Below are positions 1 to 64,000 of a stretch of DNA of 64,000 bases, in pieces. Position numbers and translations under genes: made by a program. The stretch spans positions 6,780 through 70,779 of the forward strand of contig RCNO01000003.1 of NCBI GenBank assembly GCA_003731685.1, written 5' to 3'. Origin of the DNA: Bacteroidetes/Chlorobi group bacterium MS-B_bin-24 (GTDB taxonomy: Bacteria > Bacteroidota > Ignavibacteria > Kapaibacteriales > UBA2268). Position 1 is the first letter of the stretch; every line of letters begins with the position of its first letter. The notes under the pieces are model-generated. The model searched no databases, was not told the origin of the DNA, and saw only the letters and a list, made by a program, of their open reading frames with translations.

Positions 1-546
1 CCACGCAAAGCTGACCAATTGGTTCGAGGCACAGTAACGTTACCACACGGGACTGGACGCAAGGTTCGCGTTCTTGTTCTTTGCAAAAGTCCAAGAGATA
101 AAGAGGCACTGGAAGCGGGAGCCGATTACGCTGGCTTCGAAGAGTACATCGAAAAAATCAAAGGGGGATGGACTGATGTTGATGTAATAATTGCTACCCC
201 CGATGTTATGGGCGAAGTTGGTAAATTGGGAAAAATTCTTGGGCCTCGTGGGTTGATGCCAAACCCCAAAAGTGGTACCGTTACGATGGATGTTGCCAAG
301 GCTGTGAGGGAGGTGAAGGCTGGAAAAATTGAATATCGCGTCGATAAGACTGGAAATATTCACGCTTCGATTGGGAAATGTTCGTTTACTGTTGAGCAAC
401 TTGCCGAAAATGTCCAAGCTTTGTACCAGAGCATTATTAAAGCGAAACCTTCGACAGCAAAGGGACGATACGTGAAGAGCATTCATTTTTCGTCAACTAT
501 GGGTCCAAGCGTCGAAGTTGTTGAATCTTCGTTCCAAACAAATTAA
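1..546 (+). CDS. rplA: 50S ribosomal protein L1, 5' end cut by window edge
   Basis: The frame is open from nt 1 ([19 protein letters not shown]...), so the tracked start at 19 (TTG) is internal. The sequence is L1-like and sits directly upstream of rplJ-rplL-rpoBC. Confidence 0.93.
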
Positions 547-646
547 TGGTTAAGAAGCTATTACGCACTCATAAATGGTAACAAGCGGCTTGCTTCTCGT
601 TCCTTTTGGAATGTAGTCGCTTAAAAGGAAAAGGAAGGGTAAAAAA

Positions 647-1171
647 ATGATAACGAAAGAGAAAAAAGTTGAACAGGTTCGGCGACTGGTTGAATTGTTC
701 AATAAAGCGAATGCCTACTATTTTATCGATTTTACAGGGATGACCGTTGAAAATACCCTTCAATTCCGAAGGGAACTGAAAAAGAACCAGATGGAATTGA
801 AGGTATCGAAGAACACATTGCTTGAACGAGCAATTTCGGAGTCGGGGAAACTGGGCAATTTTACTGGTGGCTTTCGTGGACCAACGGGAGTTGTCTTTGG
901 TTTTGGCGACCCGATTCAGCCAGCCAAATTGTTGAAGGAAAGAATCGATAAATTCCAGCAGCCGAAATTCAAAGGTGCTTTTGTCGAAGGAGTTGTCTAC
1001 GGGGCTGACCAATTGGACAAACTTGCATCGTTGCCATCGAAGGCAGATATAATTGCAAGTATTCTTGGGAGCTTGAACGCCCCAATCTCTGGAATTGTTG
1101 GTTCAATAAACTCGCTTATGCGAGACCTTGCATCTGTTATCGAAGAAGTTGCAAAGAAAAAATCATCATAA
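647..1171 (+). CDS. rplJ: 50S ribosomal protein L10
   Basis: 174-aa ORF with an L10-like N-terminus (KEKKVEQVRRLVELFNKANAYYFIDFTGMTV). It lies between rplA and rplL as in the conserved L10 operon. Confidence 0.92.
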   Translation: MITKEKKVEQVRRLVELFNKANAYYFIDFTGMTVENTLQFRRELKKNQMELKVSKNTLLERAISESGKLGNFTGGFRGPTGVVFGFGDPIQPAKLLKERIDKFQQPKFKGAFVEGVVYGADQLDKLASLPSKADIIASILGSLNAPISGIVGSINSLMRDLASVIEEVAKKKSS

Positions 1172-1205
1172 TTAATAATGTTTGTTAAAAATAAGGAGTT
1201 CTGAA

Positions 1206-1592
1206 ATGTCTGCAATAGTAGAAGAATTGGTCGAGAAGATATCGAATTTAACGCTTGTCGAAGCTGCTGAATTGAAGAAGGCACTCGAGGAGAAGTTCGG
1301 GGTAACAGCAGCCGCACCAGTTATGGTAGCCGGTGGAGCGGTACCCGGAGCGCCTGCAGAAGCACCAAAAGAAGAAGAAAAGACTGAATTCGATGTTGAA
1401 TTGACCGAAATGGGACCGAATAAACTTAATGTTATCAAGGTTATTCGCGAGATTACCGGGCTTGGCTTGAAGGAAGCTAAGGAATTAGTCGAAGGTGCAC
1501 CGAAGATGGTCAAAGAAGGCGTTAGCAAAGAAGAAGCCGAAGATATTAAGAAGAAACTCGAAGCCCAAGGTGCTAAAGTTACTTTGAAATAA
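1206..1592 (+). CDS. rplL: 50S ribosomal protein L7/L12
   Basis: Ala/Pro-rich hinge and the hallmark C-terminal domain ([28 protein letters not shown]...[14 protein letters not shown]). I moved the start to ATG 1206, 8 nt after AAGGAG (1192-1197). The tracked TTG at 1182 looks less likely. Confidence 0.92.
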
Positions 1593-1603
1593 AGTAATTG
1601 TTT

Positions 1604-1640
1604 GGGACTGGGGCATTGAGCCCCGGTCCAATTTTGTTTA
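1604..1640 (+). terminator. Rho-independent terminator/attenuator between rplL and rpoB
   Basis: GGACTGGGGC (1605-1614), 5-nt loop, GCCCCGGTCC (1620-1629) with one G-U pair, followed by AATTTTGTTT. This is the classical position of the rplL-rpoB attenuator. Confidence 0.6.
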
Positions 1641-1778
1641 ACAAGGAATTTTGAATGGAATAAGACAATTGATAAAACAAGTTTTAGCTCCCGGCTTGTT
1701 AAAGGGTGAAGCCATGTTTATGGTTTTGCCATATATTTTTTTGAAAATAATGAAATAAAATAAATTCGGAGGAAACAA

Positions 1779-4700
1779 GTGAAAAAAGAATTATTCGAAA
1801 AAATAGCAAAAGAAAAAGGACTGAGTATCCTTCGGGGTGTTGAAAGCGATGGAACTGTGCGCCGGACCGAAAGGCTAAATTTTGGCAAAAACCGTCGTTT
1901 TGCCGATTTTCCAGATTTGCTCAGTGTGCAGTTGGAATCCTACGAAGAGTTCCTTCAAGAGGATGTTCCGCCCGAAGAAAGGCGGAATGTCGGCTTGCAA
2001 TATGCTTTCAATTCCAATTTTCCAGTCGAAGATACTTCAGGAGTCTATCAGCTTGAATTTATAAGTTATTCTATTGAAAAGCCAAAATACACCGAAGAAG
2101 AGTGCCGAGAGCGCGAGCTTACCTACTCGAAAGCTTTGAAAGCGAAACTCCGTCTTTCGAGCAAAGCTGCACCCGATTCCGAAGATTATATCGAGGCAGT
2201 AGAACAGGAAGTGTATTTGGGCAATATCCCGGCGATGACCTCTCGCGGAACATTTATCTTCAACGGCTCCGAGCGAGTTGTTGTTTCGCAGTTACACCGC
2301 TCCCCGGGAGTGTTCTTTGATGATACACTGCATCCAAATGGAACAAGGATTTATTCTGCACGGATTATTCCATTCAAAGGTTCTTGGTTGGAATTTACAA
2401 CCGATATCCACGAGGTCCTGACTACTTACGTCGACCGCAAGAAAAAGTTTTTGACGACAACTTTTCTGCGGGCTCTTGGCTATTCATCGGATATGGAAAT
2501 TATTCAATTGTTCCAATTAGACGAAATAGTTACAAATGAACAATTGAACGAGAGTTATGCAGGGAGAAAGCTTTCGAGCGATGTAGTCGATTTAACAACG
2601 GGCGAGATTATTGCAACCCGCGATATGATTTTGACCACCGATTTAATCGAAAAGATAAAAAGCACACAAGTTCTGGACATTCGCCTTTATAAACCCTACG
2701 ACCCAAGCGAAGAACCTGTGATTGCAAGGACACTTTCGAAAGACCCGACACGAAACCGCGAAGAAGCTTTGTATCATATATTTAGGCAGTTACGAACAAC
2801 CGACCCGCCCGATTTAGCTGCGGCGGAAGGACTTTTGGAAAAATTGTTCTTCAATCCAAAACGCTACGATTTGGGTATTGTTGGTCGGTTTAAGATAAAT
2901 AAGAAACTTGGGTTAAATATCGACCCCGAAATCACTGTTTTGACAATCGAAGATATTATTGCTTCGATTAAGCATCTTCTTTATCTGCACGACAATAAGC
3001 TGAGCGGAGACGATATAGACCATCTTGGAAATAGAAGGGTTCGAACAGTTGGCGAGCAACTAACTGCCCAAGTGAATCTTGGTCTTGCACGAATGACAAG
3101 AACCATCCGCGAGCGGTTAAGTGTTCGCGAAGCCGAAAGCCTTACTCCGCAGGATTTGGTTAACGCTCGAACGATGAACTCGGTGATTAACCAGTTCTTT
3201 GGAACGAACCAGCTTTCCCAATTTATGGACCAAACGAATCCACTTGCGGAGTTAACACATAAGCGCAGAACTTCTGCTCTTGGTCCCGGCGGGTTGAATC
3301 GCGAACGAGCTGGATTCGAGGTTCGCGACGTCCATTACACCCACTATGGTCGGCTTTGCCCGATTGAAACGCCCGAAGGTCCAAACATTGGTTTGATTTC
3401 TTCGCTTGCATTGTTTGCTCGAATAAATGAAAATGGTTTTATTGAAACACCTTACAGAAAAGTTGTTAATGGCGTTGTTACCGACGAAATTGAATACTTA
3501 ACTGCCGAAGATGAGGATGGGAAAATTATTGCAACAGCTCAAACTCCATTGGACGAAAACGGTAGAATTCTTGGGGATAAGGTTAATGCACGAGTTTCGG
3601 GCGACTTCGTGATTGTTTCACCCGAAGAAGTGAACTATCTCGAAGTTGCGACCGAACAGATTGCAAGCGCTGCTGCTTCGTTGATTCCATTCCTTGAACA
3701 CGACGACGCAAATCGTGCCCTGATGGGTTCGAATATGCAACGGCAGGCGGTTCCTTTGCTTCGACCCGAGGCCCCATTGATTGGTGCCGGTATGGAAGCA
3801 AAAGTGGCAAAAGATTCAAGAACTCTGCTTTTAGCCGAAGGACCCGGTGTTGTGACTTATGTGGATTCCCAAAGAATTAGGATTAAATACGATGATATTC
3901 GCTCCGAAGAGGAAAAGCTAACCGATTTCTCGTTCCAACCTGAGAAGGAATACCAACTTTTGAAATTTTTCCGAACCAACCAAGATACTTGTGTTAATCA
4001 AAAGCCTATTGTTAGAGTTGGCGACAGAGTATTCAAGGGAATGCCTATTGCCGATGGAGCGGGAACGGATAACGGGGAACTTGCGCTGGGCAGAAATGTT
4101 TTGGCTGCTTTTATGCCATGGCGCGGCTATAACTTCGAGGACGCAATTGTGGTTTCGGAAAGACTTGTTGCCCAAGATATTTTCACATCGGTGCATATAG
4201 AAGAGTTTACTTTGCAGGTGCGCGATACGAAAAGAGGAGAAGAAGAGTTTACTCGCGACATTCCCAATGTTTCGGAAGAAGCCACGAAAGACTTGGACGA
4301 AGATGGCATTATCCGTGTTGGAGCTAAGGTTCGGGAAGGAGATATTTTGATAGGTAAGATAACTCCCAAAGGCGAAACGGACCCAACACCCGAAGAGAAA
4401 TTGCTCCGCGCAATCTTTGGCGATAAAGCTGGCGATGTTAAAGATACATCCTTGAAGGCTCCGCCGGGGTTGAAAGGTGTGGTTATCAATACAAAACTCT
4501 TTTCGCGAAGACATATCAGGAGTTTCGAAACCGAAGCCGAAGAGAATCGCAAACTTGAACAAATTAACCGTGCAGAACAAGAGAAACTTCGTGAGTTGAG
4601 CCACGAAGCAATTGTGAAATTGGCTAATATCTTAGATGGTCATAAGGTTTATGGATTGAAACTTAAAAATGGTGAAGTGATTTTCCCCAGCGGACACAAA

Positions 4701-5642
4701 GTTTCTGCCGAAGAGGTTATGCAATTCTTTTCGACACAATCTGTTACTTTCGAAGCGATTGATTTTCCAGCAGATAAGCCAGTTGTTGCAAACAAGGAGC
4801 GCGAAGACCTCCTCCGGAAAATGATTAGAAATTATAATGACCAAAAATATAAGATACAACAAACATTTAGAGCTCAACGAGCCAAAATAACCACTGGCGA
4901 CGAGCTTCAGCCCGGAATTGTAAAGATGGCAAAGGTTTACATTGCTAAAAAGAGAAAGCTTATGGTTGGCGATAAAATGGCTGGTCGCCATGGGAACAAG
5001 GGCATCGTTTCGATTATTGTTCCTGTCGAAGATATGCCATTCTTGCCCGATGGAACACCTGTCGATATCGTTTTGAATCCTCTTGGTGTGCCTTCGCGTA
5101 TGAATCTGGGACAATTGTTCGAGACTTCTTTGGGCTGGGCAGCTCAAAAATTAGGATTGAGATTTGCTTCGCCAATTTTTGATGGTGCCACTTGGGAACA
5201 AGTTTCGGAGTTTTTGCAAATGGCAGGGTTGCCAGCCGATGGGAAAACAATTCTTTACGATGGTCGAACAGGCGAGCCATTCCACGAAAAAGTAACTGTT
5301 GGAGTGATTTATATGATGAAACTTGTTCATATGGTCGAAGATAAAATCCACGCTCGTTCGATTGGTCCTTATTCGTTGATTACGCAACAACCTTTGGGCG
5401 GAAAGGCTCAGTTCGGTGGACAGAGGCTTGGGGAAATGGAGGTTTGGGCTTTGGAAGCTTACGGCGCTGCACATACTTTGCAAGAAATGCTCACAATTAA
5501 ATCCGATGATGTTGTAGGCAGAGCTAAAGCTTACGAAGCAATTGTCAAAGGCGATAATTTGGCCGACCCCAATGTTCCAGAATCGTTCAATGTCTTGGTT
5601 CGTGAATTACAAGGATTGTGTCTTGATGTTATTATTGAATAA
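1779..5642 (+). CDS. rpoB: DNA-directed RNA polymerase subunit beta
   Basis: 1287-aa ORF with a GTG start after GGAGGAAACAA. Conserved beta-subunit blocks are present (NMQRQAVPL, GDKMAGRHGNKGIVS, GGQRLGEMEVWALEAYGAA). Confidence 0.98.
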   Translation: MKKELFEKIAKEKGLSILRGVESDGTVRRTERLNFGKNRRFADFPDLLSVQLESYEEFLQEDVPPEERRNVGLQYAFNSNFPVEDTSGVYQLEFISYSIEKPKYTEEECRERELTYSKALKAKLRLSSKAAPDSEDYIEAVEQEVYLGNIPAMTSRGTFIFNGSERVVVSQLHRSPGVFFDDTLHPNGTRIYSARIIPFKGSWLEFTTDIHEVLTTYVDRKKKFLTTTFLRALGYSSDMEIIQLFQLDEIVTNEQLNESYAGRKLSSDVVDLTTGEIIATRDMILTTDLIEKIKSTQVLDIRLYKPYDPSEEPVIARTLSKDPTRNREEALYHIFRQLRTTDPPDLAAAEGLLEKLFFNPKRYDLGIVGRFKINKKLGLNIDPEITVLTIEDIIASIKHLLYLHDNKLSGDDIDHLGNRRVRTVGEQLTAQVNLGLARMTRTIRERLSVREAESLTPQDLVNARTMNSVINQFFGTNQLSQFMDQTNPLAELTHKRRTSALGPGGLNRERAGFEVRDVHYTHYGRLCPIETPEGPNIGLISSLALFARINENGFIETPYRKVVNGVVTDEIEYLTAEDEDGKIIATAQTPLDENGRILGDKVNARVSGDFVIVSPEEVNYLEVATEQIASAAASLIPFLEHDDANRALMGSNMQRQAVPLLRPEAPLIGAGMEAKVAKDSRTLLLAEGPGVVTYVDSQRIRIKYDDIRSEEEKLTDFSFQPEKEYQLLKFFRTNQDTCVNQKPIVRVGDRVFKGMPIADGAGTDNGELALGRNVLAAFMPWRGYNFEDAIVVSERLVAQDIFTSVHIEEFTLQVRDTKRGEEEFTRDIPNVSEEATKDLDEDGIIRVGAKVREGDILIGKITPKGETDPTPEEKLLRAIFGDKAGDVKDTSLKAPPGLKGVVINTKLFSRRHIRSFETEAEENRKLEQINRAEQEKLRELSHEAIVKLANILDGHKVYGLKLKNGEVIFPSGHKVSAEEVMQFFSTQSVTFEAIDFPADKPVVANKEREDLLRKMIRNYNDQKYKIQQTFRAQRAKITTGDELQPGIVKMAKVYIAKKRKLMVGDKMAGRHGNKGIVSIIVPVEDMPFLPDGTPVDIVLNPLGVPSRMNLGQLFETSLGWAAQKLGLRFASPIFDGATWEQVSEFLQMAGLPADGKTILYDGRTGEPFHEKVTVGVIYMMKLVHMVEDKIHARSIGPYSLITQQPLGGKAQFGGQRLGEMEVWALEAYGAAHTLQEMLTIKSDDVVGRAKAYEAIVKGDNLADPNVPESFNVLVRELQGLCLDVIIE

Positions 5643-5669
5643 AAATATTAAAAATAAATTGGTGTAAAA

Positions 5670-8600
5670 ATGCAAGCAAAGCCAATTCCAAAAAAAGGTT
5701 TTCGGAAAGTTATGATTAAGCTGGCTTCCCCGGATTCTATACTTGAACGCTCTCGCGGGGAAGTTACCAGACCAGAAACTATTAACTATCGTTCTTATCG
5801 ACCAGAAAAAGATGGTTTATTTTGTGAGAGAATTTTTGGTCCCGTAAAAGACTGGGAATGTGCCTGCGGGAAATATAAACGAATTCGATACAAGGGAATA
5901 ATTTGCGACCGTTGCGGTGTCGAGGTTACTCAAAAGACCGTTCGCCGAGAGCGGATGGGTCGTATTATGCTTGCAACTCCTGTTGTGCACATTTGGTTTT
6001 TGAGAAGTTTGCCCAGCAAAATTGGTGCGGTTCTTGGTTTATCGACCAAAGATTTGGAAAAAATAACATATTACGAAACTTATGTAGTTGTTAATCCCGG
6101 CCGGTTCCCATTCAAAAAATACGACCTTCTTTCGGATGTAGAATACCAGAACATTATGAGCCAAATTCCCGAAGAGGAGAAGTATCTCGATGATGACGAC
6201 CCGAACAAATTCGTTGCTTTAATGGGCGGACAGGCTATTAAAGAGCTATTGAAGCGGGTCGACGTCGAAGATGAATATTACCGATTACGTCAGGAGATGC
6301 GAGATGAGACCAACCTACAGAAGAAACAGGAATTGTTGAAGCGACTTAAGGTTTTGGAGGCATTTCTACCGGACGAAAAGACTGACGAACCAATCAACAA
6401 GCCCGAGTGGATGGTGCTCGATGTTATCCCGGTTATACCGCCAGACCTTCGACCTTTGATACCACTCGAAGGCGGTAGGTTTGCTGCTTCGGATTTGAAC
6501 GATTTGTATCGCCGGGTTATTATTCGCAACAATAGATTAAAGCGATTAATTGATATAAAAGCTCCGGGCGTAATTATCCGAAACGAACAGAGGATGTTGC
6601 AAGAAAGCGTTGATGCTTTGTTCGATAGTTCACGGAAAGCCACGAAGACCGAAGCTACTCGACCATTAAAATCCCTTGCCGACGCATTGAAAGGCAAACA
6701 AGGACGGTTCCGTCAGAATTTGCTTGGTAAGCGTGTGGATTATTCTGGCCGTTCGGTTATCGTTGTTGGTCCAGAATTGAAGATGCACGAGTGTGGCTTG
6801 CCGAAAGATATGGCTGTCGAATTGTTTAAGCCATTTATTATTAGGAAGTTAATCGAGCGGGGCTATGTCAAAACCGTTAAAAGTGCCAAGAAAATGGTCG
6901 AGCAAAAACGGACCGAGGTTTGGGATATCCTTGAGAAGGTAATCGAGAACCATCCCGTATTACTCAACCGCGCTCCGACACTTCACAGAGTTGGTATTCA
7001 GGCATTCCAACCAAGACTAATCGAAGGAAAAGCAATTCAACTACATCCGTTGGTTTGTACAGCGTTCAACGCAGACTTCGACGGCGACCAAATGGCTGTG
7101 CACGTTCCGCTAAGTTGGGAGGCACAGCTCGAGGCTTTGCTTTTGATGCTGGCTCCGCATAACATTATGCATACTCAAAATGGCGACCCAATTGCTGTTC
7201 CTTCGCAAGATATGGTCTTGGGAATCTATTACATTACAAAAGCCAAATCGGGCGTAAAAGGCGAAGGCAAGTTGTTTAATTCTCCCGAGGAAGTGATTAT
7301 TGCATACAATAACGGCGCAGTTGACTTGCATGCTAAAATCAAAGTGAGAATGGACGGCAAATATGTCGAAACTACAACTGGCAGAATTTTGTTTAACCAG
7401 ATTGTGCCGAAAGAACTTGGATTTATCAATGAATTGTTGACAAAGAAGAGATTGCGCCAAATAATTGGTTATTGCTTCCGAATTGCAGGGCTGGCTACAA
7501 CAGTTGAATTTTTGGACAACTTGAAGCAAATGGGATTTGAATTTGCAACGCGTGGCGGTTTGTCGGTGGGTATTCCCGATGTAATTGTGCCAAAGGAGAA
7601 GTACGAAATTATCGAGCAAGCCCAAAAGCGCGTCGATGAAATCGAAAATGCTTACCAAAATGGTGTCATTAGCTTTGGCGAAAGATATAATAAGATTATC
7701 GATACTTGGTCGACAGCAACAAATCGTGTTGCGGATAAGTTGTATAATGAAATTGCCAAAGTATATCAAGGGTTCAATACATTCTGGATGATGCTTGATT
7801 CGCAGGCTCGTGGTTCCAAAGAGCAGATACGACAGCTTGCTGGGATGCGAGGTTTGATGGCAAAGCCTCGTAAATCGTTGACTGGTTCAACTGGTGAATT
7901 AATTGAGAACCCGATTCTTTCTAATTTCAAAGAAGGATTGTCGGTGCTTGAATATTTCATTTCCACACACGGTGCAAGAAAGGGACTTGCCGACACCGCT
8001 TTGAAGACCGCCGATGCTGGTTATCTAACTCGACGCTTGCACGATGTTGCCCAAGATATTATCATTACCGAAGTAGACTGTGGCACAATTCGTGGTGTTA
8101 ACACTACTGCTTTGAAGGAAGGCGAAGAGGTTAAAGAAACTTTGTACGAAAGAATTCTTGGTAGGGTTGCACTTTGGGATGTTGTTAATCCGTTGACCGG
8201 CGAGGTCCTTGTCAAGGCTGGAGAATTGATTGATGAGGAGATTGCACAAAAGATAGAAGAATCACCAGTCGAAGAAGTTACAATCCGAAGCGTTTTGACT
8301 TGCGAATCACGTCACGGAGTTTGTGCAAAATGTTACGGACGGAATCTTGCAACAGGTAAACTTGTGGATGTTGGCGAAGCAGTTGGGACAATTGCGTCGC
8401 AGTCAATTGGCGAGCCGGGTACTCAGCTGACCTTGAGAACATTCCACACTGGTGGAACTGCATTACTGATAACGAGCCAGTCCTCTGTAACAGCAAAATT
8501 CGATGGTGTAGTGCAATTCGAAAATGTCCGAATTGTAACCTACGAGGAAGATGAAGAGGAAGTTCAAGTTGTTGTGTCCCGAAGTGGTGTTATAAATATC

Positions 8601-9950
8601 GTTGAACCTGAAAGCAACCGAGTTTTGACCAAATACGATGCTATGTATGGTGCAGTTTTGAAGGTTCGCGACGGCGAGCAAGTCAAAAAAGGTCAACTTT
8701 TGTACGAATGGGACCCATACAATGCTACGATTATTACGGAAGTTAGTGGTAGGGTTCGTTTCAAGGATATGATTCACAATGTTACTTATCGTGAGGTTAA
8801 TGATGAACAAACCGGACATATTACGAAGGTTGTAATTGAATCACGAGATAAAAATAAGCAACCTACGATTGAGATTCTTGACGACGAAGGCAATGTGCTT
8901 CGTTCCTATTCTATCCCCGTTAAGGCCCAATTAAGAGTAGATGAGGATGAATATGTTGGTGTTGGAACTGCACTGGTGAAAATCCCACGAGATTTGGGTC
9001 GTATGCGTGATATCACTGGTGGTTTGCCTCGTGTAACGGAATTATTCGAAGCAAGGGCACCGCAGAATCCTGCTATCGTTTCCGAAATCGATGGTATTGT
9101 TACCTTCGACAAAGTCAAGCGTGGACAAAGAACGATTTTGGTTACTTCGCTCGATGGGAAAACAGTGCGGGATTACAACATTCCGTTTGGGAAATACATC
9201 CTTGTTCAAGATGGGGATTTCGTTCGCGCTGGCGACCGCCTGACCGATGGAGATATAAACCCGCACGATATACTTAGAATCAAAGGACCGCACGCTGTCC
9301 AAGAATACTTGGTTAATGAGATCCAAGAAGTTTATCGAATGCAAGGTGTTAAGATAAACGACAAGCATATTGAGATTATCGTTCGTCAGATGTTGCAAAA
9401 ATATAAAATTTCCGACCCGGGCGATTCCCGCTTCCTTGAAAATGATTATGTCGACAGAATCCGTATTCTCGACGAGAACGAGAAGTTGAAGAAGCAAGTT
9501 GTTATTACGGATAAGGGTGATTCGAAGTTTAAAGTCGGGCAGATAGTAAGCAAGGACAAGTTCCGCGAGGTTAACCAAGATTTGCGAAAGAAAGGCAAGA
9601 AAGTAGCCCAAGCCCGACCTGCTGAACCGGCGATAGCCGAGCCTGTCCTGTTGGGCATCACCCAAGCTTCGTTGGAGACCGACAGCTGGCTTTCGGCTGC
9701 GTCGTTCCAAGAAACCACGCGTGTTCTTTCCGAAGCCGCCGTCGAAGCCAAGGTGGATTATCTTTATGGCTTGAAGGAAAACATTATTCTTGGTCAACTC
9801 ATTCCCGCTGGCACAGGCTTGAAACATTATCAAGATATGATAGTTAAAAGTAAAGTAGGGAATATATTTGCCGAAGAGATTGAATTGCCACCGACCGTTA
9901 TTCAAAGGGCTACCCCAATTGAACCATCGCGGGAAATCGAATCGTTGTGA
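5670..9950 (+). CDS. rpoC: DNA-directed RNA polymerase subunit beta'
   Basis: 1426-aa ORF with the N-terminal zinc-binding Cys cluster ([23 protein letters not shown]) and the catalytic NADFDGDQM motif. It directly follows rpoB. Confidence 0.98.
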
Positions 9951-9992
9951 GAAATATAATTTTTTCGGAGGTTAATTATTTGAATTATATGG

Positions 9993-10040
9993 GCGTAGCA
10001 ATGAAAATGAAAATTGCTACGCTCATTTTAATGTTTTTAC
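9993..10040 (+). terminator. Rho-independent terminator after rpoC
   Basis: Perfect 10-bp stem GCGTAGCAAT (9993-10002) / ATTGCTACGC (10013-10022) with a 10-nt loop, then TCATTTTAATGTTTTT. Confidence 0.6.
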
Positions 10041-10155
10041 AATAATTGATAATGTTTCCGAAACAGAATTTTTAGAAATTTGCTTAAAATTAACATAGAT
10101 TAAAAATATTTGTTGTTTGAAACCTTGAAATTTTTGTGAACAATTTGTTTTGTTT

Positions 10156-12249
10156 ATGGACCATATTTATAATTTAAGTTTAATAAGGAATATAGGGATT
10201 ACCGCTCATATTGATTCTGGTAAGACCACACTGAGCGAAAGGATATTGTATTACACTGGGAAAATACACCAAATTGTTGAGGTGCGCGATAAAAGCGGAG
10301 CCGGACCCACTCTCGATGCGATGGATTTGGAAAGAGAAAAAGGAATTACAATTCAATCTGCTTCGACTTATTTTAAGTGGAAAGATTATCATACAAACTT
10401 AATTGATACACCCGGGCACATAGACTTTACAGTAGAGGTTGAACGGGCTTTGCGAGTTCTCGATGGTGCGATACTTGTGTTGTGTGCTGTTGCTGGTGTG
10501 CAAAGCCAAACTATTACTGTGGACCGGCAGACTCGTCGCTACAATGTGGCACGGATTGCGTTCATCAACAAAGTAGATAGGTCGGGTGCCAATCCCGATA
10601 AAGTCTTACAGCAGATGAAGGAGAAATTGAACCTTAGGCCTGTGTTGGTTACAATGCCTATTGGGCTCGAAGATAGCTTTGCAGGGGTGGTCGACCTTTT
10701 GAAAATGAAAGCGGTATATTTCGAAGGAAATAATGGCGAAATTGTTGTCGAAAAAGATATTCCCGATGAGCTTATAGAAGAAGCAACCTTCCGACGGCTA
10801 CAACTTGTTGAAACACTGGCTGATTTTGATGATGAAATTGCTGAACTATATCTTGCCGACGAGGAAGTGCCAACGGAGGTGATTATTCCTGTGCTACGCC
10901 GCTTGACAATTTCGCATCTTGTTACCCCCGTATATGTTGGCTCGGCAAAGAAGAACAAGGGTGTTCAACCTTTGCTCGATGGAGTGGGTATGTTCCTGCC
11001 AAGCCCCGATGAGCGAGAAAACGAAGCCTTCGATTTAGATAATAGCGAAGCGAAGGTGAAATTGTCCTGCGATATTGATAAGCCTTTTGTTGGCTTGGCA
11101 TTTAAACTCGAAGATGGTCGCTTTGGGCAGTTGACTTATATGAGGATTTACCAGGGCAAGGTTAGGAAAGGCGATGTAATTTATAATACGAAGAGCAAGA
11201 AGAAGATTAAAGTGCCAAGAATTGTAAGGATGCATGCACAAGAGATGCACGATATCGAAGAGGCTTATGCTGGAGATATTGTAGCAATGTTTGGTGTTGA
11301 ATGTTATTCAGGTGATACTTTTACCGATGGTACGGTGAATTATTCCCTGCAATCTATGTTTGTGCCTACACCAGTGATTGAGCTTTCTGTTGCACCGAAA
11401 GAGAAGACCACGCTTTCGAACTTCTCGAAAGCATTGAATAGATTCCAAAAAGAGGACCCAACATTTCAGGTTATGCGCGACGAGGAAACTGGCGAAACGA
11501 TAATAAAAGGTATGGGAGAACTCCATCTGGAGATTTATATCGAAAGAATCAAAAGAGAATACAATTGTGAAGTAGTGGTTGGGAAAACCAAGGTTGCGTA
11601 TCGCGAGACAATCACTCGTAGAGCGGACTTTAATTATACCCACAAGAAGCAAACGGGGGGAGCAGGACAGTTTGCACGCGTTGGTGGTTATGTCGAACCG
11701 ATACCAGCGACCGAAGGTAAAGAACATGAATTTGTCGACCAAGTTGTTGGTGGAGTAATAGCCCGAGAATTTATCCCGGCTTGCGATAAAGGATTTCAAG
11801 AGCAATTGAAGGAAGGCATTTTGATTGGGCAACCAGTTGTTAATGTGCGAGTTGTTTTGAATGATGGACAAACACACCCTGTCGATTCATCGGAACTTGC
11901 TTTTAAGCTTGCATCGAAATATGCATTGAAAGAAGCACTTGCAAAGGCGGGACCTGTGATTTTAGAACCAATTATGAAGTTGGAAGTAACAGCACCCGAA
12001 GAGTTCCAAGGAGTGATTATTGGACAAATTAACCAAAGGCGTGGAATAATTATGAACACGCGAATTGATAATGGCTTTGTAGTTATCGAAGCCGAGGTAC
12101 CATTGAAGGAAATGTTTGGGTATTCTTCGGATTTGCGTGGGGTAACTCAAGGCAAAGGGGAGTTTACGATGGAGTTCCTTAAGTATTCTTCCGTGCCCAA
12201 AAGCGTGCAGGATGAATTAATCGAAGAATATCGAAAGAGTAAGAAATAA
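10156..12249 (+). CDS. Elongation factor G paralogue (mitochondrial EF-G1 / spd-EFG1-like), intact domain IV loops
   Basis: G motifs [14 protein letters not shown] and NKVD are present. Strings such as [28 protein letters not shown] and [14 protein letters not shown] recall mtEF-G1. The domain IV loops [11 protein letters not shown] and [14 protein letters not shown] are intact. The start could be ATG 10156 or the tracked TTG 10150. Confidence 0.9.
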
Positions 12250-12290
12250 AAATTTTTAAAAATTTTTTAAAAACTTTTTAAAAAGATTTT
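12248..12290. repeat. Four phased A5/T5 tracts (period 10-11 bp)
   Basis: AAAAATTTTT / AAAAATTTTTT / AAAAACTTTTT / AAAAAGATTTT read directly after the EF-G paralogue stop codon. The helical-repeat phasing suggests curved DNA or an UP-like element upstream of rpsL. Confidence 0.6.
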
Positions 12291-12318
12291 GATATTAATT
12301 TTTTTTTCTCTAATTTTG
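12288..12318 (+). promoter_or_regulatory. Candidate Bacteroidetes-type promoter of the str operon (-33 TTTG / -7 TAnnTTTG)
   Basis: TTTG at 12288-12291 and TAATTTTG at 12311-12318 are separated by 19 bp. That matches the published Bacteroides sigma-AB consensus geometry. AGGAG (12359-12363) precedes the GTG start at 12371. Confidence 0.35.
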
Positions 12319-12370
12319 TAGTCTCTTTTTTTTGAAAATGTGGAATTTTATTATTTTTAGGAGAATTTGA

Positions 12371-12757
12371 GTGCCAACGATAAGTCAGTTGATTAGGAAG
12401 CCGAGAAAGAAACTGCAGAAGAAAAGCAAATCGCCGGCATTGAAGGGATGCCCGCAGAGGCGTGGAGTTTGTACTCGTGTATACACGACTACGCCGAAAA
12501 AGCCTAATTCAGCGTTGCGAAAAGTTGCCAAGGTGCGATTGAGTTCAGGTTATGAAGTTATTGCGTATATACCCGGCGAAGGACACAATCTTCAGGAGCA
12601 CTCAATAGTTTATGTTCGAGGGGGCCGCGTTAAAGATTTGCCCGGTGTTCGTTATCACATTGTTCGTGGAGTTGCCGATACGCAAGGAGTCGAGGGACGA
12701 AAGCAAGGTCGGTCGAAATATGGAACTAAACGGCCCAAACAAGCAGCTTCTAAGTAA
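12371..12757 (+). CDS. rpsL: 30S ribosomal protein S12
   Basis: GTG start. Hallmark S12 sequence ([11 protein letters not shown]..., [36 protein letters not shown]). Confidence 0.97.
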
Positions 12758-12783
12758 TATTATATGAATAGGGATACTATACA

Positions 12784-13251
12784 ATGAGGAAGAAGAGAGC
12801 AGAGAAGAGACCAGTTGAACCCGATCCGAAGTATCAGGACATCCTTGTTGCAAGGATGATAAACACGGTATTGCGGAAAGGGAAGAAAAGTTTAGCAAGG
12901 AAGATTGTATACGAAGCATTGGACATTGTTGGTCAAAAGACCAAACAGAACCCGCTGGATGTATTCCGGAAGGCGGTGTCGAATGTTGCTCCTTTGATTG
13001 AGGTACGCTCTCGCCGAATTGGAGGAGCAACCTATCAAGTGCCTGTAGAGGTTCGAGAAGACCGAAGGATTTCGCTTGCTTTGCGATGGATTAGAGTGTT
13101 CGCAAGTCAAAGGAAGGACAAATCTATGAGCGCGCGTTTAGCATCGGAAATTATCGCAGCAGCCAACAACGAAGGTGCCTCTGTCAAAAAGCGCGAAGAC
13201 ACGCACCGAATGGCAGAAGCTAACAAGGCTTTTGCTCATTTCAAATGGTAA
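12784..13251 (+). CDS. rpsG: 30S ribosomal protein S7
   Basis: 155 aa and S7-like ([32 protein letters not shown]..., ...[15 protein letters not shown]). It follows rpsL. Confidence 0.96.
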
Positions 13252-13295
13252 CGACTATGATGGTTCTTTGTCAATAGAAATGCTGTTAGTGTGTT

Positions 13296-15353
13296 ATGCC
13301 CCGTAAGGTTGGAATAGAAAAGGTTCGCAATATTGGGATTATGGCTCATATTGACGCGGGGAAAACAACCACTACAGAAAGATTTTTGTTCTACACCGGA
13401 TTTTTGCATCGTCCCGGAGAAGTCGACGAAGGCACCGCCTTTATGGACTATATGGAACAGGAAAAGGAACGAGGGATTACAATTACGTCGGCGGCGACGA
13501 CTTTTTTTTGGCGAGACCATCAAATTAATTTGATTGATACACCGGGGCACGTCGATTTCACTGCCGAAGTCCAGCGTTCGCTCCGAGTACTCGATGGGGC
13601 CATTGCTATTTTCTGTGGCGTTGGCGGGGTTGAACCACAATCGGAGACTGTTTGGCACCAAGCCGATATGTATAACGTCCCTCGTATTGCTTATGTTAAC
13701 AAGATGGACCGAATGGGCGCGGATTTTTACCGTGTTATACAAATGATGAAAGATAAACTCAACGCAAAGCCAGCTGTTATTGAATTGCCTATTGGTGCCG
13801 AGGATTCTTTTGTTGGTGTGGTCGACTTGATTAGAGAAAAGGCGATTTATTTCGACGAAGAAACCAAAGGCTTTAAGTATTACTATGATGAAGTGCCTTC
13901 GGATATGGTTGATTTGGTGAAGGAATGGCGCGATAAACTTGTTGATGCAGTTGCTGAATGCGACGATGACCTGCTAAGCTATTATCTCGAAAATGGGACA
14001 CTTACCGAAGAACAGGTTGAATTGGGATTGCGAAAGGCAACTTTGTCGAATAGTCTTGTTCCTGTACTTTGTGGTTCATCGAAAAAATATATTGGTGTTC
14101 AGCCTCTGCTCGATGCTGTGATTAAATATTTGCCTTCACCGACCGATATAGGCGTCTTTTGGGGCTACGATTATAATAATCACGAAAAGAAAATTTCTCG
14201 AAAAGCGAATGATGATGAGCCATTTTCTTGTCTTGCTTTTAAAATCCTTTCGGACCCGTATTTGAAAAAACTAACATTTGTTAGAATTTATTCCGGGACG
14301 ATAAAGGTTGGGCAAGTTGCTTTTAATACGAATTCGGGAAAGCGGGAAAGGATACAGAAGATTTTGCGTTTGTATGCGAATAGGAAAGAAGAGTTGAACG
14401 AAGTTTATAGCGGAGAGATTGTTGCCTTTCCCGATTTAAGGTCGACTAAAACTGGCGATACTTTGTGCGACGAAAAGCACAAGATACTTTACGAAAGAAT
14501 TACTTTTGCTGAACCTGTTATAAATCAAAGGATTGAAGCGAAGACTCAGCAGGACCGCGACCGATTGCTCGAAACTCTTGCAAAATTTGCCGAAGAGGAC
14601 CCAACCTTCCGATTTACAAACGAAGAGGAAAGCGGCGAAATTATCATCAGCGGTGTCGGGGAGTTGCAATTGGAAATAATTGCCGATAGGCTGAAACGCG
14701 AGCATAATCTCGATGTTAGAATTGGTAAGCCCCAAGTTGCTTATCGCGAAACGATTAGCTTGCCAGTGGAGGAAGAATATAGCTTTGAACGGCAAATTTC
14801 GGGGAAAAACAACTTTGGTTATGTTCGGGTGTTGCTTAAGCCTAACGAAAGAGGCAAAGGGAACGAAATTCGATTTCAAATATCCGAAGAAATTATTCCC
14901 AAACAATTTTGGAGTGCTATTGAAGAGGGAATTAAGGAAGGTTTGCAGATAGGCTTTTTAGGTTATCCGCTCACCGATGTTATTGTGGAAGTTACTGGCG
15001 GTAAATACGAACAGGAGTTTTGTACCGAGCTTGGCTATAAAATTGCTTCTTCAATGGCAGTCCGCGAAGCTTTGAGAAAGTGTAAATCGATTTTGCTCGA
15101 GCCAATATTTAAAGTGGAAATTGTTTCGCCCGAAGAATATGTTGGCGATATCATTTCGGATTTCAATTCTCGGAAGGGAAGAATCGAAGAACTGGATTTG
15201 CGAGGGAATTTCCAGATAATTCGAGGCTTTGCGCCACTATCGGAAATGTTCGGTTATGTTACTCATCTGCGTTCGTTAAGCCAAGGCAGAGCTTCGTATA
15301 CGATGGAATTTTCTCATTATGAACCGGTTGTAGAACAAAAATCTTTCGTCTAA
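13296..15353 (+). CDS. fusA: Elongation factor G family protein in the canonical fusA position, divergent domain IV
   Basis: G motifs [19 protein letters not shown] and NKMD are intact, and the gene sits between rpsG and tuf. The domain IV loops read [14 protein letters not shown] and [17 protein letters not shown] instead of the SGGxGQ and HxVDSSE patterns. Confidence 0.88.
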
Positions 15354-15417
15354 TGGCATTGAACTTTTTTAAGAATTTTATTATTAATAAATGTTGGTTT
15401 AATTAAGGAGTTTAAAA

Positions 15418-16629
15418 ATGGCTAAAGAAAAATTCGTTCGTTCGAAGCCTCACGTTAACATCGGAACCATTGGTCACATCGACCATGGCAAAACGACTTT
15501 AACAGCAGCAATCACAATGGCTCTTGCAAAGAAGGGCACAAACACCCAAGTTCGAACATTCGATTCGATTGACAATGCACCCGAAGAACGAGCACGAGGT
15601 ATCACAATCAACACTGCTCACGTGGAATACGAAACCGAGAAAAGGCATTATGCACACGTCGACTGTCCCGGGCACGCCGACTACATTAAGAATATGATTA
15701 CCGGTGCTGCCCAGATGGATGGTGCAATTCTTGTTGTTGCTGCCGACGATGGTCCTATGCCTCAAACCCGTGAGCACGTGCTTCTTGCTCGCCAGGTAAA
15801 CGTTCCGTACATTGTTGTGTTTTTGAACAAAATAGACATTGCCGACCCAGAGTTGGTTGATTTGATTGAGATGGAAGTTCGCGAATTGTTGAATAAATAC
15901 GAGTTTCCTGGCGATGATGTTCCTATTATTCGTGGTTCTGCTCTTTTAGCTATGCAAGCAGGGCTTGACCCAAATGCAAATGTTGACGACCCCCGTTTTA
16001 AACCAATTTACGATTTAATGGATGCTGTTGACGAATTCATCCCCACTCCACAAAGAGATATCGACAAGCCTTTCTTGATGCCAGTCGAAGATGTTTTCTC
16101 GATTACAGGCCGCGGAACTGTTGGAACTGGTCGAATCGAGCGTGGAATTATTCGTCTCAACGAAGAAGTCGAAATCGTTGGCTTTGGTTTGCACAAGAAG
16201 ACAACGGTTACTGGTATCGAAATGTTCCGTAAGATTCTCGACGAAGGCGTTGCAGGCGACAACGTTGGCTTGTTGCTTCGTGGTATCGATAAAGATGAGC
16301 TCGAACGAGGAATGGTTATTGCAAAGCCCGGCACAATTACACCACACACCAAGTTTAATGCACAAGTTTACGTTTTGAAGAAGGAAGAGGGCGGACGACA
16401 TACTCCATTCTTCTCGGGTTATCGACCCCAGTTCTATTTCCGAACAACAGATGTTACTGGTGTGATTCAATTGCCACAAGGCGTCGATATGGTTATGCCC
16501 GGAGATAATTTGGATAACATTACAATAGAGTTGATTACACCTGTTGCAATGGAGGAAGGACTTCGTTTTGCAATCCGCGAAGGTGGTCGAACAGTTGGCG
16601 CTGGTGTTGTAACAAAAATTATCGAGTAA
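15418..16629 (+). CDS. tuf: Elongation factor Tu
   Basis: 403 aa with [10 protein letters not shown] and DCPGHADY, and the C-terminal beta-barrel domains are conserved. It lies between fusA and rpsJ. Confidence 0.98.
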
Positions 16630-16679
16630 TGCATTTTAATTGCTCTTTTGAGCAAGTAAGATAAATAGGAGAAAAAAAA

Positions 16680-16991
16680 GTGGCTGCGACACAAAAAATT
16701 AGAATCAAATTAAAATCTTTCGATCATTATTTGATTGATAAGTCAGCCGAACGCATAGTTCGAACGGTGAAACAAACTGGTGCTATGGTGTCGGGTCCTA
16801 TTCCGTTGCCAACCAAGCGTTCTATTATTACTGTTAATAGATCTCCACATGTCGATAAGAAGTCGCGCGAGCAGTTTGAGATGCGAGTGCATAAAAGATT
16901 GATAGACATATACAGCTCGTCGCAACGAACTATTGATGCTTTGATGAAATTGGAACTACCTGCTGGTGTTGATGTAGAAGTTAAAGTGTAG
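16680..16991 (+). CDS. rpsJ: 30S ribosomal protein S10
   Basis: GTG start. [23 protein letters not shown]... is typical S10. It is the first gene of the S10 operon order. Confidence 0.96.
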
Positions 16992-17000
16992 GTGTGAATT

Positions 17001-17627
17001 ATGGGCTCAGCAATTTTAGGTCGAAAGATAGGTATGACGAGCTACTTTACCGAAAAGGGCGAGCAGATACCTGTAACGGTTATCGAGGCTGGTCCGTGTC
17101 CGGTCGTCAAAGTCAATACCATTGAAAGAGACGGCTATCAGTCGGTTCAAATTGGTTTTGGAACTCGCTCGGAAAAACGAGTGAATAAGCCCGAGTTAGG
17201 ACATTTCCGTAAAGCAGGCATTCAGCCGACTCGTTTCCTGAAAGAATTTCGAGAACTCGATATAAATTTAAAGCCCGGCGATGTTCTTTACGTTGGCGAT
17301 TTGTTCAAAAAAGGCGATAAGGTTAAGATTTCGGGCACAAGCAAAGGACGCGGCTTCCAAGGCGTTGTTAAAAGGCATCACTTTGGTGGTGTGGGTATGA
17401 CTACCCACGGCCAATCCGATAGAGTAAGGGCGCCGGGGTCGATTGGTGCTTCGTCTTTCCCGTCGCGTGTATTCAAGGGAATGAGGATGGCTGGTCGTAT
17501 GGGTGGAAAACGAGCAACTATTCGGAACCTTGAAATTGTTGATATTTTACCCGAGCAAAATCTTATGCTTGTTAAGGGTGGAGTTCCAGGACCTATTAAT
17601 GGTTTGTTGGAAATAGTAAAGTTGTAG
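17001..17627 (+). CDS. rplC: 50S ribosomal protein L3
   Basis: 208 aa, L3-like (ILGRKIGMTSYF...GFQGVVKRHHFGG). Conserved operon position. Confidence 0.96.
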   Translation: MGSAILGRKIGMTSYFTEKGEQIPVTVIEAGPCPVVKVNTIERDGYQSVQIGFGTRSEKRVNKPELGHFRKAGIQPTRFLKEFRELDINLKPGDVLYVGDLFKKGDKVKISGTSKGRGFQGVVKRHHFGGVGMTTHGQSDRVRAPGSIGASSFPSRVFKGMRMAGRMGGKRATIRNLEIVDILPEQNLMLVKGGVPGPINGLLEIVKL

Positions 17628-17634
17628 GGAAGAA

Positions 17635-18261
17635 ATGACAGTTGATGTATATTCGAAGGAAGGTAAAGTTGTTGGGCAAATCGAATTGCTCGATGAAATT
17701 TTTGGTGTCGAGCCTCACGAGCACGCAATGCATATGGCTGTTGTAGCCTATCTGGCTAATCAACGACAGGGGACGCACAAGACGAAAGTCCGTTCGGAAG
17801 TCAGTGGTGGCGGAAAGAAACCCTGGCGGCAGAAAGGTCGAGGAACTGCGCGTGCTGGTTCGATTCGCTCGCCTTTGTGGGTCCACGGCGGTACAATCCA
17901 CGGACCGAAACCCCGAGATTACACGATGAAGTTGAATAAGAAATTGAAAGCGTTGGCTCGTAAAAGTGCTCTTTCGCTCCGGCTAAGCGAAGGGAATTTG
18001 ATTGTGGTCGAAGATTTTGCTATGGAACAACCTAAAACCAAGGAGTTTTACACTGTTTTGAAGAATTTGAATTTAGCTGGAGAGAAAACATTGGTTCTTC
18101 TTCCCGAAAAGTCCGATGTTCATTATCTTTCGGCAAGGAATATCGAAAATGTTTCGGTTTTCTATGCCGATAAGATTTCGACTTATCATATTCTTGCACA
18201 TAAAAAATTGTTGATTTTCAAAAGTGCGGTGGAACAATTGCAGGCTTCTTTTCAAAATTAG
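17635..18261 (+). CDS. rplD: 50S ribosomal protein L4
   Basis: 208 aa, L4-like (RQGTHKTKVRSEVSGGGKKPWRQKGRGTARAGSIRSPLW). Conserved position. Confidence 0.95.
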   Translation: MTVDVYSKEGKVVGQIELLDEIFGVEPHEHAMHMAVVAYLANQRQGTHKTKVRSEVSGGGKKPWRQKGRGTARAGSIRSPLWVHGGTIHGPKPRDYTMKLNKKLKALARKSALSLRLSEGNLIVVEDFAMEQPKTKEFYTVLKNLNLAGEKTLVLLPEKSDVHYLSARNIENVSVFYADKISTYHILAHKKLLIFKSAVEQLQASFQN

Positions 18262-18276
18262 TATTGGAGAATACTT

Positions 18277-18573
18277 ATGATAGAAATAATTAAACGACCG
18301 ATTATCACAGAGAAGGCGATGAAGTTAGGAGAACAACGGCAGTACGTTTTCGAAGTCGACCCGAAAGCGAATAAGATAGAAATAAAGAAGGCTGTCGAGG
18401 AAATGTTCGAAGTCAAAGTGGAATCGGTTCGGACTTTGCGAGTAAAAGGGAAGCAACGCACTCGTTACACTCGACGTGGTGCGATGCGAGGCAGGACACC
18501 GCTTCGGAAGAAAGCCTATGTTACTTTAAAAGAAGGTTATTCTATCGATTTGGTTGCAGGAGCGGAGACTTAA
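18277..18573 (+). CDS. rplW: 50S ribosomal protein L23
   Basis: 98 aa, L23-like (IIKRPIITEKA...YVFEVDPKANKIEIKKAVEEMFEVKV). Conserved position. Confidence 0.94.
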   Translation: MIEIIKRPIITEKAMKLGEQRQYVFEVDPKANKIEIKKAVEEMFEVKVESVRTLRVKGKQRTRYTRRGAMRGRTPLRKKAYVTLKEGYSIDLVAGAET

Positions 18574-18586
18574 TTAAGGAGAAAAA

Positions 18587-19423
18587 ATGGGAATAAGAGT
18601 ATTAAAACCAATAACGCCGGGAACAAGATTTTATTCGGTATCGACTTTCGAGGAGATAACCACCGACCGTCCCTATGAACCCTTGGTGGTTCCCTTGAAG
18701 AGAACTGGCGGCAGAAATAACACGGGCAGGATTACCTCGCGCCATCGTGGTGGTCGGCACAAACGTCAATATCGAATAATAGATTTTAAGAGAGATAAGC
18801 GTGGAATACCAGCCACGGTCGAAACCATCGAATACGACCCAAATCGGAGTGCACGAATTGCATTGGTTCGCTACGAAGATGGCGAATACCGATATATTCT
18901 TGCTCCCGATAATCTTAAAGTTGGCGATACGATAATGGCTGGACCCAATGCAGAATTTAAAGATGGCAATGCTTTGCCTTTAAAGAACATCCCTGTTGGA
19001 TTGTTCATTCACAATATTGAATTGAAACCGGGAAAAGGTGGCCAACTTGCTCGTTCAGCAGGTGTTTTTGCGCAACTTGTTGGTTTAGATGAACGTTACG
19101 CCCAAGTGAAACTACCTTCGGGCGAAATACGGAATATTTTGAACACCTGCTATGCAACGATTGGACGAGTAAGTAATCCTGACCACGAAAATATTATGTT
19201 GGGTAAAGCGGGAAGGTCGCGTTGGTTTGGTATTCGACCGCAGACACGTGGTATGGCAATGAACCCAATCGACCACCCGAATGGTGGCGGCGAAGGGCGT
19301 TCGAAATCTGGCGGTGGTCGTCAGCATCCTCGCTCTCCGTGGGGACAACTTGCCAAAGGATTGAAAACTCGTAAAAAGAATAAACCATCGGATAAATATA
19401 TTATTCGTCGTCGAAAAGGATAA
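18587..19423 (+). CDS. rplB: 50S ribosomal protein L2
   Basis: 278 aa, L2-like ([19 protein letters not shown]-type block, [14 protein letters not shown]). Conserved position. Confidence 0.97.
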
Positions 19424-19436
19424 TTTGGGATAGATT

Positions 19437-19727
19437 ATGTCAAGGTCATTAAAAAAAGGTGTTTACGTATATTGGAAGCTTTTGAAGAAGGTCGAGGCAT
19501 TGAATCAAAGCCGAAAGAAACAGGTGATAAAGACCTGGTCCCGAGCTTCGACCATCGTACCTGAATTTGTAGGGCATACTTTTGCAGTTCACAACGGGAA
19601 TAAGTTTATTCCAGTGTACATAACAGAAAATATGGTTGGTCATAAACTCGGGGAGTTTGCTCCAACGCGAACGTATCGTGGTCATGCTGGTCATAGGAAA
19701 GAACAAAAAGCAGCAGCTAAAAAGTAA
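19437..19727 (+). CDS. rpsS: 30S ribosomal protein S19
   Basis: 96 aa, S19-like (SRSLKKG...[38 protein letters not shown]). Confidence 0.96.
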
Positions 19728-19739
19728 AATGGAGGCTAG

Positions 19740-20141
19740 ATGGAAGCTTATGCAATAAAAAGGTATTTGAGGATGTCGCCACGAAAGGTCAGATTGGTGG
19801 TCGATTTGATTCGTGGCAAGAAGGCAAGCGAAGCGCTTGCTATTTTGAAGTTTTGCCCAAAGGCTGGCTCGATAGAGGTCGAAAGAGTTTTGCGTTCGGC
19901 TCTCTCGAATTTGCAAAATTTGAAGGAACGTGGCACAGTAGACCCCGAAAATGTTATTGTTAAAAGGGCTTTCGTAGACCAAAGCGTAACGTTGAAGAGA
20001 ATACTTCCGGCGCCAATGGGTCGAGCTTATCGTTTGCGTAAACGCTCTTGCCACATTTCGATATCTGTCGAGGAAATTCAACCAAAGAATATAGTTAAAC
20101 CGAAAGTTAAGAAGGAGGAGAAAGTTGGGACAGAAAACTAA
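19740..20141 (+). CDS. rplV: 50S ribosomal protein L22
   Basis: 133 aa, L22-like ([28 protein letters not shown]) with a short basic C-terminal tail. Its 3' end overlaps the rpsC start by 17 nt. Confidence 0.94.
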
Positions 20142-20766
20142 TCCAATCGGTTTACGGCTTGGAATTATTCGTGGATGGGACGCAAATTGGTTCGATGAGC
20201 AGAACTTTGCCGAGAAACTCCACGAAGATATTAAGGTGCGTAATTACATTAAGAACCGATTGCGTCGGGCGGGTGTTTCGCGAATAATTATTGAAAGAAC
20301 AACCAAGTTGCTGAGAATTACCATTCACTCTTCGCGACCCGGATTAATCATTGGGCGTTCGGGTCAAGAAATTACTAAGTTGGAAGAGGAAGTTCGACGG
20401 TTAACGAACAAAGAGGTAAAGATATTAATATCCGAAGTTAAGAAGCCTGAACTCGAGGCTGTGCTTGTTGCCGAAAACATTGCAGCCCAAATCGAAGGCA
20501 GAGTTTCTTTCCGCCGTGCAATGAAGATGGCTGTTAGCAATGCTATGAAGATGGGTGCTGTTGGGATAAAAGTTCAATGTTCGGGCCGTCTTGGTGGAGC
20601 CGAAATGGCTCGTTCCGAACAGTATAAGGATGGAAGAATTCCATTGCATACGTTACGAGCCGATATTGACTATGGCTTTGCAGTTGCCCAGACAATTTAT
20701 GGAAGTATTGGAGTTAAAGTTTGGATTTGCCGAGGGGAAATACTTGGCAAACCGCAATTGGCATAA
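20125..20766 (+). CDS. rpsC: 30S ribosomal protein S3
   Basis: TTG start after GAAGGAGGAG (20111-20120). The N-terminus [14 protein letters not shown] is the canonical S3 start and a KH domain follows. Confidence 0.95.
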
Positions 20767-20783
20767 ATAATTAGAGGTGTGAT

Positions 20784-21203
20784 ATGTTATTGCCAAAGAG
20801 AGTAAAATATAGAAAGACACAACGCGGACGAGTTCGTGGTGTTGCAAATCGGGGGACGACCGTGATGTTTGGTTCCTATGGTTTGAAAGCACTCGAAGGT
20901 GCTTGGATAACCAATAGGCAAATCGAAGCTGCTCGTATTGCAATCAACCGATACCTAAAACGAGAAGGAAAACTATGGATTCGTATTTTCCCCGATAAAC
21001 CTGTAACCAAGAAGCCACTTGAAACGAGAATGGGGAGTGGAAAAGGTTCGCCCGAGTTTTGGGTTGCTGTAGTTAAGCGTGGTAAAGTGATGTTCGAAAT
21101 TGGCGGCGTTTCGAAAGAAAGGGCACAGGAAGCGTTGAGACTTGCTGCCCAAAAATTGCCTATTAAGACAAAATTTGTTCAACGAGTGGATATAGAAGAA
21201 TGA
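20784..21203 (+). CDS. rplP: 50S ribosomal protein L16
   Basis: 139 aa, L16-like ([16 protein letters not shown]...). Conserved position. Confidence 0.96.
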
Positions 21204-21406
21204 AACCACGAAAGGCAAAGGATTTAAGGGAACTGACCGACCAGGAATTGCAGCAAACATTGAAGGAGGCAGTCGAAACTCTTGCTCGGTTGCGTGTTCA
21301 ACATTCTTTGAGTCAATTGCAAGATACATCCTCGTTGAAAATTTTACGCAAAGATATTGCAAGAATAAAGACAATTCTTTCTGAACGGCAAAGAGTAAAG
21401 GGATAA
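21200..21406 (+). CDS. rpmC: 50S ribosomal protein L29
   Basis: 68 aa, L29-like ([30 protein letters not shown]). ATGA overlap with the rplP stop. Confidence 0.92.
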
Positions 21407-21407
21407 T

Positions 21408-21830
21408 ATGGAAGAAAACATTATTACAAACGAAGGAACCAACTTGGTGAATACAAACGAAAGCAATAATCTTGGTAGCGGGACCGAAACTACCGAAACC
21501 CAAGTCTCGGAAACTGCAGTCGCCGAAGCGAAATCTGAAGTTCCCGTAGCAGAAACAAAAGCCGAGAAAGCCGAGCCGAAAGTTGGTAGGCGAAGAATAC
21601 TCGAAGGTCGGGTGGTTTCGAACAAGCCAAATAAAACGATTATTGTTTTGGTTGAACGATATGTTCAGCATCCATTGTATAAGAAATATTATAAAAGGTC
21701 GAAAAAATTTATGGCACACGACGAGAAGAATGAATGCCAAGTTGGCGATTTAGTTCGAATTATGGAATGGCGACCTTTGAGCCGAAGGAAACGTTGGATG
21801 TTAAAAGAAATAGTTGAACGGGCTAAATAA
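21408..21830 (+). CDS. rpsQ: 30S ribosomal protein S17 with about 60-aa low-complexity N-terminal extension
   Basis: The C-terminal 80 aa is a typical S17 core ([62 protein letters not shown]). The N-terminal part is rich in E/T/A/N. Confidence 0.88.
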
Positions 21831-21841
21831 GGAGGTGGAAG

Positions 21842-22210
21842 ATGATACAGGAAGAAACAAATCTGGTGGTTGCTGATAATTCTGGTGCCAAGCGTGTTCG
21901 ATGTATTCGAGTGCTTGGCGGACACGAAAAAAGGTATGCAACTGTTGGTGATATTATCGTTGTTTCTGTGAAGTCGGCATTGCCACAGTCGGCGGTGAAA
22001 AAGGGTGAAGTTTGCCGTGCTGTGGTTGTGCGAACCAAGAAAGAAATAAAGCGGAAGGACGGCTCTTTTATCCGTTTCGATGATAATGCTGCGGTGATTC
22101 TAAATAATCAGGGTGAACCCCGAGGAACCCGGGTGTTTGGTCCCGTTGCTCGTGAATTACGTGAGAAAAATTTTATGAAAATTATTTCGTTAGCACCAGA
22201 GGTTTTATAG
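21842..22210 (+). CDS. rplN: 50S ribosomal protein L14
   Basis: 122 aa with the canonical [17 protein letters not shown] start. Conserved position. Confidence 0.97.
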
Positions 22211-22220
22211 AGGTGAAGAA

Positions 22221-22541
22221 ATGAAACTTAAGTTGAAAAAAGGGGATTTGGTACAAGTTATAGCAGGCAACGATAAAGGGGCTGTGGGACGGATTTTGGA
22301 AATTTATCCCGAGAAGATGCGGGTGCTGGTCGAAGGGGTTAATGTTCGTAAAAAACACACGAAACCGACTGCCCAGAACCCGAAAGGTGGAATAGTTAGC
22401 AAGGAAATGCCTATACATTATTCAAATGTTATGATATTGGATTCGGATAAAAATCCCACACGGATTGGTATTCGCTTCGAAGAACGAGATGGAAAAATAG
22501 TTAAAATTCGATATTCGAAAAAGAATGGTAAGGATTTGTAA
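22221..22541 (+). CDS. rplX: 50S ribosomal protein L24
   Basis: 106 aa with a KOW motif ([20 protein letters not shown]). Conserved position. Confidence 0.95.
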
Positions 22542-22562
22542 ATCATAAGGATAAGATAAAAG

Positions 22563-23222
22563 ATGGCAAAGGCAACAACAAAGAAAAAAGTTCAACCGCA
22601 GGCAGTAGCCTCGAAAAAAGTTGAGTTTAAACCCGAGGGGAAACGATTAGAAGATGTAAAGGATAAGGAAATTCCGGTACCTCGGTTGTATGAGTATTAC
22701 AAGAATACTATTATACCAAATTTGATGAAGAAGTTCGGTTATAAATCGCCGATGCAAGTGCCGCGATTGGAGAAAATCGTGCTTAATATGGGCGTGGGAA
22801 GTGCAACACAAGACCAGCGGCATCTTTTGAATGCAATTAATGAACTCGAATTAATTGCTGGGCAAAGGCCTGCGATTTCGAAGGCGAAGAAATCTATTTC
22901 GAACTTTAAATTGCGTGCTGGCGTTCCAATCGGTTGTTTTGTAACCTTGCGTCGGCAAAGGATGTATGAATTTTTAGACCGATTCATCAATATTGCTGCA
23001 CCGCGAATTCGAGACTTTCGCGGATTTTCGGATAAGAGTTTTGATGGTCACGGGAACTATTCTGTTGGTATCAAAGAGCAGATTATTTTCCCTGAAATTG
23101 ATGTTGATAAAGTTTCGAGGATTTCGGGTTTGGATATAACTTTTGTTATTCGCTCGAAATCCGATGAGGAATCGTATGCACTTTTGCAAGAGTTTGGTTT
23201 TCCATTCCAAAGAAAGGAATAA
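22563..23222 (+). CDS. rplE: 50S ribosomal protein L5 (possible about 40-aa basic N-terminal extension)
   Basis: The L5 core starts around [42 protein letters not shown] 22563 follows AAGGA. An alternative TTG at 22686 would give a standard-length protein. Confidence 0.9.
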
Positions 23223-23225
23223 GAT

Positions 23226-23495
23226 ATGGCAACAAAGGCAGTAATTGCAAGGAACTTGAAGAGGATTAAACTGGTCGAAAAATACCGAGAAAAACGACAG
23301 GCTTTGAAAGAAGCTGGCGATTATGTTGGGTTACAGAAATTGCCCAAAAATAGTTGCCCTGTTCGTGTGCGAAATCGATGTAGGGTAACTGGACGCGGTC
23401 GTGGTGTTTATCGAAAATTTATGCTTTGCCGAAACGTGCTTCGGCAAATGGCACTTGAAGGGAAAATTCCCGGGATGAGAAAAGCAAGTTGGTAA
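23226..23495 (+). CDS. rpsN: 30S ribosomal protein S14 (89-aa long form)
   Basis: S14-like ([31 protein letters not shown]...IPGMRKASW). It lies between rplE and rpsH. Confidence 0.94.
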
Positions 23496-23515
23496 TTAAT
23501 TAATTTAAGGATAGA

Positions 23516-23917
23516 TTGAGTATGCCAGTAACAGATGTAATAGCGGATTTTTTAACAAGGATAAGGAATGCTGGTCGTGCCCGGCACAACGAAGTCTTGG
23601 TTCCTTTTTCAAAGATGAAATGGGCAATTTGCCAGATATTAAAGGACCAAGGTTATATCGAAGATTTCGAGAAATTGGACGATAATGTGCAGGGTACAAT
23701 AAGGATTAAATTGAAGTATTACAATCGGCAGCCTGTGATTCGAGAAATTAAGAGGGTAAGTAAGCCGGGGCGAAGAATTTATGTTGGAGCAAAAGAAATT
23801 CCACGAGTGAAAAATGGACTTGGGATTGCTGTTGTATCGACCTCGAGAGGAATAATGACCGATAAGATGGCGCGAAAGTTGAATATTGGTGGTGAATTGC
23901 TTTTTACAATTTGGTAA
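23516..23917 (+). CDS. rpsH: 30S ribosomal protein S8
   Basis: MSMPVTDVIADFLTRIRNA resembles the E. coli S8 N-terminus. The start is TTG 23516 (AAGGA 5 nt upstream) or ATG 23522. Confidence 0.94.
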   Translation: MSMPVTDVIADFLTRIRNAGRARHNEVLVPFSKMKWAICQILKDQGYIEDFEKLDDNVQGTIRIKLKYYNRQPVIREIKRVSKPGRRIYVGAKEIPRVKNGLGIAVVSTSRGIMTDKMARKLNIGGELLFTIW

Positions 23918-23935
23918 TATAAGGGGAGACGAGCC

Positions 23936-24475
23936 GTGTCTAGAATAGGGAAAAAACCAATAGAAATACCAAAAGATGTGCAGGTGGAATTTAAGGACCG
24001 CACGTTAATTGTTCGTGGTCCCAAAGGTGAACTTTCTTTTACTATTCCCAACGGAATTGAATATAGCTATCAAAACCAAACGCTAACATTTTCGCGGACC
24101 GATGATGACAAAAAGGTTCGAGCTGCGCATGGTCTAACTCGAGCGATAGTAAACAATATGGTGCAAGGTGTTCGCGAAGGATTCGCAAAGACATTGCAAA
24201 TCGAGGGTATCGGTTATAAAGCTGAAATGAAGGGAAAGAGCTTGATGTTGACGCTTGGTTATTCGCATCCAATTTTGTTTATTCCGCCCGATGGGATAAC
24301 GATTGAATCACCGAATCCCACTACGATTGTTGTCAAAGGAATCGACAAGCAAGTCGTTGGAGAAGTAGCCGCAAAGATTCGAATGCTTCGACCACCGGAA
24401 CCTTACAAGGGTAAAGGGATTCGATATCTTGGTGAGTATGTCCGTCGTAAGCCAGGTAAATCGGCTTCAAAATAA
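23936..24475 (+). CDS. rplF: 50S ribosomal protein L6
   Basis: GTG start. SRIGKKPIEIPKDVQVEF... is typical L6. Conserved position. Confidence 0.95.
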   Translation: MSRIGKKPIEIPKDVQVEFKDRTLIVRGPKGELSFTIPNGIEYSYQNQTLTFSRTDDDKKVRAAHGLTRAIVNNMVQGVREGFAKTLQIEGIGYKAEMKGKSLMLTLGYSHPILFIPPDGITIESPNPTTIVVKGIDKQVVGEVAAKIRMLRPPEPYKGKGIRYLGEYVRRKPGKSASK

Positions 24476-24504
24476 AATGTTTAAATTAAGGAAGTAGGTT
24501 TTCA

Positions 24505-24876
24505 ATGAACAGACTTGAATTAAAGAAGGTAAGAAGGGAAAGGCGAAAACTTCGAGTAAGGAAAAAAATAATTGGAACAGCCGAAAGGCCCAGATTGAGT
24601 GTGTATCGCAGTCTGAAACACATATATGCACAGATTATTAATGATGAGCTTGGTCATACTTTGGTTGCCTGTTCAACGCTGGACAAGGAAGTGCGAAGCC
24701 AAATCACCGAAGGAATGAGCAAGGTCGAACAGGCGAAAATTGTTGGCAAAGTATTGGGCGAGCGTGCTTTGAAGGCTGGGATTCAAGCTATTGCATTCGA
24801 CCGAAATGGATTTCTTTATCACGGGCGTGTCCGAGCACTTGCCGAGGGCGCCCGAGAAGCTGGATTAAAATTTTAG
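24505..24876 (+). CDS. rplR: 50S ribosomal protein L18
   Basis: 123 aa, L18-like ([21 protein letters not shown]...[26 protein letters not shown]). Confidence 0.95.
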
Positions 24877-24897
24877 TAAAACAAGGTTTTTTAAGAT

Positions 24898-25401
24898 ATG
24901 GGAAAAATTAAGGCATCGGAATTAGAATTAAAAGAAAAACTTGTTTATGTTGGAAGAACGGCGAAAGTTGTCAAAGGTGGACGCCGATTTGGATTTACCG
25001 CTATCGTTGTCGTTGGCGATTACAATGGTCACGTTGGTGTTGGAATGGGTAAAGCAGCCGAGGTAATTGATGCGGTCAACAAAGCCACCGAGGCGGCAAA
25101 GAAAAGCGTGGTTAAGGTAAGCTTGAACAACAACACTGTTCCCCACGAAGTTATCAGCAAGTATGGAGCAGCGAAGGTTTTGATTCGACCTGCGTCCCCC
25201 GGAACTGGTGTTATTGCCGCTGGTGGAATTCGTGCTGTTTTGGAACTTGCCGGCGTCAAGGATGTGTTGACTAAAAGCCTCGGTTCTTCGAATCCCCATA
25301 ATACCACAAAGGCAACTTTGAAGGCGCTGATGATGATGGAAGATATAGGACAAGTAGCAGCTCGGCGAGGTATTTCACCACCAAAAGTTCTTTTCGGTTA
25401 A
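24898..25401 (+). CDS. rpsE: 30S ribosomal protein S5
   Basis: 167 aa, S5-like ([38 protein letters not shown]). Confidence 0.96.
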
Positions 25402-25413
25402 TGTGGAGTTGTT

Positions 25414-25605
25414 ATGAAAAAACTAAAGGTTACACAGATAAGAAGCATAATTAAGACAAATAAGAAGCAAAAAAGGACTATCGAGGCTCTTGGGCTTGGC
25501 AGGCCAAATTACTGGAATATCCTGCCCGATAATCCTCAAACTTGGGGTATGATAAAGGTTGTTCAACATTTGGTCAAAGTCGAAGAAATTGAAGTTAATG
25601 AATAA
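25414..25605 (+). CDS. rpmD: 50S ribosomal protein L30
   Basis: 63 aa, L30-like (KLKVTQIRSIIKTNKKQKRTIEALGLGR). It lies between rpsE and rplO. Confidence 0.9.
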   Translation: MKKLKVTQIRSIIKTNKKQKRTIEALGLGRPNYWNILPDNPQTWGMIKVVQHLVKVEEIEVNE

Positions 25606-25613
25606 GGTGTGAA

Positions 25614-26075
25614 ATGAAACATATTGGAAATTTACAACCAGCAGCCGGTTCGAAACATAAAGATAAGAGAATAGGCCGAGGACCCGGCTCTGGTCACGGT
25701 GGAAGTGCTACTCGCGGAACCAAAGGGCATCAATCCCGAAGTGGATACCACCGCAAATTGGCTTTCGAAGGCGGGCAGATGCCATTGATTCGACGAATCC
25801 CAAAATTTGGCTTTAACAATCGAAATCGTGTTGAATATCAAGTTGTGAACCTTGCGACGATACAAGATTTTATCGACCGTGGTAAAATTACATCCGATGA
25901 AATCGATGTCGATTTGATGTTCCAAGTGGGTTTGATTGGGAAGAAGAATCAGCCAGTCAAAATTTTGGGCGATGGGAATATTGCGAAACCAATAACAATT
26001 AAAGCCCATAAATTTTCTAAATCTGCTGTAGAAAAAATTGAATCAGTTGGAGGTAAGATAGCACAATATGAGTAA
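25614..26075 (+). CDS. rplO: 50S ribosomal protein L15
   Basis: 153 aa with a Gly/Arg-rich N-terminus (GRGPGSGHGGSATRGTKGHQSRSG) typical of L15. It precedes secY. Confidence 0.94.
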   Translation: MKHIGNLQPAAGSKHKDKRIGRGPGSGHGGSATRGTKGHQSRSGYHRKLAFEGGQMPLIRRIPKFGFNNRNRVEYQVVNLATIQDFIDRGKITSDEIDVDLMFQVGLIGKKNQPVKILGDGNIAKPITIKAHKFSKSAVEKIESVGGKIAQYE

Positions 26076-27417
26076 GTTTGTTCAAACATTTCAAAATATT
26101 TGGAAAATTGAAGAGCTCCGGCAAAGGCTTCTGTTCACTCTTTTTGCAATAATAGTAGCTCGAATTGGAGCTCACATTACTTTGCCCGGAGTCGATTTTC
26201 AAGTCCTATCTGCTTTCAACAAAGGTGCGGCACAGGATTTATTTGGGTTGTTCGACTTTTTCGTTGGTGGGGCATTTTCGAATGCTGCAATTTTTGCATT
26301 AGGTGTGATGCCCTACATTACTGCCTCGATTATTATGCAGTTGGCTGGAATTGTGATTCCCGAAATACAGAAAATGCAGAAAGAAGGCGAAGAAGGTCGA
26401 AGGAAAATCAATCAATACACTAGAATTCTGACGGTTCCAATCTGTGCTTTACAATCTTGGGGAATGGGTGTCCGACTTGTAAATATGGAGGCAAATGGAA
26501 TCCCGGTTGTTCCCCACTCGGGATTTTTCTTTTTCCTCTCGACAATTGTGCTTCTAACCGCTGGAACAATGTTTTTGATGTGGCTTGGCGAGCAAATAAC
26601 CGAAAAAGGGATTGGGAACGGAATTTCTTTATTGATTTTCATCGGTATAGTTGCTCGGTTCCCCGACGCTCTTTATCAGGAATTTTCGCAGGTCTTCACT
26701 CTTGGCGAACGCCCCTGGCCTGTTGAAATTATTATTTTGACATTCTGGGTGGCTATCGTTGCTTCGATTATTTTTATTTCGCAAGGAGCCCGTCGGATTC
26801 CTGTGCAATATGCAAAGCGACAGGTTGGTCGAAAAATATATGGTGGAACGACTCAATATATTCCACTTCGTGTTATCACTGCCGGGGTGATGCCAATCAT
26901 TTTTGCCCAATCGATTATTTTTATTCCCCAAACAATTTTCAACTTTTTCCCGACAAGTCAGTGGCTGCATACTATTGTGGTTGCTTTTAGCGAGCGGTCT
27001 TTTGTTTATGCAATTTTGTATGCCGGTTTAGTTATTTTATTCACTTATTTCTATACCGCTGTTATTTTCAACCCTCGTGATATTGCAGATAATATGAAGA
27101 AGCAGGGCGGGTTCATCCCCGGAATTCGACCCGGACAGCAAACCGCTGAATACATAGATTCTGTTCTTACGAAAATTACTTTGCCCGGTTCGATATTTCT
27201 GGCTTTAATCGCTGTAATTCCAACTTTTGCAATTCATGTTCTTGGTGTGACCACTTCGTTTGCTTCGTTCTTCGGTGGAACTTCGATTTTAATCGTTGTG
27301 GGAGTAATTCTGGATACTCTACAACAGATTGAATCGTTCTTGCTAATGCGCCATTACGATGGCTTTATGAAGAGCGGTAAGATTCGTGGTCGTGCTGGTG
27401 CTATTGGAGGTATTTAA
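26068..27417 (+). CDS. secY: Preprotein translocase subunit SecY
   Basis: 449-aa multi-pass membrane protein with SecY blocks (FALGVMPYITASIIMQL, GISLLIFIGIV). It overlaps the rplO end by 8 nt. Confidence 0.96.
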   Translation: MSKFVQTFQNIWKIEELRQRLLFTLFAIIVARIGAHITLPGVDFQVLSAFNKGAAQDLFGLFDFFVGGAFSNAAIFALGVMPYITASIIMQLAGIVIPEIQKMQKEGEEGRRKINQYTRILTVPICALQSWGMGVRLVNMEANGIPVVPHSGFFFFLSTIVLLTAGTMFLMWLGEQITEKGIGNGISLLIFIGIVARFPDALYQEFSQVFTLGERPWPVEIIILTFWVAIVASIIFISQGARRIPVQYAKRQVGRKIYGGTTQYIPLRVITAGVMPIIFAQSIIFIPQTIFNFFPTSQWLHTIVVAFSERSFVYAILYAGLVILFTYFYTAVIFNPRDIADNMKKQGGFIPGIRPGQQTAEYIDSVLTKITLPGSIFLALIAVIPTFAIHVLGVTTSFASFFGGTSILIVVGVILDTLQQIESFLLMRHYDGFMKSGKIRGRAGAIGGI

Positions 27418-28235
27418 TGAGGAAATCCGACAAAAAGGTTCAACCGAGTAATGTTAATTTCTCTTTGGTCAAGACGGCTGAAGAGATTAAACTTATTGAG
27501 AGAGCCTGTCGGATTGTTGCCGAGACTTTAGGTCTTTTGGAAAAGTATGTAAAACCGGGTGTCGAAACCATTGAATTGGACAAGATTGCCGAGGATTATA
27601 TACTTTCGCACGATGCTTTACCAGCTTTCAAAGGCTACCGTGTCGAAAATAAAGAGTATCCATTTACTTTGTGTATATCAATCGATGATGAGGTGGTCCA
27701 CGGTTTGCCGGGCAATCGAAAATTGAAAGAGGGCGAAATTGTTTCGTTGGATTGCGGGGTCCGTAAGGAAGGATATTACGGCGATAGTGCTGTTACGTAT
27801 CCTGTCGGTCAAATAAACGAAGAGAAAGAGCGTCTATTAAAAGTTACCCAGCGTGCATTGGAACTCGGAATCGAAGCTGCGATTGATGGGAACAAGGTTT
27901 ACGATATTTCTCGTGCAATTCAAACTTTTGTCGAGGCAAACGGATTTTCGGTGAACAGGGAATTGGTGGGACATGGCATTGGGAAGCGGCTCCACGAGGA
28001 ACCGGCGATACCAAATTTCGTTCCACCTTTGCTGGCAAGGAGGCAATATCCGAACCTGAAATTGCTCGAAAATATGACACTGGCAATTGAACCGATGGTA
28101 AACGCTGGAGAATACAAGGTAAAAACCAAAGAAGATGGTTGGACTGTTGTTACAGCCGATGGGAAACCTTCGGCACATTTTGAACATACAATTGTTGTTA
28201 CAAAAGATAAGCCAATAGTATTAACATATAGATAG
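27417..28235 (+). CDS. map: Type I methionine aminopeptidase
   Basis: 272 aa with MetAP blocks carrying the metal ligands (VVHGLPG, LDCG, GDSAVTY, VGHGIG, LAIEPM, HFEHTIV). TAATG overlap with the secY stop. There is no adk between secY and map. Confidence 0.94.
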   Translation: MRKSDKKVQPSNVNFSLVKTAEEIKLIERACRIVAETLGLLEKYVKPGVETIELDKIAEDYILSHDALPAFKGYRVENKEYPFTLCISIDDEVVHGLPGNRKLKEGEIVSLDCGVRKEGYYGDSAVTYPVGQINEEKERLLKVTQRALELGIEAAIDGNKVYDISRAIQTFVEANGFSVNRELVGHGIGKRLHEEPAIPNFVPPLLARRQYPNLKLLENMTLAIEPMVNAGEYKVKTKEDGWTVVTADGKPSAHFEHTIVVTKDKPIVLTYR

Positions 28236-28244
28236 AAAGAGAAT

Positions 28245-28463
28245 ATGGCAAAGCAAGGAATGATACAAATGGACGGTATAATTGAGGAAGCCCTTCCGAA
28301 TACTCAATTTATCGTTCGTTTCGAGAATGGGCACAAAGTCCTTGCTCATATTGCCGGCAAAATGCGAATGAATTACATTAAAATTTTGCAGGGGGATAAG
28401 GTTCGAGTTGAAATATCTCCCTACGATTTGACCAAGGGCAGAATAATTTATAGGTACAAATAA
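28245..28463 (+). CDS. infA: Translation initiation factor IF-1
   Basis: 72 aa, S1-like IF-1 ([62 protein letters not shown]). Confidence 0.96.
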
Positions 28464-28475
28464 TAGAGGTGGATT

Positions 28476-28592
28476 ATGAAGGTTAGGGCTTCTGTTAAGA
28501 AACGCTCTCCGGAGGATAAAATAGTCCGGAGGAAAGGGAGAATTTATATTATCAATAAAAAGAATCCAAGATATAAGCAACGACAAGGATAA
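28476..28592 (+). CDS. rpmJ: 50S ribosomal protein L36 (Cys-free form), not in supplied ORF track
   Basis: My manual translation of ATG 28476 to TAA 28590-28592 gives [38 protein letters not shown] (38 aa). It sits in the expected slot between infA and rpsM, and GAGG lies 6 nt upstream. Confidence 0.9.
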
Positions 28593-28605
28593 AAGGGAGG
28601 AGTAG

Positions 28606-28986
28606 ATGGCAAGAATAGCAGGTGTAGATTTACCAAAGAATAAGCGTGGATTTGTTGGGCTAACTTATATCTATGGAGTTGGAAGAACAACTGCAAAAGA
28701 AATTCTATCGAAGGCTGGTGTCGATGAGTTTAAAAAAGTTGGAGAATGGACCGATGAAGAAATAGCCCGTATCCGACAGGTTATTCAGGATTACAAAGTC
28801 GAAGGGCAGCTTCGTAGCGAAGTGCAGATGAATATCAAAAGATTGATGGACATCGGTTGCTATCGCGGATTCCGACATCGCCGAGGATTGCCCGTGCGCG
28901 GTCAAAGAACTCGAACAAATGCCCGCACTCGAAAAGGACGAAGAAAAACCATTGCTGGAAAGAAGAAAGCGGTTGGAAAGAAATAG
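28606..28986 (+). CDS. rpsM: 30S ribosomal protein S13
   Basis: [14 protein letters not shown]... is the canonical S13 N-terminus. 126 aa. Confidence 0.96.
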
Positions 28987-29014
28987 TTTTTGTAATATTA
29001 ATTAGTGGAAGAAA

Positions 29015-29401
29015 ATGGCAACTCAAAAACGAAAGACAAAGAAAAAGCAAGTTACCGAGATACACGGTAAAGCCTATATCCTTGCTACTTTTAACAATAC
29101 TATTGTAACTATAACCGATATGTATGGCAATACATTATGCTGGTCATCGGCAGGGAAGAGTGGATTTCGTGGCTCCAAAAAAAGTACGCCCTATGCTGCT
29201 CAGATAGCCGCCGAGAAAGCAGCAAAAGAAGCATACGATATGGGCTTGCGGAAGGTTGATGTTATTGTAAAAGGTCCCGGTAGTGGACGCGAAGCAGCCA
29301 TTCGAGCTCTTGCAACTGCTGGTTTGGAAATTCACAGCATTTTGGATAAAACTCCTATTCCCCATAATGGTTGCCGTCCACCAAAACGGCGGCGTGTTTA
29401 A
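29015..29401 (+). CDS. rpsK: 30S ribosomal protein S11
   Basis: 128 aa, S11-like ([42 protein letters not shown]...[16 protein letters not shown]). Confidence 0.96.
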
Positions 29402-29437
29402 TTGCTAATTAGTTAAGTTGAATAAATTTGGTTTAAA

Positions 29438-30475
29438 ATGTTAGATATCGATTTGTTTTTGCTTCTTCAAATGCCCGATATGGTCATTATCGAGGAGACA
29501 AGCGACCCTAATAATACTCGCTTTATTTTGCAACCACTCGAAAAAGGTTACGGCGTTACGATTGGTAATTCTTTCCGTCGCGTCTTGATTTCTACTGTCC
29601 CCGGCTATGCTATTATTGGGGTGAAATTTACTGATGTGCTCCACGAATTCCAAAATATTCCCGGGGTGCTCGAAGATGTTACCGATATTATTATGAATTT
29701 GAAGCAGGTTCGAATTCGAGCAACCGAAGGTAAACCGTTCAAGGTAAATCTCCATTTGAAAGGACCTTATACTTGGACGGCAAAGGACATACAGCGGAGC
29801 TCTGCACTGCTGGAAGTCACTAATCCTGACCTCCATATTGCAAGTCTTGCCGAAGATGCTGAGTTCGATGTTGAACTCCGAATTGGATTCGGCAAAGGCT
29901 ATATCCCAGCCGAGGAGCATCCTTTGGTAGATTATCCAATTGGGATGCTTCCAATTGATGCTATTTATACCCCAATAAAAAATGTTATTTACACAGTTGA
30001 ACCGCATCGGGTTGGTCAAAAAACTGACTACGAAAGACTGATTTTAGATGTATTGACCGATGGTACTATTACCCCAGCCGAGGCGGTTCAATTTGCTGCC
30101 AAAGTTTTATCGGAGCATATACAGTATTTCTTAACCTTCAAAGGTATTGAAAAACCAACCATAGTCGAAACAACTCCTGCTGATGAGACTCTTGAAAGCG
30201 AACAAGTCCGATTGCGAAGGATTTTATCGATACCCGTCGAAGATTTAGAAATAAGTGTTCGTGCATATAATTGCTTAAAGTCTAATAACATAAAGACATT
30301 GGGCGATATAGTTTCGAAAACCGAAGCGGATTTATTGAAACTGAAAAATTTTGGTCGAAAGTCGCTTAAGGAATTGGAAACGATTGTCCATCAATTTGGA
30401 CTTGAATTTGGTTTAAATTTAAGTCGCTATTTAAAATCCGAAAAATCGAACCGCTCTTTCGATTATGATTACTAA
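29438..30475 (+). CDS. rpoA: DNA-directed RNA polymerase subunit alpha
   Basis: 345 aa with an N-terminal dimerisation domain (LQPLEKGYGVTIGNSFRRVLISTVPG) and a C-terminal domain (LEISVRAYNCLKSNNIKTLGDIV). It directly follows rpsK with no rpsD in between. Confidence 0.95.
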   Translation: MLDIDLFLLLQMPDMVIIEETSDPNNTRFILQPLEKGYGVTIGNSFRRVLISTVPGYAIIGVKFTDVLHEFQNIPGVLEDVTDIIMNLKQVRIRATEGKPFKVNLHLKGPYTWTAKDIQRSSALLEVTNPDLHIASLAEDAEFDVELRIGFGKGYIPAEEHPLVDYPIGMLPIDAIYTPIKNVIYTVEPHRVGQKTDYERLILDVLTDGTITPAEAVQFAAKVLSEHIQYFLTFKGIEKPTIVETTPADETLESEQVRLRRILSIPVEDLEISVRAYNCLKSNNIKTLGDIVSKTEADLLKLKNFGRKSLKELETIVHQFGLEFGLNLSRYLKSEKSNRSFDYDY

Positions 30476-30493
30476 TTAAGATAAGGTGAGGCA

Positions 30494-31234
30494 ATGAGAC
30501 ATTTGAAAAAAGGATGGAAATTAAAAAGAACAGCTAGTCATCGTAAGGCTTTGCTAAGAAATTTAGCTATGTCTCTTTTTGAACATAAAAAGATTGTTAC
30601 AACAGTAGCCAAAGCAAAAGCATTGCGACCTTTTGTGGAAAAAATAATTACTCGAGCGAAACGAGCCGTAATTCGTGAAAAGAATGGACAACTACCCGAA
30701 GGAATGAAATATGACATTCATTCGCGTCGATTAGTTGCAAGCCTGATTCCCAACAAAGCAATTGTCCAAGAGCTTTTCGATACAATTGCACCAACTGTTT
30801 TGGACAGACCCGGAGGCTATACCCGAATTGTTAAATTGGGCTTCCGTCGTGGTGATGCAGCCGAACTCGCTGCCATTGAACTTGTTGATTGGGGAGCTCC
30901 ACAAGATGGTAATGTTTCGTTGAAGCAGAGCAAGAAGAAAGCGGCGAAAAAGACTTCGAAAGCCAAAGCCCCTGCAGAATCGAAGAAGAAGGCTGCGAAA
31001 GCTACCGAACCAGTCGCCGAGCAGACTCCCGAACCAGTTGCAGAGAAAACCGAAGCGGTAATGCCTTCGACCGAAGTTAAGGAAGAAAAACCGCAAGCCG
31101 AAGTCAGCTCGTCCTCCGAAGAATCTGCCCTTGCAGAAGAAGCCCAAACAGCAGAGGATGTTACTTCTGCTTCGGCTGAATCCGATGCTATTTCCGAAAA
31201 GCCTTCGCAAGATGAAATAAAAAGCGAAAACTAA
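30494..31234 (+). CDS. rplQ: 50S ribosomal protein L17 with about 110-aa K/A/E/P/S-rich C-terminal extension
   Basis: The N-terminal 135 aa or so is typical L17 (MRHLKKGWKLKRTASHRKALLRNLAMSLFEHKKIVTT...). The tail is low complexity (KKAAKKTSKAKAPAESKKKAAKATEPVAEQTPEPVAEK...). Confidence 0.92.
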   Translation: MRHLKKGWKLKRTASHRKALLRNLAMSLFEHKKIVTTVAKAKALRPFVEKIITRAKRAVIREKNGQLPEGMKYDIHSRRLVASLIPNKAIVQELFDTIAPTVLDRPGGYTRIVKLGFRRGDAAELAAIELVDWGAPQDGNVSLKQSKKKAAKKTSKAKAPAESKKKAAKATEPVAEQTPEPVAEKTEAVMPSTEVKEEKPQAEVSSSSEESALAEEAQTAEDVTSASAESDAISEKPSQDEIKSEN

Positions 31235-31275
31235 GAGAAGTAGCTGACATTTTTTAAATAAATAAGAGGGTTGAT

Positions 31276-31733
31276 ATGAAGAAAGCATTTATTGTTACTT
31301 TTGTAACAGTGTTTCTCTTTTTTGGTTGTGGTGGAGATAAGAGCCGAGATTCAGGTCAGAAAACTTCGGAAGCAACAACATCGGGTCTGACGCGGTTTGA
31401 GTTGGAAAATGGGATTGGACCGATAAAAGAGAAATTACAACTTGGTCCGATTGATACAAATTGGCAGCAAAAGGGGAAGAGATTTGGAAACAAAAGTGTT
31501 CTGCTTGCCACAAATTGAATGAGCGTTACATAGGACCAGCACATAGTGAGGTTCTTAAAAGACGTACCCCTGAATTCGTAATGAATATTATGTTGAACCC
31601 AGAAGAGATGCAAAAGAAACACCCCGAGGTCAAAAAGTTGCTCGCTGAATATTTATCGGTTATGCCTAACCAAAATCTTACACTTGATGATGCTCGCGCA
31701 GTTTTAGAATTTTTGAGATTATCCACCAAATAA
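31276..31733 (+). pseudogene. Lipoprotein mono-haem cytochrome c (nos-associated), interrupted by a 1-nt frameshift near 31459-31462
   Basis: ORF 31276-31518 carries the signal peptide and lipobox (LFFGC) and then ends in a nonsense tail. ORF 31461-31733, one frame back, carries the haem site CSACH and a distal Met. Inserting a single T (AAT TTG GCA) would fuse them as ...LGPIDTN-LAAKGEEIWKQKCSACH. Confidence 0.6.
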
Positions 31734-31815
31734 ATTTTTTTTATTCTAAAATCAGATTTTTTTTCTTATTATATTTTATATGGAAAATTTTTTTTTAATT
31801 TGCAATTTGGTATTT

Positions 31816-31837
31816 TGTGTAGGCACAGTTCTACACA
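31816..31837. promoter_or_regulatory. 22-bp palindrome TGTGTAG-N8-CTACACA upstream of nosZ
   Basis: Perfect 7-bp inverted repeat read at 31816-31822 and 31831-31837, about 35 nt before the likely nosZ ATG (31871). The TGTG...CACA ends are reminiscent of Crp/Fnr-family half sites. Its function is not shown. Confidence 0.3.
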
Positions 31838-31870
31838 AAAATGTGTGTTAAACAATTTGAAGAGGTTCTT

Positions 31871-33835
31871 ATGTTCAACGCATTTACGAAAAAAGCAATC
31901 TTAATCGGATTGACTTTCGCTGCGTTAGTTGGTATCTACTTTGGATGTAAATCATCCAAAGAAGTTGTAAGTGGTGATGTTGCAAAAGCAGTTTATGTTC
32001 CCCCCGGAAGTTACGACGAGTTTTATCTATTTACCTCCGGGGGATTTAACGGGCAGGTAGGTGTGTATGGGCTTCCCTCGGGTAGGCACTTCAAAACCAT
32101 TTCTGTTTTCTCGCAAAATCCAGAAACTGGGTATGGCTATACCGAAGAGACCAAGCCAATGCTTATGACATCTTATGGGTTTATACCTTGGGACGATTCC
32201 CCCCATCCAGAACTATCGATGACCGATGGCGTACCCGATGGACGCTTTTTGTTTATTAATGCGAACAATACTCCTCGAGTTGCCAAGATTGATTTGCGTA
32301 CCTTCGAAACGACAGAAATCATCGAAATACCCAATGCAGCAGGAAATCACGCCTCGCCTTTTGTAACAGAAAATACTGAATATATTGTGGCTTCAACAAT
32401 GTTTAGCATTCCAATTCCACAGGCGGATGTTTCGATTTCTTCTTATAAGGAAAACTTTAAAGGGACAATTAGTTTTATTGCGTTAGACCCCAAGACAGAA
32501 AGAATGAATCTGGCTTTTCAGATTTTAGTTCCCGGATTTGATTACGACCTTGCTCACGCTGGCAAAGGTCCATCGCACGATTGGGCATTTTTCACTTGTT
32601 ATAATACTGAGCAAGCTAATACTCTGCTCGAAGTTAATGCATCGAAGAACGATAAAGATTTCATTGCCGCTGTCAATTGGAAATTGGCTGAAAAATATGT
32701 ACAGGAAGGCAAAGCAAAAAAAATGAATGTGGAATATTACCATAATGTTTATGATGAAAAGAAACATATGGCTACAAGCGAAGTAAAAACCGCAGTCTTA
32801 GTGCTCGAACCAAAGGATTGTCCGGGTATGATCTATTATCTACCAACTCCAAAATCTCCACACGGTGTAGATGTAGACCCAACAGGAGAATACATTGTCG
32901 GTGGGGGCAAGCTTGCTACAGTTATTCCTGTACATTCATTTTCTAAAATGTTAAAGGCTATCGAAAATAAGCAGTTCGACGGAGAAATCAACGGAATCCC
33001 AATTTTGAAATATGAAGCGGTGATGGCTGGTGAAGTTCAAAATCCCGGGCTCGGTCCACTGCATACTGAATTCGATGGCAAAGGTTATGCCTATACTTCG
33101 TGCTTCGTTTCATCCGAAATAGTAAAATGGAAACTTGGCACTTGGGAAGTTGTCGATAGAATCCCTGTATATTATTCGGTTGGACACCTTTGCATACCCG
33201 GAGGAGATAGCAAAAAGCCTTGGGGTAAATATGTTGTTGCATTGAATAAAATTACAAAGGACAGATATTTGCCCACAGGACCGGAACTTACTCAATCTGC
33301 ACAATTGATTGACATAACTGGTGAAAAAATGAAGATGTTGCTCGATTTCCCAACAGTTGGAGAGCCACATTATGCTCAGTCTATTCCAGCAGAAATACTA
33401 ATGAAAAATAGTGCCAAGATTTACAAACTCGAAGAGAATCAGCATCCTTATGCTGTTTTGAAAGAAGCCGATGCCCGAGTGGAACGTAAAGGGAACGAAG
33501 TTCACATTTATATGACCGCTATTCGTAGCCACTTTGCTCCCGATAATATCGAAGGTATTAAAGCTGGCGATGTTGTTTATTTCCATGTAACAAATCTTGA
33601 ACAAGATTGGGATATTCCTCATGGATTTACAATTAAAGGCTTAACAAATGCTGAAATGTTGATAATGCCTGGGCAAACAAAAACAATAGTATGGAAACCA
33701 ACTAAACCAGGGGTGTATCCATTTTATTGCACTGACTTTAGCTCCGCTCTGCACCAAGAGATGCAAGGATACGTCCGAGTTTCGCCTGCAAATGCCAATG
33801 TTCAGATAAGCTACAACACAACAGGGAAAAAATAA
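31871..33835 (+). CDS. nosZ: Nitrous-oxide reductase NosZ, clade II (Sec-type signal), with two non-canonical metal-ligand positions
   Basis: Propeller plus cupredoxin architecture, with motifs GNHASPF, KSPHGVDV, GLGPLHTEFDG, GEPHYAQ, DIPHGF and YCTDFSSALHQEM. The N-terminus MFNAFTKKAILIGLTFAALVGIYFGC has no twin-arginine. I chose the start at ATG 31871 (GAAGAGG upstream). The tracked ATG at 31841 is also possible. Confidence 0.9.
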   Translation: MFNAFTKKAILIGLTFAALVGIYFGCKSSKEVVSGDVAKAVYVPPGSYDEFYLFTSGGFNGQVGVYGLPSGRHFKTISVFSQNPETGYGYTEETKPMLMTSYGFIPWDDSPHPELSMTDGVPDGRFLFINANNTPRVAKIDLRTFETTEIIEIPNAAGNHASPFVTENTEYIVASTMFSIPIPQADVSISSYKENFKGTISFIALDPKTERMNLAFQILVPGFDYDLAHAGKGPSHDWAFFTCYNTEQANTLLEVNASKNDKDFIAAVNWKLAEKYVQEGKAKKMNVEYYHNVYDEKKHMATSEVKTAVLVLEPKDCPGMIYYLPTPKSPHGVDVDPTGEYIVGGGKLATVIPVHSFSKMLKAIENKQFDGEINGIPILKYEAVMAGEVQNPGLGPLHTEFDGKGYAYTSCFVSSEIVKWKLGTWEVVDRIPVYYSVGHLCIPGGDSKKPWGKYVVALNKITKDRYLPTGPELTQSAQLIDITGEKMKMLLDFPTVGEPHYAQSIPAEILMKNSAKIYKLEENQHPYAVLKEADARVERKGNEVHIYMTAIRSHFAPDNIEGIKAGDVVYFHVTNLEQDWDIPHGFTIKGLTNAEMLIMPGQTKTIVWKPTKPGVYPFYCTDFSSALHQEMQGYVRVSPANANVQISYNTTGKK

Positions 33836-33952
33836 TTTGCATATGTTGCTTATAGTAAAGAACGAATGAGTTGGATTTAAAGTAGTTTTTATGGATTAAT
33901 CCAAAATGTTTTTAAATATTGTTTCCATCTATAATGTTAGTTTGAATCTGTC

Positions 33953-33981
33953 GGGGGAGGTTTTCTCCCCCTTTATATTTT
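33953..33981 (+). terminator. Rho-independent terminator after nosZ
   Basis: GGGGGAG (33953-33959), 5-nt loop, CTCCCCC (33965-33971), then TTTATATTTT. Confidence 0.65.
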
Positions 33982-34025
33982 AAGTGGTCAAATTGTTAAT
34001 TGTTAAATTATTTATAGGCTAAAAA

Positions 34026-34601
34026 ATGAAAAAAAGTTCAAAGATATTATTGTTGGTTAGTTCATTAATTCTTATTGGAATTTTTTTCTTTCCGCTTTGG
34101 ACAATCGACTTGCAAGCTCCGCAATACCCCGAAGGACTTACAATGGGTAGCTGGATTAACAAAATATCGGGAGATCTGAAAATAATAAACGATTTGAACC
34201 ATTATGTAGGAATGAAGGAAATCGTACCCGATGCTATTCCAGAGCTCAAGTATATGCCCTTCATTGTTGGTTTTCTAATTGTTTTTGGTCTTGTCAATTT
34301 CTTTTTAGGGAATAAAAAATTAGTTTGGGTTTGGATTATTCTTTTCGTTCTTTTAGGGGCCATTGGTCTTTATGACTTTTATATGTGGGAATATGATTAT
34401 GGCCACAATTTAAATCCAAATGCTGCAATTAAAATTCCTGGAATGGCTTACCAGCCCCCTTTGATTGGTTCGAAGCAAATGCTCAATTTCCATGTTGACT
34501 CTTATCCATCAATAGGGTTTGTTATAATAGCAGTTTCTATTCTTTTAGCCATTTTAGCTATATATTTGAGTAGAAATGTTGAACATAAACAGGAGGGGTA
34601 A
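34026..34601 (+). CDS. Integral membrane protein, NosB-like (gene immediately downstream of clade II nosZ)
   Basis: 191 aa with 4 predicted hydrophobic helices. Its position after nosZ matches the membrane protein described as nosB in clade II clusters. I recognised no diagnostic motif. Confidence 0.5.
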   Translation: MKKSSKILLLVSSLILIGIFFFPLWTIDLQAPQYPEGLTMGSWINKISGDLKIINDLNHYVGMKEIVPDAIPELKYMPFIVGFLIVFGLVNFFLGNKKLVWVWIILFVLLGAIGLYDFYMWEYDYGHNLNPNAAIKIPGMAYQPPLIGSKQMLNFHVDSYPSIGFVIIAVSILLAILAIYLSRNVEHKQEG

Positions 34602-34605
34602 TATA

Positions 34606-35073
34606 ATGAATTTTCTTTTGTTGATTTCTGTAATTGGATTGTTATTCTTTGGATGTTCACGAGGTCCCGAACCAATTGATTATGGTAAGGATGCGTGTGC
34701 TGCTTGCAAGATGACAATAATGGATAATAAATATGCAGCGGAAATAGTAACGAAAAAAGGGAAAGTTTATAAATTCGATGCAATAGAGTGCTTGTTTAAT
34801 TTCAAGGCAAAAAATTTAAAGGAAGAGGATATATTTTCCGAGTGGGTATGCGATTTTTCGGACCCCGGTAAATTGATTAATTTAAGGAAGGCATATTTCC
34901 TTCATACCGAAGCTTTCCAAAGCCCGATGGGACTGGATGTTCTTGCTGTAGCCACCAAAGATAAAGTTAAAGAGATTCAGACTAAGTATGGCGGACATAT
35001 TATGAATTACAATGAGGTTCGGGACTTTGCAATTCAAAGAAAAATGATGAATGAGATGGAAATGAAACATTAA
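34606..35073 (+). CDS. nosL: Copper chaperone lipoprotein NosL
   Basis: Lipobox LLFFGC and a NosL-like core (IDYGKDACAACKMTIMDNKYAAEIVTKKGKVYKFDAIEC). I moved the start to ATG 34606 after AGGAGG. The tracked start at 34576 overlaps the upstream gene. Confidence 0.85.
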   Translation: MNFLLLISVIGLLFFGCSRGPEPIDYGKDACAACKMTIMDNKYAAEIVTKKGKVYKFDAIECLFNFKAKNLKEEDIFSEWVCDFSDPGKLINLRKAYFLHTEAFQSPMGLDVLAVATKDKVKEIQTKYGGHIMNYNEVRDFAIQRKMMNEMEMKH

Positions 35074-35081
35074 AAAGAAGT

Positions 35082-36341
35082 ATGGAAAAAATGAGAATGT
35101 TTTTTAGACTTTGGAGTCTAGTTTTTATACTTTTGCTATATCCTTTGCTGAGTTATTCTGCTCGGACTTATTTGATTTCAAATGAAAAGGAACTAATAAA
35201 CACATTGCGAATAGTCGCCGATGGAGATTCCATTGTTGTTAAGCCGGGGAGGTACTTAGTTGATAGTTTGGTGATTCGCAGGTCAATTAGTTTGATAGGG
35301 ATAAACTTTCCGGAGATAATTGGAAACAAAAGGGATGAAGTGATAACTATCCGTGCCAATGGGGTACTGGTTAAAGGGTTAAAAGTCAAAAATGCGGGTA
35401 TTAGTTTTCTTCGCGAAAATGTCGCAATAAGATTCGAAGAAGTTAATGGGGGCGTTGCAGAAGGCAATATTTTGGACAGCAATTTTTTTGGCATTTATAT
35501 TTCAAAATCTCAAAACTGTGTTGTAAAGAACAATGTGATAGTTGCTTATAACAGAACCGAAACATTTTCTGGGAACGGCATTCATCTTTGGTATTCAAAA
35601 AATATTACTATTATAGGGAATAAGATTCAAGGACATAGAGATGGAATTTACTTTGAGTTTGTTAAACATGCGCTTGTAAAAGGGAATTATAGCAAAGATA
35701 ATCTTCGCTATGGTCTTCACTTTATGTTTTCCGATAGTTGTGGTTACATCGAAAACACTTTCGAAAGCAACGGTGCTGGGATTGCGGTTATGTATACCAA
35801 AAATGTTACAATTAAATCGAATCGTTTTATCAATAATTGGGGTTCCGCTTCTTTTGGTTTGTTGCTTAAAGAGTTGACCAACTGTTTGATAGAGAACAAT
35901 CATTTCGAGAAAAATACTAATGGACTTTATTTGGAAGGTTCAAATCGTATTACAGTGAAACGGAACAATTTTATTCGGAATGGTTGGGCTATCAAATTGA
36001 TGGAAAATTCAATGGAAAATTACTTTACCGATAATAACTTTGTTGGAAATTCATTTGATGTGCTTTCGAACAACAGAACTACTTACAATACTTTTTTTAG
36101 AAACTATTGGAGTCGATATACAGGATTCGACTTGAATCGTGATGGTTATGGAGATGTTCCCTATCGCCCTGTCTCCTTTTTCTCAATTATAGTCGAAAGA
36201 CAACCTAATGCTTTGGTTTTGTTGCATAGCCTTTTTGTGGGTTTACTTAACTTTGCCGAAAGTATTATTCCATCGCTAACGCCAATGAATTTATTTGACC
36301 CAGAACCAAGAATTAAGAGTTTTCCAATAAGTTTATCTTAA
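35082..36341 (+). CDS. nosD: Periplasmic parallel beta-helix protein NosD
   Basis: 419 aa with a signal peptide and repeated beta-helix turns carrying NosD-like blocks (GNGIHLWYS, RDGIYFEF, RYGLHFMFS, GAGIAVMYT, DLNRDGYGDVPYRP). Confidence 0.88.
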   Translation: MEKMRMFFRLWSLVFILLLYPLLSYSARTYLISNEKELINTLRIVADGDSIVVKPGRYLVDSLVIRRSISLIGINFPEIIGNKRDEVITIRANGVLVKGLKVKNAGISFLRENVAIRFEEVNGGVAEGNILDSNFFGIYISKSQNCVVKNNVIVAYNRTETFSGNGIHLWYSKNITIIGNKIQGHRDGIYFEFVKHALVKGNYSKDNLRYGLHFMFSDSCGYIENTFESNGAGIAVMYTKNVTIKSNRFINNWGSASFGLLLKELTNCLIENNHFEKNTNGLYLEGSNRITVKRNNFIRNGWAIKLMENSMENYFTDNNFVGNSFDVLSNNRTTYNTFFRNYWSRYTGFDLNRDGYGDVPYRPVSFFSIIVERQPNALVLLHSLFVGLLNFAESIIPSLTPMNLFDPEPRIKSFPISLS

Positions 36342-36352
36342 TTAATTGAACA

Positions 36353-37072
36353 ATGGTTGAAATTCAAAATTTATCGAAAAGATTTGGGAGATTTGAAGTT
36401 TTAAAAGAGATTAACGCAAATTTTAAAAGCGGGAAAATTACGGCAATTGCTGGTCCTAACGGTTCGGGTAAGACTACGCTTATCAAAATAATTTTAGGTT
36501 TGGTGAAAGCCGATAGTGGGAAAGTGTATGTCTTCGGTGAACCTATTAACGGCGTTTGTAGTTATCGCCAAAAAATAGGATATATGCCCCAAATTGCCAA
36601 TTACCCCGAAAATTTGACCATTTCTGATATCATTAAACTCATTAAGGAACTAAGAAATGTTCGTGGGAATATCGAGGAAAAATTCATTAGAGAATTCAAT
36701 TTAGAGAACGATTTGAACAAGCCAATAAGGACACTTTCGGGTGGTACGCGACAAAAAGTTGGGGCAGTTCTCTCCTTGATGTTTGACCCAAGTGTTTTAA
36801 TCTTCGATGAACCAACTGTTGGGATGGACCCTGTTGTGAGCAGCCGATTCAAAGAAATTATGCTCGAAGAAAAACAAAAGGGCAAAGTCATAATTATTAC
36901 CTCCCACGTTATGAGCGAAATCGAGGAGCTTGCCGACGAAATTCTCTTTCTTTTGAATGGGAAGGTATATTTCAGTGGCTTAATCAGCGAATTGTTGAAT
37001 GCTCAAAACGAGACTAAATTGGAGCGTGCCGTTGCCAAGATTTTAGAAAATCAAACAATTTTGGATGTTTAA
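36353..37072 (+). CDS. nosF: ABC transporter ATP-binding protein NosF
   Basis: Walker A GPNGSGKTT, signature LSGGTRQKV and Walker B LIFDEPT. It directly follows nosD. Confidence 0.88.
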   Translation: MVEIQNLSKRFGRFEVLKEINANFKSGKITAIAGPNGSGKTTLIKIILGLVKADSGKVYVFGEPINGVCSYRQKIGYMPQIANYPENLTISDIIKLIKELRNVRGNIEEKFIREFNLENDLNKPIRTLSGGTRQKVGAVLSLMFDPSVLIFDEPTVGMDPVVSSRFKEIMLEEKQKGKVIIITSHVMSEIEELADEILFLLNGKVYFSGLISELLNAQNETKLERAVAKILENQTILDV

Positions 37073-37087
37073 CAATTCAGGTGTTCT

Positions 37088-37513
37088 ATGATACACATTA
37101 AATTTTTCGATTGGTTTGAAAATCATATTAATATTGCCTATTCGCTTATAAGAATTTTTCTCGGCTTTGCGTTGTGTATACGAGGTCTTTTGTTTATGTT
37201 TGACCCACAGACATTGACCAATCTTGCTGGCGAACCCCAAAATTTTTGGATTTTTGCTTATACCTCTGTGGGGCATCTTATTGGTGGTTTTCTTCTAGGA
37301 ATTGGCTGGTTCGTTCGGCTTGGTGCTTTAATCCAAATACCAATATTACTTGGAGCAGTTTTTACTATCCACTTACGTGTAGGACTGCTAACCTCTGGAC
37401 AATCGCTTGAACTTTCGGTGCTTGTTCTTTTTCTCCTGGTTGTTTTCTTTTTGTTTGGTGATGGTGGCATAACAATCAAAAGCATTTTCAAGAAAAGCTC
37501 TGTTACCAATTAA
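37088..37513 (+). CDS. Small four-helix membrane protein, DoxX-like
   Basis: 141 aa with four hydrophobic segments and a pattern (LIRIFLGFALCIRG...HLIGGFLLGIG...) that resembles the DoxX/DoxD family. The assignment is by eye only. Confidence 0.5.
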   Translation: MIHIKFFDWFENHINIAYSLIRIFLGFALCIRGLLFMFDPQTLTNLAGEPQNFWIFAYTSVGHLIGGFLLGIGWFVRLGALIQIPILLGAVFTIHLRVGLLTSGQSLELSVLVLFLLVVFFLFGDGGITIKSIFKKSSVTN

Positions 37514-37518
37514 ATTCA

Positions 37519-37911
37519 ATGCGGATTGCCTTTATTACATATGTGTTAGGGGTTCTATCATATTTTATAACTATAAATGCGAATCTTGTCGCATACTTTG
37601 AATATTTGGTCAATTATGATTTCATAGTGCAAAACCTTTGTGTGCAAAAAGATGAACCTATCAACACTTGTCACGGACATTGCCATTTGCGAAAAAATTT
37701 GGAGAAAGTAGAGGAAAATAATGGAACGAAAGAAAGAAAAAATGTAGAGTTGAAAACTAATGTCAAGATAGAAAATCATCGTTTAACATCAACAGTTTGC
37801 AATTTAATACCGAACATTACTTCCCTGATTTTTTACAATTTTAATGTCAATTACTTGATTAAACCTTTTGTTGAAAAAAACGATCCCCCTCCAAGGCAGT
37901 TTTCATTTTGA
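37519..37911 (+). CDS. Hypothetical N-terminally anchored protein with Cys/His cluster
   Basis: 130 aa with one N-terminal hydrophobic helix, then NLCVQKDEPINTCHGHCHLRKNL and a C-terminal DPPP. It starts 5 nt after the DoxX-like gene and lies upstream of the receptor gene. Confidence 0.55.
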   Translation: MRIAFITYVLGVLSYFITINANLVAYFEYLVNYDFIVQNLCVQKDEPINTCHGHCHLRKNLEKVEENNGTKERKNVELKTNVKIENHRLTSTVCNLIPNITSLIFYNFNVNYLIKPFVEKNDPPPRQFSF

Positions 37912-38017
37912 GTTAAAATTCTAACTCACATATTTAGCGTTTTTCTGTTGGGATAACATTTGAATTATTTTTAAAAACTTATGTAAATTTTTTGATAAAC
38001 AATAAAAGGGGGATGTT

Positions 38018-39856
38018 ATGAAAAAATTATTAATTTTTCTTTTCCTTCTTCCATTTGTGTCTTTTGGTGAGGCAAAAGATACTTTAAAGACATATAAAAC
38101 AAGCGAAGTGGAAATTATATCTCGTCGTGAAATCCAGTTTGTAAAACTTCAAGATTATGGTCCGGGTTATAGCAGCGAACTATTAAATCGGAATGGTTAC
38201 CAACTGATTCGCCGCGGATTGAGCTTTACGCAAGACATTTATTCCGATGGGTTTAAGAAAGGTGATATTCGAGTTGTTATTGATGGGGAATATTATCATA
38301 ATGCTTGTCCAAATCGTATGGATGCCCCTGCAACAAGAGTGAATCCGGTCGACTTGTCGGAGGTTGAGATAACCAAAAGTACGAGTTTATTAAGCACTGG
38401 CTTATACGGAAAAGTTGAGTACCATAGAACAAAACTGGAGAAGCCGCTTAGGTTCAAATCCTTTGTCAGCGGTCAAGTCGGTGCAAATTCAGAATACGAT
38501 GTAAGTTTTTCTGCCCAATCACATTGGACAAGTATAAGTGCCCGATTTTCTCAAGGGATTCCTTATAAGAATGCAAAAGGTAATAGTTTTAGGGACCTTT
38601 ATAGGTATAAAGATAATTATAAATTTTCATTTGGAAACATTGGGATTAGAAAACTTTTACCGGAATTAAATTTAGAAGCAGGCTTTAATTTTTCCTACGC
38701 AAAAGATATTTCCTTCCCCTATTTGATGATGGATGAAAGAAGCAGCAAAGTATTTAGTGGTTATTTACAATATAAAGGATATAAGGCATATTTGAATTAT
38801 ACTGACCATTTAATGAATGATGGATTGCGAGAGAATGCAATGGGTATGGAAACACGGGCTAAAAACATTACCACTGGAATTAAAGGCGATTTCTTTGAAT
38901 TTGTCTATCGGAATTGGAATGCGGATAATGTTATAATGCAAATTTCAAACAAAATGCTACCAAATGTCGACCAGTTTGCATTAAATCTTGCTTCCGATTA
39001 TTCACTTGGCTTTGTGAAGTTATTTTTTAAAGGGGGAGTGAATTATCTTCGCTATAAAGACGAATCGCGAAAGGCATTTTTCGAGTCGCTTTATCCCGAT
39101 GCAAAGACAGGACGAATTTTCATTTCTGGAGGTCTTAGCGCAATAATTGGGCATCAATTCTCCGAAAAACTTCTGTGGTCAGTTCTTCCAGAAATTGCAA
39201 CAGATGCGCCAGAGCCTGAAATGCTTTTTCTTGCACTCGTTCGGCCTATGAACAAACCCGATTGGAGCGGTAATCCAACTCTGAAACAACCGATAAGAGC
39301 TACTTTGCGAACATCGTTGCAAACAGATTTCTTAACCCTTGAGCTTTTTGGAAATTATGTTTTGAATTACGTTGATATTGTAGTTAAAAAGAAAGAAATG
39401 AAAAATGCAATGACCTACAACAACGTAAATGCAATCATAGCTGGGGCAAATTTGAAATTTAACTATAAGTGGCTGACCACAGAACTTTCCTACCTTTGGG
39501 GAGAAAATGAGGACAATAAGAAACCGCTTGCCGAAATTGTGCCACTTTCAATTTCTTCCAAAGTGGAAATTCCGATTGTCGAAAATCTTTCCGTCTTGCT
39601 AACCCACAGGTGGGAAAACGCACAAAAGAGAGTTAATCCCGATTTGAAGGAATTTTCCACTCCGGCTTGGAACACACTGGGTTTGGGGCTTGTTTACTCG
39701 TTTAGTTGGATACATTTCGATTTACAAATACAAAATCTTCTCAATCATAATTATTACAGATTTCTTTCGTTTTCGAGGAACCCATTTTCCGCTGGTTTGC
39801 CAGTTTATGAGCCGGGTCGTGTATTTATGCTAACAGTTTATTTCAATAAGAATTAG
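38018..39856 (+). CDS. TonB-dependent receptor-like outer-membrane protein (OprC/NosA-like candidate copper channel)
   Basis: 612 aa with a signal peptide and a plug-like N-terminal region (...LIRRGLSFTQDIYSDGFKKGDIRVVIDGEYY...). The remainder is rich in alternating aromatic beta-strand patterns. It contains C97-PNR-M101 and H264-L-M266. Confidence 0.65.
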   Translation: MKKLLIFLFLLPFVSFGEAKDTLKTYKTSEVEIISRREIQFVKLQDYGPGYSSELLNRNGYQLIRRGLSFTQDIYSDGFKKGDIRVVIDGEYYHNACPNRMDAPATRVNPVDLSEVEITKSTSLLSTGLYGKVEYHRTKLEKPLRFKSFVSGQVGANSEYDVSFSAQSHWTSISARFSQGIPYKNAKGNSFRDLYRYKDNYKFSFGNIGIRKLLPELNLEAGFNFSYAKDISFPYLMMDERSSKVFSGYLQYKGYKAYLNYTDHLMNDGLRENAMGMETRAKNITTGIKGDFFEFVYRNWNADNVIMQISNKMLPNVDQFALNLASDYSLGFVKLFFKGGVNYLRYKDESRKAFFESLYPDAKTGRIFISGGLSAIIGHQFSEKLLWSVLPEIATDAPEPEMLFLALVRPMNKPDWSGNPTLKQPIRATLRTSLQTDFLTLELFGNYVLNYVDIVVKKKEMKNAMTYNNVNAIIAGANLKFNYKWLTTELSYLWGENEDNKKPLAEIVPLSISSKVEIPIVENLSVLLTHRWENAQKRVNPDLKEFSTPAWNTLGLGLVYSFSWIHFDLQIQNLLNHNYYRFLSFSRNPFSAGLPVYEPGRVFMLTVYFNKN

Positions 39857-39945
39857 TTTTTTTTACTTCGGGAACGGAAATTCAAACAGCGAAGAAGGGG
39901 ACAATCCCGTTTATTTCAATAAGAATTAGTTTTTTTTACTTCGGG
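39836..39945 (+). repeat. Perfect 37-bp direct repeat (two copies, 73-bp period) duplicating the receptor gene 3' end
   Basis: GTTTATTTCAATAAGAATTAGTTTTTTTTACTTCGGG is read at 39836-39872 and again at 39909-39945. Copy 1 contains the last 6 codons plus the stop codon of the 38018-39856 gene. Confidence 0.9.
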
Positions 39946-39975
39946 GCTTGCCAATTCTTGGCGAGCCCCATTTTG
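39943..39975 (+). terminator. Rho-independent terminator
   Basis: 12-bp stem GGGGCTTGCCAA (39943-39954) / TTGGCGAGCCCC (39958-39969) with one G-U pair and a 3-nt loop, then ATTTTG. Confidence 0.7.
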
Positions 39976-40014
39976 CGATTTATACCTTAAATTTGTTGTT
40001 TTATCGAGGCAAAA

Positions 40015-40803
40015 ATGAATTTTGTTTTTAAGATTTTGAAGATAGAATTAAATAATGTAATCAAAAGCCGTTGGTTTTTCTTCTTTTTTGGCTTTTTCTT
40101 TCTTGTCTCCTATGCATTGTTATCGTTTGAGGACAATATTCAGAAAAGTTTATTAAGTCTTTTAAACTTGGTGATTTACCTTGCACCATTAATAACGCTG
40201 ATTTTTGGGACTATGTATTTTTACAATTCCCAGCCTTACATCGAGATGATGCTTAGCCAACCCATTCCCCGAGCCTCATTGTTTGTTGGCTTATATCTTG
40301 GAACTTCAATCCCGTTAATGTTGAGTTTTATTTTGGGGCTATTCCTTCCTTTTTTATTGTTTTCGGATATTTTAGCTTACTTAAATCTTTTCTTAATCCT
40401 ATTATTAATTTTAATTCTTCTTACGCTTTCTTTTGTATCAATTGCTTTTTGGATATCAACGGAAATCGGTGATAAAGTAAAAGGTTTGAGTCTTTCGATT
40501 TTGATTTGGCTGGTTTTTGGCATAGCATTCGATGGTTTAATTCTTTTTATTACTTTTCTTTTCTCGGATTATCCTTTGGAGAAAATCTTAATTGGCTTAA
40601 CTGTTTTAAATCCAATTAACCTTTCTCGCACTATTTTTGTTCTTAATTTTGAAATCTCCGCGCTAATGGGTATCACTGGTGCAGTATTTAAAAAGTTTTT
40701 TGGCAGTTCATTGGGAACTTTTGTCTCTTTGGGCTCAATGTTGTTTTGGATTGTAATCCCGTTTCTTTTTGGGTTAATTGGCTTTAAACGAAAAGATTTT
40801 TAA
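40015..40803 (+). CDS. nosY: ABC-2 type permease NosY
   Basis: 262 aa with about 6 hydrophobic helices and a NosY-like N-terminus (ILKIELNNVIKSRWFFFF). It lies in the nos cluster but is separated from nosF by 2.9 kb. Confidence 0.75.
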   Translation: MNFVFKILKIELNNVIKSRWFFFFFGFFFLVSYALLSFEDNIQKSLLSLLNLVIYLAPLITLIFGTMYFYNSQPYIEMMLSQPIPRASLFVGLYLGTSIPLMLSFILGLFLPFLLFSDILAYLNLFLILLLILILLTLSFVSIAFWISTEIGDKVKGLSLSILIWLVFGIAFDGLILFITFLFSDYPLEKILIGLTVLNPINLSRTIFVLNFEISALMGITGAVFKKFFGSSLGTFVSLGSMLFWIVIPFLFGLIGFKRKDF

Positions 40804-40875
40804 CTATATTTTTTAAAAATATTTTCCCTCCTGCTACGAAATTCTTTTTTCCTTTGGATTTTTTATTTTTGAATT

Positions 40876-41994
40876 ATGCTTTGCGTTAAGGATTTGTCTT
40901 TGCAGGAAATTGAAGCATTTGTGAAGGATTTGGGCTTTGAACCATTCCGAGCCAAGCAGATTTTTTATGGTATATATGCTAATCGTGTCGAAAATTTCGA
41001 AAGTATCACCACTTTGCCCCGTGAATTAAAAAATATCCTTTCGGAGAAATTCTACATAAGCAGTATTAACTCGGCAAAATACGAAAAGGCAACAGATGGT
41101 ACAATAAAGTTTTTGTTTTCCTTAAGGAATGGTTCCGCTGTCGAAAGCGTGTTTATCCCTTGGGATTATGGCTTAAAGGAGCGAAGGACTTTGTGCGTTT
41201 CTTCGCAAGTTGGATGTGCATTGGGATGTGCATTTTGTGCTACGGGGAAACTTGGGCTCGAGCGAAATCTTTCGGCTGGGGAAATCATCGACCAAATCTT
41301 TGAATGCGAAAAGATAACAGGCGAACGGCTGACCAATATCGTATTTATGGGTATGGGCGAGCCATTACAGAATTTTCAAAATCTCGTTAAGGCTTTGGAA
41401 ATTCTAACGAATGATTTTGTGAAGTTATTCAGTAGAAGGAATATTACCGTTTCGACTGCTGGAATTGTCCCCAAAATATACGATTTGGCGAAAATCGAGA
41501 AGCCAGTGAAACTTGCGGTCTCTTTGCACTCGGTTTTCGACGATGTTCGACAGAAGTTGATGCCAGTTGCTCGGAAATGGAGTTTGAAGGAGGTTCGCGA
41601 AGCCGTGGTCGAATATTATCGAATTACGCGAATCCCAATAACTTACGAATACATTTTGTTCGAAGGGCTAAACGACGGCGAAGAAGATGCTCGCCGTTTA
41701 GCAAAATTTGCGAAGGCTGTACCCTCGAAAGTGAATCTTATACCTTTCCACCGAATAGATTTTATGCCGTTGGATGATTTCGCAAGGAGCCTAAAGCCCG
41801 CAAGCAAAGAACAAATACTGAAATTTAAATCTTTGCTCAACTCATTGGGCGTCCGAGCGTTTATTCGCTCATCAAGTGGATATGAAATAAACGGGGCTTG
41901 CGGACAACTTGCCTTTGCAAATTTGGGAAACAAAAACGAGTGGCTGAAAAATTTTGTTAAATTGCAAGGTAATTCGTTTCAGAAAATTGAATAG
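40876..41994 (+). CDS. rlmN: Radical SAM 23S rRNA/tRNA adenine-C2 methyltransferase RlmN
   Basis: 372 aa with the radical SAM cluster motif CALGCAFCATG. RlmN-like blocks are present (FRAKQIFYGIY, NIVFMGMGEPLQN, GACGQL). Confidence 0.9.
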   Translation: MLCVKDLSLQEIEAFVKDLGFEPFRAKQIFYGIYANRVENFESITTLPRELKNILSEKFYISSINSAKYEKATDGTIKFLFSLRNGSAVESVFIPWDYGLKERRTLCVSSQVGCALGCAFCATGKLGLERNLSAGEIIDQIFECEKITGERLTNIVFMGMGEPLQNFQNLVKALEILTNDFVKLFSRRNITVSTAGIVPKIYDLAKIEKPVKLAVSLHSVFDDVRQKLMPVARKWSLKEVREAVVEYYRITRIPITYEYILFEGLNDGEEDARRLAKFAKAVPSKVNLIPFHRIDFMPLDDFARSLKPASKEQILKFKSLLNSLGVRAFIRSSSGYEINGACGQLAFANLGNKNEWLKNFVKLQGNSFQKIE

Positions 41995-42006
41995 TATGAG
42001 GAAGAT

Positions 42007-43257
42007 ATGGTGATAAAAAAACTTAAAATATCGAACTTTAAAAGTTTCGATGAGTTAGAAATCGAATTGAGTAGGTTCAATGTATTAATTGGTGCCAATG
42101 CATCAGGGAAGTCAAATTTTACACAAATTTTTAGGTTCATAAGAGATATAATATCTCAGGGCTTGAACAATGCTATTTCTTTGCAAGGTGGCATAGAGTA
42201 TTTTAGGAATATTAACATAGGTTCGGCAAAAAATTTTTCATTAGAAATTGTTTCGGATGAGAAATATGGAATTGGAATAAGAGGAGAAGACAAAAAGGGT
42301 TATTTTCTAAAAACATTTGAAACCGCTTATAAATTGGCGTTAGAGTTCAAAAAGAAGGGGGAAAAATTTGGAATTGCTGATGATGTGTTGAATCAAAAGT
42401 TCGAAATTTTTGAAGTGGAGTTTAATGAAGAAAACTTCAAAGAAAAAGGGAAAGTTGGGGCTGGTGAATTATTTATCTCGAATGTGGGAGGGAATCTGAA
42501 AGTTGATTTCAACCTTCCCAATGGAATAATAATTGATGAAAATTTCATACTACCACCATTTATAAAAGAACGGGGTTTAAAATCCTTTCAAATTCTTCTT
42601 GAAATAACCCCTTTTCTTATGGTTCCACCCTTTTTCAAAGACATATTGATTTGCGATTTTGACCCCAAATTCCCCAAAAAGGCAGCACCAATAAGTGGAA
42701 AAGCAGAGATTGAAGAGGATGGAAGCAATCTTGCTATTGTTCTAAAAAATATACTTGAGAATAAAGACAAGAAAAGAAAACTATTCAATTTATTAAAAGA
42801 CTTGCTACCTTTTATTGATGATATTGATGTAGAAAAATTTGCCGACAAAACTTTGCTGTTTAAACTAAGGGAAGTTTATTCAACAAAAAACCGCTATATA
42901 CCAGCATCTTTGATTTCTGATGGCACTATACATTTAACAGCTTTAATTTTAGCTTTATATTTTGAAAAAAATAGTTTAACAATAATTGAAGAGCCAGAAA
43001 GAAATATACATCCGTATCTTATCTCCAAGGTTGTTGATATGATGATGGACGCTTCGCGAAAAAAGCAAATCATTGTTACAACCCACAACCCTGAAATAGT
43101 TAAATATGCAGGTTTGGAGAATATTTTGCTAATTTCTCGGAATAATGAAGGCTTTTCTGTTATCTTTAAACCCATCGAAAAAGAACAGGTTAAGATATTT
43201 TTACAAAATGAATTAGGGATAGATGATTTATATGTACAAAATCTTTTGGAGTTGTAA
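42007..43257 (+). CDS. ABC/SMC-fold ATPase (AAA_21/AAA_15-like), candidate defence ATPase
   Basis: 416 aa with N-terminal KISNFKSFDE...VLIGANASGKSN (Walker A), SDGT signature-like, LTIIEEPERNIHP (Walker B/D-loop) and VTTHNP (H-loop). There are long K/E-rich insertions between the lobes. Confidence 0.75.
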   Translation: MVIKKLKISNFKSFDELEIELSRFNVLIGANASGKSNFTQIFRFIRDIISQGLNNAISLQGGIEYFRNINIGSAKNFSLEIVSDEKYGIGIRGEDKKGYFLKTFETAYKLALEFKKKGEKFGIADDVLNQKFEIFEVEFNEENFKEKGKVGAGELFISNVGGNLKVDFNLPNGIIIDENFILPPFIKERGLKSFQILLEITPFLMVPPFFKDILICDFDPKFPKKAAPISGKAEIEEDGSNLAIVLKNILENKDKKRKLFNLLKDLLPFIDDIDVEKFADKTLLFKLREVYSTKNRYIPASLISDGTIHLTALILALYFEKNSLTIIEEPERNIHPYLISKVVDMMMDASRKKQIIVTTHNPEIVKYAGLENILLISRNNEGFSVIFKPIEKEQVKIFLQNELGIDDLYVQNLLEL

Positions 43258-43259
43258 TA

Positions 43260-43799
43260 ATGAGCCCCAAACAGCTGTTTATTTTTGTCGAAGGAGCCAA
43301 CGATGAAAGATTTTTTGAAAGAGTTGTAAAACCGAAATTACAGCAAAGATACAATGTAATAATCATTCATACTTATGCAGAAAGAAAGGATAAATACAAA
43401 AGGATTAATGCTTTCCTTCAAAGTATTGCGTCTTTAAAGGCTGAATATATTTTTGTTACAGACATAGACAATTCTCCGTGTATTACTGCCAAAAAAGAAG
43501 AGATTAGAAACAGAATTCGCGATATTGACGCAAATCGAATTTTGGTTGTTGTTAAGGAAATAGAAAGTTGGTATTTTGCAGGTTTAGATAATATTAGAAG
43601 TAAGAAGTTAAAAATTCGTCGCAACTTTGAAAATACTAATAATCTAACAAAAGAACAATTTAAAGCCTTAATTCCAAAAAGTTTTGATTCTGAAATAGAT
43701 TTTATGATAGAAATTCTAAATCTTTTTTCAATTGAAATTGCGAAGAACAAGAATGATTCTTTTAAGTATTTTCTCGAAAAATTTAATATTCAAGCTTAA
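43260..43799 (+). CDS. Small Toprim-like protein (DUF4276/RloB/AriB-like pattern)
   Basis: 179 aa. It has LFIFVEGANDERFFERV (Toprim Glu at codon 11, nt 43290-43292), FVTDIDN (DxD, nt 43461-43469) and VVVKEIESWYFAG. The ATG lies 2 nt after the ATPase stop (TAATAATG). Confidence 0.6.
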   Translation: MSPKQLFIFVEGANDERFFERVVKPKLQQRYNVIIIHTYAERKDKYKRINAFLQSIASLKAEYIFVTDIDNSPCITAKKEEIRNRIRDIDANRILVVVKEIESWYFAGLDNIRSKKLKIRRNFENTNNLTKEQFKALIPKSFDSEIDFMIEILNLFSIEIAKNKNDSFKYFLEKFNIQA

Positions 43800-43897
43800 A
43801 GAGAGTTGCTCCTTTTCCGATGTGAATTTCGCGATAAAATCTCTGGAAACTTTTAAAGTTAACTTTTCGTTTATTTCTAATTGTTAGTGGTTGTTTT

Positions 43898-44803
43898 ATG
43901 AGCATTAAACCATTGTTTCTGCTTTTGTTTATTTTGGTTGCTTTTGTTCAGGCGGTTGCTGGGACGAAGCCGAAAGAACTTCAACTCGGCGAATGTTATG
44001 TGATTCGTTTGACTAATGGCGATGAGCTGGAAGGCAAGGTCGATTCTTTTATTTCCGACCCTGAAGAAGGCGATGGAATAAAGTTCGACTCCGAAATTGG
44101 GATTGCCAAAATCTATTTCTCTCAAATTTCGGAAATCGTTCAATGTAGCAAGTATTATCGCAATGGTCATAAGTATTTTTTGCTTCCGACAGCAATTGGA
44201 ATTGGGAACAATCATTTCATTGGGATGCTGGAGATGTTCTTTTTATATGGCGGCATCGGAATTACGGATTATTTTTCTGTCATAGCGGGCAGGTCTTTTC
44301 TGCCCGGTGCTTATTCAAACCAGCAATTATCTTTGATTAACATAAAGGGCAGTTTGCCCTCAATTGATTTTGAGGACATTCCCCGAAACCTTTATCTTGC
44401 CTTTGGTGGGAATCTTGGCTTTGCTAACAACAATAACAAGTTCATTCATTTCTACGGCGTTGCGACTGCTTTGTTTTACAAAACCAGCCTTTCGCTTTCT
44501 GTTTTTTATAAAGCTGGGAGCGAGGATTATTATTTGGTGCGATATGGTATAAATTCTGTCGATGTTAATTATCCCGATGGCTCTTTTGGTGTTGCGTTTG
44601 GAGTTGATACGAAAATACCGCACCATAAAGGATTGCATTTTATTGCAGAGTTGTGGAATATCGATGTCCAAAGACCTACACACTCGGGATTGTTTATGGG
44701 AATTCGTTTGGCGAACACATCAGTTTGTTTCGATTTTGGGTTAGGCTGGTTCACTCAGCCTTTTGTTGTTCCTATTGCCAACTTTTCGTGGAGTCCGTTC
44801 TGA
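43898..44803 (+). CDS. Hypothetical secreted / outer-membrane protein
   Basis: 301 aa with a signal peptide (LFLLLFILVAFVQAVAG), an aromatic-rich alternating pattern and a C-terminal ...NFSWSPF ending in Phe, as in many beta-barrel OMPs. Confidence 0.5.
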   Translation: MSIKPLFLLLFILVAFVQAVAGTKPKELQLGECYVIRLTNGDELEGKVDSFISDPEEGDGIKFDSEIGIAKIYFSQISEIVQCSKYYRNGHKYFLLPTAIGIGNNHFIGMLEMFFLYGGIGITDYFSVIAGRSFLPGAYSNQQLSLINIKGSLPSIDFEDIPRNLYLAFGGNLGFANNNNKFIHFYGVATALFYKTSLSLSVFYKAGSEDYYLVRYGINSVDVNYPDGSFGVAFGVDTKIPHHKGLHFIAELWNIDVQRPTHSGLFMGIRLANTSVCFDFGLGWFTQPFVVPIANFSWSPF

Positions 44804-45570
44804 TGGGAAAAGATATTTCTGCTGTGGGATTTATACCAGCACGTTTGCAGTCGACAAGGCTCGAACGCAAGCTTTTGATTGACCTTTGCGGGAAGCCTGT
44901 ACTTCAAAGAACTTGGGAAGGAGCAAAAGAATCGAAGTTATTGCAGAGGCTAATGATCGCCACTGATTCTGAAGAAATAGTCAAGTTGTGCAAAAAAATC
45001 GGTGCCGATTTCGTTTTGACTCCCATGGATTTTGCATCGGGCACCGATAGAATCATCTGGGCATATAAGTATCTCGGTTTGGATGCCGATTTTATTCTCA
45101 ATATTCAAGGCGATGAGCCATTTGTTGAAGGTGAGTTAATCGACCGCTTAATTCTTGGGTTAAAAGGGAGCGAGGCTGGCGTTTCTACTTTGGTTTCCAA
45201 AATCGAAGAGAATGGCGAAATCTTTGACTCCTCTGTTGTTAAAGTGGTTTGTTCGGCTGATGGAAATGCCTTATATTTTTCCCGTAGCCCGATTCCGTTT
45301 ATTCGAGATTCGGAAAAGGAGTTATGGCATATAAAATTTTCGTTCTATAAGCACATAGGAATTTATTGCTTTCGCCGAGAGGCGTTAGAAACTTTCTCGA
45401 AATTGCCACAGGGGGAACTTGAAATTGCCGAAAAGTTGGAACAATTGCGTTTGCTGGAAAATGGAATAAGGATACATTGTATTGAAATCGACCGAAAAAT
45501 GGTTGGAATAGACACGGCTGGTGATTTGGAAAAGGCTAAGAAGCTGATTCAGTCATCTTACGGGAAATAA
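44803..45570 (+). CDS. kdsB: 3-deoxy-manno-octulosonate cytidylyltransferase (CMP-KDO synthetase)
   Basis: KdsB-like (GFIPARLQSTRLERKLL..., NIQGDEPFV, HIGIYCFRREAL). I moved the start to ATG 44803, which overlaps the upstream TGA. The tracked start at 44653 lies inside the previous gene. Confidence 0.88.
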   Translation: MGKDISAVGFIPARLQSTRLERKLLIDLCGKPVLQRTWEGAKESKLLQRLMIATDSEEIVKLCKKIGADFVLTPMDFASGTDRIIWAYKYLGLDADFILNIQGDEPFVEGELIDRLILGLKGSEAGVSTLVSKIEENGEIFDSSVVKVVCSADGNALYFSRSPIPFIRDSEKELWHIKFSFYKHIGIYCFRREALETFSKLPQGELEIAEKLEQLRLLENGIRIHCIEIDRKMVGIDTAGDLEKAKKLIQSSYGK

Positions 45571-46564
45571 GCAAGCTCAATTCTTTATAGACTAACTGAG
45601 GTGGAACGAGCGACATATCGTCGAATTTTTCGGGTTCTGTGGTTTGGGGTGAAATAGTTGTCGAAAATGGTCCGATTGGTCCCCAACGTTTAGCGGAAAG
45701 ATGTGGTGTATTTGGGAAAATTCCAACTGTTGGAATACCGAGCACCGAAGCAATATGAAGTATGCCGGTAGAGTTGGACACAAAACCTCGTGCAAGCGAT
45801 AAAAGTGCTATCGTCTGATATAAATCCAGCCTTCCAATCAGATTTATTGCCTCCGGTGCTTTGTGTAAAATCGTTTGCCCAAGCTGGCTTTCGAATTTGC
45901 TACCAGTTAGGATAACATCAAAGCCGTGTTTTAGAAGAATTTCGGCAAGCTCTCCAAAAAGTTCAACAGGCCAGACTTTCGTCGAGCCACCACTTCCGGG
46001 ATGAAGCACGATGAAGTTGTTTAAATCAATATTCAGTGTATCGAGCAAGCCAATAACTTTTACCTTTGCGGTTGGATTTACTTTGATTGGAACATATCGA
46101 AGTTCGAGCTTTTTGTTGAAAAATGTTTCGACCATATGAAGATTGTATTCGGCTTCGTTGTAAAGCGAAATCTTTCGATGTTCCTTGATTTTATGTGTAA
46201 AAAGAATAGAATACAAGCGATAAGATGTTCCAATTCGAATTGGAACATCTGCTTTGAATGCACCGAAAACTTCGTTAAATTTCGGTCGCGGGAAAAAAAC
46301 TACTTGGGGCTGAACAGATGAAAATATTTCGATGAAGTCGTTTTTAAAGTCCTCGATAAAAACTGCGGAGTCAATTGCTTCGCATTCAAAAAGCAAAGGT
46401 TTGACATAGCTTCGGGCAATTAAGATGACTTGTGCCGAAGGCAGGGCTTCCTTGATAGCCGCACACATTGGTAGCGTTAGTACCATATCGCCAAGGCGGT
46501 CTGTTCGAACAACAGCAATCCGCGAAATATCCTCTGCAATACCCTCCGTTTTCATAATTTGCAT
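45536..46564 (-). CDS. Glycosyltransferase family 9 (LPS heptosyltransferase-like)
   Basis: 342 aa with GT9 blocks (VVRTDRLGDMVLTLP, LHPGSGGSTKVWP, NSTGILHIASVLGIPTVGIF). Its 3' end overlaps the kdsB 3' end by 35 nt. Confidence 0.82.
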   Translation of the reverse strand: MQIMKTEGIAEDISRIAVVRTDRLGDMVLTLPMCAAIKEALPSAQVILIARSYVKPLLFECEAIDSAVFIEDFKNDFIEIFSSVQPQVVFFPRPKFNEVFGAFKADVPIRIGTSYRLYSILFTHKIKEHRKISLYNEAEYNLHMVETFFNKKLELRYVPIKVNPTAKVKVIGLLDTLNIDLNNFIVLHPGSGGSTKVWPVELFGELAEILLKHGFDVILTGSKFESQLGQTILHKAPEAINLIGRLDLYQTIALLSLARGFVSNSTGILHIASVLGIPTVGIFPNTPHLSAKRWGPIGPFSTTISPQTTEPEKFDDMSLVPPQLVYKELSLLISRKMTESAS

Positions 46565-46591
46565 TTTTTAAAAATACAGAAAGCAAATTAA

Positions 46592-47491
46592 TTGTTTAAA
46601 AAAAGATTAAAAAATTCTTTGAATTTTTGCTGTCCCTTGCTTTTTTCTGTTTTGATTTCTATTCGTATTCTGCAAGGGAATTCCGATGTGTTTGCTCTTC
46701 ATACTAAAATCACATTTTCGCAGGATAACGACCGCATAGTTTTTCTGTTTTTACCGTTTAAGGATACATTTTACTATTTGGGGAATCAATATATTGAAAT
46801 AAATCTTGGAAAGCAAATTGCAATGCTTTTTTCGAGGGATGGCACCATAGATACAGTTAAAATTTCGAGTGGAAATAAGTTTTTGTCGAAGGGAATTGAA
46901 ACGCCAACTGGTCTTTATGCTGTTCAAAACAAAGCACCAATACAAATTTCCCGTCAGTTCGAAAATGCAGAAATGCTGAACTGGATTGGCTTCAACGGGA
47001 ACATAGGATTTCACGGACTGAAGAAGACGGGATATTATGCAAGTTTGGGAAGGCGACCATCTTCGCATGGTTGCGTTCGTATGGCAAACGAAGATGGAGC
47101 AAGATGGTATCAAATTGTTAAAATTGGAATTCCTGTTTTGGTTTATAGGAATGAGCCAATTGTTACAATAAAATTTGCTTCCTATTCCGAAGTTGATTAC
47201 AATAAGGATTTGGTTATCCAAAAAGGGAACCCATCCATAAATCGAATTCTAAATGCTCGAATTAAGGATATTTCAAAGGGGAAGTATTACAGGAACCATT
47301 TATATAAGGTTATTCTCGAAGAAAAACTTGCACTTTCGAACCCAAATCTTGCTGTTGAGAAAGATTCTATAAAAATTCCATTCCAATTGCCTCCACTGGT
47401 TTTAAGAGCAGATCCAAAGGCAGAAAGAATTTCAACCCACAATGTGCTCGATTTGATGAATATGAAGGACACCTGTCGTGTGAAGTTTTGA
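46592..47491 (+). CDS. L,D-transpeptidase (YkuD domain)
   Basis: Catalytic motif ...GFHGLKKTGYYASLGRRPSSHGCVRMANEDG... and an N-terminal hydrophobic anchor. The TTG start is uncertain because only 27 bp separate it from the divergent GT9 gene. Confidence 0.8.
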   Translation: MFKKRLKNSLNFCCPLLFSVLISIRILQGNSDVFALHTKITFSQDNDRIVFLFLPFKDTFYYLGNQYIEINLGKQIAMLFSRDGTIDTVKISSGNKFLSKGIETPTGLYAVQNKAPIQISRQFENAEMLNWIGFNGNIGFHGLKKTGYYASLGRRPSSHGCVRMANEDGARWYQIVKIGIPVLVYRNEPIVTIKFASYSEVDYNKDLVIQKGNPSINRILNARIKDISKGKYYRNHLYKVILEEKLALSNPNLAVEKDSIKIPFQLPPLVLRADPKAERISTHNVLDLMNMKDTCRVKF

Positions 47492-47603
47492 AAGAGTTCC
47501 CTCCGAAAATTTTTTGAAAGAAATAGGGCAAAATATTAAAACGACCTGCTCTTGATAACTCAAGGATGCGATTGATTTGAATGGACTGATTTTCCCTCAC
47601 TTA

Positions 47604-49244
47604 TTAATGAATTTTGACAATTGGAAATGGTTTGGAATCAAACGAAACAACGAAATACATTCCGCTTGGAAGTTCTTTTAAACTAACTTTAAAATACTTC
47701 TTGGTGTCCAAACTCTCCTTCGGTATTCTGATAACTTCCTTGCCAAGAATATTAATAATCGAAATGTCGGAAAGTTGATAATTTTGTTCAGGCAGAATGA
47801 TTATTAACTCATCAGGATATGAAAAAATGAGTTTGTAATGAGTTTCTGGCTCTTGAACAAAAGTAATTCCATTCAAATCCCGAACTTTCATATCGATATC
47901 AGTAACATTTGCATCGGAGGTGGTAACAATAAGTTCACCCAATCGAGTGCGGAAGTCTAATGGCAAGACATTAATTTTACGGACAATGTCGAAAGGCTGG
48001 ATATTTTGGAAGGATTTTGTGATTTTTACCCTGCCATCGGGCAAATTGAATTGGTCAGAAACTTTAAGCAGTAGAATATCCGAATTCCCGTTGCTAAACG
48101 AATATGAATATCCCGCCACAAGCAAAGTTGTATCGTCGAAAACTTCGGGGACGTAACCGCTTTCGTTTTCACTACCGCCAAAAAGTCTTCCCGAAAAGGT
48201 GAAATCGGGAACTTTTATAGAGCCAATAAGCACATCTGTATTCTTTGAGTTGTCGTTGAATGCGGAGCCCGTAAGGTAAATTTTGTCTTTGTAAAGCATA
48301 GAATGAGAAATATAGCCCGAAAAGTCGTAAGTTACAGCCGAAACAAGTTCCAGTGAATCATTGACAACGATTACAAATGGGGATTTGTCCGAGTTGAAAT
48401 AAGATAATGATACACCAGTAATTAAATAATTATCGCCAAATTGGAAAATGTCGGTTGGGAAAACGTAACCGGTAATCGAGGTTGCGACATCGGATTTTAT
48501 AAAGAAAATGTTTGAGTCGTAAAATTTGCCTTGTTTTAGAAGATTTCCAGAAGAATCAATCAGAGCAATCCACATAACAGTGCCATAACTTGTGTCGTTA
48601 GTTGTTCCCGTTATAATCATATTGCCATTTTTTGCACGGGTAAAGCAGCGAATGTCCTCGCTGGCTGTGGAGCCGTAGCATTTTTGCCAAAGGAGATTTC
48701 CCATATTGTCGATTTTAAAGACAAGCCCATCGTGGGAACCATTGCCGAAAGAATAAGTCCACCCAGCAACAATAAAGCCACCGTCTTCGGTTTCGATAAC
48801 TTGGGAAACCGATTCATCGTCGTATCCTCCGTAAGTTTTTTGCCAGAGAATTTTGCCGCTTCGGTCGATTTTGATGAGCCAAATGTCGCTGCTTCCCTGA
48901 CCGAAAGATTGAGCAGTACCAGCCACAAGGATATTGCCCTCGGATATACTAATTGCCGATAGACCAACTTCGAGGAAGGGTCCGCCAAGAGATTTCTGCC
49001 AAATGATGTTTCCGTCTTTATTGCAGTAAATCAGTATCAAATTTTCGGTTTCTTGGGGAATATTATTTGTCCATCCAACGAGAAGGAAATCTTTGTTTGG
49101 GAATAGCAAAATTGAATGGATTACCTCGCTCGAAGGGCTTTCGATAAGTTTAGCCCAATATGTTGTTTGGCATATCGCAAAAAATGGGAAAAGTAGAATC
49201 AGCAGGCAAAGCTTACAAGCAGAGAGTAAATGAATTTTCAACAT
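47604..49244 (-). CDS. Secreted beta-propeller-repeat protein with T9SS C-terminal sorting domain
   Basis: 546 aa with a signal peptide. It has repeated units of about 50 aa ending in ...G(N/K)ILWQK(S/T/C)(L/Y)GG... and a C-terminal tail ...LPSGMYFVVSFDSKPFPIVKIH typical of T9SS CTDs. Confidence 0.75.
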   Translation of the reverse strand: MLKIHLLSACKLCLLILLFPFFAICQTTYWAKLIESPSSEVIHSILLFPNKDFLLVGWTNNIPQETENLILIYCNKDGNIIWQKSLGGPFLEVGLSAISISEGNILVAGTAQSFGQGSSDIWLIKIDRSGKILWQKTYGGYDDESVSQVIETEDGGFIVAGWTYSFGNGSHDGLVFKIDNMGNLLWQKCYGSTASEDIRCFTRAKNGNMIITGTTNDTSYGTVMWIALIDSSGNLLKQGKFYDSNIFFIKSDVATSITGYVFPTDIFQFGDNYLITGVSLSYFNSDKSPFVIVVNDSLELVSAVTYDFSGYISHSMLYKDKIYLTGSAFNDNSKNTDVLIGSIKVPDFTFSGRLFGGSENESGYVPEVFDDTTLLVAGYSYSFSNGNSDILLLKVSDQFNLPDGRVKITKSFQNIQPFDIVRKINVLPLDFRTRLGELIVTTSDANVTDIDMKVRDLNGITFVQEPETHYKLIFSYPDELIIILPEQNYQLSDISIINILGKEVIRIPKESLDTKKYFKVSLKELPSGMYFVVSFDSKPFPIVKIH

Positions 49245-49350
49245 TTTAAAACCTCTAACTTTTTACATTCAAAAATAGCAAAAAATTTTCAAAAAAGTTT
49301 TTGTTATTTAAATAAAATTTATTAATTTAGCAATCCTGAAAGATTGAAAA

Positions 49351-49434
49351 GCGGAAGTGGCGGAATTGGCAGACGCACCATCTTGAGGGGGTGGCGCCCG
49401 GTAGGGCGTGCGGGTTCAAGTCCCGCCTTCCGCA
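49351..49434 (+). tRNA. tRNA-Leu (anticodon GAG), CCA not encoded
   Basis: My manual fold gives acceptor GCGGAAG/CTTCCGC, anticodon stem CCATC/GGTGG with loop TTGAGGG (GAG), a long variable arm (CGCCCGGTAGGGCG) and T arm GCGGG-TTCAAGT-CCCGC. The discriminator is A and is followed by CAG. Confidence 0.88.
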
Positions 49435-49572
49435 CAGGTGTTCGGTGCTACCGTAACTTTTGGATAATACGATTGGAACTGCTCGATTGTTCATCCTAAG
49501 CCCGATGATTTGAATTTGATAAAAAAACGAGGAGTTTTCCTCGGTGTATGTTTAATAAATTCGGGGGTTGTT

Positions 49573-50262
49573 ATGGATGAACAAATCCAATCGACTGGCG
49601 AAAGCCAGGTTTATCCTGTTTCTTTCATCGACCTCAGCGTAGGCTCAATTATTTCTAATGGCTTCTCGAAGGGTTTTAAATATCTTTTTCTCTATGTGGG
49701 GTCTCTTATCCTCTGGTTTATCACCTTGTGGATTCCTTATCTAAACATTGGCACAACAATAGGACTTTATGGTCTTATTGTTAAAATGAGCAAAGACGAA
49801 AAGTTCAGCCTTGGCGAAATCTTTCGAAAGGATTATCGAAGCCTAATGCCCGATTTCTTCCTTCTTCTCGCTCTGATGACGATTGCTCTTCCATTTGCTT
49901 ATGCTTTTGTTATAATTCCCGGCATCGTGCTTGGAATAACTTGGCTTTTGAGCTATTATTTCTTAATCGACAAGAAATTATCGGCATTTCAAGCTCTTTC
50001 TGCCTCGGCGAAGGCAACTTATGGATTTAAGTGGGACATCTTCGGCGGATTGTTCATTCTCTTCCTTATTCATCTTGTTTTGATGATAATTGTTTGGTTG
50101 ATATTCAAGGAGCCTGTCGATGAATTTTCCGCTTTACCGATTGGTATTTCAACACTTTCGGTGATTGGATGGATTATTTTTATCGTGATAGGTTTGATAT
50201 TCTACTCAATTTACGCTGGTGCCATTTCGCACATTTACAAGGAACTTTCGAAAAGGGCTTAA
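49573..50262 (+). CDS. Hypothetical multi-pass membrane protein
   Basis: About 5-6 hydrophobic helices. I chose ATG 49573 (GGGGG upstream) over the tracked TTG 49510. I recognised no family. Confidence 0.55.
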   Translation: MDEQIQSTGESQVYPVSFIDLSVGSIISNGFSKGFKYLFLYVGSLILWFITLWIPYLNIGTTIGLYGLIVKMSKDEKFSLGEIFRKDYRSLMPDFFLLLALMTIALPFAYAFVIIPGIVLGITWLLSYYFLIDKKLSAFQALSASAKATYGFKWDIFGGLFILFLIHLVLMIIVWLIFKEPVDEFSALPIGISTLSVIGWIIFIVIGLIFYSIYAGAISHIYKELSKRA

Positions 50263-50338
50263 TTTTATTACTTTGGGGAAAAGAGCAGAAAGCAATGGCA
50301 CGGAAATTGCTCTTTTCCCTTCTTTTTTCGAGGTAATT

Positions 50339-50671
50339 ATGGATGAGTTTTTTCAATATGAGGATATGTTTAAATCCCAAGATGAAATTGCATTGGAAAA
50401 CGCGGTCAACAATGCGATTGTGCACTTTCAGAATCAAGATTTTGCTGCCTCTTTGCCCTTTATTGTCGAAGCAATAGAAATTTGCGAAAAGTTCGGTATT
50501 GGAATCCCAAATCTGTTTTTGATGAAAGCATTTGCAGAGATGCAAACGGGTAAGTTAGCCGATGCTTTGAACTCAATAAATATGGAGATAGCCTACTTTC
50601 CAACCAATACACGGGCATACGAACTTAAAAGTGAAATTGAAGCACTGAACAGCGGGCAAGGAATTTTTTAA
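50339..50671 (+). CDS. Hypothetical small helical (TPR-like) protein
   Basis: 110 aa from ATG 50339. The upstream part of the tracked ORF overlaps the previous gene. The helical repeat-like sequence is the only support. Confidence 0.4.
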   Translation: MDEFFQYEDMFKSQDEIALENAVNNAIVHFQNQDFAASLPFIVEAIEICEKFGIGIPNLFLMKAFAEMQTGKLADALNSINMEIAYFPTNTRAYELKSEIEALNSGQGIF

Positions 50672-50686
50672 ATGATTTAGCCCAAG

Positions 50687-50735
50687 TTTTCGTTTAACTC
50701 ATTTCCAAACGAAAAGGCTCTTTTTTTTGTTTTTT
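50687..50735 (+). terminator. Candidate terminator hairpin
   Basis: 9-bp A/T-rich stem TTTTCGTTT (50687-50695) / AAACGAAAA (50707-50715) with an 11-nt loop, then GGCTCTTTTTTTTGTTTTTT. Confidence 0.45.
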
Positions 50736-50794
50736 GAATGAGTAATTAAATACACACAGGTGTAAAGAAATTTAAACTGATTTTACCGAGGGGA

Positions 50795-51580
50795 ATGTTC
50801 AGAAGCAAGAAAAGGGAACGGCAAGATAAAGCAGAAATGTCCTTCTTGGAGCATATTGATGAGCTTCGGAAGAGAATTATAATTTCAATTGTTGGAATTA
50901 TTGTTGGATGCATACTTGTTGGAATCAAGATAGATTTTATCATAGAAAACATACTTCTGCGACCTGCAATTCAAGCAGGTTTGAAATTACAGAATCTTCA
51001 GCCTTTTGGACAGCCTTTCTTGTACTTCAAAGTCATTACCATTGGTGGTGTGATTATTGCCTTGCCTTTTGTCCTTTATCAGATATGGAAGTTCGTGGCT
51101 CCGGGGCTTTATCCAAACGAGAAGAAGTGGGTACGCTTGATTACATTTTTTACGGCGATATGTTTCTTTTGTGGCGTTGCATTTGCTTATTTTGTGATGA
51201 TACCAATAATGTTAAATTTTTCGGCATATTTTGGAACGAAGGCAATCGAGAACAAATTCGATGTTAATCATTATTTTGGTTTCATTTCGATGATGGTGCT
51301 TGTTACCGGTTTGGTTTTCGAAATGCCTATGGTGAGTTTTATCCTTTCTCGTTTTGGGATATTAACATCTAAATTTTTAAGGAAGTATCGAAGGCATTCG
51401 ATTGTAGTCATATTAATAATTGCTGCGGTATTGACACCGACACCCGACCCGATAAATCAATTGATTTTTGCCCTTCCGCTGTTTGTTCTGTTTGAACTTA
51501 GCATCTGGATTTCGGCTTTGGCAGAAAGGAAGAGGAATAGTGAAATTAGCGGTGAGAGCAGTGAGGTTAATCAAGGGTAG
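50795..51580 (+). CDS. tatC: Twin-arginine translocase subunit TatC
   Basis: Six-helix membrane protein with TatC blocks (MSFLEHIDELRKRIIISI, ...LPFVLYQIWKFVAPGLYPNEKK...). ATG 50795 has GAGGGG upstream. ATG 50837 is an alternative start. Confidence 0.88.
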   Translation: MFRSKKRERQDKAEMSFLEHIDELRKRIIISIVGIIVGCILVGIKIDFIIENILLRPAIQAGLKLQNLQPFGQPFLYFKVITIGGVIIALPFVLYQIWKFVAPGLYPNEKKWVRLITFFTAICFFCGVAFAYFVMIPIMLNFSAYFGTKAIENKFDVNHYFGFISMMVLVTGLVFEMPMVSFILSRFGILTSKFLRKYRRHSIVVILIIAAVLTPTPDPINQLIFALPLFVLFELSIWISALAERKRNSEISGESSEVNQG

Positions 51581-51888
51581 CTATAATCTATTGGAATATA
51601 AAAAAATTAAAAATTCATTTTGGAAAATTGATTTTTTAAATTAAATTGCATTTTCTTTTTTGTGGTTTTTGAATAATTGCGACGGACGAGTTAAGGATTG
51701 TGAAAGAAGATTGACACTGTTGTAGATATTAAACAAGATTTGGAAGAAAAAAGAGCAAAAAAGAAGAAAAAAGGGAGAAATTTGGAACTTCTGTTAGTTT
51801 TTTTAGTTTGTTATTTGTAATTTAGCATTTGCGGTTTTGTCCACAGACCGCAAAAGTATCTTTGGAAAATGAAAAAGGGAATTAGGAA

Positions 51889-52602
51889 GTGAAGGCGACA
51901 GTAGAAAAGAAACAAGTTGAGCAGGTGACTGAGAAAGAGCCCAGTGCCTTACAGCAGTTCATCGAAAGGAACCAGAAGGCAATTAATATTGGGGCTGGGG
52001 CTGTAATTCTTCTAGTGGCTTTGATTTTCGTTATTAGATATTTTGTTTTGAAGTCCGAAGAAGAGAAGGAAATAAAAGCTTCGGTTGCAATTTCGAGAAT
52101 TTTGCCTTATATCGAAAATGCTCAATATGAATTAGCATTACGCGGCGATAAGACCAAGAAGGTTCGTGGCGAAGAGGTGATTGGTTTGGTAGACATTGTT
52201 AGGAAATATAAAGGTGTGGCTCCATCGTATGTTGCAGCATTATATGCTGGCAATTGTTATTTGCAATTGGAAAAATATAGCGATGCAGTAGAATATTTCA
52301 AGATAGCATTGGATTCGAAATCGAATATAGTTTTGGAAGGTGCAACGGCTGGTTTGGGTGTTGCATACGAAAGTATGGGCAATTTCCAAGAAGCAATAAA
52401 ATTTTACGAAATGGCTTCGCGGTATGCTTTGCCAATTGGTGTTAAAGATAGATATTTGTTTTTCCAGGCTTTGTGTTTCGAGAAGATTGGGGAAAAGAAG
52501 AAAGCAGAGAAGCTTTACAGAACAATTATCGGGGATAATCAATCGGAATTTGTTAACGAAGCAAAGGCTGGACTTGTCCGACTTGGCACAATTATTGAGT
52601 GA
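51889..52602 (+). CDS. Membrane-anchored tetratricopeptide-repeat protein (YfgM-like architecture)
   Basis: GTG start. 237 aa with one N-terminal helix (INIGAGAVILLVALIFVI) followed by TPR-like repeats (AALYAGNCYLQLEKYSDAVEYFKIAL..., GLGVAYESMGNFQEAIKFYE). Confidence 0.7.
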   Translation: MKATVEKKQVEQVTEKEPSALQQFIERNQKAINIGAGAVILLVALIFVIRYFVLKSEEEKEIKASVAISRILPYIENAQYELALRGDKTKKVRGEEVIGLVDIVRKYKGVAPSYVAALYAGNCYLQLEKYSDAVEYFKIALDSKSNIVLEGATAGLGVAYESMGNFQEAIKFYEMASRYALPIGVKDRYLFFQALCFEKIGEKKKAEKLYRTIIGDNQSEFVNEAKAGLVRLGTIIE

Positions 52603-52701
52603 GAAATATATGGTTGTGTTAAATAAAGAAAAAGTGTTGAAAATTTTTAACAAAGAAATAGATAGTTTTAAATTAATTAGTAGCAATTATTAGGAGGAGT
52701 T

Positions 52702-55700
52702 ATGCAACGATTACTTCGTCTAAGTCTCTTTTTGGTTTTGTTAGGTATTATAACATTTAATACCTATGCACAACCACAGGTCTATGTGTCCGGGCGAGTG
52801 GCTCCGGGCGACATTCGCGTTTTCTTCAAAGATACGGTCTATATCATTAATCGCGACTTTGTGATAGGTGGAACACTTATCATTGAACCAGGAACAACTG
52901 TTCGGTTCTATCCGAACGGAAGATTAATCGACTCGGTTGGCGGTCGAATCATTGCCGACGGATTTGCTTCTGCAACTTACACTGCAAATCCCGGCGGTTT
53001 GAACCCAACTGCAATTCCCGGCTCGCAAAACAACCCTAATGGGTGGGATGGCTACTCGGATGTTAACTACTTCCTTTTTAACGGGGTAGTTAATGTTGGT
53101 ACGACACGCGACCAAACTATTCACCCGAACAAGTACGATTATATGTTTGGTGTTGTGTTTAACAAAAACCTTCGTTCTTTCAGTAATTATCCTGAAATTC
53201 CAGTGACATTAACTCCCAATCAGGTGCTTTTGCCATTTGAATATGCGATTATGTTCTATGCTGCCCGATTGAATAATGACCCAACGAACGACCTCAACCT
53301 GTGGATGCTTCCTTGGACTCGTTATGGTGGACGTTCTGTTAATGTGGTTCCTGCCAAGATTCGGTTTATTGGGCAACCCGAGAATAACTTTTCGAGAGAA
53401 TGGGGGCACATTGTAGTTCTTCCCGGGGCGAGGGCTGCATTCTTCCGAAACTGCTCTTTCGAAGGGTTCCGAAAAGATATTACTGTTGGAAATAAACCAT
53501 TCTATGGAACTAATTTAGGGGCAACTTGGACTCAATTGAACGAAACTTTGGCAAAACTGACAAATGGAACTGGCGGTGCTATTACTTCTTTGTCTTCGAG
53601 ACTCTGGCTTTTGAACTGCGAATTTAGAAATAATATGGCTCGACATCGAGGTGGTGCATTGGCATTGCTACAAGCCCCCGATGGCTATCCTGTTGACCCA
53701 ATAGTTAATACTTTACCGAATTATCCAGCCGATAAGAACCCGAACTATGTTGAAAAAGATGGTTCAATTTCCAAAATTTTAAGTAATTATCCTATTAAAG
53801 CATACGATTTGATTGATGAGGAAAGCGATGAGCCATTGACTGGTTATCTACGACAAGCACTCGAAGATGCTCGATTGGCTTTGCTCTTGGGTCGTATCCG
53901 CAATGTTAAATTCGAAAACAATTATGTGCAGCTTGCAAATGTTCGAACCCGATTAATTGGTAACCCACCAATTCCAGTTGTAACCGATGCAACCGATGAG
54001 CCTGCTGCCTACCCGCAACAATATGGCAATGTGGCATTTGGTGGTGCTATCTACATTGCAGGTCGAGATGACCAATATGGGCAAGATACTCGAATTGAGG
54101 TTGGACTTGGTGTAAACAATTCAATTAAAACAAATTCAAGAGGGTTGGTAACCTTCTCCGATGATACATTCGAAGCTATTGGCAATGTTGCAAGCAACTA
54201 TCAAAATAATGGTAATACATTTGGTGCACGTGGTGGTGCTATCTATGTTGGTGCCAACACTTCATTGATTGTTGCTGGGAAATTCATTTCTAACGAAACC
54301 TATGTTAAATATTTACAGGATTCTATAACTGGAACCAATAGCGGGTATTTCTCTCGTGGTGGTGCTATTTACTGCGAAAATACTTTTGGTAGGCTCCAAG
54401 TGAAAGGTGGTCCGAAACGACAGAATGTGAACGAAACTGAATTTACCAATAACCGTTCTGGTTCTGGTGGTGCAATCTTTGTCGATGGGAACACTTATCC
54501 CGAGATGTCGCCTGTAATAGGTGGTTCCGATGCAACCCCAATTACTCGTGACTATGGCTTCAATATTAGATTTACTGGAAACACTGCTACTGCGTTTGGT
54601 GGTGCCATCTACACATCGCGCAATATGAGCGTTGTTGGTGCGGGTGGTGTCGTAGGAACTTCAATTATTGGTTATGGTGGATTTTACCCTGTTGTTTTTG
54701 AAAACAACAAGGCTGGGTTTGGTGGCGGTGCCATCGAGATACACATTCCACAAGGTTCCTTGTTGATACCACCGCAACAGAAAGCAGTTGAATTACGAAG
54801 AGTTCAATTTATCAACAACACGGTTGGCGAAGGTGTTGCAGAAATCAACAAGCCATATATTCGTGGCGGTGGTGCAATGTACACCATTAACGCCGACTTG
54901 AATGTTGTTAAGGGCGTGCAATTCATTGGCAACAAGGTTTACAATGGTAATGGTGGCGCCCTTGCAATGGTTAACCCCGAAACAAATACCAAGAGATACT
55001 TTGTAACCGATGTTGACCAAGTAACAGTTGACCCAGTTACCTTGTTGGCAGTTGACTTTACTTCGACCAACGATGTGTTTACATATAAGTCGAGTGCTTA
55101 TCCACCCGATACAAGAATGTTGACGCAATTCCTCGACAACGAAGTTCTTGTTGAGGATAATATCCTTGCTTCTCAAAGTGGAAGCGGTACAACTCAAATC
55201 GAGGCTGGAACCGAACAAACTGTTGCTGACCTTTATGATGTAGCATTTTATGATGCAACATCTGGATTTGCTGTTGGTCAGAACGGAACGATAATAAAGA
55301 TTACCCAAGGCGGAGATAAATGGCAATATACAAATTATTCTCAGCCATATCGATTGATGTCCATTGTATTCAAAGGAAACAATGGCTTTATTGCCGGCGA
55401 TAGAGGTGTGATTTTGAAGACTGAGGACAATGGTTCAACCTGGCGAGAAGTTCATCCAGCAATTTATTCCTATGTTCTAAATGACATCTTCTTCCCAACA
55501 GCAACTGTTGGATATGCAGTTGGTTCTAATGGAATGATGCTTAAAACTACAGATGCCGGCGAAACTTGGACACAAATTGGTGATGGAGTAACTAACCATA
55601 CTTTGTGGAGTGTTTACTTCGTTTCGGCAACTCGTGGTTATGTTGTTGGCGAAAGAGGAACAATCCTTGTTACTACCGATGGTGGTGCAACTTGGGATGT

Positions 55701-58700
55701 TCGCTTTGCAAATACATACGCTACTTTGAAAGATGTGTACTTTACAGACATTAACACAGGATATGTTGTTGGACACTGGGGTGTGATTTTAAAGACAACC
55801 GACGCTGGCGCTACCTGGGCTAAGATATATGAGAATCCTCAATACAGCTTCAACAAAGTAGTGTTTACTTCGTTGACCACAGGATATGTTTTTGGTGAAT
55901 ATGGAGTTGCTTGGAAGACCGAGGATGCCGGAGCAAACTGGACACCTCTTGACATTGGAAGTCCTTACAGTGTCTATGGTGCTATATTCCCAACAAATCA
56001 ATGGGGATTCATTAGTGGTGACTATGGCTTGCTGAAGCGAACACTCGATGGCGGTGCTACTTGGAGCGATATTAAACCAGCAGATGCTCGCTATGTTGAC
56101 GTCCGCCGTAAGAATTGGGACACCGACCTTCCCGAAAACGGAGTTGGTCTTGGTGGTGCAATTTACATTCTTGATGTTGTTGATGATAATCGTGCTAATC
56201 GAGTTGATACGATATTCTTCAACAGAGTTCGGATTCAGAACAATAAAGCTTACACTGGTGCAGCAGTTTATTCCGATAATTATAATCTGCGATTGGTCTT
56301 CAATCGTTCTTTGATTACTGGTAACGAAGCTTATTCAAGGATTGGATATGAGCAAAATGTTATTTCCGGTCCGGTGAGAAGAGATAACAACCGCAACATT
56401 GTTGGAAATGCTGCATCGAGCGACCTTGCCGGAGCGATTTTGTATGGCGAAGTTGTTGGACCATTGCCATCTACATTGGCTCCCGAGGCTGCAAACTCAA
56501 TTTACAATAATAAAGCAAGATTTTTGATTAGGCTACCTGATGCACCGAATACAAAGGGTGTTCTTGCTGGCTCGAAAGTTGGGTTTGGCGGTACCGATAC
56601 ATTACGTGGTAATTACTGGGGTAGAACAGAAGCAAATGTGGTTCTTTCGGTTGTTTACCAAAAGAAGATTATCGCAATTAATGGAAACGATACGATTTAC
56701 GCCGAACCAGCTCAAATGGAAACATTTTTTGTGGACTCCGACTTTAATCCGAAGAACGAAACATACCTGAAGTTTATGTTCCCAGCAACTGCTGACCCAC
56801 GCGAGCAAGGACCATTTGAATCGACTCATAAATTTACATATCGACCAATTCCACTTGATAATGGTACGGACGAGAATACACCCGGACAATATAGTCTACC
56901 TGAGAAGCTTTTGATGTCTGGTCTTGTTTATGACCTATATGATAAAGGAACTGATATTAAAGTTGCCGACTATTCGAATCGACGAATGGTTCCAATCGAA
57001 GACTTTGCCGTTGGAATTCCGCCTGTATTGCGATTGTTCAATGACCCGTCGATGCCCTCTTACGGTAAATATGTGAAGCGATGGACAAGAGACCCATTTG
57101 TAGCCGAGGCTAAGGATGAAAACGGTAATTTGAAGTATCCTTTCATCGCTGCAATGCAAGATGAGTTCAGACCAGATGAAAATGGTGAATATTATCATCC
57201 GATAGGATATCCATTATTCCTTGAAGCCCAAGTTAATTATGAAGGCTTAGCGGAAAGGTCGAACCACGACCCGAGATTGCTCAACGAAACAGTATTCTTT
57301 GTAATAAACGAAACCACAGGTGATTATATTCGAGTTCCATTGCAACAAGTTGGCGAGAATGCACCATACCGCGAAGTATTCCGTGCTCGCGTTGAATTAG
57401 TGCCCGATTCAACAAATAGGAATCCGAATACAACAATACGAAGGACCGAGGAAGGCTTGTATAACTTAGGTGCCGGTGACTATCTGTTGCGGCAACTGCG
57501 ATGGAACCCAGAGAAAGAAGACCGTGGTGCACTTCCCGGCAGAAGGTATCACGCTGGAACCACAGCATTTGGAAAGGTTCCGAACCTCTTCTCGAATCGA
57601 CCATCGATGCCACCATCGAATCAAGGGAACCAAACCTTCTACGCTGGTGAGCGATATCGTGCATTGCCGGTTGATACGGGTGATGTTGTAAGAATTGTTT
57701 CCCGAACAGTACTCTGGAAAGAAGGTGTTGATCTTGCTTATTACCACGGAATTAGCTTCAAGATTGTTGGTTCAACTGAACCACCAGTCTTTACTGGTAA
57801 CATAGTACATTTGCAAAATGATACTATAGTTAAGATTGTGCCTTCTGAATTCCCGAGCCGTCAAGGTAAAACCGATACTTTGAAACTTGTTGAGTTCTTG
57901 AATACTATTTTCTTGACCGAAGACAGGGAATATCCTCAATATCCCGGAACATATTCTGGATTGCGACCCGAAGAAGGACAAGGACGCGATAGTATTCTTG
58001 CTGTAACAGCTATGGACACAAATAAATACTTCGACCCGCGTTCATTCTTGTTCCCGAATTCTTATGCACGACTCACATATCACTGGTCGGTTGAGCCAAC
58101 AAGTGGTTTGTCGCGATGGTTACTTGTCGATACAATTCCCGCAGGTGACCAGACTGTGATTAATCCGAAGGACAATGCACTTGGTTATCTTGTATTCCGT
58201 GGTAAACCGATTAACCCATATGTTGTGCCCGGTGGTGAATGGGTATATGTCCGCGCCGAAAACTATCCGCCAGCATTCCGTGTTATCGATTCTCTGAAAG
58301 CTGCTGGCGTTAGCCAAGATACAATTGACAAATTCATTTATACTTTTGCACCTTATCTGAGTGCTTATAAATATGATGTTCAGAACGCAAGATACTTACA
58401 GCAAGATACGATTCTTAATGGTGGACAGTATTATACAGATTATGCCTTTAGAATCTTCGTTATCGATAGTGTGCCAAGATTTATGGATTGGGTCGAAACT
58501 CCCGAAGAAGCCGACAATCGTGCTGAGACCATTTACAAGAGGATTGACCGAGCTGGAACAAATGTCGTACCTTATGTGGTTTATAAGCCATCGGTTTATA
58601 CCTGCGGTATGACAGAAGATAATAAATTGAAGGCTAATTTGACTAATAAACTTCGATTCCAAGTTGACTTCAACACTGATGACGAGTTAGAAGATTTGGC

Positions 58701-60744
58701 TGCTGAAACTCTCGACCCACGAGGTTGGGACTTCCGCTATGGTAAGACCGCTTATGGATTTATGAATATAGCTATTCGAAATCGTGATTGGTGGAACAAT
58801 CCTGGCGATACTGCTGTGATTGACACCACGATTTACGACCAAAATATGGATGGAATAAAGAACGAAGCGGTTATTGTTCAAACCCGACCTGTGTGGATGG
58901 GCAACCAATATTTGATGAAGTATGGTAGCGACACTGATACAGACCCATTTGGTGTCGACCTTACAACCCATGGTCAAATTAATATCCGAATCGACTCTGC
59001 AACAGCTTGGAACTTGCTGAAACCATCACAAGCTGTTCAATACCATAATGCATTGAATACTGATACCGTATTCACCATTGTGGTAAATGATGGTCACGGC
59101 GGTGTTAATTTTATGACGATGCCTGTGTTTATCAATGTGGCACCAATTATTACAACTGAAACTTTACCACCTGCCAAGGAAGATATTGACTATAATCCAG
59201 AGCTTATTGACTCTTCGAAGGCTATAAAGGTGTATGACCCGAACTTTGGTCAAGCCCACGAATTCGAACTTATTTATCCTGACTATCCGCAAGACCAGAT
59301 ACCACGAGACCCATGCTTCCCAGAAGCTGGTGTTTGGGACCTTACGAATCTGAAGACCACCCCACGATGGCTCAAGATTAATACAACCAGTGGTTTGCTG
59401 TATGGTAAGCCGGGATTGAACGATGCACCAAAGACCGAACAGGTTGTAGTTGCAGTTTGGGACATCGTGAATGGGCAACGACAACTTTCGGCAATCAAAG
59501 TATTGTCGCTCTTTGTCGATTCGACCAATCACAAGCCAAGAATTACGAATGCACCAAAGGTTGTTTGCGTTGACGATGGCAAACCATATAGCGATACACT
59601 ACTTGTTTGGGATTACGACTTGAAGCGTGTACCAGCAACCGAAGAACTTACGCTACGAGTTATTCGACCTGCTGGATTCACTATTGAGCCATCAGTTATT
59701 AGAGGTACACTTGCCAAAGATACTGTTAAGGTTTTGATTAAGTCTAATGCATTCCCAGGCGGTCAAAGAGATGCTGATGGCAAGGTGACAATATTTGTTG
59801 AAGTTACTGATGCAAGTGGTGCAAAAGATACATTGATTTATCGTGTTGAAGTGTCTGATGCAACTGATTTCATCTGCACATTGAAGATTGAAAATACCTT
59901 CCCGGGCAACATACCTGGCGATGGTAAAAGCGCTTGGCAGGAATTGAAGTTTGGTACAGCTCCAAGAAATGCAACGACAGGCGAAGGTCTTGACGGAGAG
60001 CCTATTGGTACACTCGACGCTAACTTCTGCGAATACGAATTACCATCAATTCCGCCAATCGATGTGTTTGATGCTCGATGGACAATTTCGCTTACGAATG
60101 GAACATTGCGTAACATATTCCCACGAGCCCAGAACAAACCCGATGTACGCGTTTACAAGGGTCGATTCCAAGCTGGTGGCGTTGTTGGAAACACCTCGCT
60201 CTTCTATCCTGTTGTGATTCGATGGGCTAAGGATGAAATTCCCGATAAGAACGATGCACAAAGGAATCCAACTGGCGGTCAGTGGTTCATCCGCGATGAT
60301 AAATCTAATGGTAATGTCTTCAATTACAATATGAAGACTGGCGAAGGGTATCCACAGGAAGGCGATATTAAGTTGATTGACGAAGGTCAGTACTGGAAAC
60401 TCCAAATTGGCCGCGATAATGTTACAGGATTCCTCATCGTCCACGACTGGGTAAGCAAGGTTGAGCCAACAGAAGCTCCTGTGTTCGGAATCTCCGCTGT
60501 AAGTCCAAATCCAGTATCGAGCAGCGCAACAATTACATTCGGATTGTCTGAGGAAGGACAAATTAAGATTGAATTGGTCGATGCTCTTGGTAATGTTGTT
60601 GGTACAATCGTAAATGGATACTATGGAGCTGGACAATACAGGGAAGTCTGGAATGTTTCGAATGAAATCGCTAGCGGAGTTTACTTCTTGAGATTGACGA
60701 GCGGAACGAAGACATACAATTATCCAGTAAACATTATTAGGTAA
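52702..60744 (+). CDS. Giant (2680-aa) secreted multidomain surface protein with T9SS C-terminal sorting domain
   Basis: Domains read along the protein: signal peptide (LLGIITFNTYAQ); about 10 Pmp-like GGA(I/L) beta-helix repeats (nt about 53570-54975); seven Asp-box/BNR units (T-x-D-x-G-x-(T/N)-W, nt about 55300-56075); a putative Ig/cadherin-like segment (nt about 59150-59520); and a CTD ...ASGVYFLRLTSGTKTYNYPVNIIR. Confidence 0.9.
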   Translation: MQRLLRLSLFLVLLGIITFNTYAQPQVYVSGRVAPGDIRVFFKDTVYIINRDFVIGGTLIIEPGTTVRFYPNGRLIDSVGGRIIADGFASATYTANPGGLNPTAIPGSQNNPNGWDGYSDVNYFLFNGVVNVGTTRDQTIHPNKYDYMFGVVFNKNLRSFSNYPEIPVTLTPNQVLLPFEYAIMFYAARLNNDPTNDLNLWMLPWTRYGGRSVNVVPAKIRFIGQPENNFSREWGHIVVLPGARAAFFRNCSFEGFRKDITVGNKPFYGTNLGATWTQLNETLAKLTNGTGGAITSLSSRLWLLNCEFRNNMARHRGGALALLQAPDGYPVDPIVNTLPNYPADKNPNYVEKDGSISKILSNYPIKAYDLIDEESDEPLTGYLRQALEDARLALLLGRIRNVKFENNYVQLANVRTRLIGNPPIPVVTDATDEPAAYPQQYGNVAFGGAIYIAGRDDQYGQDTRIEVGLGVNNSIKTNSRGLVTFSDDTFEAIGNVASNYQNNGNTFGARGGAIYVGANTSLIVAGKFISNETYVKYLQDSITGTNSGYFSRGGAIYCENTFGRLQVKGGPKRQNVNETEFTNNRSGSGGAIFVDGNTYPEMSPVIGGSDATPITRDYGFNIRFTGNTATAFGGAIYTSRNMSVVGAGGVVGTSIIGYGGFYPVVFENNKAGFGGGAIEIHIPQGSLLIPPQQKAVELRRVQFINNTVGEGVAEINKPYIRGGGAMYTINADLNVVKGVQFIGNKVYNGNGGALAMVNPETNTKRYFVTDVDQVTVDPVTLLAVDFTSTNDVFTYKSSAYPPDTRMLTQFLDNEVLVEDNILASQSGSGTTQIEAGTEQTVADLYDVAFYDATSGFAVGQNGTIIKITQGGDKWQYTNYSQPYRLMSIVFKGNNGFIAGDRGVILKTEDNGSTWREVHPAIYSYVLNDIFFPTATVGYAVGSNGMMLKTTDAGETWTQIGDGVTNHTLWSVYFVSATRGYVVGERGTILVTTDGGATWDVRFANTYATLKDVYFTDINTGYVVGHWGVILKTTDAGATWAKIYENPQYSFNKVVFTSLTTGYVFGEYGVAWKTEDAGANWTPLDIGSPYSVYGAIFPTNQWGFISGDYGLLKRTLDGGATWSDIKPADARYVDVRRKNWDTDLPENGVGLGGAIYILDVVDDNRANRVDTIFFNRVRIQNNKAYTGAAVYSDNYNLRLVFNRSLITGNEAYSRIGYEQNVISGPVRRDNNRNIVGNAASSDLAGAILYGEVVGPLPSTLAPEAANSIYNNKARFLIRLPDAPNTKGVLAGSKVGFGGTDTLRGNYWGRTEANVVLSVVYQKKIIAINGNDTIYAEPAQMETFFVDSDFNPKNETYLKFMFPATADPREQGPFESTHKFTYRPIPLDNGTDENTPGQYSLPEKLLMSGLVYDLYDKGTDIKVADYSNRRMVPIEDFAVGIPPVLRLFNDPSMPSYGKYVKRWTRDPFVAEAKDENGNLKYPFIAAMQDEFRPDENGEYYHPIGYPLFLEAQVNYEGLAERSNHDPRLLNETVFFVINETTGDYIRVPLQQVGENAPYREVFRARVELVPDSTNRNPNTTIRRTEEGLYNLGAGDYLLRQLRWNPEKEDRGALPGRRYHAGTTAFGKVPNLFSNRPSMPPSNQGNQTFYAGERYRALPVDTGDVVRIVSRTVLWKEGVDLAYYHGISFKIVGSTEPPVFTGNIVHLQNDTIVKIVPSEFPSRQGKTDTLKLVEFLNTIFLTEDREYPQYPGTYSGLRPEEGQGRDSILAVTAMDTNKYFDPRSFLFPNSYARLTYHWSVEPTSGLSRWLLVDTIPAGDQTVINPKDNALGYLVFRGKPINPYVVPGGEWVYVRAENYPPAFRVIDSLKAAGVSQDTIDKFIYTFAPYLSAYKYDVQNARYLQQDTILNGGQYYTDYAFRIFVIDSVPRFMDWVETPEEADNRAETIYKRIDRAGTNVVPYVVYKPSVYTCGMTEDNKLKANLTNKLRFQVDFNTDDELEDLAAETLDPRGWDFRYGKTAYGFMNIAIRNRDWWNNPGDTAVIDTTIYDQNMDGIKNEAVIVQTRPVWMGNQYLMKYGSDTDTDPFGVDLTTHGQINIRIDSATAWNLLKPSQAVQYHNALNTDTVFTIVVNDGHGGVNFMTMPVFINVAPIITTETLPPAKEDIDYNPELIDSSKAIKVYDPNFGQAHEFELIYPDYPQDQIPRDPCFPEAGVWDLTNLKTTPRWLKINTTSGLLYGKPGLNDAPKTEQVVVAVWDIVNGQRQLSAIKVLSLFVDSTNHKPRITNAPKVVCVDDGKPYSDTLLVWDYDLKRVPATEELTLRVIRPAGFTIEPSVIRGTLAKDTVKVLIKSNAFPGGQRDADGKVTIFVEVTDASGAKDTLIYRVEVSDATDFICTLKIENTFPGNIPGDGKSAWQELKFGTAPRNATTGEGLDGEPIGTLDANFCEYELPSIPPIDVFDARWTISLTNGTLRNIFPRAQNKPDVRVYKGRFQAGGVVGNTSLFYPVVIRWAKDEIPDKNDAQRNPTGGQWFIRDDKSNGNVFNYNMKTGEGYPQEGDIKLIDEGQYWKLQIGRDNVTGFLIVHDWVSKVEPTEAPVFGISAVSPNPVSSSATITFGLSEEGQIKIELVDALGNVVGTIVNGYYGAGQYREVWNVSNEIASGVYFLRLTSGTKTYNYPVNIIR

Positions 60745-60753
60745 AACAGAATA

Positions 60754-60779
60754 GGCTTGCCCCTTAATTGGGGCAAGCC
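60754..60779 (+). terminator. Strong hairpin after the giant gene (no clear U-tract)
   Basis: Perfect 10-bp stem GGCTTGCCCC (60754-60763) / GGGGCAAGCC (60770-60779) with a 6-nt loop. It is followed by GGAGTTTAAT. Confidence 0.5.
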
Positions 60780-60833
60780 GGAGTTTAATATGGAAGGAAA
60801 TTATGTATTTAGAAATAAAAAAGGAGATGTGAA

Positions 60834-62690
60834 ATGAAAAAAATCTTCGGACTAACTGTAGGGATAGCAACAGCAATAGTATTAATGTTATCCTTGCAGA
60901 TAACAGCAAAAGCGCAAGTTTACGGGGATTTCGATACCGTTCGTCAAATTCGAAATGTCCCGTATGAGCCTTTGGAAGATGGAATTGAAATTCCAGCTGG
61001 AGCATTTGGCCTGCCACCAACGTGGTCACAAGACCTCGACGATGGATACTCGTTCCCAAATGGAATACCAATTGGTTTTCCATTTGAGTTCGGTGGGGAA
61101 GTTTACACACGCCTTTGGGTATGTATCAATGGGTTTGTAACATTCTCCCAACCCCCTTATACTCCTGCAAAGGACCCAACAGCTTTGTTCTACGATAATA
61201 CTTCTTATCCCAAGAATGTGTTGGCGCCTTTTTGGGGAGACCATTACTATCATTTAGATCAAGAAAGATCTAATGGCTACAAACCGACGAAAATCTACTA
61301 CAAATCTGACCCTGACCGGGGAGTATTTATCGTAGAGTGGCGATATTTGAATATTAACGATGTTAATGTTCGATCCAGTATTGCCACATTTCAGCTTCGC
61401 CTTTATAAGTCCCAAGACCCGTATTCTGCTCAGGGCGATATCGAATTTGCTTATGGGCAGGTTGGTGGGAATGAGTATACCAACGATACTCGTGTTATTA
61501 CTCGAAATGCTTCGGTAGGAATCAAGGGGGAATTTTCTCCTGCCGACTTTTTGAATGGTCTCGAATTTGAGAAAGACCCCTACATTGCCCGTACAAGTAT
61601 GAAATTGACTAACGAATGGGCACCCTCGGGCGGAACAGACCATAGAATCCGATTCCGTTCAATGGCTCGATTCAATGTCGAAGAATTCTGGGGCGATGGT
61701 GATGTTGACCTTTCGAAAGGATATAATCGCAAGCACTATAATATGCCTCAAAGCCGATATGTTACAGTCAATGATGCTCGCATTATAATGAAGAGTATGG
61801 CAACGGGCATTCCGTTAGATAGCGTACGCAGACGAGCTGCTTACCACGGTGATGTAAATCATAATGGTAGGTACTATTATAATCAGTCAGGTCAGAAAGT
61901 TGAAATTAAGTGGCGGAATAAAAACTACGCCGACAGTTTGCCCGCAGATGTTGGCTCCATCAAGCAAATATTCTATCAGGTTAATGAATACGATGCTGCA
62001 TTGATTTTGCATTACATTGCAGCTCGACTCCCTGAATTGCCTTGGCTGTACGATACAATTCCACTTTATGGCAAAATTTCGGCGACTGAACTTGCTAATA
62101 ATGTCTATTTTGGTTCATCTGAAGAATACAATGGGAAGATTCGTATGCCTGTTTATTTGAATGGTGAGTTGAAAGGACCTCTTTCGCTCTTTGTTCAAAT
62201 GGACGAACCATTCAAAATCGAAGCAAACAATCCAGATTTACTTGTTGAAAATGGAGACAATCGAGCTGTGTTAGTTGGCTCTGGCGTCTTCTCTCCCGAC
62301 GCACCTATTGCTTACCTTGTATTCGAAAATAAGCCCGTAGTTATTAAAAAACTTAATGTTCGATTTAATGAGCAAGAAGTTAACCCAAGATTCTTGATGA
62401 AAGTAAATCCATCAGAAGAATCCAATGGGCTTAGCATTTTGGAAAATGGTACATCGAATCCACAAATTTGGCTGAATTTAGAGAATGCTGGTACATATAA
62501 AGTTAGCATTGTTGACCTTGCTGGCAACATTGTTAAGGCATTTGATTTCACAGTTACAACTCCAAGTCGGTTTGCTGTTGATTGGAACTTATCCGATGTG
62601 AATGGCAATGCTTTGAACACAGGAGTTTATTTCGTTCGACTTTCTGGTAATGGCACGAATATCATCGAAAAGCTGGTACTTGTTAGGTAA
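60834..62690 (+). CDS. Secreted protein with dockerin-like Ca-loop repeats and T9SS C-terminal sorting domain
   Basis: 618 aa with a signal peptide (LSLQITAKAQ), then GDGDVDLS...VTVNDARIIMKSM and GDVNHNGR...VNEYDAALILHYIA. The CTD reads ...NTGVYFVRLSGNGTNIIEKLVLVR. Confidence 0.75.
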   Translation: MKKIFGLTVGIATAIVLMLSLQITAKAQVYGDFDTVRQIRNVPYEPLEDGIEIPAGAFGLPPTWSQDLDDGYSFPNGIPIGFPFEFGGEVYTRLWVCINGFVTFSQPPYTPAKDPTALFYDNTSYPKNVLAPFWGDHYYHLDQERSNGYKPTKIYYKSDPDRGVFIVEWRYLNINDVNVRSSIATFQLRLYKSQDPYSAQGDIEFAYGQVGGNEYTNDTRVITRNASVGIKGEFSPADFLNGLEFEKDPYIARTSMKLTNEWAPSGGTDHRIRFRSMARFNVEEFWGDGDVDLSKGYNRKHYNMPQSRYVTVNDARIIMKSMATGIPLDSVRRRAAYHGDVNHNGRYYYNQSGQKVEIKWRNKNYADSLPADVGSIKQIFYQVNEYDAALILHYIAARLPELPWLYDTIPLYGKISATELANNVYFGSSEEYNGKIRMPVYLNGELKGPLSLFVQMDEPFKIEANNPDLLVENGDNRAVLVGSGVFSPDAPIAYLVFENKPVVIKKLNVRFNEQEVNPRFLMKVNPSEESNGLSILENGTSNPQIWLNLENAGTYKVSIVDLAGNIVKAFDFTVTTPSRFAVDWNLSDVNGNALNTGVYFVRLSGNGTNIIEKLVLVR

Positions 62691-62697
62691 CTTTGTG

Positions 62698-63795
62698 ATG
62701 CTTGTCTGGCTGGCAGTTTTTGCCAGCCAGACAGGACTTTCACAAAGGAGAGCGAATTGCGAATTAAGTGTTTATGGCTCTTTGAAAATTGATGTGTGCG
62801 GGAATGAAAAGAGTAAACAATTCATTCTCTTAATGAGTATTGGAGAAGTTAAAAGGGCTGATTCTCTTTATGGCTTCAATTACGAAATCCAGTTCAATAA
62901 CAAGAAAGTAAAGTTTACTGATGCTTTATATTTAAATACACTAAGCGAATTTATGGATGCTAAAACAGCAAATATTAATAATACGCAGGGCAAAATTTCT
63001 GGATATGCAGTTACTTTTGGGTTAGAACCAATCTATGCAAATAAACCATTGATAGCTTTTAATGGCTTATGGATTAGTGATTGCCCTGATACCGCACAAT
63101 TTGTAATCAATTATATTGAATTTACCGATGAATTTAAAGTAAGCATCGATACATTGAAACCAGCGTTTTTGATAGGAGTGGTTGATTCCACCAAAGATAG
63201 AATTTTTAAATTTACTGTTAGTCCTGATTCAGTTTGGATAGGAGAGAACACATTTGAGTTTGACGCTTCTGTTCAAGTTCCTTTGAACTCAAGATTAAGT
63301 TATTTTGACATTGATACGAAATATGACCCAAACTTGATTATGCTTGATTCTGTTGCAGTAATTGATTCGAACATTGAATATTTGATTTCTGATTATAACG
63401 AAAATGGAACGACATTTAAATTTAGTGTAAAATCTGATGACGGCAAAGTTTGTAATCTTAAGTTTTTTGGGAAAAGCAAAAACAACCTTGATTTTTCAAC
63501 TGAGATATTATTTAATCCTGTTTTTGAAAGAGAATGTAAATGCGTGGTCAGTTCAACGAGTGATTCATTGATTGTTTCGAGAAAAATGGCAAGTCATGTT
63601 AATGATAAAGAAAATAATATAAATGATATAGATTTTGGAACCAGTATTTTGATTTATGATGTGATGGGAAATTTAATTTACAAAGGCGAAAAAATACCAG
63701 ACAATTTGAGTTCTTTGTCAAATGGTGTTTATTTTGTTGTTGAATATAGTGGTATGAAAAAAATGTTAAAGAAATTGATAAATGTTAATTATTAA
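62698..63795 (+). CDS. Secreted protein with cohesin-like segment and T9SS C-terminal sorting domain
   Basis: I chose ATG 62698 (or GTG 62695) just after the upstream stop. The tracked start at 62650 overlaps the previous gene. The signal reads MLVWLAVFASQTGLSQ. The segment YGFNYEIQFNNKKVKFTDALYL...GKISGYAVTFG fits a cohesin-like pattern. The CTD reads ...SNGVYFVVEYSGMKKMLKKLINVNY. Confidence 0.65.
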   Translation: MLVWLAVFASQTGLSQRRANCELSVYGSLKIDVCGNEKSKQFILLMSIGEVKRADSLYGFNYEIQFNNKKVKFTDALYLNTLSEFMDAKTANINNTQGKISGYAVTFGLEPIYANKPLIAFNGLWISDCPDTAQFVINYIEFTDEFKVSIDTLKPAFLIGVVDSTKDRIFKFTVSPDSVWIGENTFEFDASVQVPLNSRLSYFDIDTKYDPNLIMLDSVAVIDSNIEYLISDYNENGTTFKFSVKSDDGKVCNLKFFGKSKNNLDFSTEILFNPVFERECKCVVSSTSDSLIVSRKMASHVNDKENNINDIDFGTSILIYDVMGNLIYKGEKIPDNLSSLSNGVYFVVEYSGMKKMLKKLINVNY

Positions 63796-63817
63796 TTATT
63801 CACAAATTGGAGGTTCT

Positions 63818-64000
63818 ATGAATAACCAATCGATTTACAAAGGGATTTCGAAGCTTTTGTTAGGGTTACTATTAACCCTAAGCGTTACTGTTCTTATTCC
63901 TTTAAACAAAGTGCAAGCGCAAGAAGAGAATCGGCCTATGATTCCCCGCTTATCATTAATGGGCGCCGATAATGACTGGGATGCTACGTGGTATCCTGAT
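63818..64000 (+). CDS. Hypothetical secreted protein, 3' end beyond window
   Basis: ATG 63818 lies 5 nt after GGAGG. My translation is MNNQSIYKGISKLLLGLLLTLSVTVLIPLNKVQAQEENRPMIPRLSLMGADNDWDATWYPD, with a signal peptide and an open frame to the window end. It is not in the ORF track. Confidence 0.55.
   Translation, partial: MNNQSIYKGISKLLLGLLLTLSVTVLIPLNKVQAQEENRPMIPRLSLMGADNDWDATWYPD

Follow-up and report, generated by a model that had tools for sequence, protein, structure and literature searches.

The locus raises the question of whether two adjoining A+T-rich genes beside rlmN constitute an anti-phage defence module and, if so, of which type. Within the window, the whole 64,000-nucleotide stretch of DNA that was analysed, gene A is an ORF at 42007..43257 encoding a 416-residue ABC/SMC-fold ATPase, which we class below as HEC-01A type, and gene B is an ORF at 43260..43799 encoding a protein of 179 residues. 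Both start with ATG and lie, as do all of the motifs described here, on the + strand, and the junction reads TAA-TA-ATG such that the two are separated by 2 nt. The original prediction was of a split-OLD-like arrangement pairing an ABC ATPase with a small Toprim protein, put forward as a defence candidate resembling AbiL or PARIS, and the two ORFs, the 2-nt gap, and all of the motifs listed for them are present. A chance origin of the ORFs can be discounted on the strength of profile E-values of 1e-30 to 1e-49.

The pair is also as A+T-rich as had been claimed. The G+C content is 31.3% in gene A and 28.5% in gene B, compared with 41.9% in rlmN and 40.8% in the downstream gene, and that of the 1,973-nt segment at 41925-43897 is 30.6%, where the window as a whole averages 40.7% (sd 3.2); this segment ranks within the lowest 0.08% of segments of the same length. 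When compared with its three closest relatives, the locus is syntenic at the nucleotide level up to 41922-41924 and again from 43974-43982, and at the empty site in these genomes, located through the RlmN homologues, rlmN runs straight into the homologue of ORF301, the gene downstream of the pair here, and the A/B pair is absent. A search of metagenome contigs for relatives of ORF301 returned one same-species fragment and nothing more. The pair beside rlmN arrived by horizontal transfer as a lineage-specific insertion, and the acquired segment of ~1.97 kb (41925..43897) comprises a new rlmN 3' tail, gene A, gene B, and a 98-nt spacer, with its right boundary falling within 43800-43897. In agreement with the original prediction, no integrase is present within 10 kb on either side, and no direct repeats were found bracketing the insert. 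A perfect 15-nt inverted repeat (42034-42048 / 43846-43860) scores above all 100 shuffles, and a comparable repeat occurs in four of 76 related loci, which is the chance rate, so that we reject it as a feature of the family. A promoter and terminator scan of 40700-44100 gave counts at the level of shuffled sequence and is uninformative, with no terminator 3' of gene B. The genes within 10 kb of the pair include the nos cluster, rlmN, kdsB, a heptosyltransferase gene, and YkuD, with no methyltransferase and no other mad gene over the same distance, and the pair lies outside any defence island in this genome.

Gene A matches AAA_21 (7.8e-30), AAA_15 (4.8e-20), and SMC_N (6.4e-14), and its nucleotide-binding motifs are highly conserved. 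The Walker A motif or P-loop, GANASGKS (residues 29-36; 42091..42114), has G29, N31, A32, G34, and K35 invariant among 28 homologues, and Q60, the ABC signature-like SDGT (residues 304-307; 42916..42927), and the H-loop residue H360 in VTTHNP (43084..43086) are invariant in the same set. The Walker B motif LTIIEEPE (residues 324-331; 42976..42999) is of the OLD-family 'EEPE' form and is invariant from I326 to E331. The top PDB fold matches to the predicted model of A (pLDDT 78) are TsOLD (2.3e-12), GajA, PtuA, and the retron Eco8 ATPase, and SMC and Rad50 heads also match, ranked behind these defence ATPases. The invariant nucleotide-binding motifs together with the TsOLD, GajA, and PtuA fold matches place A, as a predicted ABC ATPase with intact catalytic motifs, in the OLD/Gabija/Septu branch. 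Residues 71-215 (42217..42651) form an insert domain of long antiparallel beta-strands and short helices, for which DSSP assigns strands to residues 77-83, 87-92, 97-115, 120-139, 144-160, and 163-169 of the model. This is the least conserved part of the protein, with a mean majority fraction of 0.67 compared with 0.84-0.87 in the ATPase lobes, and we regard it as a candidate sensor or partner-binding region. Residues 216-240, which follow it, are conserved but modelled with low confidence.

Gene B encodes a Toprim core (residues 1-100) followed by a C-terminal helical domain (102-174). All of its Pfam matches are sub-threshold; that to DUF4276 (PF14103; 1.8e-6) has a score of 28.8 bits, below the gathering cut-off of 30.2 though with near whole-profile coverage, and those to DUF3226 and OLD-like_TOPRIM are at 1.3e-3 and 0.028. 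Among 27 relatives of B, DUF4276 is matched at E <= 0.01 by 12, DUF3226 by 11, and OLD-like_TOPRIM by seven. The HEC-01B profile (PDLC04191) matches at 2e-10, weakly and partially, restricted to residues 44-122, and the mad4 profile at 3.7e-6, and HEC-01B models are matched by all 27 homologues (best 2.4e-11) and mad4 by 16 of them. Matches to Toprim-related families had been set beforehand as a test of the prediction, and these four (DUF4276, DUF3226, OLD-like_TOPRIM, and HEC-01B) provide the link. The model of B (pLDDT 89.8) has the topology b1-a1-b2-a2-b3-a3-b4 of a four-stranded Toprim core, with strands at 5-10, 33-38, 62-69, and 94-98 and helices at 13-27, 45-58, and 75-85, and its top and sole clear PDB match is 6NK8_A, the C-terminal (Toprim plus helical) region of BpOLD (probability 1.0, TM 0.50, E 1.4e-3). 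Low-probability TIR matches in the fold search probably reflect the common three-layer alpha/beta architecture, and a SIGIRR TIR-domain match obtained with the B profile in a search of solved structures (E 0.6) is at chance level and was rejected.

The conserved residues of B follow a recognisable pattern. Toprim motif 1 (EGxxD; 43290..43304), within FIFVEGANDERFF, contributes E11, G12, and D15, all invariant in the 27 homologues, and in the model E11 directly follows strand 5-10. The Dx[D/N] motif (D68-I-D70; 43461..43469) lies in FVTDIDN with the invariant D68 at the end of strand 62-69, and the conserved Glu and DxD originally proposed thus hold for E11 and D68, although position 70 is either D or N across the family, for which the consensus is TDIN. 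Directly after strand 4 is the acidic pair E100-I-E102 (43557..43565) in KEIESWYFAG, the predicted ExExW patch, in which E102, W104, and Y105 never vary and at least 90% of the 27 homologues keep E100, and K131 (43650..43652) in the helical domain is invariant among them also. In BpOLD, T506 and E508 are the metal-B ligands, and the second Asp of the DxD touches the metal through water only (PMC6755086). By motif pattern E11 and D15 appear to correspond to E400 and E404, E100 and E102 resemble T506 and E508 in position, and K131 is a candidate counterpart, by position alone, of the catalytic K562, with K164 (kept in at least 90%) as an alternative. As a set, the invariant E11, G12, D15, D68, E102, and K131 seem to mirror the E400/E404/D455/E508/K562 pattern of BpOLD, and since the second Asp there reaches the metal via water, Asn at position 70 may serve. 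The confident Toprim-topology model, the BpOLD match, and the invariant residues lead us to read B as a predicted metal-dependent nuclease effector with an OLD-like Toprim, so that the predicted split-OLD-like combination is supported by the AAA_21 match of A and, for B, by both profile and structural comparisons.

The best matches in the defence library are to HEC-01, that of gene A being to HEC-01A (PDLC04176; 3.9e-49), spanning residues 1-414 and profile positions 1-365 of 371, and that of gene B being the HEC-01B match described above. Judged by these profiles, the pair belongs to the PADLOC HEC-01 type, in the DUF4276/Mad4-like Toprim branch, which is consistent with the defence module originally proposed; a true member of the HEC-01B model's own cluster would, however, be expected to score much higher than the partial 2e-10. 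[quoted passage not shown] In E. coli B, an HEC-01 homologue from a cold seep gave modest protection, which covered one or more of the phages T4, T5, and T7. Gene A aligns over its full length with the experimentally tested P. agarici HEC-01A (hhalign probability 98.7%, E 1.5e-16), and B aligns with the tested HEC-01B over 52 columns only, with a probability of 41%. The arrangement is the same, an ABC ATPase of ~400 residues followed by an adjacent, co-oriented TOPRIM/DUF4276-like protein of ~180-190 residues, and B and P. agarici HEC-01B both carry hhhhE..., DxD..P.C, and ExE.[WF]Y.A. However, the pair described here is part of a divergent clade, with A about 23% identical to the tested HEC-01A, it is not embedded in Hma or any other defence system, and its clade occurs mostly in anaerobic or thermophilic bacteria and archaea rather than in Proteobacteria. 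The original prediction allowed for an uncharacterised variant, but the type itself already has a catalogue entry, and the two experimental tests of it described above gave differing results.

The affiliation with AbiL or PARIS, by contrast, did not survive comparison of the partner proteins. PARIS (OLD class 4) is similar in that a split OLD-like ABC ATPase gene co-evolves with a separate Toprim nuclease gene, and in that the trigger is presumed to be sensed by a variable part of the ATPase. However, AriB is a DUF4435 protein of ~35 kDa, considerably larger than B, and B has no match to DUF4435 or AriB profiles at E <= 1, for which reason we reject membership of PARIS; among its 27 relatives, one matches DUF4435 (0.0058) and three match AriB (2.5e-4 or weaker). 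The AriA profile (PDLC02980) matches A at 1e-27 (residues 24-365, profile positions 1-303 of 304), exactly the stretch matched by AAA_21, and this is a generic match, weaker than that to HEC-01A; AriA is absent among the sequence matches of A to solved structures (E <= 1e-5). PARIS also resides usually on satellites or phages, whereas among 2.9 million viral contigs a single one carried this family. AbiL (AbiLi/AbiLii) is likewise a two-gene abortive-infection system with an ABC ATPase and an RloB-like Toprim-superfamily partner, and the AbiLi profile matches A at 5e-28 over part of the profile only, but AbiL membership is rejected because B is not AbiLii/RloB-like, having no match to either at E <= 1.

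Mad3 and Mad4 of MADS combine an AAA_21-type ABC ATPase with a DUF4276 Toprim and are listed among the ABC ATPase plus TOPRIM systems, although MADS comprises several genes, including one for a methyltransferase, which the A/B locus lacks. The NCBIfam antiphage_MADS3 model (NF047739) matches A at 1.2e-39 with 136.7 bits, against an equivalog cut-off of 420, and the PADLOC mad3 profile at 1e-26; with the cut-off missed and no further mad genes in the locus, membership of MADS is rejected. The nearest solved structures are those of OLD class 1/2 proteins and GajA, namely TsOLD and GajA for A and the BpOLD C-terminal region for B, and these share with the pair the EEPE Walker B and, as far as the sequence suggests, appear to share the two-metal Toprim pattern of EGxxD ... 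DxD ... acidic pair ... Lys. In those proteins, though, the ATPase and Toprim form a single polypeptide rather than two ORFs, and no UvrD-like helicase gene adjoins the pair as it does in Gabija (OLD class 2). The helical domain of B is shorter than in these proteins, and whereas OLD and GajA carry a helical dimerisation region, the insert of A is beta-rich in the model.

The family to which B belongs is large, with 1,113 cluster representatives at E <= 1e-10 and a clade of ~1,100-1,360 clusters at 50% identity, nearly all of them standalone, and the best 150 representatives are all standalone proteins of about 170-250 residues. Related pairs with 40-58% identity are found in at least 199 species of bacteria and archaea, a lower bound among 185,579 species representatives (~0.1%), and the organisms that carry them are mostly anaerobic or thermophilic; the genome described here is itself represented in hot-spring metagenomes. 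Of 83 distinct loci, 82 have an A homologue directly upstream of B on the same strand, the gap between the two has a median of 2 nt, the identities of A and B correlate (r = 0.78), and an all-against-all comparison of neighbours reveals no third gene conserved across lineages, recurrence being seen within lineages only. These four observations argue that A and B are one functional unit.

The neighbours of this unit vary from locus to locus, and with its lineage-specific insertion here the pair has, as expected for a defence module, no fixed housekeeping link. Location in defence islands, which the original prediction had put forward for examination, applies to the minority of loci that adjoin defence genes, but not to this genome or to most others, in which the remaining neighbours are for the most part ordinary metabolic or envelope genes. 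Some related loci adjoin type I or type IIG restriction-modification (R-M) genes or mad3-like genes, although most of 35 sampled loci are without a MADS/R-M-type neighbour. Genes encoding ~1,080 residues lie beside the pair in three lineages, one of them for a type IIG R-M enzyme and two that match nothing in the defence library. The pair is stably syntenic in Caldilineaceae, Latescibacterota, and Syntrophales, a stability less typical of defence genes with a fast turnover. The one phage copy is situated between replication and packaging modules, and tblastn with B gave no match among 50,697 records of phages and 72,556 of plasmids. The within-population dN/dS is about 0.27, although with counts as small as the 12 non-synonymous and 10 synonymous differences in gene B this is weak support for purifying selection and no more. 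Overall, the pair behaves as a mobile accessory module with a patchy inter-domain distribution.

There are several explanations to consider for such a module. It could be a selfish addiction cassette akin to a toxin-antitoxin system, in which A would neutralise, in an ATP-dependent manner, the toxic nuclease B, and which would be retained because its loss does harm, without net protection against phage. The tight A/B architecture with probable translational coupling, the horizontal spread into unrelated housekeeping settings without mobility genes, and the stable retention in some lineages are all consistent with this, as are the Pfam name of AAA_21 ('putative AbiEii toxin, Type IV TA system') and the lack of defence by the first HEC-01 tested. 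However, an ABC ATPase of 416 residues that includes a variable insert would be a costly means of supplying a mere antitoxin, the characterised relatives of the same architecture (OLD, Gabija, PARIS, Septu, and retron Eco8) are all defence systems, and protection was seen with one HEC-01. We consider pure addiction to be unlikely, and also note that addiction and abortive-infection defence can coexist.

We think it distinctly unlikely that the pair is a stranded part of a larger Mad3/Mad4-like methylation/restriction system, with its partners missing and with the remnant inactive or partly functional here. The MADS3 score is far under the equivalog cut-off, neither a methyltransferase nor another mad gene is nearby, and the sampled loci mostly have no such neighbour and share no third gene across lineages, even though A matches MADS3 and mad3, B and 16 of its 27 homologues match mad4, HEC-01 was discovered inside Hma systems, and some related loci do adjoin R-M or mad3-like genes. 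Moreover, the catalytic residues are invariant in at least 27 diverse standalone pairs, which, like the dN/dS of about 0.27, argues that the pair works alone. An accessory DNA repair or recombination module acting on host DNA damage, analogous to RecF and RecR or to a Rad50-type ATPase with a nuclease, is very improbable. Gene A does match SMC_N and, weakly, the N-terminal parts of RecF, Rad50, and SMC, its fold matches include SMC and Rad50 heads, and several loci sit among housekeeping genes. The RecF match (TIGR00611), though, scores 29.5 bits where the cut-off is 172, is confined to residues 3-38, and this, with the absence of the pair from the three syntenic sister genomes, leads us to reject a RecF/RecR pair; rarity among species representatives, a composition foreign to the host genome, and the higher rank of defence ATPases among the structural matches of A also speak against a repair function.

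We therefore favour, with a probability of about 0.62, the interpretation that the locus is a self-contained, horizontally acquired HEC-01-type two-gene module, a split OLD-family nuclease with an anti-phage role. The folds, the conserved catalytic residues, the strict linkage and co-variation of A and B, and the insertion with its patchy occurrence in both domains are shown by the analysis, and we infer that role, the formation of a complex, the trigger, and the substrate by analogy. A would be the ABC/SMC ATPase, with the variable beta-rich insert most likely serving either to sense a cue of infection or to bind the partner. B would be a minimal Toprim nuclease of the OLD-like kind with two metals at its active site, and both would be translated from one transcript, the start codon of B lying 2 nt beyond the stop of A. 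By analogy with PARIS, Gabija, and OLD, A would keep B inactive within a complex until a trigger from the phage, acting with the binding or hydrolysis of ATP, frees or activates it. B would then cut nucleic acid and halt phage replication, and might sacrifice the cell in doing so. Its substrate could be DNA, as for OLD and GajA, or RNA, as for AriB and RNase M5. A more far-reaching proposal, which we regard as unlikely, is that the clade, lying between DUF4276, DUF3226, and OLD-like_TOPRIM, represents a distinct class of split OLD-family systems native to archaea and to thermophilic and anaerobic bacteria, with a minimal 175-residue nuclease, a beta-sheet-insert ATPase, and a trigger or substrate (e.g. 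RNA) of its own.

The locus does not establish a new category, as its architecture, likely logic, and family assignment were foreseen by published work on OLD, Gabija, PARIS, MADS, and HEC-01. It does offer a clean natural example of HEC-01, a candidate defence type that has been catalogued but whose mechanism is unstudied. The sister genomes supply the exact empty site, and the clade is a defined one common to bacteria and archaea. If members of this clade are shown to work, they would provide a very small split-OLD system (416 and 179 residues) in which to dissect how ABC ATPases gate Toprim nucleases. To our knowledge, almost no defence system has been mechanistically characterised in archaea or in thermophilic or anaerobic bacteria, and a functional clade would extend the tested defence systems to hot-spring and anaerobic lineages.

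The two genes considered here, A (42007..43257, + strand, ATG start), encoding a 416-aa ABC/SMC-fold ATPase, and B (43260..43799, + strand, ATG start), encoding its 179-aa Toprim nuclease-like partner, are tightly packed behind rlmN, with GAGGAAG just 5' of the A start, 12 nt between the rlmN stop and that start, and a 2 nt gap between A and B (TAA TA ATG). A site scan showed no terminator-like site and no promoter signal above chance between rlmN, A and B, so that co-transcription of the three genes is plausible. Every motif quoted for the two proteins in the original prediction is found in the ORFs, and the A+T-richness it described is real and significant: A and B have G+C contents of 31.3% and 28.5%, against 41.9% for rlmN and 40.8% for the downstream gene, and the 1,973-nt block 41925-43897 has 30.6% G+C against a window mean of 40.7% (sd 3.2), the lowest of any stretch of that size in the window (lowest 0.08%).

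The pair was acquired horizontally, in an insertion ~1.97 kb long. The locus runs from the nos cluster through rlmN, A, B, ORF301, kdsB and the heptosyltransferase to YkuD, and this order is identical at the six places shown, from 24 contigs, with most of the others listed as similar. By RlmN, the nearest relatives carry the label Kapaibacteria; in the three closest, picked by RlmN identity (86%, 78% and 69%), A and B are absent from the rlmN locus, and a homologue of ORF301 and the same downstream genes directly follow rlmN; it is this empty site, together with the nucleotide similarity to all three that ends at 41922-41924 and returns at 43974-43982, that identifies the pair as an insertion. 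The last ~23 codons of rlmN (NLGNKNEWLKNFVKLQGNSFQKIE, 41925-41994) lie inside the low-G+C insert and are not matched in any of the three sister genomes, and RlmN therefore gained a new C-terminal tail with the insertion; the residues replaced are non-conserved, and the GACGQLAFAN motif is retained. Integrase genes, tRNAs and flanking direct repeats are all absent from the insertion site, in agreement with the earlier remark that no integrase or repeats mark a mobile island. A perfect 15-nt inverted repeat, with one arm (42034-42048, AACTTTAAAAGTTTC) in the codons of the invariant NFKSF motif of A and the other (43846-43860, GAAACTTTTAAAGTT) 47 nt past the B stop, beats 100 of 100 shuffles; a comparable repeat occurs at four of 76 related loci, which is the chance rate and excludes it as a family feature, and it is probably a chance or species-specific occurrence.

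Several observations concern the surroundings. A single RNA gene was detected in the window, tRNA-Leu(GAG) at 49351-49435, which is 5.5 kb from the insert and has no association with it. ORF301 (43898-44803), a lineage-specific envelope protein, begins with a signal-peptide-like sequence and has no recorded Pfam match; all Kapaibacteria-like relatives examined keep it between rlmN and kdsB, immediately behind rlmN. Between population variants, B (43260-43799, compared with 331-870 of the variant locus L007) has a dS of 0.105 versus 0.05-0.06 for the adjacent ORF301 and kdsB, about twice their synonymous divergence, with a dN/dS of ~0.27, although this reflects 22 differences and may be noise. 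Upstream is a nitrous-oxide reductase accessory cluster (~35082-40803) encoding NosD-like (35082-36341), NosF-like ABC ATPase (36353-37072) and NosY-like ABC-2 permease (40015-40803) proteins, with an unannotated 612-aa protein (38018-39856), a DoxX protein (37088-37513) and a 130-aa ORF breaking it up. The closest relative, L095, shares this arrangement.

A and B behave as a single co-inherited unit, the pairing being obligate and co-varying. An A homologue is directly 5' of B on the same strand at 82 of 83 distinct loci, the sole exception having a truncated B; the spacing between the A stop and the B start, with a median of 2 nt, lies between -10 and +20 nt in 94% of loci, and the identities of A and B homologues to the window proteins are correlated (r = 0.78, n = 74). 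Comparison of neighbours revealed no third gene recurring beside the pair across lineages. A profile search with B of 1.84 billion cluster representatives yielded 1,363 at E <= 1e-3 (1,113 at <= 1e-10 and 662 at <= 1e-30), of which the top 150 are all standalone and nearly all 166-200 aa long. Relatives are present in at least 199 GTDB species representatives, a lower bound in that the scan rested on one peptide pattern, and those in the named carriers are 39-58% identical to B; bacterial carriers include Bacteroidales, Atribacterota, Dehalococcoidia, Caldilineaceae, Planctomycetota, Latescibacterota, Syntrophales, Thermotogae and Halanaerobium, and archaeal carriers include Bathyarchaeia, Methanosarcinales, Methanoperedens, Thermococci, Archaeoglobaceae and Methanotorris igneus.

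The genomic contexts of these pairs are varied. At 35 diverse loci the 140 nearest neighbours fall into 206 Pfam families, none seen more than four times. Some pairs adjoin defence genes, such as a type I restriction-modification cluster (L010), a type IIG enzyme (L024) or a mad3-like gene (L045), but over the 35 loci defence-type domains are a minority of neighbours (N6_N4_Mtase 3, Mrr_cat 3, HSDR_N 2, nSTAND1 2, and mad3/mad8/mad2 3-4); other pairs sit amid plain housekeeping genes. The position is syntenic within Caldilineaceae (L065-L091), Latescibacterota (L037, L038, L041 and L070), Syntrophales (L043, L049, L057 and L092) and Planctomycetota, with the same neighbours across species at the loci listed, and in Syntrophales a gene for a 524-aa YjeF-type NAD(P)H-hydrate repair enzyme is directly 3' of the pair. 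Once acquired, the pair can persist by vertical retention for a long time. One of 2.9 million viral contigs carries it (IMG/VR UViG_3300011829_000020, 6730-8522, 38-39% identity), between Erf and DnaD-like replication genes and genes for a radical-SAM protein, a regulator, large terminase and portal; this is a genuine phage genome, with the pair in a typical phage accessory slot. Collections of phage and plasmid records contain no match to B.

A matches the Pfam families AAA_21 (7.8e-30), AAA_15 (4.8e-20) and SMC_N (6.4e-14). Among 28 homologues the Walker A residues G29, N31, A32, G34 and K35 are invariant, as are Q60, SDGT (304-307), IIEEPE (326-331) and H360. This conservation marks A as a catalytically intact ABC ATPase, and it falls in the OLD/Gabija/Septu branch. 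The nearest PDB structures to its AlphaFold model (pLDDT 78, pTM 0.80) are Thermus scotoductus OLD (2.3e-12), Gabija GajA, Septu PtuA and the retron Eco8/Eco7 ATPases, with SMC and Rad50 heads ranking behind them. Residues 71-215 are modelled as a beta-rich insert with strands as long as 20 residues, and are the least conserved region (majority fraction 0.67 versus 0.84-0.87). The most conserved segment in the family, residues 221-240 (42667-42726, DPKxPKKATPITGKAELEEDGSNL; majority fraction 0.94), has the lowest model confidence (pLDDT 36-51), and could become ordered only once bound to a partner in a complex.

B is a Toprim protein of OLD-like type, in which acidic and lysine residues are conserved. 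It matches nearly the complete DUF4276 profile below the cut-off (1.8e-6, 28.8 bits versus 30.2), with further sub-threshold matches to DUF3226 (1.3e-3) and OLD-like_TOPRIM (0.028), and among its relatives these families are matched by 12, 11 and 7 of 27, respectively. The model is confident (pLDDT 89.8) and shows the b1-a1-b2-a2-b3-a3-b4 succession of a Toprim fold and then a helical domain; its sole clear PDB match is 6NK8_A, the C-terminal Toprim and helical region of BpOLD, the OLD nuclease from Burkholderia pseudomallei (probability 1.0, TM 0.50/0.47, E 1.4e-3). E11, G12, D15, D68, C74, K79, E102, W104, Y105 and K131 are invariant in 27 homologues of 48-65% identity, and E100 is kept in at least 90%; in chain order these parallel the two-metal residues of BpOLD (E400, E404, D455, D457, T506, E508 and K562; PMC6755086). 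The Glu and DxD originally proposed as conserved hold for E11 and D68, but the second Asp is D or N across the family (Dx[D/N]); the BpOLD counterpart contacts metal through water only (PMC6755086), which makes Asn a plausible substitute.

Of the profiles in the PADLOC library, HEC-01A matches A best (3.9e-49, full length) and HEC-01B matches B best (2e-10, residues 44-122), ahead of mad3/mad4, AriA, AbiLi, GajA and Old, and HEC-01B models match all 27 B homologues. HEC-01 (Hma-embedded candidate 01) is a published candidate pairing an ABC ATPase with a TOPRIM protein, whose authors describe a metal site conserved with BpOLD; the homologue that they tested, from Pseudomonas agarici, did not protect E. 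coli (bioRxiv 10.1101/2024.01.29.577857). In a later study, a cold-seep HEC-01 is reported to have protected E. coli B from one or more of T4, T5 and T7 (PMC12881386). One study places DUF4276 within the Toprim superfamily and treats it as equivalent to the MADS protein Mad4 (PMC12065111), and a published list of ABC ATPase and TOPRIM systems groups MADS3-4 and AbiL with OLD, Gabija and PARIS (PMC11464382). Using the P. agarici proteins (supplementary table 2 of the HEC-01 paper), A aligns at full length with HEC-01A (~23% identity, probability 98.7%) and B with HEC-01B just around the DxD and ExE.[WF]Y.A motifs (52 columns, probability 41%), and these alignments indicate that the pair is a divergent member of the HEC-01 kind. 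The prediction of a split-OLD/AbiL/PARIS-like system was right in substance, but the exact label is HEC-01-type: B has no DUF4435/AriB match as for PARIS and no RloB/AbiLii match as for AbiL. Defining features of MADS are lacking too (A scores 136.7 bits against a cut-off of 420, with no methyltransferase nearby), as are those of single-chain OLD and Gabija, the domains being split over two polypeptides with no helicase gene, and of RecF/RecR (29.5 bits versus 172).

By analogy with PARIS, OLD and Gabija, A would form a complex with B and hold it back, an infection cue would be sensed by the variable insert of A, ATP binding or hydrolysis would license B, and B would then cut DNA or RNA using two metal ions; we assign this reading a probability of about 0.62. 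That the two genes are instead an addiction-type cassette seems unlikely, and it is more doubtful still that they are a stranded Mad3/4-like fragment dependent on partners that are absent; a role as an accessory repair module is quite improbable.

The pair was suggested to be a possible uncharacterised variant. The HEC-01 type is already known, listed in a public defence catalogue and tested on two occasions with mixed results. The new elements are modest, namely the exact insertion site with its empty-site controls, the Dx[D/N] variation in the B family, and a divergent compact clade that is common to both prokaryotic domains.
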